52,568 bases of DNA from Coleofasciculus chthonoplastes F2-STO-03 (GCA_040222015.1 JAVJWO010000217.1:1-52568), one strand, 5' to 3'. Shown: positions 1-52,568, counted from the stretch's first letter. Program-made: numbers and translations. Notes: generated by a model from the sequence alone, not told the origin.

Positions 1-141
1 CAGCGCTAAAGAGGTACATCGAAAATCAACACTCACCCGATTAATTTATTGGTCATTTCTGTACCGACAATGACCCGCCTATCCATCCCGACACCAACCT
101 GGGTACAGGTATGGTGTGGGGCTTCCGGCGAACAGAGCTAA
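1..141. mobile_element. End of an IS200/IS605 element (tnpA tail plus subterminal hairpin)
   Basis: ccgcctatccatcccgacacc...ggtgtggggcttccggcg (about 76-130) resembles the left-end hairpin of the tnpB element at about 28074-28125. Confidence 0.65.
3..44 (+). CDS. tnpA: 3' end of IS200/IS605 Y1 transposase TnpA (truncated by window edge)
   Basis: Reads ALKRYIENQHSPD*, the typical TnpA C-terminal helix carrying the catalytic Tyr (YIENQ); followed by an IS end-like hairpin. Confidence 0.75.
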   Translation, partial: ALKRYIENQHSPD

Positions 142-171
142 ACCTGACAAAAACAAACTGGAAACCCTCAT

Positions 172-193
172 AAATGACTAATGACTAATGACT
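172..193. repeat. Heptamer tandem repeat (AATGACT)x3, STRR-type
   Basis: aatgact aatgact aatgact read directly. Confidence 0.8.
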
Positions 194-227
194 ATAAGAG
201 CCGTTAACTTTAATTTTTCCCACCTAC

Positions 228-602
228 TTACAATTTTTCCAAATAGGTTAATAAATCAGCCATTTCCTGAGGACTCGGCTGGAACTTGGGCATCGGCGGG
301 GTTTGACCACTAATCACCTGTTCAATCAGACCATTTGCGGATCTGTGTTTAGAAATATGCTGTAAGCTAGGTCCGACCTTGCCATCGGCGTGCATACCGT
401 GACAATCCGCACAATTAATCTCAAAAATAGCTTGCCCTCGAACTGGATCACCGTTGAGAGACAAAACTTTCTGGATATAGGGATCTGAAACTTGCAGCAC
501 CTGAAATCCGAAGATGCCGATGCCGATCACGAACAGTAGGGCGATTACCACCATGGTAATCCGCCGAACTAGGACTTGAGGTTGGTCAAGCTGGTTCTCC
601 AA
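228..602 (-). CDS. cytM: Cytochrome cM (membrane-anchored c-type cytochrome)
   Basis: N-terminal TM helix, CxxCH motif (CADCH), GPSL and MPKF motifs; divergent from petG. Likely TTG start at 602 (ORF is open to 653). Confidence 0.85.
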   Translation of the reverse strand: MENQLDQPQVLVRRITMVVIALLFVIGIGIFGFQVLQVSDPYIQKVLSLNGDPVRGQAIFEINCADCHGMHADGKVGPSLQHISKHRSANGLIEQVISGQTPPMPKFQPSPQEMADLLTYLEKL

Positions 603-815
603 GGGATCTCCTGCCAAGTTGAGAATTTTTGAACAAAGTTGAACTGGACTCACACTGCAACAGAGGTAGAGTTACCCAGGAGGATATTAGTGTAACAGAT
701 TAGAAAGAAGTATGTCGATTCATAAACATAGCTTAAAATTTATGGACTGAGTAAGCAAGCTGGAATCATGAATGTAGTGTAGCCAGCAGTAGGGAAGCGG
801 TTGACGCCCAAATCT

Positions 816-943
816 TACTAGTGCAGCTTGGCAAAAATACTTGAGCAGCTTCGTAGATACGATGAAGCAGGGGGAGCAGGGGGAGCAGGGGAAGCGGGGG
901 GAGATATTAGCTGTTCAGTTATTTCTGCCTTCTTGCACTAGTA
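816..943. mobile_element. MITE-like element with imperfect ~35-bp terminal inverted repeats enclosing G-rich nonamer repeats
   Basis: Left tactagtgcagcttggcaaaaatacttgagcagct versus reverse complement of right end tactagtgcaagaaggcagaaataactgaacagct. Confidence 0.55.
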
Positions 944-1017
944 GTGAGTAGCGATTGGGTCATCTCAGCTAGTAGGATGAGAAACAAGCAAAAAAACTTA
1001 GTATTTGGAGAACGATC

Positions 1018-1131
1018 ATGGTTGAACCATTGCTGTCGGGAATTGTTCTAGGCTTAATCCCTGTTACCCTGGCTGGGTTATTTGTCGCGGCGTACCTACA
1101 ATATAAGCGGGGGAACCAATTGGAATTGTAG
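1018..1131 (+). CDS. petG: Cytochrome b6f complex subunit V (PetG)
   Basis: Translated by hand: [44 protein letters not shown] upstream; below the ORF-track length cutoff. Confidence 0.97.
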
Positions 1132-1134
1132 AAA

Positions 1135-1470
1135 TTGACATCCTCCCCACCCTGCTTACGCGCTCGGGTGGGGATTCCCATCATCACTGAAGGGATTTCC
1201 TGGCTCTACGAGTAACCTTACTTTTTGGAGTTTCCCCCCTCCAAGTAGTGGGTCATCTCATCCCCAGGCGTTACTTTCCGAGCGCCCCTCAGTAGTTGAG
1301 CTAAGCCCTGCAACGCTTTCATCAAAATATTAATCGCTGCATTCGTATCTCGGCAATCAACATACCCACGGCGGAGGACATTTATGGGTACGAGTGGACA
1401 AAGTTTTCTTAATTTCTTGCCCACAGTTGGAACAATCTTGGGATGTGTAATGAGGTGCAACAGCAATCAC
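1135..1470 (-). pseudogene. tnpB: IS200/IS605 tnpB C-terminal remnant with right end (frameshifted, 5'-deleted)
   Basis: Minus strand reads VIAVAPHYTSQDCSNCGQEIKKTLSTRTHKCP, then a frameshift to GYVDCRDTNAAINIL (Zn finger plus RuvC-III); right-end hairpin ending ...GGATGTCAA at 1135. Confidence 0.85.
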
Positions 1471-1480
1471 TGGCACGTCT

Positions 1481-1532
1481 GGAAGCTGGGGGAGATATTA
1501 GCTGTTCAGTTATTTCTGCTTTCTTGCACTAG
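1481..1532. repeat. Second copy of the right half of the 816-943 element
   Basis: ggagatattagctgttcagttatttctgc(c/t)ttcttgcactag is nearly identical to 900-941. Confidence 0.85.
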
Positions 1533-1565
1533 GGATTGTAAAATACCCTCGATTGCAGCGAAGGG

Positions 1566-2204
1566 TCAAAACTTCCCCTGGAGGCGGTAAAACACTAAGG
1601 CGGTGTTGCCGTAGACTTTCTGGCGACAAATTTCCAGTGTAGAGACGCAGCTAGCTACGTCTGTAGAGTCATAATTTTCTTTTACCTTGCCAGCTTCCTC
1701 CTTTTCTTCTGCCTTGTGCCTTGTGCCTTGTGCCTTCAAAAGTTGCGGTGTCCAGTGGTTGGGTCCATATTCCACCGCTAATTCACCCTGATCAGCCAGG
1801 AGTTGATAATGCGCGATCGCGTCTAGAACCGGATTGTACAAATCACTGGCGTAGGGGGGATCAAAATAAATCCGGTCAAATTGCTGATCAGCTAGCGTTT
1901 TTAATCGTCCCACCACATCTCCTCGTATTACCTGAAAGGTTTGCTCCGGTTGAGCCACTTGCCGCCAATTTTGTTGCATAATGGAGCAGGCTTTGCCTTT
2001 TATGTCAATACCTACCACTAAAGATGCACCGCGACAGAGTGCTTCAGCCCCCATCGCGCCTGTACCTGCACAGAGATCCAGCCAACGACATTGTGCGATC
2101 GCACCTTGCCAGATGTTAAATACCGCCTCCCGTACCCGTGCTGGTGTCGGGCGGGTTTCTAGTCCTGGTAAAGTTTTTAGCTGTCGGTTGCCATAAATTC
2201 TCAT
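1566..2204 (-). CDS. rsmD: 16S rRNA (guanine-966-N2) methyltransferase RsmD
   Basis: TRPT..RVREAVFN, WLDLCAGTG, FDPPY, YGNTAL motifs; about 30-aa repeat-derived insert near the C-terminus. Confidence 0.92.
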   Translation of the reverse strand: MRIYGNRQLKTLPGLETRPTPARVREAVFNIWQGAIAQCRWLDLCAGTGAMGAEALCRGASLVVGIDIKGKACSIMQQNWRQVAQPEQTFQVIRGDVVGRLKTLADQQFDRIYFDPPYASDLYNPVLDAIAHYQLLADQGELAVEYGPNHWTPQLLKAQGTRHKAEEKEEAGKVKENYDSTDVASCVSTLEICRQKVYGNTALVFYRLQGKF

Positions 2205-2320
2205 GAATCATACCAAATCCGTTAACATCGGTTGTGTATACTATTAAGCTGATGTGCAGTTAAATGGAGTATTACCTGTTCCTCGTTCTCTGTTGCCTTT
2301 GAAAATACTATAAATTACTT

Positions 2321-3184
2321 ATGCAATCTTACGAAATAGAAGCTCCTCCTTGGTGGGTACAACGCTGGATCGACCTACTCAACTCCTATCGCTTTAAAAA
2401 GCGTTTGGAACGCGCCCGCAAATACGCCAAGGAAGGCAATGTCCTCAGCATTGAATTTGAAGGTCCTCAGGTATTAGCACGGGTACAAGGAACAGAACCA
2501 GAACCCTATCAAGTTTCCCTATCGATTGATCCATTTACCGAAGAAGACTGGGGTTATGTAGTGGAAACGATGGCGCAAGAAGCTATTTATTCGGCTCAAT
2601 TATTAGCTGGGGAAATGCCGGAAAATATTGAGCAAGTGTTCACCGCTAATGGGTTGAGCCTATTTCCCTTCACGCTTTCAGATATTCACTCAAAATGCAG
2701 TTGTCCTGATCCCCAGAACCCCTGTAAACATATTGGTGCAATTTACTATCAATTAGGCGATCGCTTTAGTGAAGATCCCTTTGTCTTATTCCAGTTACGA
2801 GGACGTACTAAAGCACAAATTCTGGATGATTTGCGTCATTTACGGAGTACGGGGAGTGTAGAACTAAAACATGATAAAAAAGCAGAGGTTGAGTCCCAAT
2901 CCAGTCAATCCGCCGTTACATCCAGTCGATTAGAGAACCAGCAAAATGAGGGAGAAGCAGCCGTTGATACTCCAGTTAAACTTGAGCAATTTTGGCAATA
3001 CGAAAAACCGCTTGATCCCTCTCTGGTTGTCATTACTCCTCCTCCAGACAACCGTACTGTATTGGATGTCTTAGGGACAATCCCCTTAGCAGCAGCTGAT
3101 AGTCGTGTGATGCAATATTTTCGGGAAGTTTATCAACTGGTTAGTCAACAGGCGATGATGTCCGCTCTGAATCGGGAAACTTAA
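2321..3184 (+). CDS. SWIM zinc-finger protein
   Basis: CSCPD...PCKH SWIM motif; RLERARKYA N-terminal motif; DPFVLFQLRG. Confidence 0.88.
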   Translation: MQSYEIEAPPWWVQRWIDLLNSYRFKKRLERARKYAKEGNVLSIEFEGPQVLARVQGTEPEPYQVSLSIDPFTEEDWGYVVETMAQEAIYSAQLLAGEMPENIEQVFTANGLSLFPFTLSDIHSKCSCPDPQNPCKHIGAIYYQLGDRFSEDPFVLFQLRGRTKAQILDDLRHLRSTGSVELKHDKKAEVESQSSQSAVTSSRLENQQNEGEAAVDTPVKLEQFWQYEKPLDPSLVVITPPPDNRTVLDVLGTIPLAAADSRVMQYFREVYQLVSQQAMMSALNRET

Positions 3185-3766
3185 TAAAAGAAGGCTCCAG
3201 GGCAGATGGATACACTTGTGTGTGGGTTCTGATCTGCTTTTTCGTCTATTGTTAATGGGTTGGTATTTGAAGCCGCGCTGAACTAAGTTATTGAGTTAAA
3301 TTTGTGTTTCTTGTCATGTCCCTCAAGAAATAGCTCAACAAACATTAACGATCTAGGCGCGATCGCCGATCAGTTTAGTTTAAAGTATTCAATTTCATAA
3401 ATTGCACCAATCGCCAGCCAATCGGTTTTTGACTCCTCGTGCAATATCTGAATAGAACACCAGTTCAGTCGTCTCATCTTTAATCTATTCTTCTCGAAAA
3501 AATTACAACTACTTCAATGACTTCCCAGCGCGACGCTGATTGCAGCGTTTGCGTAAATTATCATAGAATATTAACTGTATTACTTGTTTTACATTGTCTT
3601 ACAGCTTTGAGTGCCTTTCAGACTGCAACCTGAAAGAGAGAAACCACTCATCACCGACTGAGAGCAAGTTGCCATTGTGTAACAGCAAGTCAGAACCCTT
3701 ACTCCTTGCTGAGTAGATTGTCACGCTTTGTAGGGGAGCATCTATCTGAACAATATAAGATGAGAG

Positions 3767-5629
3767 ATGATCATGCAGCAGCCAGATCAAGGCGGTAAGG
3801 GGGATCAATCCCCAGATGTGCTGTCACCCGAACAAGCGTGGAAACTTTTGACAGCCCTAGCGGGTAAAGAGCGCATGTTGCAGGATCGAGGCGCACAGAA
3901 GGTTGTACCCCTATTATGTGAATGGCTGGGATATCTGTCGTTAGGCATAGAGTTAGTCGGGCGATACTTAGCCAAACACCCCGATATGTCTTTAACTGAT
4001 ATGCTCAAACGGCTGGAAGCGCGACATCCTGATACAGCAAGCCAGCCGCCAAGCCAACCGACACTCCAATGGGGAATCAACACCATCTTGGAATGGGTCT
4101 GGAGAGAACTCAATCCCCTAACCCAGCAGGTTGGTCAACTTTTGAGCTTATTTGCCCCAACCCTCTGGCGTTGGCAATGGTTAGACTATGCCAGTGATTT
4201 CTTGCATTGGAGACAGGCAGATCTCGACCAAGCCCAAACTCAACTGTATCAGTGGCGTTTAATTGAGTCAGTGGCAAATCGCCGGGGTTGCTACACAGTT
4301 GAGCCCTTAATTCGGGAGTTTTTTCGCAAAAAACTGGAGACATTGGATGCACCCACCGTCTTTGTATCTCACCCTCCTTTTCCGTTCCCACCCCAGGCGT
4401 CGTCCAAGCCGATTTCCCAGCCACCTCAACCGGATACTCACTCTTCTTTGCCAAAGCAAATTTCCCATGACGATTCAGCCCCGCAGACGCCACCTCCTAG
4501 AGAATGGTCTTCATTTCTCTCTCCTTATCCTGACGTCCCTGGGTCTGGTGAAGATTGCTTGATTGAGCAGCACCTCTATTTTCCGATTACGAATTCCACC
4601 TGTTCGTGTCAACGAGACAACTCTCACATTGCTCATTCAGGAGTTTCCCAAAAAAGCAAGAATAAAGCACCACCCTTAAAAAAACTTCAGGCTAATGACT
4701 TCAGGCAGGCTTTTACCGCTATTCTTATCGAACTGGTTCAGCAAATTCCTGATTGTCCTACCCCAGAGCAGATAACGTTTTTGGATGAGATCCTGCCTCA
4801 CATTCAAGAAATAGCCCACACCCTAGAATCAGCCGTAAGGGATGAAGATTTACTCTGCTTATTTGACAGTTTGGGCAAATTCTATAAAGGTCAAGGATTA
4901 ACGGATTTACTTTGGCTATTTGATCGCTTAGGTAGATTTTATCAGCATCAGGGAGTGGGCAATCAGGCAGAATCCTGGTTTCGGCGGTGCGTATCTATCG
5001 CCCAAGCTGCTTTTGGTGAGGAACATCTTGATGTTGCCACTAGCTTGAATAATTTGGCAGGACTCTACTATACTCAAGGTCGCTACAGTGAAGCTGAACC
5101 CCTTTATTTGCAAGCCTTAGAGGTGAGAAAATATCTGTTAGGTAATCATCATCTTGATGTTGCCACCAGCTTGAATAATCTGGCAGGACTTTACTATGCT
5201 CAAGGTCGCTACAGTGAAGCTGAACCCCTTTATCTGCAAGTTTTAGAGGTGAGAAAACGTCTTTTAGGCAATTGTCATCTTAATGTTGCCAGTAGCCTCA
5301 ACAATTTGGGATTATTGTACTATGCTCAAGGTCACTACAGTAAAGCTGAACCCCTTTACTTGCAAGCCTTAGAGATGAGAAAGTCTCTCTTAGGCAATTG
5401 CCATCCGGCTGTGGCGACTAGCATTAACAATTTAGCCGGACTCTACAATTCTCAAAAACGCTACAGAGATGCAGAATCGCTATTAGTTCAGGCATTAAGT
5501 TTGAGTGAACAGCACTTAGGACGCGAGCATCCTAATACGGCTATTTTTCGCAAAAATTTATCCATTCTCCGTACTCAGATGAAGACTAATCGTAGCTGGT
5601 GGCAGTGGTTATGGCAACAGGAAGATTAG
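3767..5629 (+). CDS. Tetratricopeptide-repeat protein with NB-ARC-like helical/winged-helix N-terminal part
   Basis: 42-aa repeats ATSLNNLAGLYYxQGRYSEAEPLY; LCEWLGYLSLGIELVGRYL resembles the GxP motif region of NB-ARC; no Walker A seen. Confidence 0.85.
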   Translation: MIMQQPDQGGKGDQSPDVLSPEQAWKLLTALAGKERMLQDRGAQKVVPLLCEWLGYLSLGIELVGRYLAKHPDMSLTDMLKRLEARHPDTASQPPSQPTLQWGINTILEWVWRELNPLTQQVGQLLSLFAPTLWRWQWLDYASDFLHWRQADLDQAQTQLYQWRLIESVANRRGCYTVEPLIREFFRKKLETLDAPTVFVSHPPFPFPPQASSKPISQPPQPDTHSSLPKQISHDDSAPQTPPPREWSSFLSPYPDVPGSGEDCLIEQHLYFPITNSTCSCQRDNSHIAHSGVSQKSKNKAPPLKKLQANDFRQAFTAILIELVQQIPDCPTPEQITFLDEILPHIQEIAHTLESAVRDEDLLCLFDSLGKFYKGQGLTDLLWLFDRLGRFYQHQGVGNQAESWFRRCVSIAQAAFGEEHLDVATSLNNLAGLYYTQGRYSEAEPLYLQALEVRKYLLGNHHLDVATSLNNLAGLYYAQGRYSEAEPLYLQVLEVRKRLLGNCHLNVASSLNNLGLLYYAQGHYSKAEPLYLQALEMRKSLLGNCHPAVATSINNLAGLYNSQKRYRDAESLLVQALSLSEQHLGREHPNTAIFRKNLSILRTQMKTNRSWWQWLWQQED

Positions 5630-5725
5630 GGAGGAAGATTAGGGAGCAAGATTAAGATTAGGGAGCAAGATGCTCCCACTACTTTATAATTTATCCGTTG
5701 TTCAGGAAAAAGACTCCCTCAGCCA

Positions 5726-7312
5726 TTAAACAGCAGACACTTTTAAGCTACTCGGTTCTCCCAGTTTTCCTTCTAAAACCACACCCCGTTGATTAGTGTG
5801 GAGATGGCGCAGAATTTTATAAATGGCTTCTATTTGGTCAGTCGCTCCCGCTTTTTGGGCTAACTGTGATAAAGACATCGATTCTCCTTGATCTTGCAAC
5901 ACCTGAATGACCCGTTTCTGTAAATCCAAAATTGCAGAGGCGGCTTTTTTCCCTGCTTCCACTCCAGGTTGATGGTAAGCGTTGATATTTACCAGGGAGG
6001 CGTACAATCCCACAGCCCGATCATATAAAGCAATCAGCGCTCCAACCGTGCGAGGATTAACGTGGGGAATTGTTACGGTAATCGAATCTCGTTGATTGTC
6101 ATACAAGGCTTTTCGGGTTCCCTGTAATAAACCGGATAAATAGTCACCGGACGTTACCCCGGCTTCTACCTCTGGGGAGTGTCCCTCGCGATCGCGCAAC
6201 ACTTCAATAAAGGTGACAAAGAAATTGGGAACCCCTTCGCGCAACTGCTGTACGTAGGCATGTTGATCGGTTGTGCCTTTATTGCCGTAAACGGCGATTC
6301 CCTGATGTACAGTATTACCATCGAGGTCTTTTTCTTTACCCAAGGATTCCATAACTAACTGCTGGAGGTATCGAGAAAATAGCAGCAGGCTATCTTTGTA
6401 AGGTAAAACCACCATATCTTTTTCACCCTGACCATTCCCCGAAAAATACCAGGAAAGTGCCAGCAAAGCCGCCGGGTTTTCTTGGAGATTGTGGACACGG
6501 GTGACACTATCCATTTCCTTGGCACCTGCCAGCATCTGGCGGATATCAATTCCTTGCAGTGCGGCGGGTAACAGTCCCACTGCTGACATTTCTGACGTGC
6601 GTCCTCCTACCCAGTCATACATAGGAAAGGTTGCCAGCCACCCTTCGGATTGCGCCATTTTCTCTAAATTACTATCTTCACCCGTAATCGCCACAGCATG
6701 GGCAGCAAAGTCTAGTTTCTGGGATTCATAAGCTTTTTTTGCCTCAACCATGCCATTGCGGGTTTCTGGGGTTCCTCCAGACTTAGAAATGACTAAGACG
6801 AGGGTGCTAGCCAAACGATCTTGCAGTTTCGCAATAGTGGCATCAATTCCCGCCGGATCAGTGTTATCTATAAAATGAATCCTTAGAGGCGGGATATTAG
6901 GGGCAAGGGCATCGGCGACAAACTCAGGACCCAATGCTGAACCGCCAATGCCGATGGAAAGAATATCGGTGAATTTAGATGAACCTGGGGGATGGATATC
7001 ACCACTATGGACTTTAGTGGTAAAGGATTCAATCTTCTCTAAGACAGTGAGGATATCTTGACGTAGTTCGGGGGTAGGCGCTATGTCAGGATCTCGTAAC
7101 CAATAGTGACCCACCATCCGATTTTCATCGGGATTGGCGATCGCGCCCCTCTCCAATGCCTCCATATCCTGAAATGCCTTCTCAAACTTAGGTCGCATCG
7201 CCTCGACAAAGGCATCATCAAATCGCATACGGCTGACGTCGAGGTAAAAGTCTAACCCTTGGTGGTAATAGAGCCAGTCCTGATAGCGTTGCCAGAGTGC
7301 AGGGGCGTCCAT
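5726..7312 (-). CDS. pgi: Glucose-6-phosphate isomerase
   Basis: [42 protein letters not shown] motifs. Confidence 0.97.
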
Positions 7313-7461
7313 AAGTAGCTTCTCAAATTCCTGTTTTTTCCAATCACAAGTTTATGTTGTCCGGGGATCAGTTGTCAGTTTTCCTTTTCCAGTGGTTTAG
7401 TTTCATATCCTGTCCGTCTTCCCAGTCAGCCTTTCCTCCTGCCTTCTGCCCTGGAGCATTC

Positions 7462-7719
7462 TCAAATATACGGCTTGGGCAACACGCGCAAAAACTTGAC
7501 GATGTGACCTGTCACTTCAATCCCTACCATATAGTTGTCGATGGTAAATCGGTAAAAAATAGCATCTGAGCCGATGGGGTGAAGCCCTGGCAAGTCGTGA
7601 ATGCTGCTGAGATGCATGAACTTTTCAAAAACCATGTCATAGACCTGCTGATAAGCAGCCGACTCTAGATTTTTGAGATCTTGTAGGAAAGACCGCGCAT
7701 AGCGTACTTCTAGACTCAC
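7462..7719 (-). CDS. RelE/ParE-superfamily toxin-like protein
   Basis: 85 aa; YARSFLQDLKNL N-terminus and YRFTIDNY..G core typical of RelE-like proteins; downstream of a small co-oriented gene. Confidence 0.65.
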   Translation of the reverse strand: MSLEVRYARSFLQDLKNLESAAYQQVYDMVFEKFMHLSSIHDLPGLHPIGSDAIFYRFTIDNYMVGIEVTGHIVKFLRVLPKPYI

Positions 7720-7769
7720 AGGATATACCCCGATTCCCCAGGAATCATTCTAATCTTTCTGCAAAGATT

Positions 7770-7988
7770 TTAGGGCAGATTTAGCAGTCGCAGCGCCTCT
7801 TCACGGGTCATCGCATCTCCGGGTCGAATTGTTCGCATGGATTCTTGCATGGCACAGAGCATATACAAGTCATAATAGAACGGTTGCAGAACTTTCCAGG
7901 CGTCTGCCAAGCTTTCATCAGGGAGTTGATCCACTAAATCAGGTAACTGTTGAGTTAAGCGTTGCAATCGACCTCTGAGTAAATTCAT
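7770..7988 (-). CDS. Small hypothetical protein, putative antitoxin partner
   Basis: 72 aa from ATG at 7988; C-terminal MTREEAL motif seen in antitoxins; directly upstream of the RelE-like gene. Confidence 0.55.
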   Translation of the reverse strand: MNLLRGRLQRLTQQLPDLVDQLPDESLADAWKVLQPFYYDLYMLCAMQESMRTIRPGDAMTREEALRLLNLP

Positions 7989-8059
7989 CAGCAAAGAATA
8001 GTTGGTAAAAGTATAGTCAAATATAGACAGACATAATTTCATTGCAGAAATTCCCTTCC

Positions 8060-8388
8060 CTTTTACTTTGAGAGATTAATTCTCATAATCGTGAACTACG
8101 CACCTCTCTATCCCATAGCGGTTAAACGCAAAAGGGAGATGCTTTTCGTAAAATATTGTAGGAACCTATGACATCAGATTGAACAAGAACCCCCTGATTT
8201 GTACGATATAAACCTCGTTTAATTCTTTTTCCTGAAAAAATGGGTTTTTCAGTGATCTGTCCATAAACGGGGAGAGGATCTAAATTCAAAAAATTAGAAG
8301 CTGAGGTATAGGATTCTTCTTGAAGAATCACCGATACATAACAATCACATTTCGGAACTATTCTCACTTCTGCTATACGGTTAGCCAC
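8060..8388 (-). pseudogene. tnpB: Internally deleted and frameshifted IS200/IS605 tnpB remnant
   Basis: EVRIVPK..CY fused directly to QEESYTS.SNFL.LDPLP, FSGKRIKRGLYRT, SDVIGSYNILRK; a shifted frame continues AFNRYGIERCVVH. Confidence 0.8.
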
Positions 8389-8425
8389 TGGTTAGAGACG
8401 TTGCATGCAACGCCTCTACATAGTA

Positions 8426-8821
8426 TGGGGGCAGAGGGACTTGAACCCTCACGACCTTTTACGGTCAACGGATTTTCATTCTCACTGTAGCTTTCGCTAC
8501 TGCTTTAACCTGTAGCTTTCGCTACTGCTTTAACCAGCATCTGAGAATTGGACTCTCTCTTTACCCTCGGCTTCACGTTAGGGTAGCTCCCGTCGAGTCT
8601 CTGCACCTTCCGATACCTGTTGATCCTTCGCTTCGCTTTAGGACAGGTTTTGAGTGAGTTGGGTTGACTCATCACTCTTATCGGCTTGGCTCAGGATTGC
8701 CTTATCTGTATTTGTTTTCAGACGTAGGTTTCCCTGAATTTGAGAGCATTCACTTGACAGATTTCTCCATCAAGGCTCAATTTACTTAAGTCCGTAGCGT
8801 CTACCATTCCGCCACGCCCCC
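8426..8821 (-). tRNA. trnL: tRNA-Leu(UAA), interrupted by a group I intron (exon 1 8821-8788, exon 2 8476-8426)
   Basis: 5' exon GGGGGCGTGGCGGAATGGTAGACGCTACGGACTT; 3' exon AAAATCCGTTGACC...GGTTCAAGTCCCTCTGCCCCCA; acceptor stem pairs; UAA anticodon is split after U34. Confidence 0.97.
8477..8787 (-). ncRNA. Group I self-splicing intron of tRNA-Leu(UAA), 311 nt
   Basis: Conserved core elements AATTCAGGGAAACC (P), AATCCTGAGCC (Q), GTGCAGAGACTCGACGG (R), GAGAGTCC (S); terminal ...GAGAATG. Confidence 0.95.
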
Positions 8822-9045
8822 TTCCGGGTTGTGCTTCGGTATTGAAGTCTACCTCAAAACCTCCGCATTTGTCTATTTGAACATTAAATGGGGCAGATTG
8901 GCAACTAGAAAATTTGAGGAACCTGGACAAGGTAAGATAGTAGGGGCGATAGAAGAGTCTTAGGATAGCCTAGCGTCGGGCTATTCAACTCTTGATTCTC
9001 CGATCGCCTGTATTCTGTAGACGAGTTGTCGCTATAACGACCATC

Positions 9046-9258
9046 ATGATTGTTGCATTACTCTATCTCGCTTTAGGGGGACTCTACCTAGTCGTCGTTC
9101 CCTTGGTCACATACTTTTACCTCAAACAGCGCTGGTACGTCGCTAGCTCCTTTGAGCGTAGCTTTATGTACTTTCTCGTCTTTTTCTTCTTCCCCGGATT
9201 GTTACTGTTCAGCCCATTCCTGAACTTCCGCCCCAAGAAGCGTCAGATCCAAGCTTAA
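9046..9258 (+). CDS. ndhL: NAD(P)H-quinone oxidoreductase subunit L
   Basis: [31 protein letters not shown]; conserved ndhL-DUF3007-trpA order. Confidence 0.93.
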
Positions 9259-9264
9259 TCACCA

Positions 9265-9567
9265 ATGCGACGAATTGATGCGATCGGAATTGCCATCGGC
9301 GTGTTTGCGGCTGGTGGTATTATGTATCTCCTCTTACAGGTTGCTGGTTTGGACGAGGTAAAAGCCGGGATTTGGAGTCAAGCCCTCTTAGTCGGCGGTT
9401 TGCTTGGCTGGGTATTCACCTATCTGTTCCGAGTGGGTACTCACAAGATGACCTATAACCAGCAACTGAAAGAGTACGAGGATGCTGTCTTGCAAAAGCG
9501 CCTCGAAGAGATGACCCCAGAAGAACTTGCTCAGTTACAAGCTGAATTGGAACAAGAGTCTGAATAA
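9265..9567 (+). CDS. DUF3007 family membrane protein
   Basis: MRRIDAIGI, AGIWSQ, YLFRV..HKMTY.QQ...YE..VLQKRL; position between ndhL and trpA. Confidence 0.85.
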   Translation: MRRIDAIGIAIGVFAAGGIMYLLLQVAGLDEVKAGIWSQALLVGGLLGWVFTYLFRVGTHKMTYNQQLKEYEDAVLQKRLEEMTPEELAQLQAELEQESE

Positions 9568-9627
9568 ATCAACCGTGATGAATTGGAACTCCCTGTTCCC
9601 TGTTCCCTGTTCCCTGTTCCCTAACCG

Positions 9628-10422
9628 ATGACCAAAATTTCCCAGTGCTTCGAGACTCTACGCCAACGCTCTGAATGTGCCTTTATTCCCTTTATCACAG
9701 CAGGTGACCCGGATTTAGTCACCACGGCTCAAGCTTTGCGAGTCCTTGACAAATCAGGGGCGGATATGATAGAGCTAGGTGTGCCTTATTCCGATCCCTT
9801 GGCTGATGGCCCGACGATTCAAGCGGCGGCGACACGAGCATTGAAACGGGGGGTACGATTGGATGATGTTCTGGCGATCGCGCAGGAAGTAACCCCCGAT
9901 CTAAACGCACCAATTATTCTATTTACCTATTACAACCCCATTCTCAACCGAGGGATTGAAGTCTTTTTAAAACAGATTGCTGCCGCCGGGATAGCGGGGT
10001 TAGTCGTGCCGGATTTACCCTTAGAGGAAGCAGAATCGCTGATCCAGCCTGCGACTGAAATTGGCATCGAAGTGGTTTTGTTAGTTGCACCCACAAGTCG
10101 GAAAGCTAGAATTGACGCGATCGCGAAAAAATCCCAGGGCTTCATTTACCTCGTCAGTGTTACAGGCGTCACCGGGATGAGAAGCCAAGTTGCATCCAGT
10201 GTCCCCAATTTACTGGAGGAAATGCGGGCGGTAACGGACAAACCCATCGGAGTCGGTTTCGGTATCTCCCAACCCGAACAAGCCCGACAGGTGAAACAGT
10301 GGGGTGCAGATGCAGTAATTGTGGGAAGTGCTTTCGTGAAGCGTTTAGCTGAAGGAACCCCGACTGAAGGATTGAAAGCGATTGAGGAGTTTTGTCAATC
10401 CCTCAAGTCAGCGATTAAGTAG
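9628..10422 (+). CDS. trpA: Tryptophan synthase alpha chain
   Basis: [38 protein letters not shown] motifs. Confidence 0.97.
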
Positions 10423-10588
10423 ATGGACACAATCTAAAGTTAAAGGTGGTGATCGTCATTTGTCATTTGTCCTTGGTCATTTGTAATCGAACAGCGATTA
10501 ACCATTAAGTACCTGGATATAAATTCTGTACCCTTTACTAAGAAATGTTTTGAAGCCTCCAATAACTTTAATGAAAGTCTGACTATTT

Positions 10589-11359
10589 ATGGTTAACCTT
10601 CCCACTCAAACTGACCCCCCCCTTTCACCTCGGCAAACCTTACCCACGATGTATGATTTACCGAGTGACAACCCGGAGGAACCTGGATTGCCAGACGAGT
10701 TTCATTTTTTACAACCCTTATTGTTATTTCTTACCTTTCAACCTGCTAACTGGAATCCAGAGTTGGTATTTTCGGCTTGTGACTTGAATCTTTACTATGA
10801 TGTGAATCATCCTCAATGGTACAAACGCCCCGATTGGTTTGGGGTAGTGGGAATACCTCGGTTGTATGAAGGGCGGGATTTACGTTTAAGTTATGTGGTG
10901 TGGCAAGAAGTAATCAATCCTTATGTAGTGGTGGAATTATTGTCTCCCGGTACACAAGAGGAAGATTTGGGTCAAACGGTGCAAACACCTGGAAATCCAC
11001 CGACAAAATGGCAGGTTTATGAACAGATTTTGCGGATTCCGTACTCGATTGTTTTTAGTCGCTATACCAATGAACTTCAGGCGTTTCATTTAGTCGGGGG
11101 TCATTACGAACCGATGAACATGATTGATAATCGCTTATTGATGCCGGAGTTAGGGTTAAGTTTAGGACTATGGCAGGGAAGTTTTCGAGGAATTAACCGT
11201 TTGTGGTTGCGGTGGATGACGCTTGAGGGAGAGTTGATTTTAACGCCGGAAGAAGAGGCAGTCGAGGCGCAGGAAAGGGCAGTTGCGGAACGGGAAAGGG
11301 CAGAACGATTAGCAGCACGATTGCGCGAGTTAGGGATTGAACCTGATGATGTCGAGTAA
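10589..11359 (+). CDS. Uma2 family (DUF820) putative endonuclease
   Basis: PDEFH, KRPDWFGV, VVELLSPGT, KWQVYEQIL; C-terminal RAERLAARLRELGIEPD coil. Confidence 0.88.
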   Translation: MVNLPTQTDPPLSPRQTLPTMYDLPSDNPEEPGLPDEFHFLQPLLLFLTFQPANWNPELVFSACDLNLYYDVNHPQWYKRPDWFGVVGIPRLYEGRDLRLSYVVWQEVINPYVVVELLSPGTQEEDLGQTVQTPGNPPTKWQVYEQILRIPYSIVFSRYTNELQAFHLVGGHYEPMNMIDNRLLMPELGLSLGLWQGSFRGINRLWLRWMTLEGELILTPEEEAVEAQERAVAERERAERLAARLRELGIEPDDVE

Positions 11360-11389
11360 GTGCGATCGCTGTTTTCAGTTCACTACATC

Positions 11390-11632
11390 TTAATTTGCGG
11401 TAGTGGTAAATTCAAAGTCGATGGCACCGGAACCGTCTACGTCCACCTCTTGCATCATGTCATACAATTGGGCGTCTGTGGGATTTTGACCCAGCGATCG
11501 CATGACGGCACCTAACTCGTCAGCATAAATTTCACCACTGCCATCTTCATCGAAAACTCTGAAGGCTTGCCAAAGTCTTTCAACTTCAGCTTCATTCATT
11601 TTCTTTGCGTTTTGTTTATTCATTTCTGCCAA
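11390..11632 (-). CDS. Calmodulin-like two-EF-hand protein, possibly 3'-truncated
   Basis: EF loops [12 protein letters not shown] and [12 protein letters not shown]; linker [14 protein letters not shown]. Confidence 0.75.
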
Positions 11633-11697
11633 TTTTAAAGCAAGTTCCCAAATTTAATTTCAGTTTCCTTCTAAAAAACAATAAAACGGTTCATCCG

Positions 11698-13194
11698 TCA
11701 AGTTGATTCAGAAAAGTCTGTGTCATCCGAATTTAGGGAAGAAAATAAATGATGCCAATTTGGAGAACCTGTTTGGGCTTCTTTCACTTCAAAGGTGACA
11801 TGACAAGCCTGGGGTTGTTCTAGCGCCTGAAGGCAAAGTTCAGCAATATCTTCGCGACTGACTTTCCCGCGAATATTATCGCCTTGCTCGAAGGCTAAAC
11901 CTTTACCACCGGGTTCTTCGGTTAAAGCACAAGGACGGATAATTGTATAGGGAATACCACTTTCCCGTATCGCCTCCTCTCCTCGCAGCTTCCAGGTGAG
12001 AATTCCGCCTAATTGGTCATTCATTCGCACGGCTGGTGGTTCTTCTTCTAAGTTAATTCCGGGACGCCCTGGACGGGTGACGCCAGCAGAACTAATCATA
12101 ATAAATTGGGGTAATGTTGAACCGTTGTAAGCTTTGATTGTTTTCACTTGTAAGGAAAACGTTCCGGGTTCAAAGTTAGGATTCAGTGCACCATCATACT
12201 CAAACTTACTCAGCATCAATTGCACGGCGTAAATATGACTCGGATCAAAGGGTTCAGCATCGGGGAGCGTTTTGGCACGAAAGACAGGAATCAGCGCCTC
12301 AAAAGGAACCCGAACATCAATCCAGGTATCTTTTTCTGTATCAAAGGAATAGCAATAGGAAATCCCATCCCATCTTGATTCAGTTCGCAGGATAAACTTA
12401 TACCGTTGTCCATCGCCTTTAACCCGAAGTTCCATCCCTTCATATCCAGCTAAATTTAAAGGTGAATCGAAGTTACGGGTGCGAACGGAAACAAAACCAC
12501 CAGAGTTTTTTGTCGATACTGTTCCACTGAATAATGCTGCCTGATCAATCAGTCGAATTGAGCTTTCACTCACACCCCCCATAACGACATCATCTACAGC
12601 CCCCCAGGTTTCTTTCACGTCATCTGAGGGATGTTTGAAATCAAAAATGAGTGGGTTTCCCGGTTCTAGATGATGTGCCGCAACTTGGACTAAATTCTTA
12701 ATCCCTTGATAGTCTACAATTTCAGGACTATCAACCACTTCTGGCATATAAAATTTGATGCCTTGATAATATTTTTCCCGGGTTGGCGTATCTCCTTCCA
12801 CAGGTTGCACCCGCACACCTGTGCAGCAAATAACGGCGGAGATACCGTCCATCATGACAGGGGTTAAGGTTTCGGGGATGGTGATATCGGCTTCAAACAG
12901 TTCCACCTCATTTCCCAGCATTTCCCGCCCACGCTGAGTATCTCTGACTAATGCGCGTACCGGATAATCCCGTTCTCTCAGACGCCGCACGACTCGCTTG
13001 CCAACGCCACCCGTTGCACCCGCTACCAGTATCTTACCCAATCGTTTTCCTCTACTTTGGTTTGATTTATGATATTTTGTGTTACCTGAAAATAAGCGTT
13101 TTAAACAACTAATAAAAGGGATAACCTCAAAATAGGCTAATGTTTTGACAAATCGACCAGCATCCCATTGGGAGCGATTATTCTCAGTCATCAT
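11698..13194 (-). CDS. CIA30 family protein with NAD(P)-binding Rossmann domain
   Basis: VAGATGGVG; WGAVDDVVMGGVSES and GGFVSVRT CIA30 motifs; YTIIRP. Confidence 0.9.
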   Translation of the reverse strand: MMTENNRSQWDAGRFVKTLAYFEVIPFISCLKRLFSGNTKYHKSNQSRGKRLGKILVAGATGGVGKRVVRRLRERDYPVRALVRDTQRGREMLGNEVELFEADITIPETLTPVMMDGISAVICCTGVRVQPVEGDTPTREKYYQGIKFYMPEVVDSPEIVDYQGIKNLVQVAAHHLEPGNPLIFDFKHPSDDVKETWGAVDDVVMGGVSESSIRLIDQAALFSGTVSTKNSGGFVSVRTRNFDSPLNLAGYEGMELRVKGDGQRYKFILRTESRWDGISYCYSFDTEKDTWIDVRVPFEALIPVFRAKTLPDAEPFDPSHIYAVQLMLSKFEYDGALNPNFEPGTFSLQVKTIKAYNGSTLPQFIMISSAGVTRPGRPGINLEEEPPAVRMNDQLGGILTWKLRGEEAIRESGIPYTIIRPCALTEEPGGKGLAFEQGDNIRGKVSREDIAELCLQALEQPQACHVTFEVKEAQTGSPNWHHLFSSLNSDDTDFSEST

Positions 13195-13307
13195 CCCCTC
13201 CTATACTATTTGTTTTTTTCAGTGTACCGAATTTGGCAACGGGGATGAATCCGCGATCGCTATAGCGGATCGTCTTGTGGTGCAACCTAGATTAGGTGTA
13301 GGGGGAA

Positions 13308-13601
13308 CTATTCTTCTGCCAGAATTACTTCACTTTGATAACCGTCTGGAGTCTGTTGACGAAAAACGTGCAATTGTCGATTTTTAAGATTAAGTACCCA
13401 ATAGTCAGCAATTCCCGATTGGGCATTAATAATCTGTCCTGCAATTAATTCAACCGATTCATCGGGCTGCAAAATGCCCACTTCAGCCATTCGATGGTAC
13501 TCTTCAATCGTCCACAAGCGGAGTTTGACGGGGGGTTGAGTTTTTGGCATAACTTTTCTTGCTGAGATTGACCCATGGTTATCAATAGTTTGAGGATTCA
13601 T
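13308..13601 (-). pseudogene. Uma2 family gene with internal deletion
   Basis: WTIEEYHRMAEVGIL...VELIAGQII joined directly to AQSGIADYWVLNL; the PD-(D/E)xK core is absent. Confidence 0.7.
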
Positions 13602-13818
13602 CGTTTATTGTACTCACTTCTCTCCCAGCCAGCCATATCGTTTACTGTGCTGGGATGGATACTTGGTATTGAGCTTCTCGAAATACTTATCAGTCACGGT
13701 ATCAGTTCCAGAGTTGACAATCACGGATTTTCCGGTAGTTTAGTATAAAATGCTCGAATCTGGACTTGTGCGCCCTAAGCTACATCCAGAATAATGTTTA
13801 AGCTGAATAGGTTTAGCT

Positions 13819-14082
13819 GTGAGTTCTAAGAATTTACCGGAAACCACTGCCTACGTTCGGATTACCCAGCACTCGTGGCAACAGGGCAAAATTGAAGGAG
13901 ATGTTCAAGCGGCGGCTTATGAGTGGCAGTTTCAATGGCGTTTTCGCCAAGGTCAGTTGGTCGTTAGACCTGCTTTGGGACGTGCTTTAATCCAAGAACC
14001 ACTGGGTCGATTTTTAGAGCGTTGCGATTACCAGTTGGAACCAGGAGGAGATTATGCGTTTACCATTCGGGCGGAACTTTAA
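13819..14082 (+). CDS. DUF3146 family protein
   Basis: PETTAYVRIT.HSW, W.FQW.F..G.L.V.P.LGRALI.EPL.RFLE..DY.LEPGGDY. Confidence 0.8.
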   Translation: MSSKNLPETTAYVRITQHSWQQGKIEGDVQAAAYEWQFQWRFRQGQLVVRPALGRALIQEPLGRFLERCDYQLEPGGDYAFTIRAEL

Positions 14083-14216
14083 ATGTTGGGATAAAGGGGG
14101 TAACACAAGTGGATTGGGTATCAGCACTAACTTAAGGCTGGTGGGCAATGCCCACCCTACTAGGCTACTAGGCTACGGTATATCAAAAGTTTTGACGTTT
14201 AATTTTGACTGTTTAC

Positions 14217-14583
14217 CGAAAAATTGGGTCTAAAGCCTCGTCCTTATAGGACGACTTTGTGTTAAAATTAGCTTCGAGGAAAGGGTATTAAACCTCTATA
14301 AAAACCTTGGGCCCGAGAGGCATCGCACCTTGAAAACTAGCCTTAGAGGGTTCTGTACAGTCCGTGCTTGTACAGGTAAAAAGTCTAAGCAACAAGCACG
14401 CCCAAAACACATTATTTCTTGTTTTCAAGCTTTACGATAGGGCATATCGAAACTAGCTTCTGTAATGGAGCAAAACGCTTCTTCCTCCAGATGCTCCTCT
14501 GGTATGAAATAGGACCCCTGTTTCATAGTAAGAGCGCTCGATGAAAGAAGCGCTACTCACGCCTTCAGGCTGAGGAGTGTCAA
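14217..14583 (+). mobile_element. Non-autonomous, ORF-less IS200/IS605 (IS891-like) element inserted in the yqgF 3' end
   Basis: Preceded by TTAC; left hairpin aaagcctcgtccttataggacgacttt; right hairpin ending gaggagtgTCAA; removing it restores a yqgF C-terminus IERYVNSQN*. Confidence 0.8.
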
Positions 14584-14964
14584 ATAACGCTCAATCAACA
14601 AGATAGCAACAATATCATCAATCGGTCGAGGTGGCTGGCGCATCCCTTGGGGAATTAGGCGTTGGAGTCCTTTGGGGGGGTACATTTGCCAGTAGCGATC
14701 GCGAGCTTCTAATGTACTATAGCGTTCATCGACTAAGACGATGGGTACAGTGGCAGAAATGGCTTCACGAATTTTCCCTTGCCATTGCTTCGAGGTGGTT
14801 TGGTTCCCCATAACAATTGTCTCAATGGGAAACTGCTGAGATAGTTTTTTAATAGTGGCGATCGCCTGGTCTGATGGTATCACTTGATGATAGGAAATTT
14901 TTTGGTCTTTCCCTTTTACGGCTAAACCACATTTATCTCGTCCTGGGTCAAACCCTAATATCAT
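14557..14964 (-). CDS. yqgF: YqgF/RuvX-like RNase H-fold nuclease
   Basis: ILGFDPGRDKCG, VDERYSTLEAR, DDIVAILLIE motifs. Confidence 0.8.
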   Translation of the reverse strand: MILGFDPGRDKCGLAVKGKDQKISYHQVIPSDQAIATIKKLSQQFPIETIVMGNQTTSKQWQGKIREAISATVPIVLVDERYSTLEARDRYWQMYPPKGLQRLIPQGMRQPPRPIDDIVAILLIERYLTLLSLKA

Positions 14965-15094
14965 AATTAAAACTATCTATTCTCCTATTTTAGACTTGAC
15001 ATCAGCATCTGGATAGATTCTTCATTCCGCTTCGCTCCACTCAGAATGACATGATTGGGTGATGACATGATGGGTGGCTGGGAGAGTCATGAGT

Positions 15095-15151
15095 ATGACC
15101 AATGACGAATGACCAATGACGAATGACCAATGACGAATGACCAATGACGAA
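15095..15151. repeat. Heptamer tandem repeat (AATGACC/AATGACG)n
   Basis: atgaccaatgacgaatgaccaatgacg... read directly. Confidence 0.85.
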
Positions 15152-17026
15152 TTACATCGACTTTCGATATTTTTCCAATAATTCTGGCAGGTAATCATAT
15201 CCATCTACCCCAATTAAGGGAATAATTTTTGACCGTTGCTGCTGTAGGACTTCTTGGAATACTTCTCCTCCCAATTGCCCTTGCAAAATCGTCAGTAATC
15301 CCACGGCTTTGCGCCAGTCTTCTGTGCCAATTTGCTCTAATAAATATCCGCCCAAGCTACCTGTGTAAATCGTTTTACTCCAGTTTTGTAACTGATAGTA
15401 GGCTTGCGCCAAGTACGCTAAGTTGAGTCCCTGCAAATATAAATCTCCAGAAAATTGTGCGGCTTGCCACCCTTGTTCTAAATAGGTAATCGCTTCTTGG
15501 GGGTTTTGCACAACCACATAAGCAATTCCTAAACTACATAAACATAGGGCTTGACTTTGGCGATCGCCTAATTTTTCTAATAATTGCCGCCCTTGTTGCA
15601 GGTACATGATGGCGCTTTCGTAAACATCGGGATCAAGGGCTTGCTGTTGGGCTTGAAACACCTCACTATAACCTAAATTCGCTAAGGCGTTGGCTTCACC
15701 TAATTTATCCCCGGCTTGCCGTGCTAAGATTAATGCCCGTTGACTATAATTAATCGCCTCGGCATAATTTCTCTGTGCCACACAGATTCGGCTTAAGTGA
15801 TTGTAATTGGCAATCTCACAGACGCGATCGCTAGCTAAACGGGCAATCTCTAAGGCTTGCTCATGGAATTGTATTGCCCGATCATATCGACCTTGCGCCC
15901 GTTGGGAATAGCCTAATAAGGTGAGAATTCGGGCTTTCTCTTCAGTTCCCTCGACACGCCGCAAGGGTTCATCCAGGTAATCCATGGCATTCCGCAGATA
16001 ATTCCCACTTAAGGAGGCAAAAACACCACCATACAGGGGAAAATATTCCCGTTGGGTAAAGGTGCGGAGAATTTGCAGCGTCGCCTGAAAACAACTATCT
16101 ACTAAACGTTCCCGTTGAGGAACTGTTGCTTGATTTAAAGCCAAGGCAAGTTGTGACCAGATTACCGCAAATACGATAAAGGTGGAAATCGAGAGTCTAG
16201 CCCCCATTTTGGAGTTATAGACTCGTTGATCAAACCACTTAACTAACCGACGTTGTAACCATTGCAGAACAAAGGTTAATTCCACCCAAGCATCCAGTTC
16301 TAACGTTGGCTGTTGGCGAATCCATTTATCGAGAGGTTGATTATACGCCAGCGCTTGGAACAATGACTTAGGTAGAGGACGATTCACCTTTTTTGCCCAG
16401 AGTCCCCAAGGTCCTCGTTGTTCAGCGAGTTCTTCAAATCCCAAGGAACCCTGGCTTTGCTCGTATATCCAGCTTACTAAATCGTTTTCTAAATTCCCCC
16501 AAGCGGCTAATCCCCCAGTAATTCCTTGGGCTAGCTGTTCAAGTTCCGTGGCGCGTTCGGAGTCGGAACTGGTGGATGCTTCTTGATGAAGGGTTTGGGC
16601 TAATTGAGCTAACTGAGATAGATTAAGGACAGGTTCTCGATTTGGATCGATCGCCCGTAGCCAAGCGCTCAACCGTTCACTCTGGTCAGCTTTGGTAATC
16701 TCTTGTGTGGCGGTTGCGATCGCCTCAGACACCTGATTCTCCTGCTGTACCCGTTCCCATTCGCTGCTAATCATATTCAGCGCCCTCTGCGCCCGTATCG
16801 CTTTAGCCTGTTTGAGTTCACTCGCCGGATTATCGATTTCCTCCTGAGTGCTGCTCTGACGTTCATCCAGACAGCGTTCAAACATTTCCCCGGTTCCACT
16901 GCTGACACCTGACGCCAGCTTTTGGTAAACCTGTCGCTTGGAGCGGATTTTTCCTTTCAGCGTCGCGGCGACAATTTCGTCAATCAGTTGAAAACAGCGA
17001 TCGCGTAATGGTAAAGAGTCTGTCAT
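15152..17026 (-). CDS. Tetratricopeptide-repeat protein
   Basis: C-terminal TPRs (AIQFHEQALEIAR, GEANALANLG, LGIAYV). Confidence 0.85.
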   Translation of the reverse strand: MTDSLPLRDRCFQLIDEIVAATLKGKIRSKRQVYQKLASGVSSGTGEMFERCLDERQSSTQEEIDNPASELKQAKAIRAQRALNMISSEWERVQQENQVSEAIATATQEITKADQSERLSAWLRAIDPNREPVLNLSQLAQLAQTLHQEASTSSDSERATELEQLAQGITGGLAAWGNLENDLVSWIYEQSQGSLGFEELAEQRGPWGLWAKKVNRPLPKSLFQALAYNQPLDKWIRQQPTLELDAWVELTFVLQWLQRRLVKWFDQRVYNSKMGARLSISTFIVFAVIWSQLALALNQATVPQRERLVDSCFQATLQILRTFTQREYFPLYGGVFASLSGNYLRNAMDYLDEPLRRVEGTEEKARILTLLGYSQRAQGRYDRAIQFHEQALEIARLASDRVCEIANYNHLSRICVAQRNYAEAINYSQRALILARQAGDKLGEANALANLGYSEVFQAQQQALDPDVYESAIMYLQQGRQLLEKLGDRQSQALCLCSLGIAYVVVQNPQEAITYLEQGWQAAQFSGDLYLQGLNLAYLAQAYYQLQNWSKTIYTGSLGGYLLEQIGTEDWRKAVGLLTILQGQLGGEVFQEVLQQQRSKIIPLIGVDGYDYLPELLEKYRKSM

Positions 17027-17237
17027 CGTTTTTTGTTCTCAGAACCTACGTTAATATCCTAGACTTAGCCATCGTGCAGAATTCTTGGCTTATAGGACAA
17101 AGAGTAATCTTGCGACCTGGCAAAAAGCAACTTGGTTCAGAAGACATGATGGAAACTACAATCAACTCTAGAAATGATACAGTGAAACCCAACAAGCCAC
17201 AGCTTACGCCACACGCCTTTTAACCCCAGAGACAACC

Positions 17238-17426
17238 ATGCGTACCCTGTCTCTCCCCTATCCCGACGACGTACTGATTACGTCTGGTAAATCACCCCAA
17301 GCCTTAGAAGCTGAACTAATCTTCTTGCTCGCCGTTAAACTGTTCGAGTTACGTCGGCTATATCTGGGCAAAGCTGCTGACTTTTGCAACATCAACAAAC
17401 TGCAATTTATAGCAACATTTCCCTAG
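17238..17426 (+). pseudogene. UPF0175 family protein, probably truncated
   Basis: LAVKLFELRRLYLGKAADFC resembles the UPF0175 LA..LF..G.LS.GKAA motif; ends early. Confidence 0.6.
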
Positions 17427-17572
17427 CCAATTTTTTCCTACATTTAACACACTGAGCTTCTGTCAACCTGACTTTTTCTGACTTTCTCTTCAACCAAGAC
17501 CATAACTTTTCCTATTGCATGGCTTAATAACCGGGTAGAGACTGACAAGTATCGACTCAATTTTTAAGTGAA

Positions 17573-18232
17573 ATGAAACATATCTGGAACAAGTTCACCG
17601 TTTTTGCTACTGGCTATGCCTTAAGCTTGGTGGCTATTGGAGCTGCTCCGGCACAAGCAGCTAATATAATCAAAAACGGTAGTTTTGAAATCGGTTCGGA
17701 GCCAGGTGAGTTCTTGCCACTCAGCGTCGGTTCTACTGATATCCAAGATTGGACGGTAATAAAAGGTGGCATTGACTATTATGGCACCGGATGGTTGGCT
17801 GCTGATGGTAATCGAAGTCTTGATCTCAACGGTACGCCTGGAGTTGGTGGGGTAGCACAAACATTTAGCACAAAAGATGGTCAGCAATATCTGGTGAGTT
17901 TTGATTTTGCGGGTCATCCCAGTGGTTTTTTACAAACAATGGAAGTCGCAGCGGCAGGACAATCTGAATTATTTTCATTTCAGGCAGGCACTGATCCTAA
18001 AAATATAGGGTGGCACACCCAGTCATGGCTGTTTACCGCCATCGATACAGAAACCACTCTTGAGTTTTCGAGCCTGCAAACAAACTACGAATTTGGTGGA
18101 CCGGCATTGGATAACGTTTCAGTCACTGCTGTTTCTGTCCCTGAACCTATGACGATAATGGGTTCTGTGGTGGCAGTTTTTTTTGGCAGCTTGTTCAAGC
18201 GTTCACAGTCCAAAAATAAAGACTTAGCTTAA
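17573..18232 (+). CDS. PEP-CTERM protein with DUF642/choice-of-anchor-C-like domain
   Basis: Signal peptide, NGSFE, W.AADG.RSLDLNG, GPALDNVSV, VPEP + TM helix + basic tail. Confidence 0.88.
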   Translation: MKHIWNKFTVFATGYALSLVAIGAAPAQAANIIKNGSFEIGSEPGEFLPLSVGSTDIQDWTVIKGGIDYYGTGWLAADGNRSLDLNGTPGVGGVAQTFSTKDGQQYLVSFDFAGHPSGFLQTMEVAAAGQSELFSFQAGTDPKNIGWHTQSWLFTAIDTETTLEFSSLQTNYEFGGPALDNVSVTAVSVPEPMTIMGSVVAVFFGSLFKRSQSKNKDLA

Positions 18233-18611
18233 TTGATTCTTGTTTTACGCAAAGTTTTTTGGCTGTCTACACATTCGATCAAATAGTTAGGACATAAGTT
18301 ATAGCGCTTCTAGAGGGTCTAGTTACACTTTGTTTGTACGAACATCCCATCTGGACTCAGCTTCAGGTACGGGAGTTGTAAATACACGCCTAGCGACTTG
18401 CTATATTGCTGAAATCAGCACAAGTTTCCAACCAAAAGACGATGTTCCTGTTCATTTGTCAGGGTTTAACGAAGCTAGGTGTTGGAGCAATCCGCAAGTG
18501 CATTCTCTTGCTTCCCCAGCTTCCCTTGCTCACCCTAACCACAGTTTGAGTTGACACGGATGCCCCTAATTGATATTGATACGGTAGGGGCACGATATTA
18601 TCGTGCCCTAA

Positions 18612-19745
18612 TCAAGCCGCTCTTAAGAGCGATCGCGACAGCACCACGCCCTGATAATACTGTTGTAACTGACGGGTTGCGGCTGACCAACTCCAGCGCT
18701 CCGCTTCCGCCCTAGCGTTTTCGCGTAAGGTTTCCCGTTCGGTTCGTTCCTGGAACAGACGTTGAGTCGCCGCGATCGCGCCTTGTTCATCCCTGGGATT
18801 AAATAGGTAGCCATTCACCCCATCCGTGACGATATCTGGAATCCCCCCGGAACGCGCTGCTACAACTGGGCACCCCGCCGCCATCGCTTCGAGTAAAACT
18901 AATCCCAAGGTTTCGGTACGGGAGGGGAAAATAAACGCATCCGCCGACGCAAAGGCAGAACCTAACGGTTCACCTGTCAGATACCCAACAAAATGGGTGG
19001 GAGTTCCGGCAAAATGTTTTTCCAAGGCGCTGCGATGAGGTCCATCTCCCACCAACGCCAAACGCGCACCGGGAATCGATTCCAGAACAGGTTTAATCCG
19101 ATCAATCTCCTTTTCCGCCGACAAACGCCCCACATAAAGCAGCAAGGGACTTTCCGGGTGTCCTTGGGACAAGTGCGATCGCATGTCCTCAGACGCCAAA
19201 CTGGGACGGAATGTCTCCGTATCCACCCCCCGTTGCCACAAATCCAATCGTTCAATCCCCCGCCCTCTCAATTCCTCAACCATCGCCGTCGAGGTACATA
19301 AATTAAGCTGGGCTTGGTTGTGATTTGCCTTAATTAATTCCCACATCACGGGTTCTAACATTCCTAACCCATAATGCTGAAGATACTGGGGTAAATGAGT
19401 ATGATAGGACGCGACTAAAGGAATTTGCATCACCTTCCCATAATAGAGTCCTCCTAACCCTAATACAGCCGGATTCACCACATGAATCACATCTGGCTTA
19501 AATTCAGCTAACGCCATGCCAATCGCGGGTCGAGGTAATGCCAGTTTTAGTTCGGGATATAAAGGTAATGGAAAAGCCGAAACGCCATAAATTTTGGCAC
19601 CTTTGTGTTCCTTGAGTCCACCATCAGGACAGATTACCAGAACCTGGTCACCATTGCGTTGTAAATGGTCAACTGTGTGCCGTAGTCGCGTGACAATTCC
19701 ATCAACTTTAGGCAAAAAGGTTTCAGTGAATAAGGCAATTCGCAT
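18612..19745 (-). CDS. sqdX: Sulfoquinovosyldiacylglycerol synthase (GT4)
   Basis: MRIALFTETFLPKVDGIV, SYHTH, ETLGLVLLEAMAAG; close to sqdB. Confidence 0.88.
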   Translation of the reverse strand: MRIALFTETFLPKVDGIVTRLRHTVDHLQRNGDQVLVICPDGGLKEHKGAKIYGVSAFPLPLYPELKLALPRPAIGMALAEFKPDVIHVVNPAVLGLGGLYYGKVMQIPLVASYHTHLPQYLQHYGLGMLEPVMWELIKANHNQAQLNLCTSTAMVEELRGRGIERLDLWQRGVDTETFRPSLASEDMRSHLSQGHPESPLLLYVGRLSAEKEIDRIKPVLESIPGARLALVGDGPHRSALEKHFAGTPTHFVGYLTGEPLGSAFASADAFIFPSRTETLGLVLLEAMAAGCPVVAARSGGIPDIVTDGVNGYLFNPRDEQGAIAATQRLFQERTERETLRENARAEAERWSWSAATRQLQQYYQGVVLSRSLLRAA

Positions 19746-20003
19746 AATCGTGTGACTGTGTGCGGAGTGGTATTGCAAAAGGTAGGAGGCAGAAGGTAGA
19801 AGGTAGGAGGCAGAAGGTAGGAGGGTTGTTACTGGTATAGGGTCTCAGCTATTATATCTGTCCTAACCTCAATGGCACTAAAATCAACCTTTTTGGATCG
19901 CCGAAATCCTTATATACCGTAGGGTGGGTTGAGCGAAGTCGAAACCCACCAGCCAAAATTTCAGTACCATTCGTCCTCACCTTGATGGCGACAGCTAGAA
20001 AAA

Positions 20004-20306
20004 CTAAGGGCGTTCAGTGTTTTTTGGCGGTAAGGTACAGAGTCCATGAATGCCAATGGCGGCGATAATCCCCCCTAATAAAACGCCCACACCTTCAGCA
20101 AAACAATTGATTCGATGTCTGTTTTCTGCGGCTTGGGCAATGGATAAATCCCGCATTGTCGAGGATGGAGATTGAGACAACTGTTGATAATAAGTATGGT
20201 GACGCTCTAAGGCAACCCATTCTGGCAGAAGATAATAGGCACTGATAGCAGAGACAGCGAAACCGGGTAAGACGACAAACACGAGCAGAATTGCCGATTT
20301 TATCAT
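20004..20306 (-). CDS. Hypothetical two-TM membrane protein
   Basis: Two hydrophobic segments flanking a polar loop containing HRINCFAEG. Confidence 0.65.
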   Translation of the reverse strand: MIKSAILLVFVVLPGFAVSAISAYYLLPEWVALERHHTYYQQLSQSPSSTMRDLSIAQAAENRHRINCFAEGVGVLLGGIIAAIGIHGLCTLPPKNTERP

Positions 20307-20525
20307 CGTGATGACAAGCTATCGGAACATAGGATGAGAGTGCGAAGAAATCTATAGTTTTTAGTTCCTCTGAACTGAAACTATCGGTTCAGTGATTATT
20401 ATGAACTGGTCTAGACTGAGTTGGCTTGAAAAAACAGGAACATCAACCACCAAAACCCCCATTTTTCTTGATGTTTTATGTCTTCCCTACCACAGTCCTG
20501 AATCCTGAACCGATAGTCAAGAGTG

Positions 20526-21719
<1,194 letters not shown>

Positions 21720-21784
21720 TCAGGTTTCGGGTACTCTCGAACCATTAAAATCAGCGATCGCACCATAAATCATCCTACAGGCTC

Positions 21785-22249
21785 ATGACTCAACCGTCTC
21801 TACCCGCCAACTGTACCCTCCGACGCGCCTACTCTGGGGATCGGGGCGCGATTTTCCGATTGGTACTGGGGGCAAAACTTGATCCGACTCAGTTACGATG
21901 GCAGCAATTCTGGGTGATTGAATGTCAGGGACAGGTGGTGGCTTGTGGACAGTTGCGCCAGTTTGCTGACGCCCAAGAGTTGGGCAGTTTGGTTGTCGCC
22001 CGACGGCGGCGCGATCGCGGTTTGGGAACGTTGCTGACGCAACATCTGATTCACCAAGCCAGCCACCCCCTCTATCTGGAATGCTTAGGAACACGCCTAG
22101 CCCAGTTCTACAGGCGCTTTGGCTTTGTGCCAGTTTCCTGGCAAGAGTTGCCGCGATCGCTTAAAATTAAATTTAGTTTGTCTCGTATGGCAAAAATTAT
22201 TTTGCGACTCCCCGTAGAAATTATGCACCTGACATCAACCTCTCAATAA
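21785..22249 (+). CDS. GNAT family N-acetyltransferase
   Basis: ELGSLVV...RDRGLGT acetyl-CoA motif; FYRRFGF. Confidence 0.85.
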   Translation: MTQPSLPANCTLRRAYSGDRGAIFRLVLGAKLDPTQLRWQQFWVIECQGQVVACGQLRQFADAQELGSLVVARRRRDRGLGTLLTQHLIHQASHPLYLECLGTRLAQFYRRFGFVPVSWQELPRSLKIKFSLSRMAKIILRLPVEIMHLTSTSQ

Positions 22250-22598
22250 CTTAAACCTTGTTAAATTTTTAAATTTTTATTCTTCTGGGTAAAAATAAAG
22301 TTTTGTCCTGAGGTTTTCTTAATCTCAAACCCTTACACCCTACGGAATAACACTTAATAACATTTTTTTATAATTCCACGAGGTACGGGAGATTCTCTTT
22401 TCTGACAAAATCTCAACAATTCGATTGTTATGTAACAATTATTATTATTTTCAGGAAAACATAACAAATTCGATTGACTTACCCAATATAAGTAGCTACA
22501 GTAACTAAGTGGCTATACTCCTGAAGATAGATGTTGAATCTATCTAGCAGTCGTTTAATTAATAGTGACAACTGTCCTACTTCATACGGTGTGATTAC

Positions 22599-23141
22599 AT
22601 GACAAAATTTATGAAATTTACCTCACTTGCTGCCTTGACGGTTACTACCACCGCTGCTACCGTCAGCCTAGCTAATGTCTCACCCGCTACAGCCGCTTCA
22701 ATGAAATATGATCTACAAATCAATGGTATAGAAGTTGAAGCAGGAATATTGGGTGGTTCAACAACAATAAATGTAGCTGCAGGTTCCTTCACCACTAACG
22801 ATTCAATGGATGTAATTGAATCCGTTGCTCTAAAGTTGGGGAGTCTCCGATTTAATCAAGGGGAATTTGTCACTGATGGCGCCCAAACCAATATTCTGTT
22901 CAGCACTTCTTCTGAGAGTCTCACTCTATTTGCCCTACCGCCACTGCCCCAGGAAATTGGTGGTATGGTAAGTGGACAAGCCACTTTGGCAAATGGAGAT
23001 TTAACTGACTCTGTATCCTACAAAGTAACTAAACTTGTCTCTGTTCCTGAACCCCTGACACTCCTGGGTTCAGCCGCCGCATTAGGCTTTGGATTCGTAC
23101 TCAAGCAAGAGAATTCGAGAAAGAAGAATAAAGTTAACTAG
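22599..23141 (+). CDS. PEP-CTERM sorting domain protein
   Basis: Signal peptide; VPEPLTLLGSAAALGFG + basic tail. Confidence 0.85.
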   Translation: MTKFMKFTSLAALTVTTTAATVSLANVSPATAASMKYDLQINGIEVEAGILGGSTTINVAAGSFTTNDSMDVIESVALKLGSLRFNQGEFVTDGAQTNILFSTSSESLTLFALPPLPQEIGGMVSGQATLANGDLTDSVSYKVTKLVSVPEPLTLLGSAAALGFGFVLKQENSRKKNKVN

Positions 23142-23250
23142 TCATCCTAATCTATAGTTTTTGAGTTTTATTTGGGGCATCGCTAGGGGCGCAAACTTGC
23201 GCCTCTACAGTCTATTTAGATACAAATTAGATAGTTCTACTGAGGTTTGC

Positions 23251-24123
23251 CTACTCCCCCCGCAATGCCTCTAATTCTTCTGGCAAGGATAAAGGATTAT
23301 ATCCTAAAGCAAACGCCTTGGAACTATCCAAGGAAACATCTGGAGGTCTTGGCGCTGCCATTTTTATCTCGGCTTGCTGACAATAGTTTAATCCTGCTTT
23401 GGGTAATTGTAACACATCCACCAGGAGACGACCAAATTCATAGCGTGATATCCGCTCTTTCCCGCCCAGATGCAGGTAGCCTTGAACCTTATCGAGGGCT
23501 AACAATAACCCTCTAGCGGCGGTGTTTCCACTCACAGGCGTGCGAAATTCATCAACAAATAATTTTAACTCCTCTCCCGCTTGTAAAATTTCTATAAAGG
23601 GCTGAATAAAGCTAGTCGCTGTTGGTGTCGCCTGACCAAACATTAAAGGCATTCGGCAAATGGCTGTCTGAGGATAACGGCTTAACATCAGATTTTCAGC
23701 CCTAACTTTTTGCTCTCCATAATAACTAATTGGCGAAACCGAATCAGTTTCCCGATAGGGTGGGTTTAAACCATTGAATACCAGATCAGTGGAAGTAAAT
23801 ACACAAGGAATACCATAATCTGCACAAAGTCCCGCGATATCGCCAGACGCTGTAACATTTATCGCTTCCGTTTCCTGGGGATGCACCTGACAAAAATTAG
23901 GATTCGATTGAGCCGCCGTATGAATAACTGCGTCAGGTTTAATAGTTTGAAAAATCTGTTTGAGTTCCTGAAAATGGGTTAAATCAACTTTTAGTATGTT
24001 TATATCTGGACTATTGACGGATTTAGAAAGGCAAGTTCCATAGACATTCCATTCTCGTTTTGACAACTGGCAAGTATGCCAACCTAAAAATCCACTAACA
24101 CCTGTAATCAATAACCTTTTCAT
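23251..24123 (-). CDS. RmlD-like NAD(P)-dependent oxidoreductase (dTDP-4-dehydrorhamnose reductase family)
   Basis: ITGVSGFLG, STDLVF.G, YGEQK, RPPDVSLD motifs. Confidence 0.85.
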   Translation of the reverse strand: MKRLLITGVSGFLGWHTCQLSKREWNVYGTCLSKSVNSPDINILKVDLTHFQELKQIFQTIKPDAVIHTAAQSNPNFCQVHPQETEAINVTASGDIAGLCADYGIPCVFTSTDLVFNGLNPPYRETDSVSPISYYGEQKVRAENLMLSRYPQTAICRMPLMFGQATPTATSFIQPFIEILQAGEELKLFVDEFRTPVSGNTAARGLLLALDKVQGYLHLGGKERISRYEFGRLLVDVLQLPKAGLNYCQQAEIKMAAPRPPDVSLDSSKAFALGYNPLSLPEELEALRGE

Positions 24124-24162
24124 GTGATTAGATTGACTGATTTGTACATCTTAAGTAAATAA

Positions 24163-24228
24163 GGGCGGGTTTTGTTGTTCAGCTATTGGTAACAAGCAAG
24201 ATTTAGTGGCTAAACCCGCCCCTCCTAC
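24163..24228. repeat. REP-like palindrome gggcgggttt...aaacccgccc
   Basis: Inverted repeat; related copies at 25915-25973, 33322-33388 and 40952-41011. Confidence 0.8.
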
Positions 24229-24285
24229 AATTAAAGCCTTAGACTACGCTCATTTTTCCTTTAGATATTCAAATGTAACCTCCCA

Positions 24286-24663
24286 TCACTTTGACTCACA
24301 GGTTAGTACTTCATTAACAGGGGCAAATCCTTCGGGGTCATCATACCCAACTAACTCAGAATAGTAATTTTTGTTTTGCAGGAGAATAACCCGCGCTGTG
24401 TCCAAGGGGGTATCATGAAACGTGAGTTCCCGTTTGGTTGTCAGGGTAATATTTTCATCCACAATTGAGGGAAACTGTTCATAAGTAACAATTGTGCTTC
24501 CCTCGTCTTCTGTAATGGTAATATATGACCTCATGCCCAAAGGATTGGGTTTGCCAGACTCAGGATTATATTGACAGACTCTACTACTGCTAGAAGCGGC
24601 GCAACTCAACGGAAAAATTGCAAAAGCCAGTAGCATGATCAATCGTGACAAATTAATTTTCAT
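24286..24663 (-). CDS. Hypothetical protein, putative lipoprotein
   Basis: N-terminal hydrophobic stretch ending PLSC (lipobox-like). Confidence 0.65.
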   Translation of the reverse strand: MKINLSRLIMLLAFAIFPLSCAASSSSRVCQYNPESGKPNPLGMRSYITITEDEGSTIVTYEQFPSIVDENITLTTKRELTFHDTPLDTARVILLQNKNYYSELVGYDDPEGFAPVNEVLTCESK

Positions 24664-24911
24664 AATCAAGCCTTTGAATGAAGTTTGAGGATGTCGAATA
24701 TCACAGACTGGTATGCTGGTGGGTTCTTGCGAAGTCGAAACGGTGGGTCTTTCCGAAGTCGAAACCCACCCTAAGGTATATCAAAAGGTTTTGGCGATCT
24801 CATAATGCTTAAGGAGCGTGCCATTCGAGCTAAGTCGATATCAGATACAGTTTGCTTTTTGGCTATTCAACTGATAGTTTAGCATAATAAGTTCTGTCAA
24901 ACCTCACTGTC

Positions 24912-25421
24912 ATGTCCACTGATTTTAGCGATCATAATTTTAGGCGTTCAGAGCGGGCGTCTACTTATGCTAACTTGTACGGTTTATTACGAAGCAAACG
25001 CTGGAGAGATGCTGACATTGAAACTCGACGGTTAATGTTAACAATTGTGGGTGCGAATCAAAAACCCGACTGCTTACTCCGTCAAGATAATATTCAGCAA
25101 TTTCCCTGTCATGATCTGGTTTACATTGACCAACTTTGGCGACACTTCAGCAATGAGCGCTTTGGATTTCAGACGATTTATCAAATTTATGTAGAGGTTA
25201 ATAAAGATTACGCGGCGTTGTCTGAACGGGTTGGTTGGCGTAGGGGTAAAAAATGGATCGGCTGTAATGATGTCATTTTTACAGATGATGCACCAATTGG
25301 ACATTTACCCATTACTTGGTTAGTACCAACCACATTTTGGATGTATTGGTTGGCGCGTTTTGCCAGTGTAGGTTGGCGTTTACTGTTGGAGCGTTGGGAA
25401 ACTTGTCACCCTTTACAATAA
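24912..25421 (+). CDS. GUN4 domain protein
   Basis: WRDADIET, FPC.DL..IDQLW..FS.ERFGF, VGWR, APIGHLP motifs. Confidence 0.85.
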   Translation: MSTDFSDHNFRRSERASTYANLYGLLRSKRWRDADIETRRLMLTIVGANQKPDCLLRQDNIQQFPCHDLVYIDQLWRHFSNERFGFQTIYQIYVEVNKDYAALSERVGWRRGKKWIGCNDVIFTDDAPIGHLPITWLVPTTFWMYWLARFASVGWRLLLERWETCHPLQ

Positions 25422-25437
25422 TCTCTATGCTGCTTGA

Positions 25438-25686
25438 TTAACTATCCTGATCACTAGAATTCATTTCTTGTAAAGACTGCCACCCCGGTTGCCAGAGAGC
25501 GCGGTCTTTAAGCTGTTTAGCATTCAACCAAAAGCGAACCGTAGGATCACAAGATGCCACCATTTCAGCAAAAACCCATTGACCCTGATTTTTGCGGTTG
25601 ACCACTTGAAAATGTCGCCAACCCCAGGTTTGTTGCGTAGCTGTCCATTTAGAACCAACCAGATAGGGAAATTTTTGTTTTGCCAT
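25438..25686 (-). CDS. TIGR02450 family Trp-rich protein
   Basis: LVGSKWTA...WRHFQV...W.PGW pattern. Confidence 0.8.
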   Translation of the reverse strand: MAKQKFPYLVGSKWTATQQTWGWRHFQVVNRKNQGQWVFAEMVASCDPTVRFWLNAKQLKDRALWQPGWQSLQEMNSSDQDS

Positions 25687-25914
25687 TAATAATTGGGAAC
25701 GTAAGCTGTTATGCCTTTAAATTGAGAATGGGTAGCGAGCAAGATGCTCGCATTACAAAGGTTTTGCCATTTTTGACATTAAGGTTTAAATGAATGTCAC
25801 TGAAATAAGCATTTTTGTATCGCCGAAACCTTTGATATACAGTAGGGTGGGTTTCGACTTCGCCATGGACCACCAGCACACCAGTCAGTGACATTTTACC
25901 TAAACCCGTGATCT

Positions 25915-25973
25915 GTAGGGGCGGGTTTTACTACTATCTTTTCATTTTGATCCAAATGTAACTAAACCCGCCC
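25915..25973. repeat. GTAG-type REP-like palindrome
   Basis: gtaggggcgggtttt...aaacccgccc; shares sequence with 40952-41011. Confidence 0.8.
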
Positions 25974-26045
25974 CGATCAAGTGTTAAATTAACTCAACCA
26001 TCTCCCCCATCTTCTCCATCTCCCTCATTCCTCATTTCTCATTCC

Positions 26046-26648
26046 TCATCCCTTACGCTGAGACAACAGGCGTGCTGCAACAATTCCACCAATAAAGCCA
26101 AATAAATGCCCTTCCCAGGATACACCAGGAACCGTTGGTAAAACACCCCAAATTGCGCCTCCATAGAGAAATCCCACGATCAGTGAAAGTAAAATAGAGG
26201 GAACATTGCGTTGAAAATAACCACGCAATAGCAGAAAACCGAGATAACCAAAGACTACACCGCTAGCGCCAATGTGAACACCAGGAGAACCAATTAGCCA
26301 TACCCCTAAACCACTGACAACCATGGTGATGCCGGTGACAATAAAAAAGTCGCTGGTTTCTTGTAACATGACAAACCAGCCGAGGGTGAGGAAGGGGATA
26401 GTATTGGCAATTAGGTGAGGTAAACCACCATGGAGAAATGGGGCAAATAGAATACCCCTTAACCCAATAATTGTCCGGGGTAAAATACCATAGCTGTCGA
26501 GTGCGCCTTGGAAAATAACTAAATCAATAAGTTCTAAACCCCACATCACCGCGACGAGTCCGCCTAAAATGGTAGCCTGGGTTTTGACTTCACGGGCAAG
26601 GGCTTGGGTTTGTTGACGGACAAGTTTTCGGGTTTCCCGGTTACTCAT
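26046..26648 (-). CDS. Rhomboid family intramembrane serine protease
   Basis: FLHGG..HL..N, HIGASG, SWEGHLFG motifs. Confidence 0.9.
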   Translation of the reverse strand: MSNRETRKLVRQQTQALAREVKTQATILGGLVAVMWGLELIDLVIFQGALDSYGILPRTIIGLRGILFAPFLHGGLPHLIANTIPFLTLGWFVMLQETSDFFIVTGITMVVSGLGVWLIGSPGVHIGASGVVFGYLGFLLLRGYFQRNVPSILLSLIVGFLYGGAIWGVLPTVPGVSWEGHLFGFIGGIVAARLLSQRKG

Positions 26649-26679
26649 GGCTTGACCCTCTGAGATAGATTGTTGAGTA

Positions 26680-28126
26680 GTGAACTACTCAGGCTTACTT
26701 CGTTGAAGCCTGAGCTTCTGGTTTCGCTGGGGATTGCGTCAGCTTAGTACAGACGCGCCATGGCGCGTCTCTACGCCCAAGCTTCGGTCTCACATCCCCT
26801 CCACCAGCAACAGTCCCAGTCCCTGAGACCGATAAATTTTGTTGAGCCTGTCGAAGCATTCTGACACCTTCCGCTCTAATATTTGCTGAGGCATTACCAT
26901 CTCTATCATGATGAGTGCTACAGTTAGGACAAGTCCAATTCCTAACCTCTAGCGGCATCTCGTCTACCTGATAATGACAGTTTGAGCAGAGTTTTGAACT
27001 AGGAAACCATCGGTCAATCTCTACCAGTACCTTACCCTCTTTTTCGAGCTTGTATGACAAGAAATTGACAAACATTCCCCAGCCTACATCAGAAATTGCT
27101 TTGGCTAGTTTATGGTTCCGAACCATGCCTTTAGTATTTAGACTTTCGACTACGATAACTTGGTTTTCGTCAACAAGCTTTCTCGATAGCTTATGTAAGT
27201 AGTCTTGACGGACATTACTAACTCGTTCGTGAACCCTAGCCACCAGTTTCCTGGCTTGATCTCTTGACTTGCTTCCCTTCTCCTTTCTAGCTAATTTTCG
27301 TTGCTTTCTCGCTAAGTTACGCTCATGCTTGGCTAAATGTTTGGGGTGATCAAACTTAGAGGTTTTCACCCCATCGTTAACAATGGCAAAATCCTTTAAT
27401 CCCAAGTCAATCCCGGCAATTTTACCTTCACTTCGACTTGCGAGAGTGCTGACAGGAGGATTATCCCCTTCTACCTCGGTTAATACAGATGCAAAATACT
27501 TACCCGATGGCGTCATGCTAACCGTTACTGTCTTGATAGTTCCTTCAATTGGTCGGTGTATTTTAGCTTTGACTACGCCAACACGACCGGGAAACTTGAG
27601 GCAACCATCAACAACTTTAACCGATTGAGGATACTGAATGGATTGCTTATTCTTTTTGGCTTTAAACCTTGGGTATCTAGCTCTACATTCAAAGAAGTTT
27701 TTATAGGCAGTTACCAGATTAAGCGTCGTCGATTGTAGCACCTGAGAATAGCACTCAGATAACCATTGCGTTTCCTCCTGTTTTTTGAGCTTAGGTAAAA
27801 AGGCATTCAATGCAGAACGAGTCAAGCCTTTGCCCGTTGCCTGATAGGTTTCAATGCACAAATTAAGTGCATAATTCCACCACCAACGAGCGCAGCCAAA
27901 GTGTTGAGCTAATATCTCTTGCTGTTCAGTTGTTGGATATAGCCTAACTTTGATGGCTTGATGTCGCATCGCTTTCACCTCCTCTTACCACTATATATCA
28001 TTTAAGTTAAGCAAGTCCTGAAGATGGGAAATTTCGTTCCTCAAATTTAACCCTGAGCGGAGTCGAAGGGTTCCCGCTGTCCATCCTCACCCTACTTCGC
28101 CCTTGGGTGAGGACTTCCGCGACGCC
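26680..28126 (-). mobile_element. IS200/IS605 family element with tnpB only (IS1341-type)
   Basis: Left-end hairpin tcctcaccc...gggtgagga after TTTAA(C) on the minus strand; right-end hairpin ctcaggctt...aagcctgag ending TTCAC at 26680; no tnpA inside. Confidence 0.8.
26695..27978 (-). CDS. tnpB: RNA-guided endonuclease TnpB
   Basis: N-terminal KVRLYPT HTH; RuvC-I GIDLG, RuvC-II VVESL, Zn finger CSNC/CPNC, RuvC-III DRDGNA all present. Confidence 0.95.
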   Translation of the reverse strand: MKAMRHQAIKVRLYPTTEQQEILAQHFGCARWWWNYALNLCIETYQATGKGLTRSALNAFLPKLKKQEETQWLSECYSQVLQSTTLNLVTAYKNFFECRARYPRFKAKKNKQSIQYPQSVKVVDGCLKFPGRVGVVKAKIHRPIEGTIKTVTVSMTPSGKYFASVLTEVEGDNPPVSTLASRSEGKIAGIDLGLKDFAIVNDGVKTSKFDHPKHLAKHERNLARKQRKLARKEKGSKSRDQARKLVARVHERVSNVRQDYLHKLSRKLVDENQVIVVESLNTKGMVRNHKLAKAISDVGWGMFVNFLSYKLEKEGKVLVEIDRWFPSSKLCSNCHYQVDEMPLEVRNWTCPNCSTHHDRDGNASANIRAEGVRMLRQAQQNLSVSGTGTVAGGGDVRPKLGRRDAPWRVCTKLTQSPAKPEAQASTK

Positions 28127-28127
28127 G

Positions 28128-30065
28128 TTAAAAATTTTCGATCGCGACGGGTTCAATCGGTTCAGCTAACTCAAATCCGAATATCCGTGAATAAAAGTAT
28201 AACTCGGCTTCTAAGGTGCGCTTGATGTTCTCCGCCCGTCGGAATCCATGCTGTTCTTCGGGGTAAGTGATATATGCTACAGGTAATCCCTTGGCTTTTA
28301 ACGCCTTCACCATCGTCTCGGCTTGATTCGGGGGAACCACTTTATCCTCTAACCCTTGGAAGAAAATTACTGGACAGGACAATTGGTTGGTAAAATGGAT
28401 AGGCGATCGCGCTTTGTATAAGTCTTGGCGTTCTGGATAGGGACCAATTAACCCATCCAGGTAACGGGATTCAAATTTGTGGGTATCGGTGGCTAAGGTT
28501 TCTAAGTCGCTGACGCCGTAATAACTCGCCCCGGCTTTAAAGATATCTCGGAAGGTAAGGGCGGCTAATGTAGTATACCCCCCAGCGCTACCGCCTGCGA
28601 TCGCTAACCGTTCTCCATCCACGAATCCTTGTTCAGCCAGGTACTTTGCACCATTGGCGCAGTCATCGACATCGACAATTCCCCACTGATTCTGGAGGCG
28701 TTGGCGATAGTCGCGTCCATACCCTGTACTTCCACCATAGTTAACATCTAAGAAGGCAAAACCGCGACTGGTCCAATATTGGATCTTGAGATTAAAGGTA
28801 CTGGATGTGGATGCAGTTGGTCCACCATGACTTTTGACAATCAGAGGCGGTTTCTCGGTTTCGGGTGCTTGATAGTCTTTATTTTGGGGTGGATAGAAGA
28901 AGCCGTAAGCCGTTTGACCGTTTTCGGTAGGAAATGCGATCGCCTCGGGGATGGAGAGATATCCTTTATCTATATCTAATGTTGTCGATTCACGCAAAAC
29001 CTCTATCTGTTGGCTAGCTAAGTTCATTTGTACCACGGCGGTGGGTTCGGTAGCGGAACCGCCAATAAAGACGACGCGATTTTCTGTCACTTGCACCGAT
29101 GAAATACTGGTATAAGGGGTTTCAATCGGGTTAAATTGTTTCGTCTGGAGATTGATATTCCCCAAGCGCCATCGACCTTGTACAGTATAGGCACAGATTA
29201 GGCGATCGCGCGATGAGATGCCATAAGTAGACATACCAAACACCCATTGAGGAAGACCAAACTCCGCCTCCATTTCACACAGAGGTTCTATCCCTTGCTG
29301 ATTCCAGCGATAAAGATTCCACCACCCTGTCCGATCCCAAACAAAGTATAATGTGCCATCGGGTGACCATTCAGGTTTAAAGATTGACTCGTCAACCCCA
29401 CCTGCAATACATTGCGCTTCACCTAATAATCCATTCCCTTGAATCGACGCCACCCACAGTTGTGTCCCATCCCATGGCATATTGGGATGATTCCATGTCA
29501 ACCAGGCTAACTGAGAACCATCTGGACTTAATCGAGGTGAGGCGTAGAAGTCATTTCCTGTAGCGATAATTTGGATATCGTTACGATTATTTAACGGAAT
29601 ACTGACTAAGGTGTTAATTGGTTCCTTTCCCTCATCACTGTGATCTTCGCGCACACAAATCAGCCGTTGTCGCTGGGAGTCAATTACCAGATCAGCATAG
29701 CGGAGAGTTCCCCCTGACTCTGGGGTGATGGGTTGAGGTTCTGCATCACCCGTCTGCTGGTAAAGGCGCTGATCCTGATAATTGGCAAAATAAATAATCC
29801 CATCTTTGACCGTGTAAGCACCACCACCATATTCATGAACGCGAGTACGCACATTAAAAGGAGAGGGGGTAATATCTGCGATCGCGCCATTCGCCTGATG
29901 TCGTACAATCACATTACGTCCCGCTTCCATCGGTCGCGCTTCGATCCAGTAAGTATCGGTATCATCCAGGGTAATACTCCCCAAGCCAATCGTACCAGCC
30001 ACGATGAGTTCGGCTGCGATCGGAGAGTTCCAGGAACCGTAGGGAGCAAGTTGAGGTTGAGTCAT
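28128..30065 (-). CDS. S9 family peptidase (dipeptidyl aminopeptidase/acylaminoacyl peptidase)
   Basis: HGGP, GGSAGG nucleophile, DKVVP and EQHGF catalytic triad motifs; N-terminal APYGSWNSPI. Confidence 0.92.
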   Translation of the reverse strand: MTQPQLAPYGSWNSPIAAELIVAGTIGLGSITLDDTDTYWIEARPMEAGRNVIVRHQANGAIADITPSPFNVRTRVHEYGGGAYTVKDGIIYFANYQDQRLYQQTGDAEPQPITPESGGTLRYADLVIDSQRQRLICVREDHSDEGKEPINTLVSIPLNNRNDIQIIATGNDFYASPRLSPDGSQLAWLTWNHPNMPWDGTQLWVASIQGNGLLGEAQCIAGGVDESIFKPEWSPDGTLYFVWDRTGWWNLYRWNQQGIEPLCEMEAEFGLPQWVFGMSTYGISSRDRLICAYTVQGRWRLGNINLQTKQFNPIETPYTSISSVQVTENRVVFIGGSATEPTAVVQMNLASQQIEVLRESTTLDIDKGYLSIPEAIAFPTENGQTAYGFFYPPQNKDYQAPETEKPPLIVKSHGGPTASTSSTFNLKIQYWTSRGFAFLDVNYGGSTGYGRDYRQRLQNQWGIVDVDDCANGAKYLAEQGFVDGERLAIAGGSAGGYTTLAALTFRDIFKAGASYYGVSDLETLATDTHKFESRYLDGLIGPYPERQDLYKARSPIHFTNQLSCPVIFFQGLEDKVVPPNQAETMVKALKAKGLPVAYITYPEEQHGFRRAENIKRTLEAELYFYSRIFGFELAEPIEPVAIENF

Positions 30066-30300
30066 CGTTAATTCGATTATGCTGTCGTTCGTTAATTTTA
30101 CCTACTTCACGACAGGAGCACTTGGAGTATATGAAGAGTGGTGTAAGATGCGGTTTCTGGGGAATTAGCGACGTTTCCGTTAACTCTCCTCAATTCAATG
30201 ATTTTGAGTACCATCCCTAAATTAAGTATATTTACCTAAGCTTATACTAACTCACTTTATTAAGTTGTGTCAAGTTTACCTGAATTTGGAGATATATATT

Positions 30301-31023
30301 ATGAACCGTCAAAGTGCATTTGCCGTCGCCTGTGCCGTTAGTGCTACCACCGCTTTGGGAGTTGTGGCGAGTCCAGCTGGGGCAATTGATCTGAAGCAAC
30401 TTATCGACACCAACGACATGATCGTAAGTGGAGACAAAAAGTTTAGTGACTTCTTTTTCTCTGCTACTTGCGATGCTCTTTCGGAATGCAGTCCGATTGA
30501 AGCAAACGACATTGAAGTGAATCCAATTGTCGATGGAATGGGTAACTTCGGGATAAACTTTAATGGTGTGTTCCGAGCTATTAGTGGTGTTATCAATGAT
30601 GTAGAACTTCGGTATACTGTAGAGGTTACAGATCCCAACTACTGGATTAGTGCTGTCCACCTAGATGCAGATTTTAATGAAAACGATGGAATAGTCAACA
30701 TTACTGAGACTCTCAATGATATGAGTGGCAACCGTCTTGGACAGATAGAGGTTGATAATGATCCAACTTCACCTGTTGGCCTACCACCAGCTTGGGTAGA
30801 TTTAACAACACCTGCGAAGAAGCTTCTTGTTAAGAAAGATATCGGCTTTGTTGGTTTTAATGAAAAGGGAGAGTCTCAGCCAGTTTTCTTTTCAATCGTA
30901 GATCAGACTTTTTCTCAAAAGCGGGAAACTGTACCCGAACCCGGCGCAGTAACTGGTTTACTCGCCATCGGTTCCTTAAGCGTTGGTGCAATGCTGAAGC
31001 GGCACTTTGGCAAGAAAGCCTAA
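30301..31023 (+). CDS. PEP-CTERM sorting domain protein
   Basis: Signal peptide from ATG at 30301; VPEPGAVTGLLAIG + basic tail. Confidence 0.85.
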   Translation: MNRQSAFAVACAVSATTALGVVASPAGAIDLKQLIDTNDMIVSGDKKFSDFFFSATCDALSECSPIEANDIEVNPIVDGMGNFGINFNGVFRAISGVINDVELRYTVEVTDPNYWISAVHLDADFNENDGIVNITETLNDMSGNRLGQIEVDNDPTSPVGLPPAWVDLTTPAKKLLVKKDIGFVGFNEKGESQPVFFSIVDQTFSQKRETVPEPGAVTGLLAIGSLSVGAMLKRHFGKKA

Positions 31024-31134
31024 GCTGAATATCTAGGCTACACGCACAAAATATAACAATTCAGTAGCTGAAATTTTGCCGCCGTTAACCACCCAGTTGG
31101 TAGGGCGGATTTTTCTTGGTTATTAATGTTTTGG

Positions 31135-31411
31135 CAACATCTGTAGGGGCGACCCGCTGTATTAACATAGGAGAACCAACCTATCAATGTGATCGGGTCG
31201 CCCGACCCATGATACCGTCAACAAAATCAAAATTCACCCAACCCATCCATTGATATTATCGGGGAAACCCAACATCTGTAGGGGCGACCCGCTGTATTAA
31301 AATAGGAAAACCCACCGATCAATGTTATCGGGTCGCCCGCCGCATAATACGGTCAAAAAAATAAAAATGCACCCAACCCATCCATTGATATTATCGGGGG
31401 AACCCAACATC
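31135..31411. repeat. Two tandem 135-bp units, each containing a GTAG-type palindrome (BIME/REPIN-like)
   Basis: caacat recurs at 31135, 31270 and 31405; each unit has gggcgacccg...cgggtcgccc. Confidence 0.85.
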
Positions 31412-31505
31412 AATTATCAAAAATTATTTCAAACCCTCTACATTTAGACTAGGGCGAGTCGAGACAGGTTAATTGTCACACCTCAATATTTGTGCAGCGA
31501 CTCGC

Positions 31506-31631
31506 CCCTACAACCCCTACAACCCCTACAACCCCTACAATCCCTACAACCCCTACAACCGCGAACCCGATAATTCCCACAACCGCGAACCCGATAATTC
31601 CCACAACCGCGAACCCGATAATTTCCACAAC
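31506..31631. repeat. 9-bp x6 plus 24-bp x3 tandem repeats
   Basis: (ccctacaac)x6 then (cgcgaacccgataattcccacaac)x3. Confidence 0.9.
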
Positions 31632-31712
31632 CGCGATCGCGTCTTGGATCGGGTTATGGTTGAAAAGGTGAACAACGCCTACTCTTCCCAACCTGATCGC
31701 CAATCACTCTTG

Positions 31713-33290
31713 ATGGATATTAATCAGTTACTTCTCTGGATTGTCTGCACCTCTTGTATTCTGAACATTATCGTCGGAATTCGCCGTGCCAGTATTTCGG
31801 ATTCAGCCTTGTACATCCGTAGCTGGATGATCGTTTCTGGGTTAGTGTTAGCCATCACTGCTGTCTTATATGTCCGCACTCCAGACAATGCAGGCTGGAT
31901 TGGTGGGGGGTTATGGGGGTTGTTGATTTTAATGCCGATTCTGGGGTTTAGACTCATGAATCAACTGGCATATCAGGAACGCTTTGGTGCAGCTAGCCGA
32001 CTGGGTAAACTTCTCTGTTGGTTACACCCCGCCCAGAATTGGCGTCAATTTGCTGAATTATTAGACACCCTGGAACAATTGAAGCAAGGTTCAACGGCTG
32101 AAGCCACGGCAATTATTAACCGCGACAAAACCACCAATCGTCCTCTGGTGCGACATACCATCGCCACTCTCTATAAAATGGAGGCACGTTGGCAAGAGTT
32201 GCGGGAGTGGATTGAGACCAATTTATCACAAACCGCCCTAGAACATGATCCCCGTCTAATCCTGTACTACCTGCGAGCATTAGGAGAGATGGGGGACTTA
32301 AATCGTGTGCTTGCTCAACTTGATCAATTTGAACGTATCTTAGAACGTAGCGATCGCGGCATCAATCAGAGTCAAGCTTATTTATTTGCCTTTGCCTTTT
32401 GCGGTCAAAAAGACCAGGTCGTACAATTGCTCACTGGACCTTTAGCATTTTATCCAAAGTACATTCGCCAATTTTGGTTGGCTACAGCAGATTGGGCGGC
32501 GGGAGACGTAGAGGAGGCGCGTCAGCAACTGTTGGCGATTTCCCCGCGCCATACTGGACTCTATCACCATGCGATTCAAGCTCGCTTATCCCAGTCACCG
32601 ATCAACCCTGATACTGTCTTAACTCAACATTCCCGGCAAATTTTAGCCCGACTCATACTCAATCTCCACCATCAACTCCGATACGGTGCCAGAGAAATGT
32701 TTCTGGGTTCTAGAGCCTACACAACGTGGGGAATTATTGGATTAAACCTAATCGTATTTGGATTGGAAATTAAATTTGGCGGAAGTGAAAATCCGCAAGT
32801 TTTATACGAACTCGGAGCATTAGTCCCCCAAGAGGTTCTCGATGGAGCTTGGTGGCGGTTATTAACTTCAACGTTTTTGCACTTTGGATTTCTGCATCTA
32901 TTCATGAATATGCTGGGTCTTTATATCCTCGGACCCTTTGTCGAATATGCCCTTTCCTGGTGGCGATATTTGCTGCTCTACCTAAGTAGTGGTGTCGGTT
33001 CAATGTTGGTGGTATCTCTAGCTACTCATTTCGGATACTCTGAGGCACAATTTGTGGTTGGAGCATCCGGCTCAGTGATGGGAATTGTGGGCGCAACAGC
33101 GGCTATTTTACTTCAAGGATGGCGGCGAGAAAAATCCCGTTTAGCCTCTCGTCGTTTACGGTTTATTTTATTTATTATTACCTTTCAAGTTATCTTTGAC
33201 CTGTCAATTCCTCAGGTAAGTTTCACTGGTCATACATCAGGCTTAATGATCGGTTTTTTGGTGGGGAATATACTCAGTCATAAGTCATAA
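31713..33290 (+). CDS. Rhomboid family protease with long N-terminal TM/helical region
   Basis: [28 protein letters not shown] motifs; start uncertain (31713 or 31656; ORF open from 31473 through the repeats). Confidence 0.85.
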
Positions 33291-33465
33291 ACATGCCCTC
33301 GAAGGTCGTGAAGAATCAATTGTAGGGGCGGGTTTAGCCACTCGAACAAGCTTGTTACCAATAACTGACCAACAAAACCCGCCCTTACTCAGATTTTGCT
33401 ACTCCCCCAGCCACCAAGCTAAAATCAAACAACGACTTTCATCTCGTGGGGCGCAACTAAGTTTG

Positions 33466-34254
33466 ATGAAATTGCTGATCAGCAACGATGACGGAATTTT
33501 TGCCTTGGGGATTCGCACCTTGGCTGATACACTGGCACAAGCGGGTCATGATGTTACCGTTGTTTGTCCAGACAGAGAGCGATCGGCAACGGGTCATGGT
33601 TTAACCCTCCATGATCCCATTCGCGCCGAAACGATTGATACAATTTTTCACCCGGCGGTTAAAGCTTGGTCTTGTTCCGGAACTCCCTCAGATTGTGTCA
33701 AGCTAGCATTGGGAGCTTTAATTGATCATCCACCCGATTTAGTTCTATCTGGGATTAACCACGGTTCTAACTTAGGCACCGATATCCTTTACTCTGGCAC
33801 GGTTTCCGCTGCCATGGAAGGGGTTCTCGAAGGAATTCCCAGTATTGCCTTCAGTCTGACTAGCTACACGTCTAAGGAGTTTCACGTCGCAGCCACATTC
33901 GCCAAAAGCCTGATTGAGCGACTCTCTGGCGCACCCCTAGCCAAAGTCATGTTACTTAATGTCAATGTACCGCCCGTGAGTCAGGCGGAAATTGCTGGGG
34001 TTAAGGTTACCCGTCAAGGAATTCGTCGCTATTTTGACACCTTTGAGAAACGAGTTGATCCACGGGGCAAAACCTATTATTGGTTAGCGGGTGAAGTGAT
34101 TGAGGATATAGAACAACCGCCTCATTCCCATCTTCCCCCCGATTTACCCACCGATGTTCAAGCCGTTAAGGAAAACTATATTGCGATTACGCCCCTGCAA
34201 TACAACCTGACGGATATTGCTGGCGTCTCTAGTTTGCAGAGTATACAGTTTTAA
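33466..34254 (+). CDS. surE: 5'/3'-nucleotidase SurE
   Basis: [37 protein letters not shown] motifs. Confidence 0.95.
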
Positions 34255-34374
34255 GTGGGTGGACACAATTAATGTGAACGGTGGAGATCGTCATTCGTCA
34301 TTTGTCATTCTTCCCCTGCTCCCCCTGCTCCCCCTGCTCCCCCTCACCAAAATACTTATTCAGCAAGCCCTAAT

Positions 34375-34602
34375 TTATTGGGGCGTTTTCTGTAACTCCG
34401 GTCGTTCTTCCGGAACGATCGCGCCTTCTACAGGACATACCTGTAAGCATATACCACAATCGATGCAGGTATCGAAATCAATCCAGTACCAGTCTGTCCC
34501 CTTGACATTTTTGCCGGGACCAGGGTGAATGCAAGCAACTGGACAAGCTTCGACGCAATCTGCAACCCCTTCGCAGGTTTCCGTAACAATAGTGTGAGAC
34601 AC
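34375..34602 (-). CDS. Bacterial-type 4Fe-4S dicluster ferredoxin
   Basis: CEGVADCVEACP and CIDCGICLQVCP Cys motifs. Confidence 0.92.
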   Translation of the reverse strand: MSHTIVTETCEGVADCVEACPVACIHPGPGKNVKGTDWYWIDFDTCIDCGICLQVCPVEGAIVPEERPELQKTPQ

Positions 34603-34707
34603 GCTATTCCCTCTCGTAGTTACATGACATTGAGAAATGATCCCCCATGGGTTTTATGTTACTGCATTATCGGCAAGGAATCCATGTATCTCAACACCAA
34701 TCAAAGA

Positions 34708-34899
34708 TTATAGTATGCCGTTTATTGCTCCACCTTTTCCCCGACAATTCGCCAAATAGGAATGAATGAGACTTGCTTCAGGTGTATCTTTGACTTCTCG
34801 ACGAGTTTTGATCAGGAAGCCACCAATGACATAAGCCGCAAATAATAGTGCGATCGCGATGACAACCTGAAGCAAGATATTACTTGGGTATTTTTTCAT
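34708..34899 (-). CDS. Small hypothetical single-TM protein
   Basis: ATG start, one hydrophobic helix; contains a HIP1 site. Confidence 0.45.
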   Translation of the reverse strand: MKKYPSNILLQVVIAIALLFAAYVIGGFLIKTRREVKDTPEASLIHSYLANCRGKGGAINGIL

Positions 34900-35373
34900 A
34901 GCCAGTCAAGTTATATTGTCTCTACCTACTTATCTCAACTAAACTGAATTCGGACATCCACAGAAGGTTATCGGTAAAACCCAGCCCTGCTTCCAGACGT
35001 GTCATGGCACGCTTACCCCCACCCTATCGCTCGATCTGTTGGCGTCTGGCTGTAACTGGGTGCAGAATGATTGAAGGGCAATCCTCGACTCAGCCAGCAT
35101 AAGTCCCTCTGGTTATGGGGTGAGGGCAGAAGGATGAGACAATAGAGGGAATAGTGAATGACAAAGGATATAAAACAAATAACAACTCAGACAGATAAAT
35201 TTATCTAAAATTGAGATTGGTCTAAACTAACTGAAAACGGAAGCGTTTTTCAACGTTCACCGATATCGCTGCGCTTATTTGTTTTATATCTCCCGACTGA
35301 AACAGTCAACCAGACGTGCATGAGAGTGCGTCTGACAGCCAGAGCAAAAAGTAGCTGTTCAACAGCGAATACT

Positions 35374-37977
35374 ATGACACTGTCTAATGCCGGTAGCGTT
35401 CTTGCTACATTGACCCAGTTAACCCAACTCAATCGCACTAGCGTTTTAACTCATCGAGTTAAAGACTTATCCCTTCCCGAATTTATCTGCTTACTCGACT
35501 TCATCACCGCCGAATTTCAGCAATTTCTGCGGGCGCTGGAAATGATTAACCATGAAGCGCTGGAAACCATGCTGGAGCAGGTGATGGAGGCGTTTACCCT
35601 AAAAATCGGTCAACTCCTACAAGCTGAGCGTACTACTATCTTCCTCGTTGATGGTGACAAAGACCAGCTTTGGGCAAAAATTCCCTCTGGTGAGGACAAC
35701 GCCGCCAAGGAGGTTCGCATTCCCCTCAATGTGGGTTTAGCGGGTCATGTGGCGACGACGGGCGAATCACTCAATATCACCGAAGCCTATAACCATCCCC
35801 TGTTTAATCCTGAAGTTGACGAATCTCCGGGTTATCATACCAATTCACTCTTGTGTATGCCCATTGTCAGTAGCAATAAAAAGATTGTCGCTGTAGTGCA
35901 GTTGTTGAATAAAGCTGGGGGTGTACCGTTTGATGAAGAAGATGAACAGCGCTTCCGTGACTTTGCCGCCTCGATTGGCATTATCCTAGAAACCTGCCAA
36001 TCGTTCTACATGGCAGCCCGTAGCCAACGCGGTGCAGCTGCCCTCCTGAAGGCAACCCAGTACCTGGGTCAAAGTTTAGACCTAGAAGCCACACTGCGTC
36101 TAGTCATGGATCAAGCGCGGGAGTTAATGCAAGCAGACCGCTCCACGTTATTTATGCTAAGTAAAGATAATGGGGAACTGTGGAGTAAGGTGGCGACGGC
36201 TGATGGCAAAGAGATTGTAGAAATCCGGATCTCAGCAAATCGGGGAATTGCAGGTTATGTGGCTTCTACGGGTCAACCGTTGAATATTGCCGATGCCTAT
36301 AAAGATCCTCGCTTTGATCCAACGACGGACAAGAAAACAGGCTATGTCACCCGTAATATTCTCTGTATGCCTGTCTTTAACTCGGGTGGCGAATTAATTG
36401 GCGTGACTCAGTTGATTAATAAGAATCAAGGCAGCTTCAGCACCTCCGATGAAGAGTTTATGCGGGCCTTTAATATTCAAGCTGGAATTGCCCTAGAAAA
36501 TGCCAAACTTTTTGAAAATGTTCTGATTGAAAAGCAATATCAAAAAGATATCCTGCAAAGCCTTTCTGATGCGGTTATTTCTACCGATATGCAGGGACGC
36601 ATTGTGACAATTAATGATGCGGCGCTAGGATTACTGGGATGTCCTTTACAACAACTCGACAATCGAAACCGTCAGTTGTGGGAGGAAAAACTCACCAATC
36701 GCTACGTCTGGGAGGTTGTACCAATTGAACATCTCCAAGTCCGGTTACAAGACAGCCTAACGACGGGGGCGAAGCATTACATTCCCGAACAAAATTTAAT
36801 GGTCGGTCTGTTTCAATGTCCCCTGGAAGAGATAGAAACACCGAATACTCCCCCCTATTGTCAATCCCATGATGATACTCATCTTTATCTCCTAGCTATT
36901 CCCAAAAGCGATGACCCAAAAACCTATAGTTTGTGGAATGAAGATCCTAATAATTCTAGGTCTTTAGGTTACCTGTCTAAACAGCAAGTCCAACCTATTG
37001 AACGGAGTATTAATTTAACAGTTAATCCGCTAACCAATCCCCAAGGAATGGTGCGAGGGGGTCTGGTTGTATTAGAAGATATTAGTCGAGAAAAGCGGCT
37101 AAAAACAACCATGTATCGCTACATGACTCCAGAGGTGGCGGATGAAGTCTTAGCCTTAGGTGAAGATGCGCTGATGCAGGGGAGTAAAAAGGATGTCACT
37201 ATTTTATTTTCAGATATTCGGGGGTATACGACTTTAACCGAAAATTTGGGAGCGTCGGAAGTTGTATCGCTACTGAATAAATACTTTGAAACAATGGTTG
37301 AATCGGTATTTGAGCATAAAGGAACCTTAGATAAATTTATTGGTGATGCACTGATGGCAGTTTTTGGCGCTCCCTTGGCGTTAAAAGAAAATCATGGCTG
37401 GATGGCGGTTCAATCCGCCTTAGATATGCGTTGGCGTTTAGCCAAGTTTAATGAACCTCGGATGCGAAATCGCCAACCTTTAATTCATATTGGGATTGGA
37501 ATTAGTTCGGGAGAAGTGGTGTCGGGTAATATTGGTTCCCACAAACGCATGGACTACACGGTTATCGGAGATGGTGTGAACCTCAGCGCCCGCCTGGAAA
37601 GTATTACGAAAGAGTACGGTTGCGATATTATCATTAGTGAATATACCTATAACCTCTGTCGCTATAATGTTTGGGTGCGGGAACTCGATAAAATCCGCGT
37701 GAAGGGGAAAAACCAAGCGGTCAGCATTTATCATTTGATTCAAGATATCGACACCCCTCTTAATGATAACACCCACAAATTTTTAGATCTGTATGCTAAA
37801 GGGCGTCAGGCATACATGAATCGCGACTTCTCGAAGGCAAGTATTTATTTTGAACAAGCCTATCAACTTGAACCTAATGATAAGCCGGTTTTGATTCACA
37901 TCGAACGGGCTAAACATTATCAGAATAATCCTCCTCCCGATTATTGGGATGGCGTTCATACGATGACGAGAAAATAG
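35374..37977 (+). CDS. Class III adenylate cyclase with GAF-GAF-PAS domains (CyaB1-like)
   Basis: Two GAF domains with NK..F...DE motifs; PAS domain; FSDIRGYT, DKFIGDALM, YTVIGDGVNLSARLE catalytic motifs; C-terminal TPR-like helix. Confidence 0.92.
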   Translation: MTLSNAGSVLATLTQLTQLNRTSVLTHRVKDLSLPEFICLLDFITAEFQQFLRALEMINHEALETMLEQVMEAFTLKIGQLLQAERTTIFLVDGDKDQLWAKIPSGEDNAAKEVRIPLNVGLAGHVATTGESLNITEAYNHPLFNPEVDESPGYHTNSLLCMPIVSSNKKIVAVVQLLNKAGGVPFDEEDEQRFRDFAASIGIILETCQSFYMAARSQRGAAALLKATQYLGQSLDLEATLRLVMDQARELMQADRSTLFMLSKDNGELWSKVATADGKEIVEIRISANRGIAGYVASTGQPLNIADAYKDPRFDPTTDKKTGYVTRNILCMPVFNSGGELIGVTQLINKNQGSFSTSDEEFMRAFNIQAGIALENAKLFENVLIEKQYQKDILQSLSDAVISTDMQGRIVTINDAALGLLGCPLQQLDNRNRQLWEEKLTNRYVWEVVPIEHLQVRLQDSLTTGAKHYIPEQNLMVGLFQCPLEEIETPNTPPYCQSHDDTHLYLLAIPKSDDPKTYSLWNEDPNNSRSLGYLSKQQVQPIERSINLTVNPLTNPQGMVRGGLVVLEDISREKRLKTTMYRYMTPEVADEVLALGEDALMQGSKKDVTILFSDIRGYTTLTENLGASEVVSLLNKYFETMVESVFEHKGTLDKFIGDALMAVFGAPLALKENHGWMAVQSALDMRWRLAKFNEPRMRNRQPLIHIGIGISSGEVVSGNIGSHKRMDYTVIGDGVNLSARLESITKEYGCDIIISEYTYNLCRYNVWVRELDKIRVKGKNQAVSIYHLIQDIDTPLNDNTHKFLDLYAKGRQAYMNRDFSKASIYFEQAYQLEPNDKPVLIHIERAKHYQNNPPPDYWDGVHTMTRK

Positions 37978-38065
37978 GAGACAGGCACAAGTTTGGATTC
38001 CCTGACGTTAATCGACTACAGAACATCGTTGATATTGAAGTGCGGAATGGGGATATTATCACTAA

Positions 38066-38593
38066 TCAACCCTCGATTTCTGTGATCAATAATTGCCACT
38101 CGATAACTAGAGATTTGGGAATAGTTAAGGAGAGGGATTGTCTATGATTGAGGGATATGGAAAGGATCACAGATTCATCCGCTTGTAATTTGGTAAAGAC
38201 ATCGGTAACATCATACTGACCAACATTAGGCGCAGGCGCGGCTTGGGCAAATACATCAGGGGCGGTGAGCAGTTTACCCCCCGCTGTGGCAATTTCCAGG
38301 AATTGGGGATGGGTAAACTCAGCCATACCCGGAAAGCCGACTAACCGCAGATTCAGGCGCGTTGACTGACCTGGTATGATTTTTTTGAACAGAACTACCT
38401 GCCACGTTCGTCCTGATTTATCTTTCAATGACTCCTGGGAGTGATAGCGCATGATTCCCGGCGCATCTTGGTGTTGTCGCAGTACAGCAAAGACTGGCGG
38501 AGTCAGGAAGGTGACTTGGAATAGGAGTAATACCAGGAGGAATCTACCAAGCGTTAGAAGTCGAGAAAAGCATTGCTGGATAGGATAAACCAT
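38066..38593 (-). CDS. DUF3122 domain protein
   Basis: SQESLKD..GRTWQVVLFK, LRLVGFPG, NVGQYD motifs. Confidence 0.75.
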   Translation of the reverse strand: MVYPIQQCFSRLLTLGRFLLVLLLFQVTFLTPPVFAVLRQHQDAPGIMRYHSQESLKDKSGRTWQVVLFKKIIPGQSTRLNLRLVGFPGMAEFTHPQFLEIATAGGKLLTAPDVFAQAAPAPNVGQYDVTDVFTKLQADESVILSISLNHRQSLSLTIPKSLVIEWQLLITEIEG

Positions 38594-38828
38594 TGGTGTC
38601 AACGTCAGCGAAAGAGCAGGGGAAGCAATGTAGAGACGTGCCATGGCGCGTCTGGAAGCAGGGAAAGCTAGAATAATCTTTCCAGCCTAATCTCTGTAAA
38701 CGAGGATGGCTAAGGATTGTGGCTTCAGTTGACCTCATAACTCAAATTCATTCAATTTTATCGAGTTATCCTTGATTCTCGCTAACCCGGGATGTCCTAA
38801 TTAAATTGTGCCATAGGAGAAATTCGTC

Positions 38829-39164
38829 ATGACCGGTCAGATTCCTAGCCAATCATCATTTTCATTGCAATTGCGCGATCGCATCGAATATCCTGAAGGA
38901 GGTGTGGTGAGTAAAGTGATTCATAAAGATGACCAGTGTGACCACACGTTGTTCTGTCTGGCGGCAGACACGAGCATTTCTGAACATACGTCACCTCGTA
39001 ACGCTACGATTAATGTGATTGAAGGAAAGGGTGTCTTTACTTTAGAGGGTAAGGAGATTCAATTGGAACCGGGCGTGTTTATTTCAATGGAGGCGAATGC
39101 GCCCCATGCTTTAAAGGCGGAACAAAATCTGGCGTTTCTGTTAACGCTATGGAAAAATGATTAG
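38829..39164 (+). CDS. Cupin domain protein
   Basis: ISEHTS...VIEGKG...MEANAPHAL cupin motifs; AGGAG RBS. Confidence 0.85.
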   Translation: MTGQIPSQSSFSLQLRDRIEYPEGGVVSKVIHKDDQCDHTLFCLAADTSISEHTSPRNATINVIEGKGVFTLEGKEIQLEPGVFISMEANAPHALKAEQNLAFLLTLWKND

Positions 39165-39236
39165 TGTGGAAATGCCGGGGTGCGATCGCGTATCATTATC
39201 GATCGTATTTTCTCTGATGATTTGAATCCTTTGATA

Positions 39237-40028
39237 CTATAACCATCCTCGCAGCCAATAAACGGCTGTACCAATATATTCCTTAATCGCGCGGGTTGTC
39301 ATATCTAAATTTTGAGCATCTGGTAAACCATTCAACAAAATAGCCGCTAGACTACTATTCGGTTCATTCAGTTCTTGTTGAGTGACCAAAAAATCAGTTG
39401 GTGCTGGAATCGCGTCAATCCCCTGACGCAGAAAAATCCGTAGGGCGCGAGGCGTATGCATGGCAGAGGTAACTAATAATACCTGCTGTATCCCTTCCTG
39501 CTGTAAAATCTGCCGTACATTGACGGCATTTTGGTAGGTATTCAGGGATGCTGGATCTTGCAAAATTGCTGAGGAAGGAACGCCAATCATTTCTAAGATT
39601 TGAGCCATATCTGCTGATTCAGGAGAACCCCCACCCCGCCACCCAATCCGCCCCCCAGAGGCAATAATTACAGGGGCTTTCCCTTGCTGATAAAGCTGCG
39701 CCCCATAGAAAACGCGATCGCCTGCTTCATTTAAATCCGGTGCAGGGCGCGGCGGAATGGCGGATCGAGTCGCCCCACCCAAAATCACGATCGCCTCCGC
39801 CTGGGGTAACTCTGTTGGCGGAATATGCTGCCACTCTAGGGATTGAACGATGCTATTGGCAACCCAACCGTTACTGGCGACGAGCAAGATGATCAATCCT
39901 AAGGCGATAGGGATAGGAACCAAATGGGGGCGTTTCCAGGATAAGACTAACGCCACAACCATCAGTACGCAAGCGAGTCCTAATGGATACACAAATAAGG
40001 GGAGTAACTTGGAGAGAAATAAAAACAT
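39237..40028 (-). CDS. YdcF/DUF218 (ElyC-like) family protein
   Basis: IVILGG, DR..YG, SLNTYQNA, LVTSAMH.PRA, IKEYIG motifs. Confidence 0.88.
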   Translation of the reverse strand: MFLFLSKLLPLFVYPLGLACVLMVVALVLSWKRPHLVPIPIALGLIILLVASNGWVANSIVQSLEWQHIPPTELPQAEAIVILGGATRSAIPPRPAPDLNEAGDRVFYGAQLYQQGKAPVIIASGGRIGWRGGGSPESADMAQILEMIGVPSSAILQDPASLNTYQNAVNVRQILQQEGIQQVLLVTSAMHTPRALRIFLRQGIDAIPAPTDFLVTQQELNEPNSSLAAILLNGLPDAQNLDMTTRAIKEYIGTAVYWLRGWL

Positions 40029-40244
40029 ACAAGAATTAAATACAGAATTCCGATTGTATCCAGCCTTATGGTAAGGTTAAAGATGTCCTAACAAACCCCT
40101 CTACTGTATTAAGCGCTACACAGTCTTCTCTCTAAGGCAACGGACTGATTTCTATCCAAAAGCGTTAACATAACGTGAGTTGGGGATCACTAACCCCAAC
40201 AATAATGCAACAATAAACGTAATCTAGACCTATTTTGAAGTGGA

Positions 40245-40850
40245 ATGCTTCGCCCCGGCGACGCCGATATCTTAAACTTTCTCGAACAAATCCAGCTGGC
40301 TCGAAACGTCACGGCTGGTTTGCGCTGCTATCGTCTGCGAACAATGTGCTTACATTTTGGGCGGTGGCTGAAACTAGACAAAACCCAACTGCGCCAACTT
40401 GTTTTCCTAAGTTACTGTCACGGCTTAGGCAAACTCAGCATCCCCGACTCGATTTTACTCAATCCCGGTTCCTTAAGCGAACAGGATTGGGTAAAAATTC
40501 GCGAGTATCCCGAAGTGTCAGCGTTGATCTGCAAGCAGCTTCCGGGATTGAAAGAATTTGTCCCTCTTGTCTTGTCTCATCAAGAACGACTCAATGGCAC
40601 CGGTTATCCTAAAGGACTCAAGGGTGATGAAATTCCGTTTATTGTCCAAGTTTTCCAGCTTGTCAATATTGCCGATGCCATTATCAGTAAGCGACTCCAT
40701 CGCACCCGGAACGAACCCTCAAGCGATCGCCCCTACTGGATGCAAGCCATAGAAGAGATTACCAAGGAGATGGAAGCAGGCGCACGCGATCGCAACTTAT
40801 GTGAGAAATTTTTCCGCTTTCTGGAGCTGTTCTACCAAGGCGGCGGGTGA
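40245..40850 (+). CDS. Stand-alone, degenerate HD-GYP domain protein
   Basis: GK..IPDSILLNPG.L, HQERLNGTGYP.GLKGDEIP; HD replaced by HG. Confidence 0.7.
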   Translation: MLRPGDADILNFLEQIQLARNVTAGLRCYRLRTMCLHFGRWLKLDKTQLRQLVFLSYCHGLGKLSIPDSILLNPGSLSEQDWVKIREYPEVSALICKQLPGLKEFVPLVLSHQERLNGTGYPKGLKGDEIPFIVQVFQLVNIADAIISKRLHRTRNEPSSDRPYWMQAIEEITKEMEAGARDRNLCEKFFRFLELFYQGGG

Positions 40851-40927
40851 CGGGGAGCTGGGGAAGCGGGGGAAGCTGAGGAAGCGGGGGAAGCTGAGGA
40901 TGTAGAGACGTGCCATGGCACGTCTGG
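40851..40927. repeat. G-rich nonamer repeats followed by a gtagagacg palindrome
   Basis: (ggggaagct/g)n + gtagagacgtgccatggcacgtct; same arrangement at 50664-50746. Confidence 0.8.
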
Positions 40928-41215
40928 GAGATGGGAAGAGTTATGACAGTTGTAGGGGCGGGTTTTACTACTATCCTTTCTAACCTCACCCTGATGTGCC
41001 TAAACCCGCCCTGACTCATCGCTCAATGACAAAGAACCAATGTAGGAACATATTTTGCCAAAGATTGATTGTAACGAATAAGCCAAGAAGTTGCTCTAAA
41101 ATCCCTGTTCCCTGTTTCCTGACGAATGACCAATGACCAATGACCAATGACCAATGACAAATAACAAATAAGCTATCGTAGAGGTTAAACTGGCACGATA
41201 GTGGATGAGTTGCCA

Positions 41216-42979
41216 ATGAAAAAGTTTTTGTTACTGTGTTTGTTTGTGATTGGGCTAGGTTTTGCCCTGTTCAACTTTAAAGGGTTGGCAAATCAGGGGG
41301 AATTTGGCTCAATTGTACTGGATTTCCGGGAAGATATTCCCGCCACAGAGATTAGTGCTGAGGTGGACGCGATCGCGCAAAAATATGGTGTGACACCGCG
41401 ACTCAATAGCGAATTCTCTGAGGTTGACAATATTTACATTTTGGAGGGAGATAAACAACTCCTGCGTCAGCTCAAACGGTCAGAACTGGCGAAGGACACG
41501 GAATATATTGAACCCAACTACATCTACAGCACGTTTTTTGTTCCCAACGACCCCAGCTATAGCCAGCAATGGAATCTTCGCAGCATTAATGTGGAAGCCG
41601 CATGGGATGAGACGCGGGGAAGTGGGATTACGGTAGCGGTGATTGACACTGGGGTTAGTCCGGTTCCTGATCTCAAAGATACCAAACTGGTTGAAGGGTA
41701 CGACTTCGTAAATGATAGAGTTGACGCCTTCGATGATAATGGTCACGGGACTCACGTTGCTGGAACCATTGCCCAATCCACCAATAATAGTTACGGCGTT
41801 GCTGGCGTCGCTTATGAAGCCAGTCTCATGCCCTTAAAAGTATTGAGTGCAGGTGGCGGTGGTACGATTTCCGATATCGCTGAAGCGATTAAATTCGCCG
41901 CTGATAATGGCGCGGATGTGATCAATATGAGCTTGGGCGGTGGCGGTGAAAGTCAACTGATGCAAGAGGCGATCGACTATGCCTATAACAAAGGTGTGGC
42001 GATTATTGCAGCAGCAGGGAATGCCAACCAAAATTCCGCTTCCTATCCCGCCCGTTATCCCCATGTTCTGGGTGTTTCTGCGGTGGATTCGGCGGGCATA
42101 AAAGCCCCCTATTCTAACTACGGTGCAGGGGTTGACATTTCTGCCCCTGGTGGTAGTGAAGCGGGTAAGATTGTCCAAGAAACCATTAATCCCAAAACCA
42201 AAACTGCGGTCTTTTCTGGCTTTCAGGGCACCAGTATGGCAGCCCCCCATGTTGCTGGAGTTGCGGCTTTGGTGAAAGCGAGTGGGATTAATGATCCTGA
42301 TGAAATTTTCACCGTTCTCCAACAATCCAGTCGTCAGGTTGAAGATGATCCCCTCAACCACTTTGGTGCTGGGCAATTAGATGCTGGGGGTGCAGTGCAA
42401 TTGGCGACGAAGGGACAAATTACCTTCCGTGATTTCTTCCGTTGGTTGCGCGATAGTGGCTATCTCAATCTCCGGTTCTGGATTGATGGTGGTGCAGTTG
42501 CACTGCTGCCGAAAGTTCTCATGGTTCTGGGTTCCTACCTCTTGGCGTGGTTCTTACGGAACTATTTGTCCTTTGGCTGGAGTTTGACCACAGGATTAGT
42601 GGCTGGAAGTTCGGGATTATTTTTCCTGCGCGGCTTCTATATCTTTGACTTACCCCAGTGGCCCCTACGAGTCATGGGCAGTTCGATTCCGGAACTGGGT
42701 ACTGCGGTTCAAGGCAGTAGTTTATTAAATCCCATTTTTGCCAGTGTGCTGATTCCCTTTATTTTAGTGGCATTGTTCCTGGGAAATCCCCAATGGAAAT
42801 GGGTGGCGATTGGTTCAGCCTTGGGTGTTGCCAGTTGTTTGGCGGTAAGTGCGGTAATGTCTCCTAGTCTGCTGTGGTTAGGAAGTGGGATTGGGGCGCG
42901 TCTATTCTTAATGGCGAATGCTTTCCTATGCTTTGGACTTGCCTATTTTGCCTCTAAGGAAGAGGGGAGATTTGCATGA
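41216..42979 (+). CDS. S8 family (subtilisin-like) peptidase with C-terminal membrane domain
   Basis: VAVIDTG, HGTHVAG, GTSMAAPHVAG catalytic triad; several C-terminal TM helices. Confidence 0.92.
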   Translation: MKKFLLLCLFVIGLGFALFNFKGLANQGEFGSIVLDFREDIPATEISAEVDAIAQKYGVTPRLNSEFSEVDNIYILEGDKQLLRQLKRSELAKDTEYIEPNYIYSTFFVPNDPSYSQQWNLRSINVEAAWDETRGSGITVAVIDTGVSPVPDLKDTKLVEGYDFVNDRVDAFDDNGHGTHVAGTIAQSTNNSYGVAGVAYEASLMPLKVLSAGGGGTISDIAEAIKFAADNGADVINMSLGGGGESQLMQEAIDYAYNKGVAIIAAAGNANQNSASYPARYPHVLGVSAVDSAGIKAPYSNYGAGVDISAPGGSEAGKIVQETINPKTKTAVFSGFQGTSMAAPHVAGVAALVKASGINDPDEIFTVLQQSSRQVEDDPLNHFGAGQLDAGGAVQLATKGQITFRDFFRWLRDSGYLNLRFWIDGGAVALLPKVLMVLGSYLLAWFLRNYLSFGWSLTTGLVAGSSGLFFLRGFYIFDLPQWPLRVMGSSIPELGTAVQGSSLLNPIFASVLIPFILVALFLGNPQWKWVAIGSALGVASCLAVSAVMSPSLLWLGSGIGARLFLMANAFLCFGLAYFASKEEGRFA

Positions 42980-43209
42980 GCATTAATGTCACGGGCAAAA
43001 TCGAACACAAGGATATTGGCATGGGGGCTTGGGCTTTAGTTGCCGATTCTGGAGAAACCTATGAACTTCAGGATGCCCCCGATGAGTTACAGCAATCTAA
43101 CCTGAACGTGAAGGTGCAAGGAGAGGTGCGAGAGGATGTGATGACTATGGCTATGATTGGTCCAGTCCTACAAGTGCAGTCCTTTGAGGTGATATCGCAA
43201 TCGCCATAG
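42976..43209 (+). CDS. Small hypothetical protein (OB-fold-like), translationally coupled to the peptidase
   Basis: ATGA overlap with the upstream stop; G.WAL....GETYEL...V.G.VREDVMT.AMIGP pattern. Confidence 0.75.
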   Translation: MSINVTGKIEHKDIGMGAWALVADSGETYELQDAPDELQQSNLNVKVQGEVREDVMTMAMIGPVLQVQSFEVISQSP

Positions 43210-43402
43210 CGGTTAGGACGAATCTTATGGTAGAGACGTTCCGCCGGAACGTCTCTACTTGTATATCAACCTTTACGTGGATCTAAAAACTGAGTTTATT
43301 TTGATTTTTTGTAACAAAATATTAATATTTTGTTTGGTCTAGTTTCCTGTCTCTGTATAATGCTTTTGGTGAATATAAACAGTTAAATAGGATACAGAAT
43401 TT

Positions 43403-44152
43403 ATGGTGACGAGTTTGCCAAAAGATTTAGTGGATTGTTCAGAAACTTCAATTTCAAAGTCGCAGCAAGTTCTCCAGCAAAATAGCTTTATCTATGTAGA
43501 AACAGAAAACCCCAGTTTTAACTGGATAGAATGGGCTAAATTGGTCACAGGTGAGACGTTAAAACCGCAATACGGGCAAGAGATATTCTACGTCAAATGG
43601 GAATCTAAATTTGTGAACTTGTCCGACGCCCGAGGTCAACGGGTTTTGCTGCCTCACACCGAAGCCAGCGATTATCAAAACCCACCGAAATATCTAGCAC
43701 TTTGGTGCAAAAAGCAGGCAAATTGTGGGGGAGGGAAAACAAATTTAGCTTATGTAGAAGGGTTTGTCAAGACGCTTACCGAAGCAGAAAAGAAAAAACT
43801 CATGGAGACACGGCACTATTTTGGTGCCACTGGAGGTGTCCACACCCACCGCACCGAAGGCGCCATTCATCCCATCTTATCATTTTCGGGGAACAAGCCT
43901 ATTTTACGGTTGTCTTGCAACTATATTAAATACGGTGACTACAGCCCCGATCCAGAGAACCTAAAGCCCTTTACTCCCGATCCATTTTTGGCAGAAATTA
44001 CCGACCGATTTATCGACTATTACGAGCAAAATCACCTAGCAATTCGGATGGCACAATACTCCTGTTTGCTTTGGGATAATCAATGTATGGCACATGCCAG
44101 AACTACCTATAGTGATCCAACCAGAGAACTAGAACGTATTTTCTTGGGCTAA
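43403..44152 (+). CDS. TauD/TfdA (clavaminate synthase-like) Fe(II)/2-oxoglutarate dioxygenase
   Basis: LPHTEAS (HxE), PP.YLALWC...A.CGGG.T, HPIL, LLWDN..MAHAR...R.L.R motifs. Confidence 0.85.
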   Translation: MVTSLPKDLVDCSETSISKSQQVLQQNSFIYVETENPSFNWIEWAKLVTGETLKPQYGQEIFYVKWESKFVNLSDARGQRVLLPHTEASDYQNPPKYLALWCKKQANCGGGKTNLAYVEGFVKTLTEAEKKKLMETRHYFGATGGVHTHRTEGAIHPILSFSGNKPILRLSCNYIKYGDYSPDPENLKPFTPDPFLAEITDRFIDYYEQNHLAIRMAQYSCLLWDNQCMAHARTTYSDPTRELERIFLG

Positions 44153-44284
44153 TCCCCCACTGATTTTTTAGGAGGGAGAATTCCTTGTATTTTTGGGTAA
44201 TCACTTCATGGGTAAATATCAGACAACTATAGCCAACGCTTAAGAAGGCTGGCAAAACGGATAAAAAAAATTGAGAATAATCGG

Positions 44285-45544
44285 ATGAGAGTATTCAATG
44301 AATTGGAATCCAATGTACGAAGTTATAGCCGTTTATTTCCCACGGTGTTTAAAACAGCACAAGGCGCTATTTTAGAAGATAAACAAGGGTTTAAGTACAT
44401 TGACTTCCTCTGTGGAGTGGGTACACTGAATTATGGACATAATAACCCCCAACTCAAAGAACGACTGATCCGTTATCTGCAGTCTGATGGTATAATCCAT
44501 GGTCTGGATTTAGCCACGGTGGCGAAAGAGGAATTCCTCGAAACCTTTGCTGCCGTTATTCTCGAACCTAGGCAATTAAATTATAAAGTTCAGTTTCCTG
44601 GACCAACAGGAACCAATGCGGTAGAGGCGGCGCTGAAACTGGCTCGTAATATAACGGGGCGCTCAACAGTGATTGCCTTTTCCAATGGCTATCATGGCGT
44701 AACCCTGGGTTCCTTAGCCACAACCGCCAATGCTTCCCAGCGGGGTGCTTCCGGCATTCCCACCACAGGCGTAACCTTTATGCCTTATGATGAGTATTTG
44801 GGTCGAGATATTGATACAACAGAGTACCTCGATAAAGCCCTGTCTGACAAAGGTAGTGGCGTAGCCCTTCCCGCTGCCGTGATTGTGGAAACCATTCAGG
44901 GCGCTGGTGGGGTGAATGTGGCAAGATTTGAGTGGTTGCGATCGCTCGAAAAGGTCTGTCGTCAGCATGATGTTTTATTAATTGTAGACGATATCCAAGT
45001 GGGGTGTGGACGAACGGGTTCCTTTTTCAGCTTTGAAGACATTGGTATTTCCCCTGATATTGTCACCCTCTCTAAATCCTTGAGTGGTTTCGGTTTGCCG
45101 TTTTCCTTGGTACTGATTAAACCTGAATTCGATCAATGGAAACCCGGACAACATAGTGGCACATTTAGAGGACCCAACCTCGCCTTTGTCACCGCTAAAG
45201 CCGCTTTGGATATCTATTGGCAAGATGACAGTTTGTCAGCCTCGGTTAAACAAAAAGGTATCTTCATGGAATCCCGATTGCAGGAGATCGCCAAGATGAC
45301 AAAGAAAGCCGAGTTTTCGGTTAGAGGTAGGGGTATGATTCAGGGGTTAGACAGCAAAGATGGAAACCTCGCTAAAAAAATTATCCAGACAGCCTTTGCC
45401 CAGGGGCTAATCATGGAAACCGCTGGCGCACAAGGGGAGGTGATTCGCTGTCTGCCACCTTTAACTGTTTCGGAAGAGGTATTAGAGAAGGGACTAAATC
45501 TCCTGGAAAATGTCGTCAACGAAGTTGTCCAAAACGCCATCTAA
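44285..45544 (+). CDS. ectB: Diaminobutyrate--2-oxoglutarate aminotransferase (EctB-like), copy 1
   Basis: ESNVRSYSRLFPTVF, LNYGHN, YKVQFPGPTGTNAVEAALKLAR, DDIQVGCGRTG.FFSFE, SKS (PLP Lys), W.PG.HSGTFRG. Confidence 0.85.
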   Translation: MRVFNELESNVRSYSRLFPTVFKTAQGAILEDKQGFKYIDFLCGVGTLNYGHNNPQLKERLIRYLQSDGIIHGLDLATVAKEEFLETFAAVILEPRQLNYKVQFPGPTGTNAVEAALKLARNITGRSTVIAFSNGYHGVTLGSLATTANASQRGASGIPTTGVTFMPYDEYLGRDIDTTEYLDKALSDKGSGVALPAAVIVETIQGAGGVNVARFEWLRSLEKVCRQHDVLLIVDDIQVGCGRTGSFFSFEDIGISPDIVTLSKSLSGFGLPFSLVLIKPEFDQWKPGQHSGTFRGPNLAFVTAKAALDIYWQDDSLSASVKQKGIFMESRLQEIAKMTKKAEFSVRGRGMIQGLDSKDGNLAKKIIQTAFAQGLIMETAGAQGEVIRCLPPLTVSEEVLEKGLNLLENVVNEVVQNAI

Positions 45545-45621
45545 GTGGAGATCGTCATTGGTCATTTGTCATTTGTCATTTGTCTCCCACACCCTGTAGC
45601 CATTAGTCAATATTAAAATAA

Positions 45622-46587
45622 ATGCCGATGAGTGCTGTTATTGACAATTCTCCAGAAGTCCTAACTCGGATAGAACAAATTGAAACCATTTGTGGACGGG
45701 ATATCGGACATGGTATCGAACCCCTCGTGCAGGCTGCTCAAGGGAGGCTGCTGGGTGCCGCTCGCTCCATCGCTGAACATCCATCCCCCCATGTCGCAAT
45801 TATCACAGGATTTTTTATTCCCCATGGCACTCCTCCGGCTGCGGAAAATGATGGTCCCATCGGTTGCGCTCACCTAGCGGCGGGACTTCAAAGAGTTGGA
45901 GTACCGGTGCGTCTGGTTACCGATCCTTTATGTCTCAATGCTGTCCAAACGGCGGCGAGGGCAGCGGGAATACCGGCTAACCTGCCTTATGATTTTGTTC
46001 CTGTGGATGCGGCTAGCGCTGAAGATCCCTCAGTTTCTTCTATTGTCAAGTTATGGCGAAGTAGCGAACCACCGGTTTCCCATGTTATCTCCATTGAAAG
46101 AGCCGGTCCAAGTTCTGATGGTACGGTTCGCAATGTAAATGGGGATGATATTACCGCTCATACCGCTCCGTTGCATCTGTTATTTACCCTCAATGACATT
46201 ATCTCCATCGGCATTGGTGATTTGGGCAATGAACTCGGTATGGCAACCCTTTCTCACGAGCTAATTGCTAAAACGATTAAGCATGGAGAACGAATTGCCT
46301 GTGATATTCCTTGCGATTACCCAATCATGTGCGGAGTATCAAACTGGGGAGCCATTGGGTTACTCATTGCCCTGGCTTTGCTGCGTTATGACTGGAAATC
46401 TAAGTTAACTGAGGGACTCACATTAGACATCGATAAACATATTTTGACGACTCTTGTCAATGAGGAAGCCGCCATAGATGGCGATACGGGATTGCCAGGT
46501 TTTACCATAGAGACTTTTCCTTGGGAATTTCATGGCAACGTGTTGACAGAACTTTTAGCCGCCGCCGGTTTGAGCGAGTCAGCTTGA
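45622..46587 (+). CDS. D-glutamate cyclase-like protein (DUF4392)
   Basis: TGF, ENDGPIG, SIERAG, GIGDLGNELGM, VSNWG and DG motifs. Confidence 0.8.
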   Translation: MPMSAVIDNSPEVLTRIEQIETICGRDIGHGIEPLVQAAQGRLLGAARSIAEHPSPHVAIITGFFIPHGTPPAAENDGPIGCAHLAAGLQRVGVPVRLVTDPLCLNAVQTAARAAGIPANLPYDFVPVDAASAEDPSVSSIVKLWRSSEPPVSHVISIERAGPSSDGTVRNVNGDDITAHTAPLHLLFTLNDIISIGIGDLGNELGMATLSHELIAKTIKHGERIACDIPCDYPIMCGVSNWGAIGLLIALALLRYDWKSKLTEGLTLDIDKHILTTLVNEEAAIDGDTGLPGFTIETFPWEFHGNVLTELLAAAGLSESA

Positions 46588-47832
46588 GAGCGCCGCCGCG
46601 ATACTTTTATCTAAAATATCTAACCCCTGGTTCAACGTGTCAAAATCAATCGTTAGGGTAGACTGAAGATTAATCACTTCTTTGTCCACACCCATGGGTT
46701 CAAAGATTAAACCCCGTTGGAACGCTTCATGACTAACTTTTTTCGCTAATCCAGGTAGCTTGCAGGCGATTCCTTGAATCAAACCCAGTCCTCGATGTGC
46801 GCCGCCGAGTTCGGGATAATCAGCAATCATCTCTTGGAGTCGCTGCTTCATGACTTCACCTTTTTCGACGATTTCCTGGGAAAAAGCATCGGTTTTCCAG
46901 TATTCTTCCAAAGCCGCCGTCGCAGTAACAAAGGCGAGATTATTACCTCGGAACGTGCCGCTATGTTCTCCAGGTTTCCAGCCGTCTAAATCCGGTCGAA
47001 TCAACACCACAGCCATCGGATTTCCATAAGCACTTAAGGATTTAGCCAGACAAACCAGATCAGGTTTTAACCCGGCTCGCTCAAAGCTAAAGAACGGACC
47101 GGTTCGACCACACCCAACTTTGATATCATCAACAATGAGCAAAATTCCTTGCCCTTGAGTAATCTGGGTAAGACGCTTGAGCCAAGGCACACTCGCAACA
47201 TTAATTCCGCCTTCAGATTGAACAGTTTCTAGGATAACGGCGGCGGGTTTTTCCTGATTTTGGCTCAAGTCATCGATCAGTTTTTCCAACTGATTAAGAC
47301 TATCGTCTTTGCTGCCAGATTGCTCCTCGAAGGGAACCGTTAAAACATTACCAAGGGGAATCCCGGCGGCTTTTTGATAGACTGGATTCGGGGTTACTGC
47401 TAGAGCGCCTAAGGTATGACCGTGGTATCCTTTCGTGAAACAGATAACGGTTTTTCGACCTGTCACTTTACGGGCAAGCTTCAACGCGGCTTCGGCTGAA
47501 TTGGTTCCCGTAGGACCGGTAAACATAACCTTATAGTTGAGTCCTCGCGGTATTAAGATTATCTCCTCGAAACATTCGAGAAACCTCCCCTTTGCAGCGG
47601 TGAACATATCAAGGCTATGAGTTATGGCATCTGACTCAATGTATTCTAGGAGGGGCTTTTTGAGTTTGGGATTATTATGTCCATAGTTGAGAGCACCAGC
47701 ACCTGCCAAGAAGTCTATGTAGGTGCGCCCGTTCTCATCGATTAAATGATCTCCCACTGCCTTGGTAAAGACGGTGGGAAATAATCGACAGTAGCTGCGG
47801 ACTTCCGACTCAATTCTTGTAAAAATGCTCAT
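46579..47832 (-). CDS. ectB: EctB-like class III aminotransferase, copy 2 (divergent active-site motifs)
   Basis: ESEVRSYCRLFPTVF, GAGALNYGHN, GPTGTNSAEAALKLARK, DDIKVGCGRTG, AKS, WKPGEHSGTFRGNNLAFV. Confidence 0.8.
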   Translation of the reverse strand: MSIFTRIESEVRSYCRLFPTVFTKAVGDHLIDENGRTYIDFLAGAGALNYGHNNPKLKKPLLEYIESDAITHSLDMFTAAKGRFLECFEEIILIPRGLNYKVMFTGPTGTNSAEAALKLARKVTGRKTVICFTKGYHGHTLGALAVTPNPVYQKAAGIPLGNVLTVPFEEQSGSKDDSLNQLEKLIDDLSQNQEKPAAVILETVQSEGGINVASVPWLKRLTQITQGQGILLIVDDIKVGCGRTGPFFSFERAGLKPDLVCLAKSLSAYGNPMAVVLIRPDLDGWKPGEHSGTFRGNNLAFVTATAALEEYWKTDAFSQEIVEKGEVMKQRLQEMIADYPELGGAHRGLGLIQGIACKLPGLAKKVSHEAFQRGLIFEPMGVDKEVINLQSTLTIDFDTLNQGLDILDKSIAAALSS

Positions 47833-47993
47833 GTTCTTAACCTTTTGCTAGTATCTTCAAACCATGGAATAGCGATCGCATTGGATTCACTTAAGTTTAT
47901 AAAATGTAATGTCTACTTAACGAGTCCCAGAATCCAGAATACATTGTATGCTTTTTAGGGTAAATAGCCTAAATTAAATCAGCATAGGAAACC

Positions 47994-48806
47994 ATGACAC
48001 CAAGTCGATTTACAGAATCTGACACCGAGGCGTTGTTTGATGATCAGGAACGAGACAAACGTTTCCGTAACTTCTGGAACCCAGAAGGGAGTCTCCACTG
48101 GGGCTATTTCAACAACTTAGCCGAGGCTCAGGCTGAGGACTTTGTACCCGCCTGCAAGCGCTGGGATGAATATATGTTGGAACAAAGCGGTATTACTGCC
48201 GAGTCTCGGGTGCTAGAAGTTGCTTGTGGAAATGGCAACGCAGCTATCTGGCTGGCTCAACAGACAGGATGTGAGGTCGTCGGTATCGATCTCAGTGGCA
48301 ATTATATCGACAATGCTCGACGCAAGGCTAGTAATTTTCCGTCTCTGCGCCTGAACTTCCAAAAGAAATCAGCCACTAATCTGCCTTTTCCAGATGGTTT
48401 CTTTACCCATGCCTGGAGTCAAGGCGCTCTGTACCACATCCCTGAACTAAAGAAGGCTCTGGCGGAGGCTTACCGTGTTCTCAAAGAAGGAGGTATTTTC
48501 TTGTTTGATGATTTGGTCACGCCAGTCAAGGAAGTCAGCGCGGCTACCCGCAAATACGTTTATGATCGACTGCTGTTTGAGCCGACATTTAGCCGCGAAT
48601 CCTATGCCGAAAACCTCACTGAGCTAGGATTTAACGTGTTGCAGGTCAAGGATTTAAGTGAACATTTGGAAAAGAGCTACAAATTGGTGTCCGAGCTGGC
48701 TCAGGAGCAATATCCAGATTTGAGCGCTGCTTTTCAGAAAACCCAAGAGGCAATCGCCGCAGGTGAATTAGGCTGGTGCTTCTACCTCTGTGAAAAGCCA
48801 GGTTAG
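47994..48806 (+). CDS. Class I SAM-dependent methyltransferase (sarcosine/dimethylglycine or sterol/tocopherol MT-like)
   Basis: LHWGYF, VLEVACGNG, VVGIDLS, LPFPDGFF...WSQGALYH, RVLK.GG motifs; AGGA RBS. Confidence 0.85.
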   Translation: MTPSRFTESDTEALFDDQERDKRFRNFWNPEGSLHWGYFNNLAEAQAEDFVPACKRWDEYMLEQSGITAESRVLEVACGNGNAAIWLAQQTGCEVVGIDLSGNYIDNARRKASNFPSLRLNFQKKSATNLPFPDGFFTHAWSQGALYHIPELKKALAEAYRVLKEGGIFLFDDLVTPVKEVSAATRKYVYDRLLFEPTFSRESYAENLTELGFNVLQVKDLSEHLEKSYKLVSELAQEQYPDLSAAFQKTQEAIAAGELGWCFYLCEKPG

Positions 48807-48986
48807 CCAGCCGCAAGAAAATCAAGACATCTAAGACTTTCTTTAACTCTTATGAATTATGAATTAGAAACGTTACTTTTTAATCCATAATTCATGTTTT
48901 TTTTCGACAACTCAAGAAGGTAACAGGCAACAAGGATATCGAGTTGACTATGCTCAAAGATAATGCCAATCAAAATTGAGCGATCG

Positions 48987-49553
48987 CTAAAAATCCCACT
49001 CTTCAAACAGTTCAGCAACCGACATGGAAAAGCCAGGAACGATCGCGTCACCCTCTAGGGCGTCTTGAGGACGAAGTAAGCGATCGGGTTCGGGCGAATG
49101 GTAAACCAGAACATATTTTTCATCAGGGTGAATCACCCAAACTAAGCGAGTATCGTTGTCAAAATATTCCACAATCTTGTCGTGGATTTCTTCAACGGTG
49201 TTGCTGGGAGAGAGAATTTCTACCGCCAGATCAGGAGAACCTTGAAAGAACCCACGAGGGGGACGATTGAAACCCTTGAGCCGTTCTTTAGAGACAAAAG
49301 AGACGTCAGGCGATCGCTTGTTGCCGTTCTTTAAGGTAAACGCTGTACTAGAATCACAAACCGTTCCTAATTTGTGTTGCCGAACATAGATTGCCAGAAG
49401 CCCCCCCAGAAATGAGCCAATTCCGCCATGCTCCATCCCTGAATTGCCCATATTCACAAGCTCCCCGTTTACTAACTCATAACAATGCCCATCTTTGGAC
49501 AGTGCCATAAATTCCTCATCTGTCCAAACTTTTTTCTCAGTGGAGATTGTCAT
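48987..49553 (-). CDS. Uma2 family (DUF820) putative endonuclease
   Basis: YELVNGEL, RSPDVSFV, PDLAVEILSPS, LVWVIHP, VPGF motifs. Confidence 0.9.
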   Translation of the reverse strand: MTISTEKKVWTDEEFMALSKDGHCYELVNGELVNMGNSGMEHGGIGSFLGGLLAIYVRQHKLGTVCDSSTAFTLKNGNKRSPDVSFVSKERLKGFNRPPRGFFQGSPDLAVEILSPSNTVEEIHDKIVEYFDNDTRLVWVIHPDEKYVLVYHSPEPDRLLRPQDALEGDAIVPGFSMSVAELFEEWDF

Positions 49554-49728
49554 AGCCCAAGCTTCCTCTCGATTTTCCGGAATCGCTACTTCTAGTTTGA
49601 CACGTTACATGACGGGGAAAAAAGACACATCATTTAGGTAGAGACGTTCCGGCGGAACGTCTGGAACAACAGTTCTTTTGTCCTAATAGATGTGTCTACT
49701 GCTATAACCAACACTACCGGATTAACTA

Positions 49729-50523
49729 TTATTGAGCAGAGGGATAGATGGATTTAGCAATGAATACAGGCTTATTCTCGTATTCGGCTTCTAGTTGACG
49801 TTTAACATCCAAATCCCAGGTTAACTCATAATCCCGCTCAAATTCAGCCGCGATAAAGGGACGTATCTCACCCGTTACGACAACATCTTCACCTTCGACC
49901 ATAGTTCTCTCCGGTGCGACTAAGGTGAAGACTAACAAGTCACCGCCACCGACTAACTGATCTTCATCGAGGGTAAAGGTATTGTTACTCATAATTTCTT
50001 CCACTTCACCCTCTACAGCCACGGTTTGATTGTAGAATTGGCTAGGATCTTCGGTAATTTCTCCTGGTTTGGGTGCAAGTGCCAGTGATTCAGCGACAAT
50101 AGCAGGCTTTTGTTCGTAGTCGGTATCGAATTGGAAGTCTAAGTCGAATTCTTCCTCAAACTCCACCAGATTAAACTGACGCACTTCACCGGTGACTTGG
50201 ACTTCAACATCCTCCTCTTCTGGCAGCATAAAGGGTTCGCCTGAGGTATTGACCACGATAATTTCATCACCGAACAACTCATCCTCTGAGATGGTAAAGG
50301 TGACATTATCCAGAACATCTCTCACTTCGCCTCTGATAGACACGCTTTGACCGATAAGTTGTTCGGTGTTCTCCTCGACTTCCTCAGCCGTTACGTTTTC
50401 TTCCTCTTGTCCTGCGGTGACAACGTCTTGGGTAGTGTCGGCGCAGGAGGGAAGTAGCACCGCCATTAGCGCTAAGGCGATCGCACTGGCAGGTAAGCTT
50501 TTACAATAGTGTTTAATCAACAT
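49729..50523 (-). CDS. Acidic lipoprotein with an internally duplicated OB-fold-like domain
   Basis: Signal peptide ending LPSC; two similar halves (Q.V...GEV......FT..ED.L.G ... V.VTGE.R.F...EFE). Confidence 0.7.
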   Translation of the reverse strand: MLIKHYCKSLPASAIALALMAVLLPSCADTTQDVVTAGQEEENVTAEEVEENTEQLIGQSVSIRGEVRDVLDNVTFTISEDELFGDEIIVVNTSGEPFMLPEEEDVEVQVTGEVRQFNLVEFEEEFDLDFQFDTDYEQKPAIVAESLALAPKPGEITEDPSQFYNQTVAVEGEVEEIMSNNTFTLDEDQLVGGGDLLVFTLVAPERTMVEGEDVVVTGEIRPFIAAEFERDYELTWDLDVKRQLEAEYENKPVFIAKSIYPSAQ

Positions 50524-50663
50524 GTATGAATGTCCTCTCTCAATAGTTAGCAAATCTTAGAAGTTCGCGCTTCCACCCATCATTCAAAGGCAATTTAGCC
50601 GCGATCGCATCCTTCTGGTGGAGTAGCAATCAACTCTATCCCATGGAGGATTTTGGCGAATAT

Positions 50664-50746
50664 GGAGCTGGGGGAGCTGGGGGAGCTGGGGAAGCTGGGG
50701 GAGCTGGGGGAGCTGGGGTTGTAGAGACGTGCCATGGCACGTCTGG
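50664..50746. repeat. (GGAGCTGGG)n nonamer repeat plus gtagagacg palindrome
   Basis: Read directly. Confidence 0.85.
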
Positions 50747-50821
50747 GAGTTGGGGGAGATATTGATAAAAAAATGATCTAAACTGCTTGGGATATCTTAA
50801 TTGGTCTTCCAGTTCCTGTCG

Positions 50822-51721
50822 ATGGTACAAGAAAACGATCACGATTTAATCCGGGAAGCCGAAGCAACCCGTGTGCAGATACTCAGTGAAGCCTTACCTT
50901 ACATCCAGCAGTTTGCTGGGAGGACGGTTGTGGTTAAGTATGGGGGGGCGGCGATGAAGGATAGCAACCTCAAAGATAAAGTAATTCGGGATGTTGTCTT
51001 CTTATCCTGTGTCGGCGTTCGTCCCGTTGTGGTTCACGGCGGTGGTCCAGAAATTAATAGCTGGTTGGATAAGCTGGGGATTGAACCGCAGTTTAAGGAT
51101 GGGTTGCGGGTAACGGATGCACCCACGATGGATGTTGTGGAAATGGTTCTCGTGGGTCGAGTGAATAAAGAGTTAGTCTCTCTGATTAACCAGGCTGGCG
51201 GGTTAGCTGTGGGACTTTGCGGTAAAGACGGGAATTTAATCAAAGCCCGTCCAGAAGGGCGCAAGGGGATTGGCTTTGTTGGAGAAGTCAGCAGTGTGGA
51301 TATTAAACTGGTGGACTCCTTGGTCAAAAGTGGCTACATTCCAGTTGTGTCAAGTGTTTCAGCGGATGAATCAGGTCAAGCCTATAATATCAACGCTGAT
51401 ACCGTTGCTGGCGAAATTGCTGCCGCTTTGGGAGCCGAAAAGTTAATTCTGCTCACTGATACTCCTGGGATTTTGGAGGATTACCAAGACCTCTCCACTC
51501 TAATGGCTAAGCTGGATATCCAACAAGCACGAGGTTTAATTGCATCGGGTGTTGTGGCTGGCGGTATGATACCTAAGGTCAACTGTTGTGTGCGATCGCT
51601 AGCTCAGGGGGTACGGGCGGCTCATATTATTGATGGTCGAATTCCCCACGCTTTACTTTTAGAAATTTTTACCAAGAAAGGAATTGGTTCTATGATTGTG
51701 GCATCTGAATTTACGACTTAG
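50822..51721 (+). CDS. argB: Acetylglutamate kinase
   Basis: [37 protein letters not shown] motifs. Confidence 0.96.
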
Positions 51722-51793
51722 CCCATTGGTTCATGGTTCATCGCCCATCGTTCATTGCAATGAACCATGAACAACGAACGATGAACGTTAAAT

Positions 51794-52568
51794 CCGTTAT
51801 GAAAGACCTACTCAAAGTTGGTCAACCTTAGTCAGACTTAACTTTGATGCTTACTTCCTGCTTCGCTCTGACGGTGACGGCACTCAACCAGTCCACAGGC
51901 TATCACCACCTAACTGGCGGAACCATTCCAAATTAATGGAGGCATTAAAATCTCTGTCGATTTCCAGTCCGCAGTTATCGCACCGGAAAACTCGCTCTGA
52001 TAAAGGCATCTCCTCTTGGACGGTATGGCATCTTGAGCAGGTTTTAGTTGAGGGATACCATCGGTCTACTACAACCAAGCTTGATCCGTACAACTGGCAC
52101 TTATACTCTAACTGGCGTTTGAACTCGTGAAAGCCCATATCCTGAATAGCTTTCGCCAATTTGTGATTAGCCATCATGCCCGACACATTAAGATTCTCTA
52201 TTCCTATTCGGCTGTGGTTTTGGGCTAAATAGGACGTGAGTTTGTGCAATGTATCTTTGCGAATGTTGGCTATTTTTCGATGGAGTCTAGCTATCTTAAT
52301 TTGGGCTTTCTTCCAATTAACTGAACCAATTTGTTTATGACGATTTATCCATTGCAGTCGTGAGAGTTTTTTCTCGTACTTTCGGTAAGCTTTCGCCCCC
52401 TCCACTACAATCCCGGTAGACAACACGGCTAACGCTTTTATGCCCAGATCGACACCCACTACAGGGTGGGGTTTGGGGCGGTTGACTGGTTCATATTCCA
52501 GCTTAAAGCTGATAAACCATCGGTCAGCCGTCCTGGATATGGTCACAGATTTGGGCTGAAAACAAACG
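51794..52568 (-). mobile_element. Right part of a tnpB-carrying IS, probably IS607 family
   Basis: 3' region GCCTGTGGACT...AAGCAGGAAGTAA... ending ...AACGG, without the hairpin+TCAA/TTCAC end seen on the other elements. Confidence 0.55.
51884..52568 (-). CDS. tnpB: RNA-guided endonuclease TnpB (5' end outside the window)
   Basis: GVDLGIK, IENLNV, STKTCSRC...CDNC, DRDFNASIN; frame stays open to the window edge. Confidence 0.92.
   Translation of the reverse strand, partial: VCFQPKSVTISRTADRWFISFKLEYEPVNRPKPHPVVGVDLGIKALAVLSTGIVVEGAKAYRKYEKKLSRLQWINRHKQIGSVNWKKAQIKIARLHRKIANIRKDTLHKLTSYLAQNHSRIGIENLNVSGMMANHKLAKAIQDMGFHEFKRQLEYKCQLYGSSLVVVDRWYPSTKTCSRCHTVQEEMPLSERVFRCDNCGLEIDRDFNASINLEWFRQLGGDSLWTG

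Follow-up and report, generated by a model that had tools for sequence, protein, structure and literature searches.

A mobile five-gene cassette of Coleofasciculus chthonoplastes joins two altered EctB-like enzymes and very probably encodes an undescribed pathway

What could a compact gene cluster make that carries two relatives of the ectoine enzyme EctB together with a dioxygenase, a DUF4392 protein and a methyltransferase? Such a cluster lies in the 52,568-nucleotide stretch of Coleofasciculus chthonoplastes F2-STO-03 analysed here as a whole (the window). An earlier note, made from the sequence alone, had proposed a pathway to a modified diamino acid. Re-reading of the window bore out the five open reading frames with their coordinates and orientations, and both the 9-bp convergent overlap of the DUF4392 gene with ectB2 and the 161-bp divergent spacer were measured as claimed. 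The gaps between the dioxygenase gene and ectB1 and between ectB1 and the DUF4392 gene are 132 and 77 bp, respectively.

43403..44152, plus strand: Fe(II)/2-oxoglutarate dioxygenase gene, TauD family (PF02668)
44285..45544, plus strand: ectB1, Aminotran_3, above the TIGR02407 cut-off
45622..46587, plus strand: DUF4392 gene (PF14336)
46579..47832, minus strand: ectB2, Aminotran_3, above the TIGR02407 cut-off, EctB fold
47833..47993, unstranded: divergent spacer of 161 bp separating ectB2 from the methyltransferase gene, with a conserved element at 47943-47958
47994..48806, plus strand: class I SAM-dependent methyltransferase gene, 270 aa, from profile matches
43194..48967, unstranded: extent of the island, from flank matches in empty-site genomes

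Pfam searches of 29 further open reading frames of at least 111 aa and four flanking ones found no ectC, NRPS or siderophore synthetase in the window, in agreement with the earlier note. An AA_kinase match at 50801-51721 reads to us, from its sequence, as an acetylglutamate kinase; an aspartate kinase is encoded elsewhere in the host genome. In the loci compared, the cassette contains no kinase gene, and no transporter gene is conserved with it. The divergent spacer holds an ATTRTATRCT(T)TTTAG-like element, read by eye in 9/9 aligned spacers, which is likely the -10 region of the methyltransferase gene. A promoter/terminator scan stayed at chance level, with 9 sigma-70 sites against 9.2 expected. 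In a check for expression, twelve of the 16 sequencing runs listed cover part of the stretch, and the four inspected were all contigs. Since the read depth is flat over genes, spacer and flanks in three of these four, the reads may derive from DNA.

The five genes co-occur far beyond chance. Among 401 genomes, the 14 that carry ectB2 are also those with the dioxygenase gene, and all 14 have the cassette-type DUF4392 gene; these whole genomes always hold the cassette genes together (14/14, and also G705). In G705, what looked like a fusion of the dioxygenase gene, with an open frame of 470 aa, is a run of N. All five genes are present in 12/16 loci, their order is changed in at least three, and the cassette has been reshuffled in several genera. 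Distant dioxygenase homologs occur in seven other genomes of the 401, in unrelated gene contexts, and plasmid searches with the dioxygenase and the methyltransferase found no match. In a genus-level survey, the island was present in three of nine genomes and the flanks were directly joined in the other six; the flank-to-flank distance is 147 bp in two of these genomes (G004 and G007) versus 5,774 bp in the window. The cassette is thus a clean insertion of about 5.6 kb. It is also mobile, and a Gammaproteobacteria MAG holds it as a low-GC island. The dN/dS ratios of 0.05-0.25 in 54/55 comparisons indicate purifying selection; broken or reduced copies include L026, with a stop in ectB2, and L033, with the dioxygenase gene alone, and the DUF4392 gene of L021 carries two ligand-motif changes. 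These data support the dedicated, co-inherited cluster that had been suggested, and no description of the five-gene set was found in the literature searched. It very probably represents a dedicated pathway not described before.

The two ectB-like genes raise the question of whether the cluster is simply part of ectoine synthesis. Three EctC and two EctA queries, taken from ectABC loci, gave no tblastn match at E<=0.01 in the host genome, which is 99.99% complete, and the same queries match 57 and 54 fetched loci as a control. Family searches of this genome for EctA and EctC were also blank; the ectC control in those searches gave no match. As the Coleofasciculus-like host lacks ectA and ectC, its gene content indicates that the cluster is not for ectoine synthesis, and genes elsewhere do not account for the EctB copies. 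Neither of the two genomic outcomes that the earlier note named as refuting its proposal, missing co-occurrence or ectA/ectC elsewhere, was thus observed. Leftover or dispersed ectoine genes are therefore scarcely credible as an explanation and largely refuted: both proteins do exceed the ectB equivalog cut-off and the sister gene of ectB1 stands before ectC, but the absence of ectA and ectC was controlled, the active-site changes are fixed and selection is purifying.

Both copies resemble ectoine EctB (PDB 6RL5, 9S1Q) in fold, at 52-60% identity, and retain the PLP lysine K264 as well as Y14 and R295. Their TIGR02407 scores are 644 and 596 bits against a cut-off of 552, and EctB2 superposes on 6RL5 with a TM-score of 0.96. 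In contrast to the ectoine system, the cassette has no ectA or ectC and joins two unrelated EctB lineages, and the triad E207, Q238 and K388, invariant in 111/111 other EctB-like proteins, is altered in both copies. EctB1 has A207, Q238 and R388 in 17/17 orthologs (E207A/K388R), while EctB2 has K238 and N388 in 65/65 (Q238K/K388N) and keeps Glu at position 207 in 64/65; the exception is P0224 with Asp, which branches off deepest of all members when a quick tree is drawn. E207 is the switch glutamate of EctB. L17, Y136 and S/T291 are common to both copies though their clades are separate, against a background of at most 8/110 for L17 and 9/111 for Y136 among EctB-like proteins. In the quick tree, EctB1 is sister to an ectC-linked EctB (SH-aLRT 99), and the separate clades rule out a recent duplication of ectB within the cluster, as far as this quick method goes. 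This departure of both copies from ordinary EctB, read from aligned residues, is new in this analysis. The earlier note drew on the conversion of aspartate semialdehyde to L-2,4-diaminobutyrate (DAB) by EctB; as neither copy has the canonical active site, it is not safe to suppose that both of them form DAB.

The changes in EctB1 would suit alpha-transamination. A207 lies at what is presumably 3DM position 185. Ala or Gly at that position is reported as a hallmark of amine:pyruvate transaminases (PMC9418295). Alpha-transamination by EctB1 would fit two separate modules, in which the divergent ectB2 and methyltransferase genes yield an N4-methylated DAB betaine and the dioxygenase-ectB1-DUF4392 operon, with a FAH-family gene where there is one, remodels or recycles it. 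ectB2 and the methyltransferase gene do stand without the other three in L053 and L054 (the latter with 8 kb on each side), and the cassette has a FAH-family gene as its neighbour in L028, L031, L033, L034, L055 and L145. However, whole genomes hold the genes together, the rest of L053-L055 may lie elsewhere in the source records, and the FAH ortholog is missing from the host genome (best match 35%), which makes this division distinctly unlikely.

EctB2 may not be a transaminase at all. In the match to PDB chain 5m49_A, positions 8-79 of the query align ungapped with chain residues 200-271, giving K238 = 241; this mapping relies on the ungapped HMMER ranges and on the title of a PDB mutant naming K241A, the letters of the racemase of alpha-amino-epsilon-caprolactam (ACLR) themselves not being displayed. 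K241 and D210 are the lysine and aspartate characteristic of ACLR. As K238 occupies the K241 position, EctB2 may have become a racemase, or else it may be a transaminase whose lysine has been relocated; the position of D210 is also acidic in EctB2. We hold the racemase assignment only tentatively, at clearly less than even odds. The reported substrates of ACLR are amides and lactams of the alpha-amino type (PMC11391342, PMC7431475). It shares only 24-26% identity with EctB2, versus 52% between EctB2 and EctB, and has Asp where EctB2 has Glu in 64/65. EctB2 is nested among EctB-like proteins in the quick tree, which contains no ACLR row, so a racemase here would have arisen independently of ACLR.

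The dioxygenase (249 aa) belongs to the clavaminate-synthase-like group, with Fe ligands H85-E87-H231 together with R241 and R245; H85, H231 and R241 are invariant in an 86-sequence alignment. The HxE...H triad and the CAS fold are thus present. A single-sequence PDB search was blank; the AlphaFold model (pLDDT 95.6) places the protein closest to AsnO, CAS, KDO1, OrfP and VioC, at 13-18% identity. The modelled enzyme is accordingly AsnO/CAS/KDO-like, and its nearness to free-amino-acid hydroxylases counts in favour of the diamino acid reading preferred below. By analogy, it would hydroxylate C3 of a free L-amino acid.

The DUF4392 protein is a lone PF14336 domain, the domain of TON_0340 and of the C-terminal part of D-glutamate cyclase (DGLUCY = PF07286 + PF14336). 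Its acidic residues E75, D77, E159, D200 and E204 align with the metal site of TON_0340, and D286 is a probable sixth ligand assigned by motif only; the alignment thus predicts that the di-metal site is kept. Differences from DGLUCY and TON_0340 are the lack of PF07286, the changed motifs E[N/T]DG, GD[L/A]GNE and DGD[T/S] beside the ligands, and the location in a biosynthetic-looking island. The search for a PF07286 partner gave no match in the host genome (the control matched in 2/14). The earlier reading as a glutamate-cyclase-like protein is therefore not supported in that form, since only PF14336 is present and the one lone homolog that has been characterised, TON_0340, is a reported phosphatase (PMC5132392).

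That paper describes TON_0340 as Mn-dependent, needing the same acidic residues, and leaves its physiological substrate open (PMC5132392). DUF4392 might thus be a pathway phosphatase, with EctB2 acting on a phosphorylated intermediate bound by Lys238 and His139. Both residues are fixed in the EctB2 clade (H139 in 64/65), but the cassette has no kinase and the open TON_0340 substrate weakens the comparison, so we consider this quite improbable. On two plasmids, the gene that comes directly after a lone DUF4392 gene matches 3-hydroxy-D-aspartate aldolase best among the NCBIfam families, though below cut-off. This suggests a link to D-amino acids and counts in favour of the reading preferred below.

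A glutamate skeleton would also connect the genes: the dioxygenase would oxidise Glu, EctB1 aminate it, EctB2 racemise, DUF4392 close a D-pyroglutamate ring and the methyltransferase yield a pyroglutamate-type betaine, a kind of structure seen in the sponge compound dysibetaine. EctB1 lacks the glutamate at the GabT E211 position and has Arg388 where PuuE has Arg; this unshielded Arg388 with Arg295 would form a two-carboxylate site. In addition, the cassette DUF4392 is 54-57% identical to PF07286-paired copies, and the reported activity of a DUF4392-containing protein is the conversion of D-Glu to 5-oxo-D-proline (PMC5339696). The missing PF07286 partner and the descent of both PLP enzymes from DAB transaminases argue against it, and a link of dysibetaine to a gene cluster was not found in the literature searched; overall, we regard it as unlikely.

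The methyltransferase family is expanded in marine filamentous cyanobacteria. SDMT is a joint top NCBIfam match in 39/39 family members, and the cassette protein scores 80 bits against the SDMT cut-off of 550 (NF041675). Its best PDB matches are RebM-type O-methyltransferases and MitM, its substrate is extrapolated from relatives at about 25-30% identity, and the ESM Atlas gave generic names only. In several loci, paralogs adjoin PanD, BBOX-like and TauD genes; the PanD and BBOX-like neighbours suggest N-methylation, so the protein is probably an amine N-methyltransferase. The earlier claim of N-methylation lacks support as it stood: the case for it comes from gene context, and the closest solved structures include O-methyltransferases.

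A sulfonium pathway of DMSP/DMSHB type with a DsyG-like S-methyltransferase was also considered. DsyGD occurs in related filamentous cyanobacteria, and P. umbilicalis has a DsyG-like fusion paired with PanD (PMC11306096), recalling the PanD pairing of the cassette paralogs; the proteins share a superfamily, and paralogs also adjoin DsyD-like PF04115 genes. However, the cassette methyltransferase falls in a separate family, far under the SDMT cut-off, and is not among the DsyG accessions checked. Homologs from two DsyGD-bearing MAG taxa have accessions other than those of the DsyGD proteins. A weak search of 15 longer homologs found no fusion with PF04115, and the cassette has no reductase or decarboxylase, leaving this pathway very improbable.

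Taken together, the reading that we prefer, at a probability of about 0.5, is an NRPS-independent cassette that converts a primary metabolite of the aspartate family into an N-methylated (betaine-like), hydroxylated C4 diamino acid of DAB type or its five-membered lactam. The modified diamino acid thus remains the best guess, and the parts of the original proposal that lack support are DAB formation by both EctB copies, the glutamate cyclase and N-methylation. Housekeeping metabolism would supply aspartate semialdehyde, which one EctB, most simply EctB1 because its sister is an ectoine EctB, would transaminate to L-2,4-diaminobutyrate; the amino donor would be Ala/pyruvate or an unswitched dicarboxylate and not switch-gated glutamate. 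The CAS-like dioxygenase would then hydroxylate C3 of the free amino acid. On the same scaffold, EctB2 would invert C-alpha as a racemase or epimerase, or serve as a second transaminase. DUF4392 would close or open a lactam on the D-configured substrate, as in D-glutamate cyclase, and the methyltransferase would methylate the free amine, perhaps three times. The product may be an osmolyte or a bioactive compound. A more specific version, in which EctB2 is an independently evolved racemase or epimerase and DUF4392 a stand-alone lactam synthase, leading to an amino-lactam that is D-configured, hydroxylated and N-methylated, or to such a D-amino-acid betaine, is possible though doubtful.

The guanitoxin (gnt) cluster, like similar stand-alone amino-acid pathways of cyanobacteria, combines an Fe/2OG hydroxylase with PLP enzymes and an N-methyltransferase. 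The cassette resembles it in these types and presumably in acting on a free amino acid without an NRPS, but has neither a kinase nor an aldolase, and it lacks both the O-methyltransferase pair and a transporter. No Gnt models were found among the best 25 NCBIfam families for three of the five proteins, and the gnt gene set was not matched.

Moorena, Okeania, Symploca, Hormoscilla and Coleofasciculus have been mined intensively for products of the NRPS/PKS kind; in our judgement, such mining tends to overlook clusters like this one, 5.4 kb long and directed at a small polar compound. Databases give both PLP genes the name 'diaminobutyrate--2-oxoglutarate transaminase', as seen for EctB2. The name hides two changed enzymes, and surveys of how cyanobacteria make ectoine or DAB could be misled by it. 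At its small size the cassette could be expressed whole, and it bears on diamino-acid products, on the role of lone DUF4392 proteins and on how a transaminase may become a racemase through few changes. If EctB2 is indeed a racemase and DUF4392 a lactam synthase, common marine mat- and bloom-forming cyanobacteria would make a metabolite that has gone unrecognised and may be neuroactive or osmoprotective, valuable enough for takeover by a gammaproteobacterium. A first natural substrate would then also be known for a lone DUF4392, whose domain human DGLUCY has as well.

The five genes of the cassette (window 43403..48806) were recovered as described in the earlier note, in their orientations as well as in the overlap of 9 bp and the spacer of 161 bp, and were assigned to families as follows.

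Gene 1: TauD family (dioxygenase)
Two aminotransferase genes, ectB1 and ectB2: both above the ectB equivalog cut-off
Gene 3: PF14336 (DUF4392)
Gene 5: class I methyltransferase

The GC content of these genes (0.44-0.49) is close to that of the genome (0.454), and the nearest cassette loci are found in Coleofasciculus, with a dioxygenase 94% identical to that of the window. The gap that separates ectB1 from DUF4392 holds a short repeat of the (GTCATTT) type (window 45545-45584), which recurs many times in the window's own genome and its relatives, is missing from the same gap in a related strain, and does not belong to the cassette. Two ordinary IS605-family TnpB genes are located at window 26695-27978 and 51884-52568.

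The cassette genes travel as one unit. Three of the proteins were searched across 401 sampled genomes of the same order. The 14 genomes with EctB2 (at E<=1e-150) are identical to those with the dioxygenase (at E<=1e-60); DUF4392 is present in all of them and in three more, in two of which it stands after a PF07286 gene. Searching with the dioxygenase gave 16 loci, and 12 of them contain all five genes: three from Moorena, two each from Coleofasciculus, Hormoscilla and Okeania, and one each from Symploca, Pleurocapsa and a Gammaproteobacteria MAG. In one of the three complete Moorena loci, ectB2 carries a stop; the remaining four loci comprise two that stop at a contig edge, one with four genes and an assembly gap, and one with the dioxygenase alone. 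Three loci (L031, L034 and L035) have the same gene content in another order, and the flanks differ among genera, though related carriers count as non-independent. Within the genus, the block is present in three of nine genomes, while the flanks are joined in the other six, 147 bp apart in two of these empty-site genomes. Of 55 gene pairs compared with the window, 54 have dN/dS values of 0.05-0.25 and one value is undefined. At locus L030, the GC content of the cassette genes is 0.43-0.50 compared with 0.60-0.61 for host genes, and a DDE transposase inside the cassette has 10 matches in that genome, which, for this one assembly, makes genuine transfer more likely than a binning error.

Among congeners the cassette is mosaic: window 45201-46387 (the end of ectB1 and DUF4392) shares 75-86% DNA identity with locus L021, but the methyltransferase shares 99-100%; the comparison took in L021 and L020. 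The distribution of two DUF4392 motif types, ENDG/GDLG and ETDG/GDAG, crosses genera. In genome G705 (L214:1-3158), as at no other locus, the dioxygenase is directly preceded by genes for a sodium:solute symporter and an NRPS-like reductase.

The cassette does not serve ectoine synthesis. EctA and EctC queries from ectABC loci gave no match in the window's own genome (99.99% complete) and, as a positive control, matched 54 and 57 fetched loci, respectively; the possibility raised earlier that ectA or ectC elsewhere in the genome accounts for the EctB copies thus falls away. A housekeeping aspartate kinase is present on another contig. A phototroph survey reports no ectoine synthesis in any of the cyanobacteria that it tested (PMC7824335). 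A 2.7-kb metagenome contig carries ectB-ectC (L062:368-2083), its EctB being the sister of EctB1 at 69% identity; its source may be an ectoine-gene-bearing cyanobacterium.

In an alignment of 17 EctB1, 65 EctB2, 46 ectC-linked EctBs and 65 other near homologs, E207, Q238 and K388 are fixed in all 111 background proteins (46 ectC-linked and 65 other), A207/R388 in 17/17 EctB1 and K238/N388 in 65/65 EctB2; K264, Y14 and R295 are conserved throughout. By ungapped alignment ranges, positions 207 and 238 correspond to E211 and residue 242 of GabT and to residues 210 and 241 of ACL racemase (ACLR), whose mutants D210A and K241A appear in PDB titles. GabT E211 is the switch that masks the basic residue binding the carboxylate in omega-transamination, and D210/K241 form the ACLR signature. 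In a quick tree, EctB1 is placed beside an ectC-linked EctB and EctB2 forms a separate clade (both SH-aLRT 100), the deepest branch of which, protein P0224 (SH-aLRT 92), has the ACLR Asp and Lys at both positions. This separate placement argues that two EctB lineages were recruited independently. L17, Y136 and mostly S291 are common to EctB1 and EctB2 and rare in other proteins, which suggests one substrate scaffold, co-assembly or gene conversion. EctB2 would be either a racemase or a transaminase with its lysine relocated from 388 to 238. Since Glu occupies position 207 in 64 of 65 EctB2 and Lys at 238 is also found in some Glu-dependent aminoglycoside transaminases, the relocated-lysine transaminase is at least as likely as the racemase.

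The dioxygenase family consists of TauD proteins of ~240 aa with an HxE...H triad (167 representatives at E<=0.001). The closest structural neighbours of the dioxygenase model are AsnO, clavaminate synthase, KDO1, OrfP and VioC, which speaks for a free amino acid being oxidised but points to no particular substrate.

DUF4392 aligns with TON_0340, a characterised lone PF14336 homolog, at five of the six metal-site acids. Mn-dependent phosphatase activity is reported for TON_0340 (PMC5132392); conversion of D-Glu to 5-oxo-D-proline is an activity of the whole two-domain mammalian protein (PMC5339696). PF07286, the partner domain in the two-domain D-glutamate cyclase, was not found in the window's own genome. 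Six plasmid homologs of DUF4392 were identified; in both of the two opened for gene context, a lone DUF4392 directly precedes a gene annotated as alanine racemase, the best model of which, under cut-off, is 3-hydroxy-D-aspartate aldolase. This neighbour ties lone DUF4392 copies to D-amino-acid metabolism, consistent with a stereo-inverting partner.

The methyltransferase falls under all curated family cut-offs, and its solved-structure neighbours include both O- and N-methyltransferases. Its paralogs (55-65%) adjoin PanD in six loci (L013, L014 and L201-L204) and also BBOX-like genes in L013, L014, L202 and L203. Since BBOX-type enzymes act on trimethylammonium compounds, N-methylation of an omega-amine is the likeliest function of the family. 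The methyltransferase is not among the DsyG accessions in the searchable text and supplement of PMC11306096.

A second recurring cluster combines a 465-aa double methyltransferase, PanD, a ureidoglycolate-lyase-like (DsyD-like) protein and one or two BBOX-like dioxygenases, and looks like a route to beta-alanine betaine and a hydroxylated derivative.

L013:2140-10215
L014:8089-12873
L202:8902-14758
L203:7787-13016

L204 encodes a 674-aa PanD-methyltransferase fusion, which echoes the P. umbilicalis DsyG-like fusion in PMC11306096. L201:6610-10705 holds TauD, PanD, a class I aminotransferase and two methyltransferases of the cassette family. Three further clusters lie in the window's own genome.

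L017:5953-8547 (contig C134), again with the methyltransferase family of the cassette: 375-aa shortened double methyltransferase, aminotransferase and methyltransferase
L149:9904-17257 (contig C208): two BBOX-like genes, GntG/threonine-aldolase-like (under cut-off), methyltransferase and DAP-aminotransferase-like; possibly of carnitine-like logic
L150:4967-8136 (contig C198): sbnA and sbnB (both over cut-off), adjoining an NRPS and an EctD-like dioxygenase

The sbnA/sbnB pair is the predicted source of 2,3-diaminopropionate, from which BMAA is proposed to be made, and the genome that carries it has many amine methyltransferases.

Gene content, co-inheritance, mobility, selection and residue changes were observed directly, and are best explained by a cassette for an N-methylated, hydroxylated amino acid of the L-2,4-diaminobutyrate (DAB) type, or its lactam. 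DAB would be formed from aspartate semialdehyde; the other steps, in whatever order, would be hydroxylation at C3, another PLP-dependent reaction with possible inversion of C-alpha, closing or opening of a lactam ring, and N-methylation. Against a single linear route, two metagenome loci contain ectB2 and the methyltransferase without the other genes, and a FAH-family gene is added to the cassette in six loci.

Full-text literature searches, largely outside subscription journals, returned no description of the five-gene set; a survey of cyanobacterial genomes for DAB synthesis from 2021 may have noted these ectB genes. The cassette seems to be a stand-alone amino-acid-modifying cluster, of a known kind, in which two enzymes seem to have new functions.
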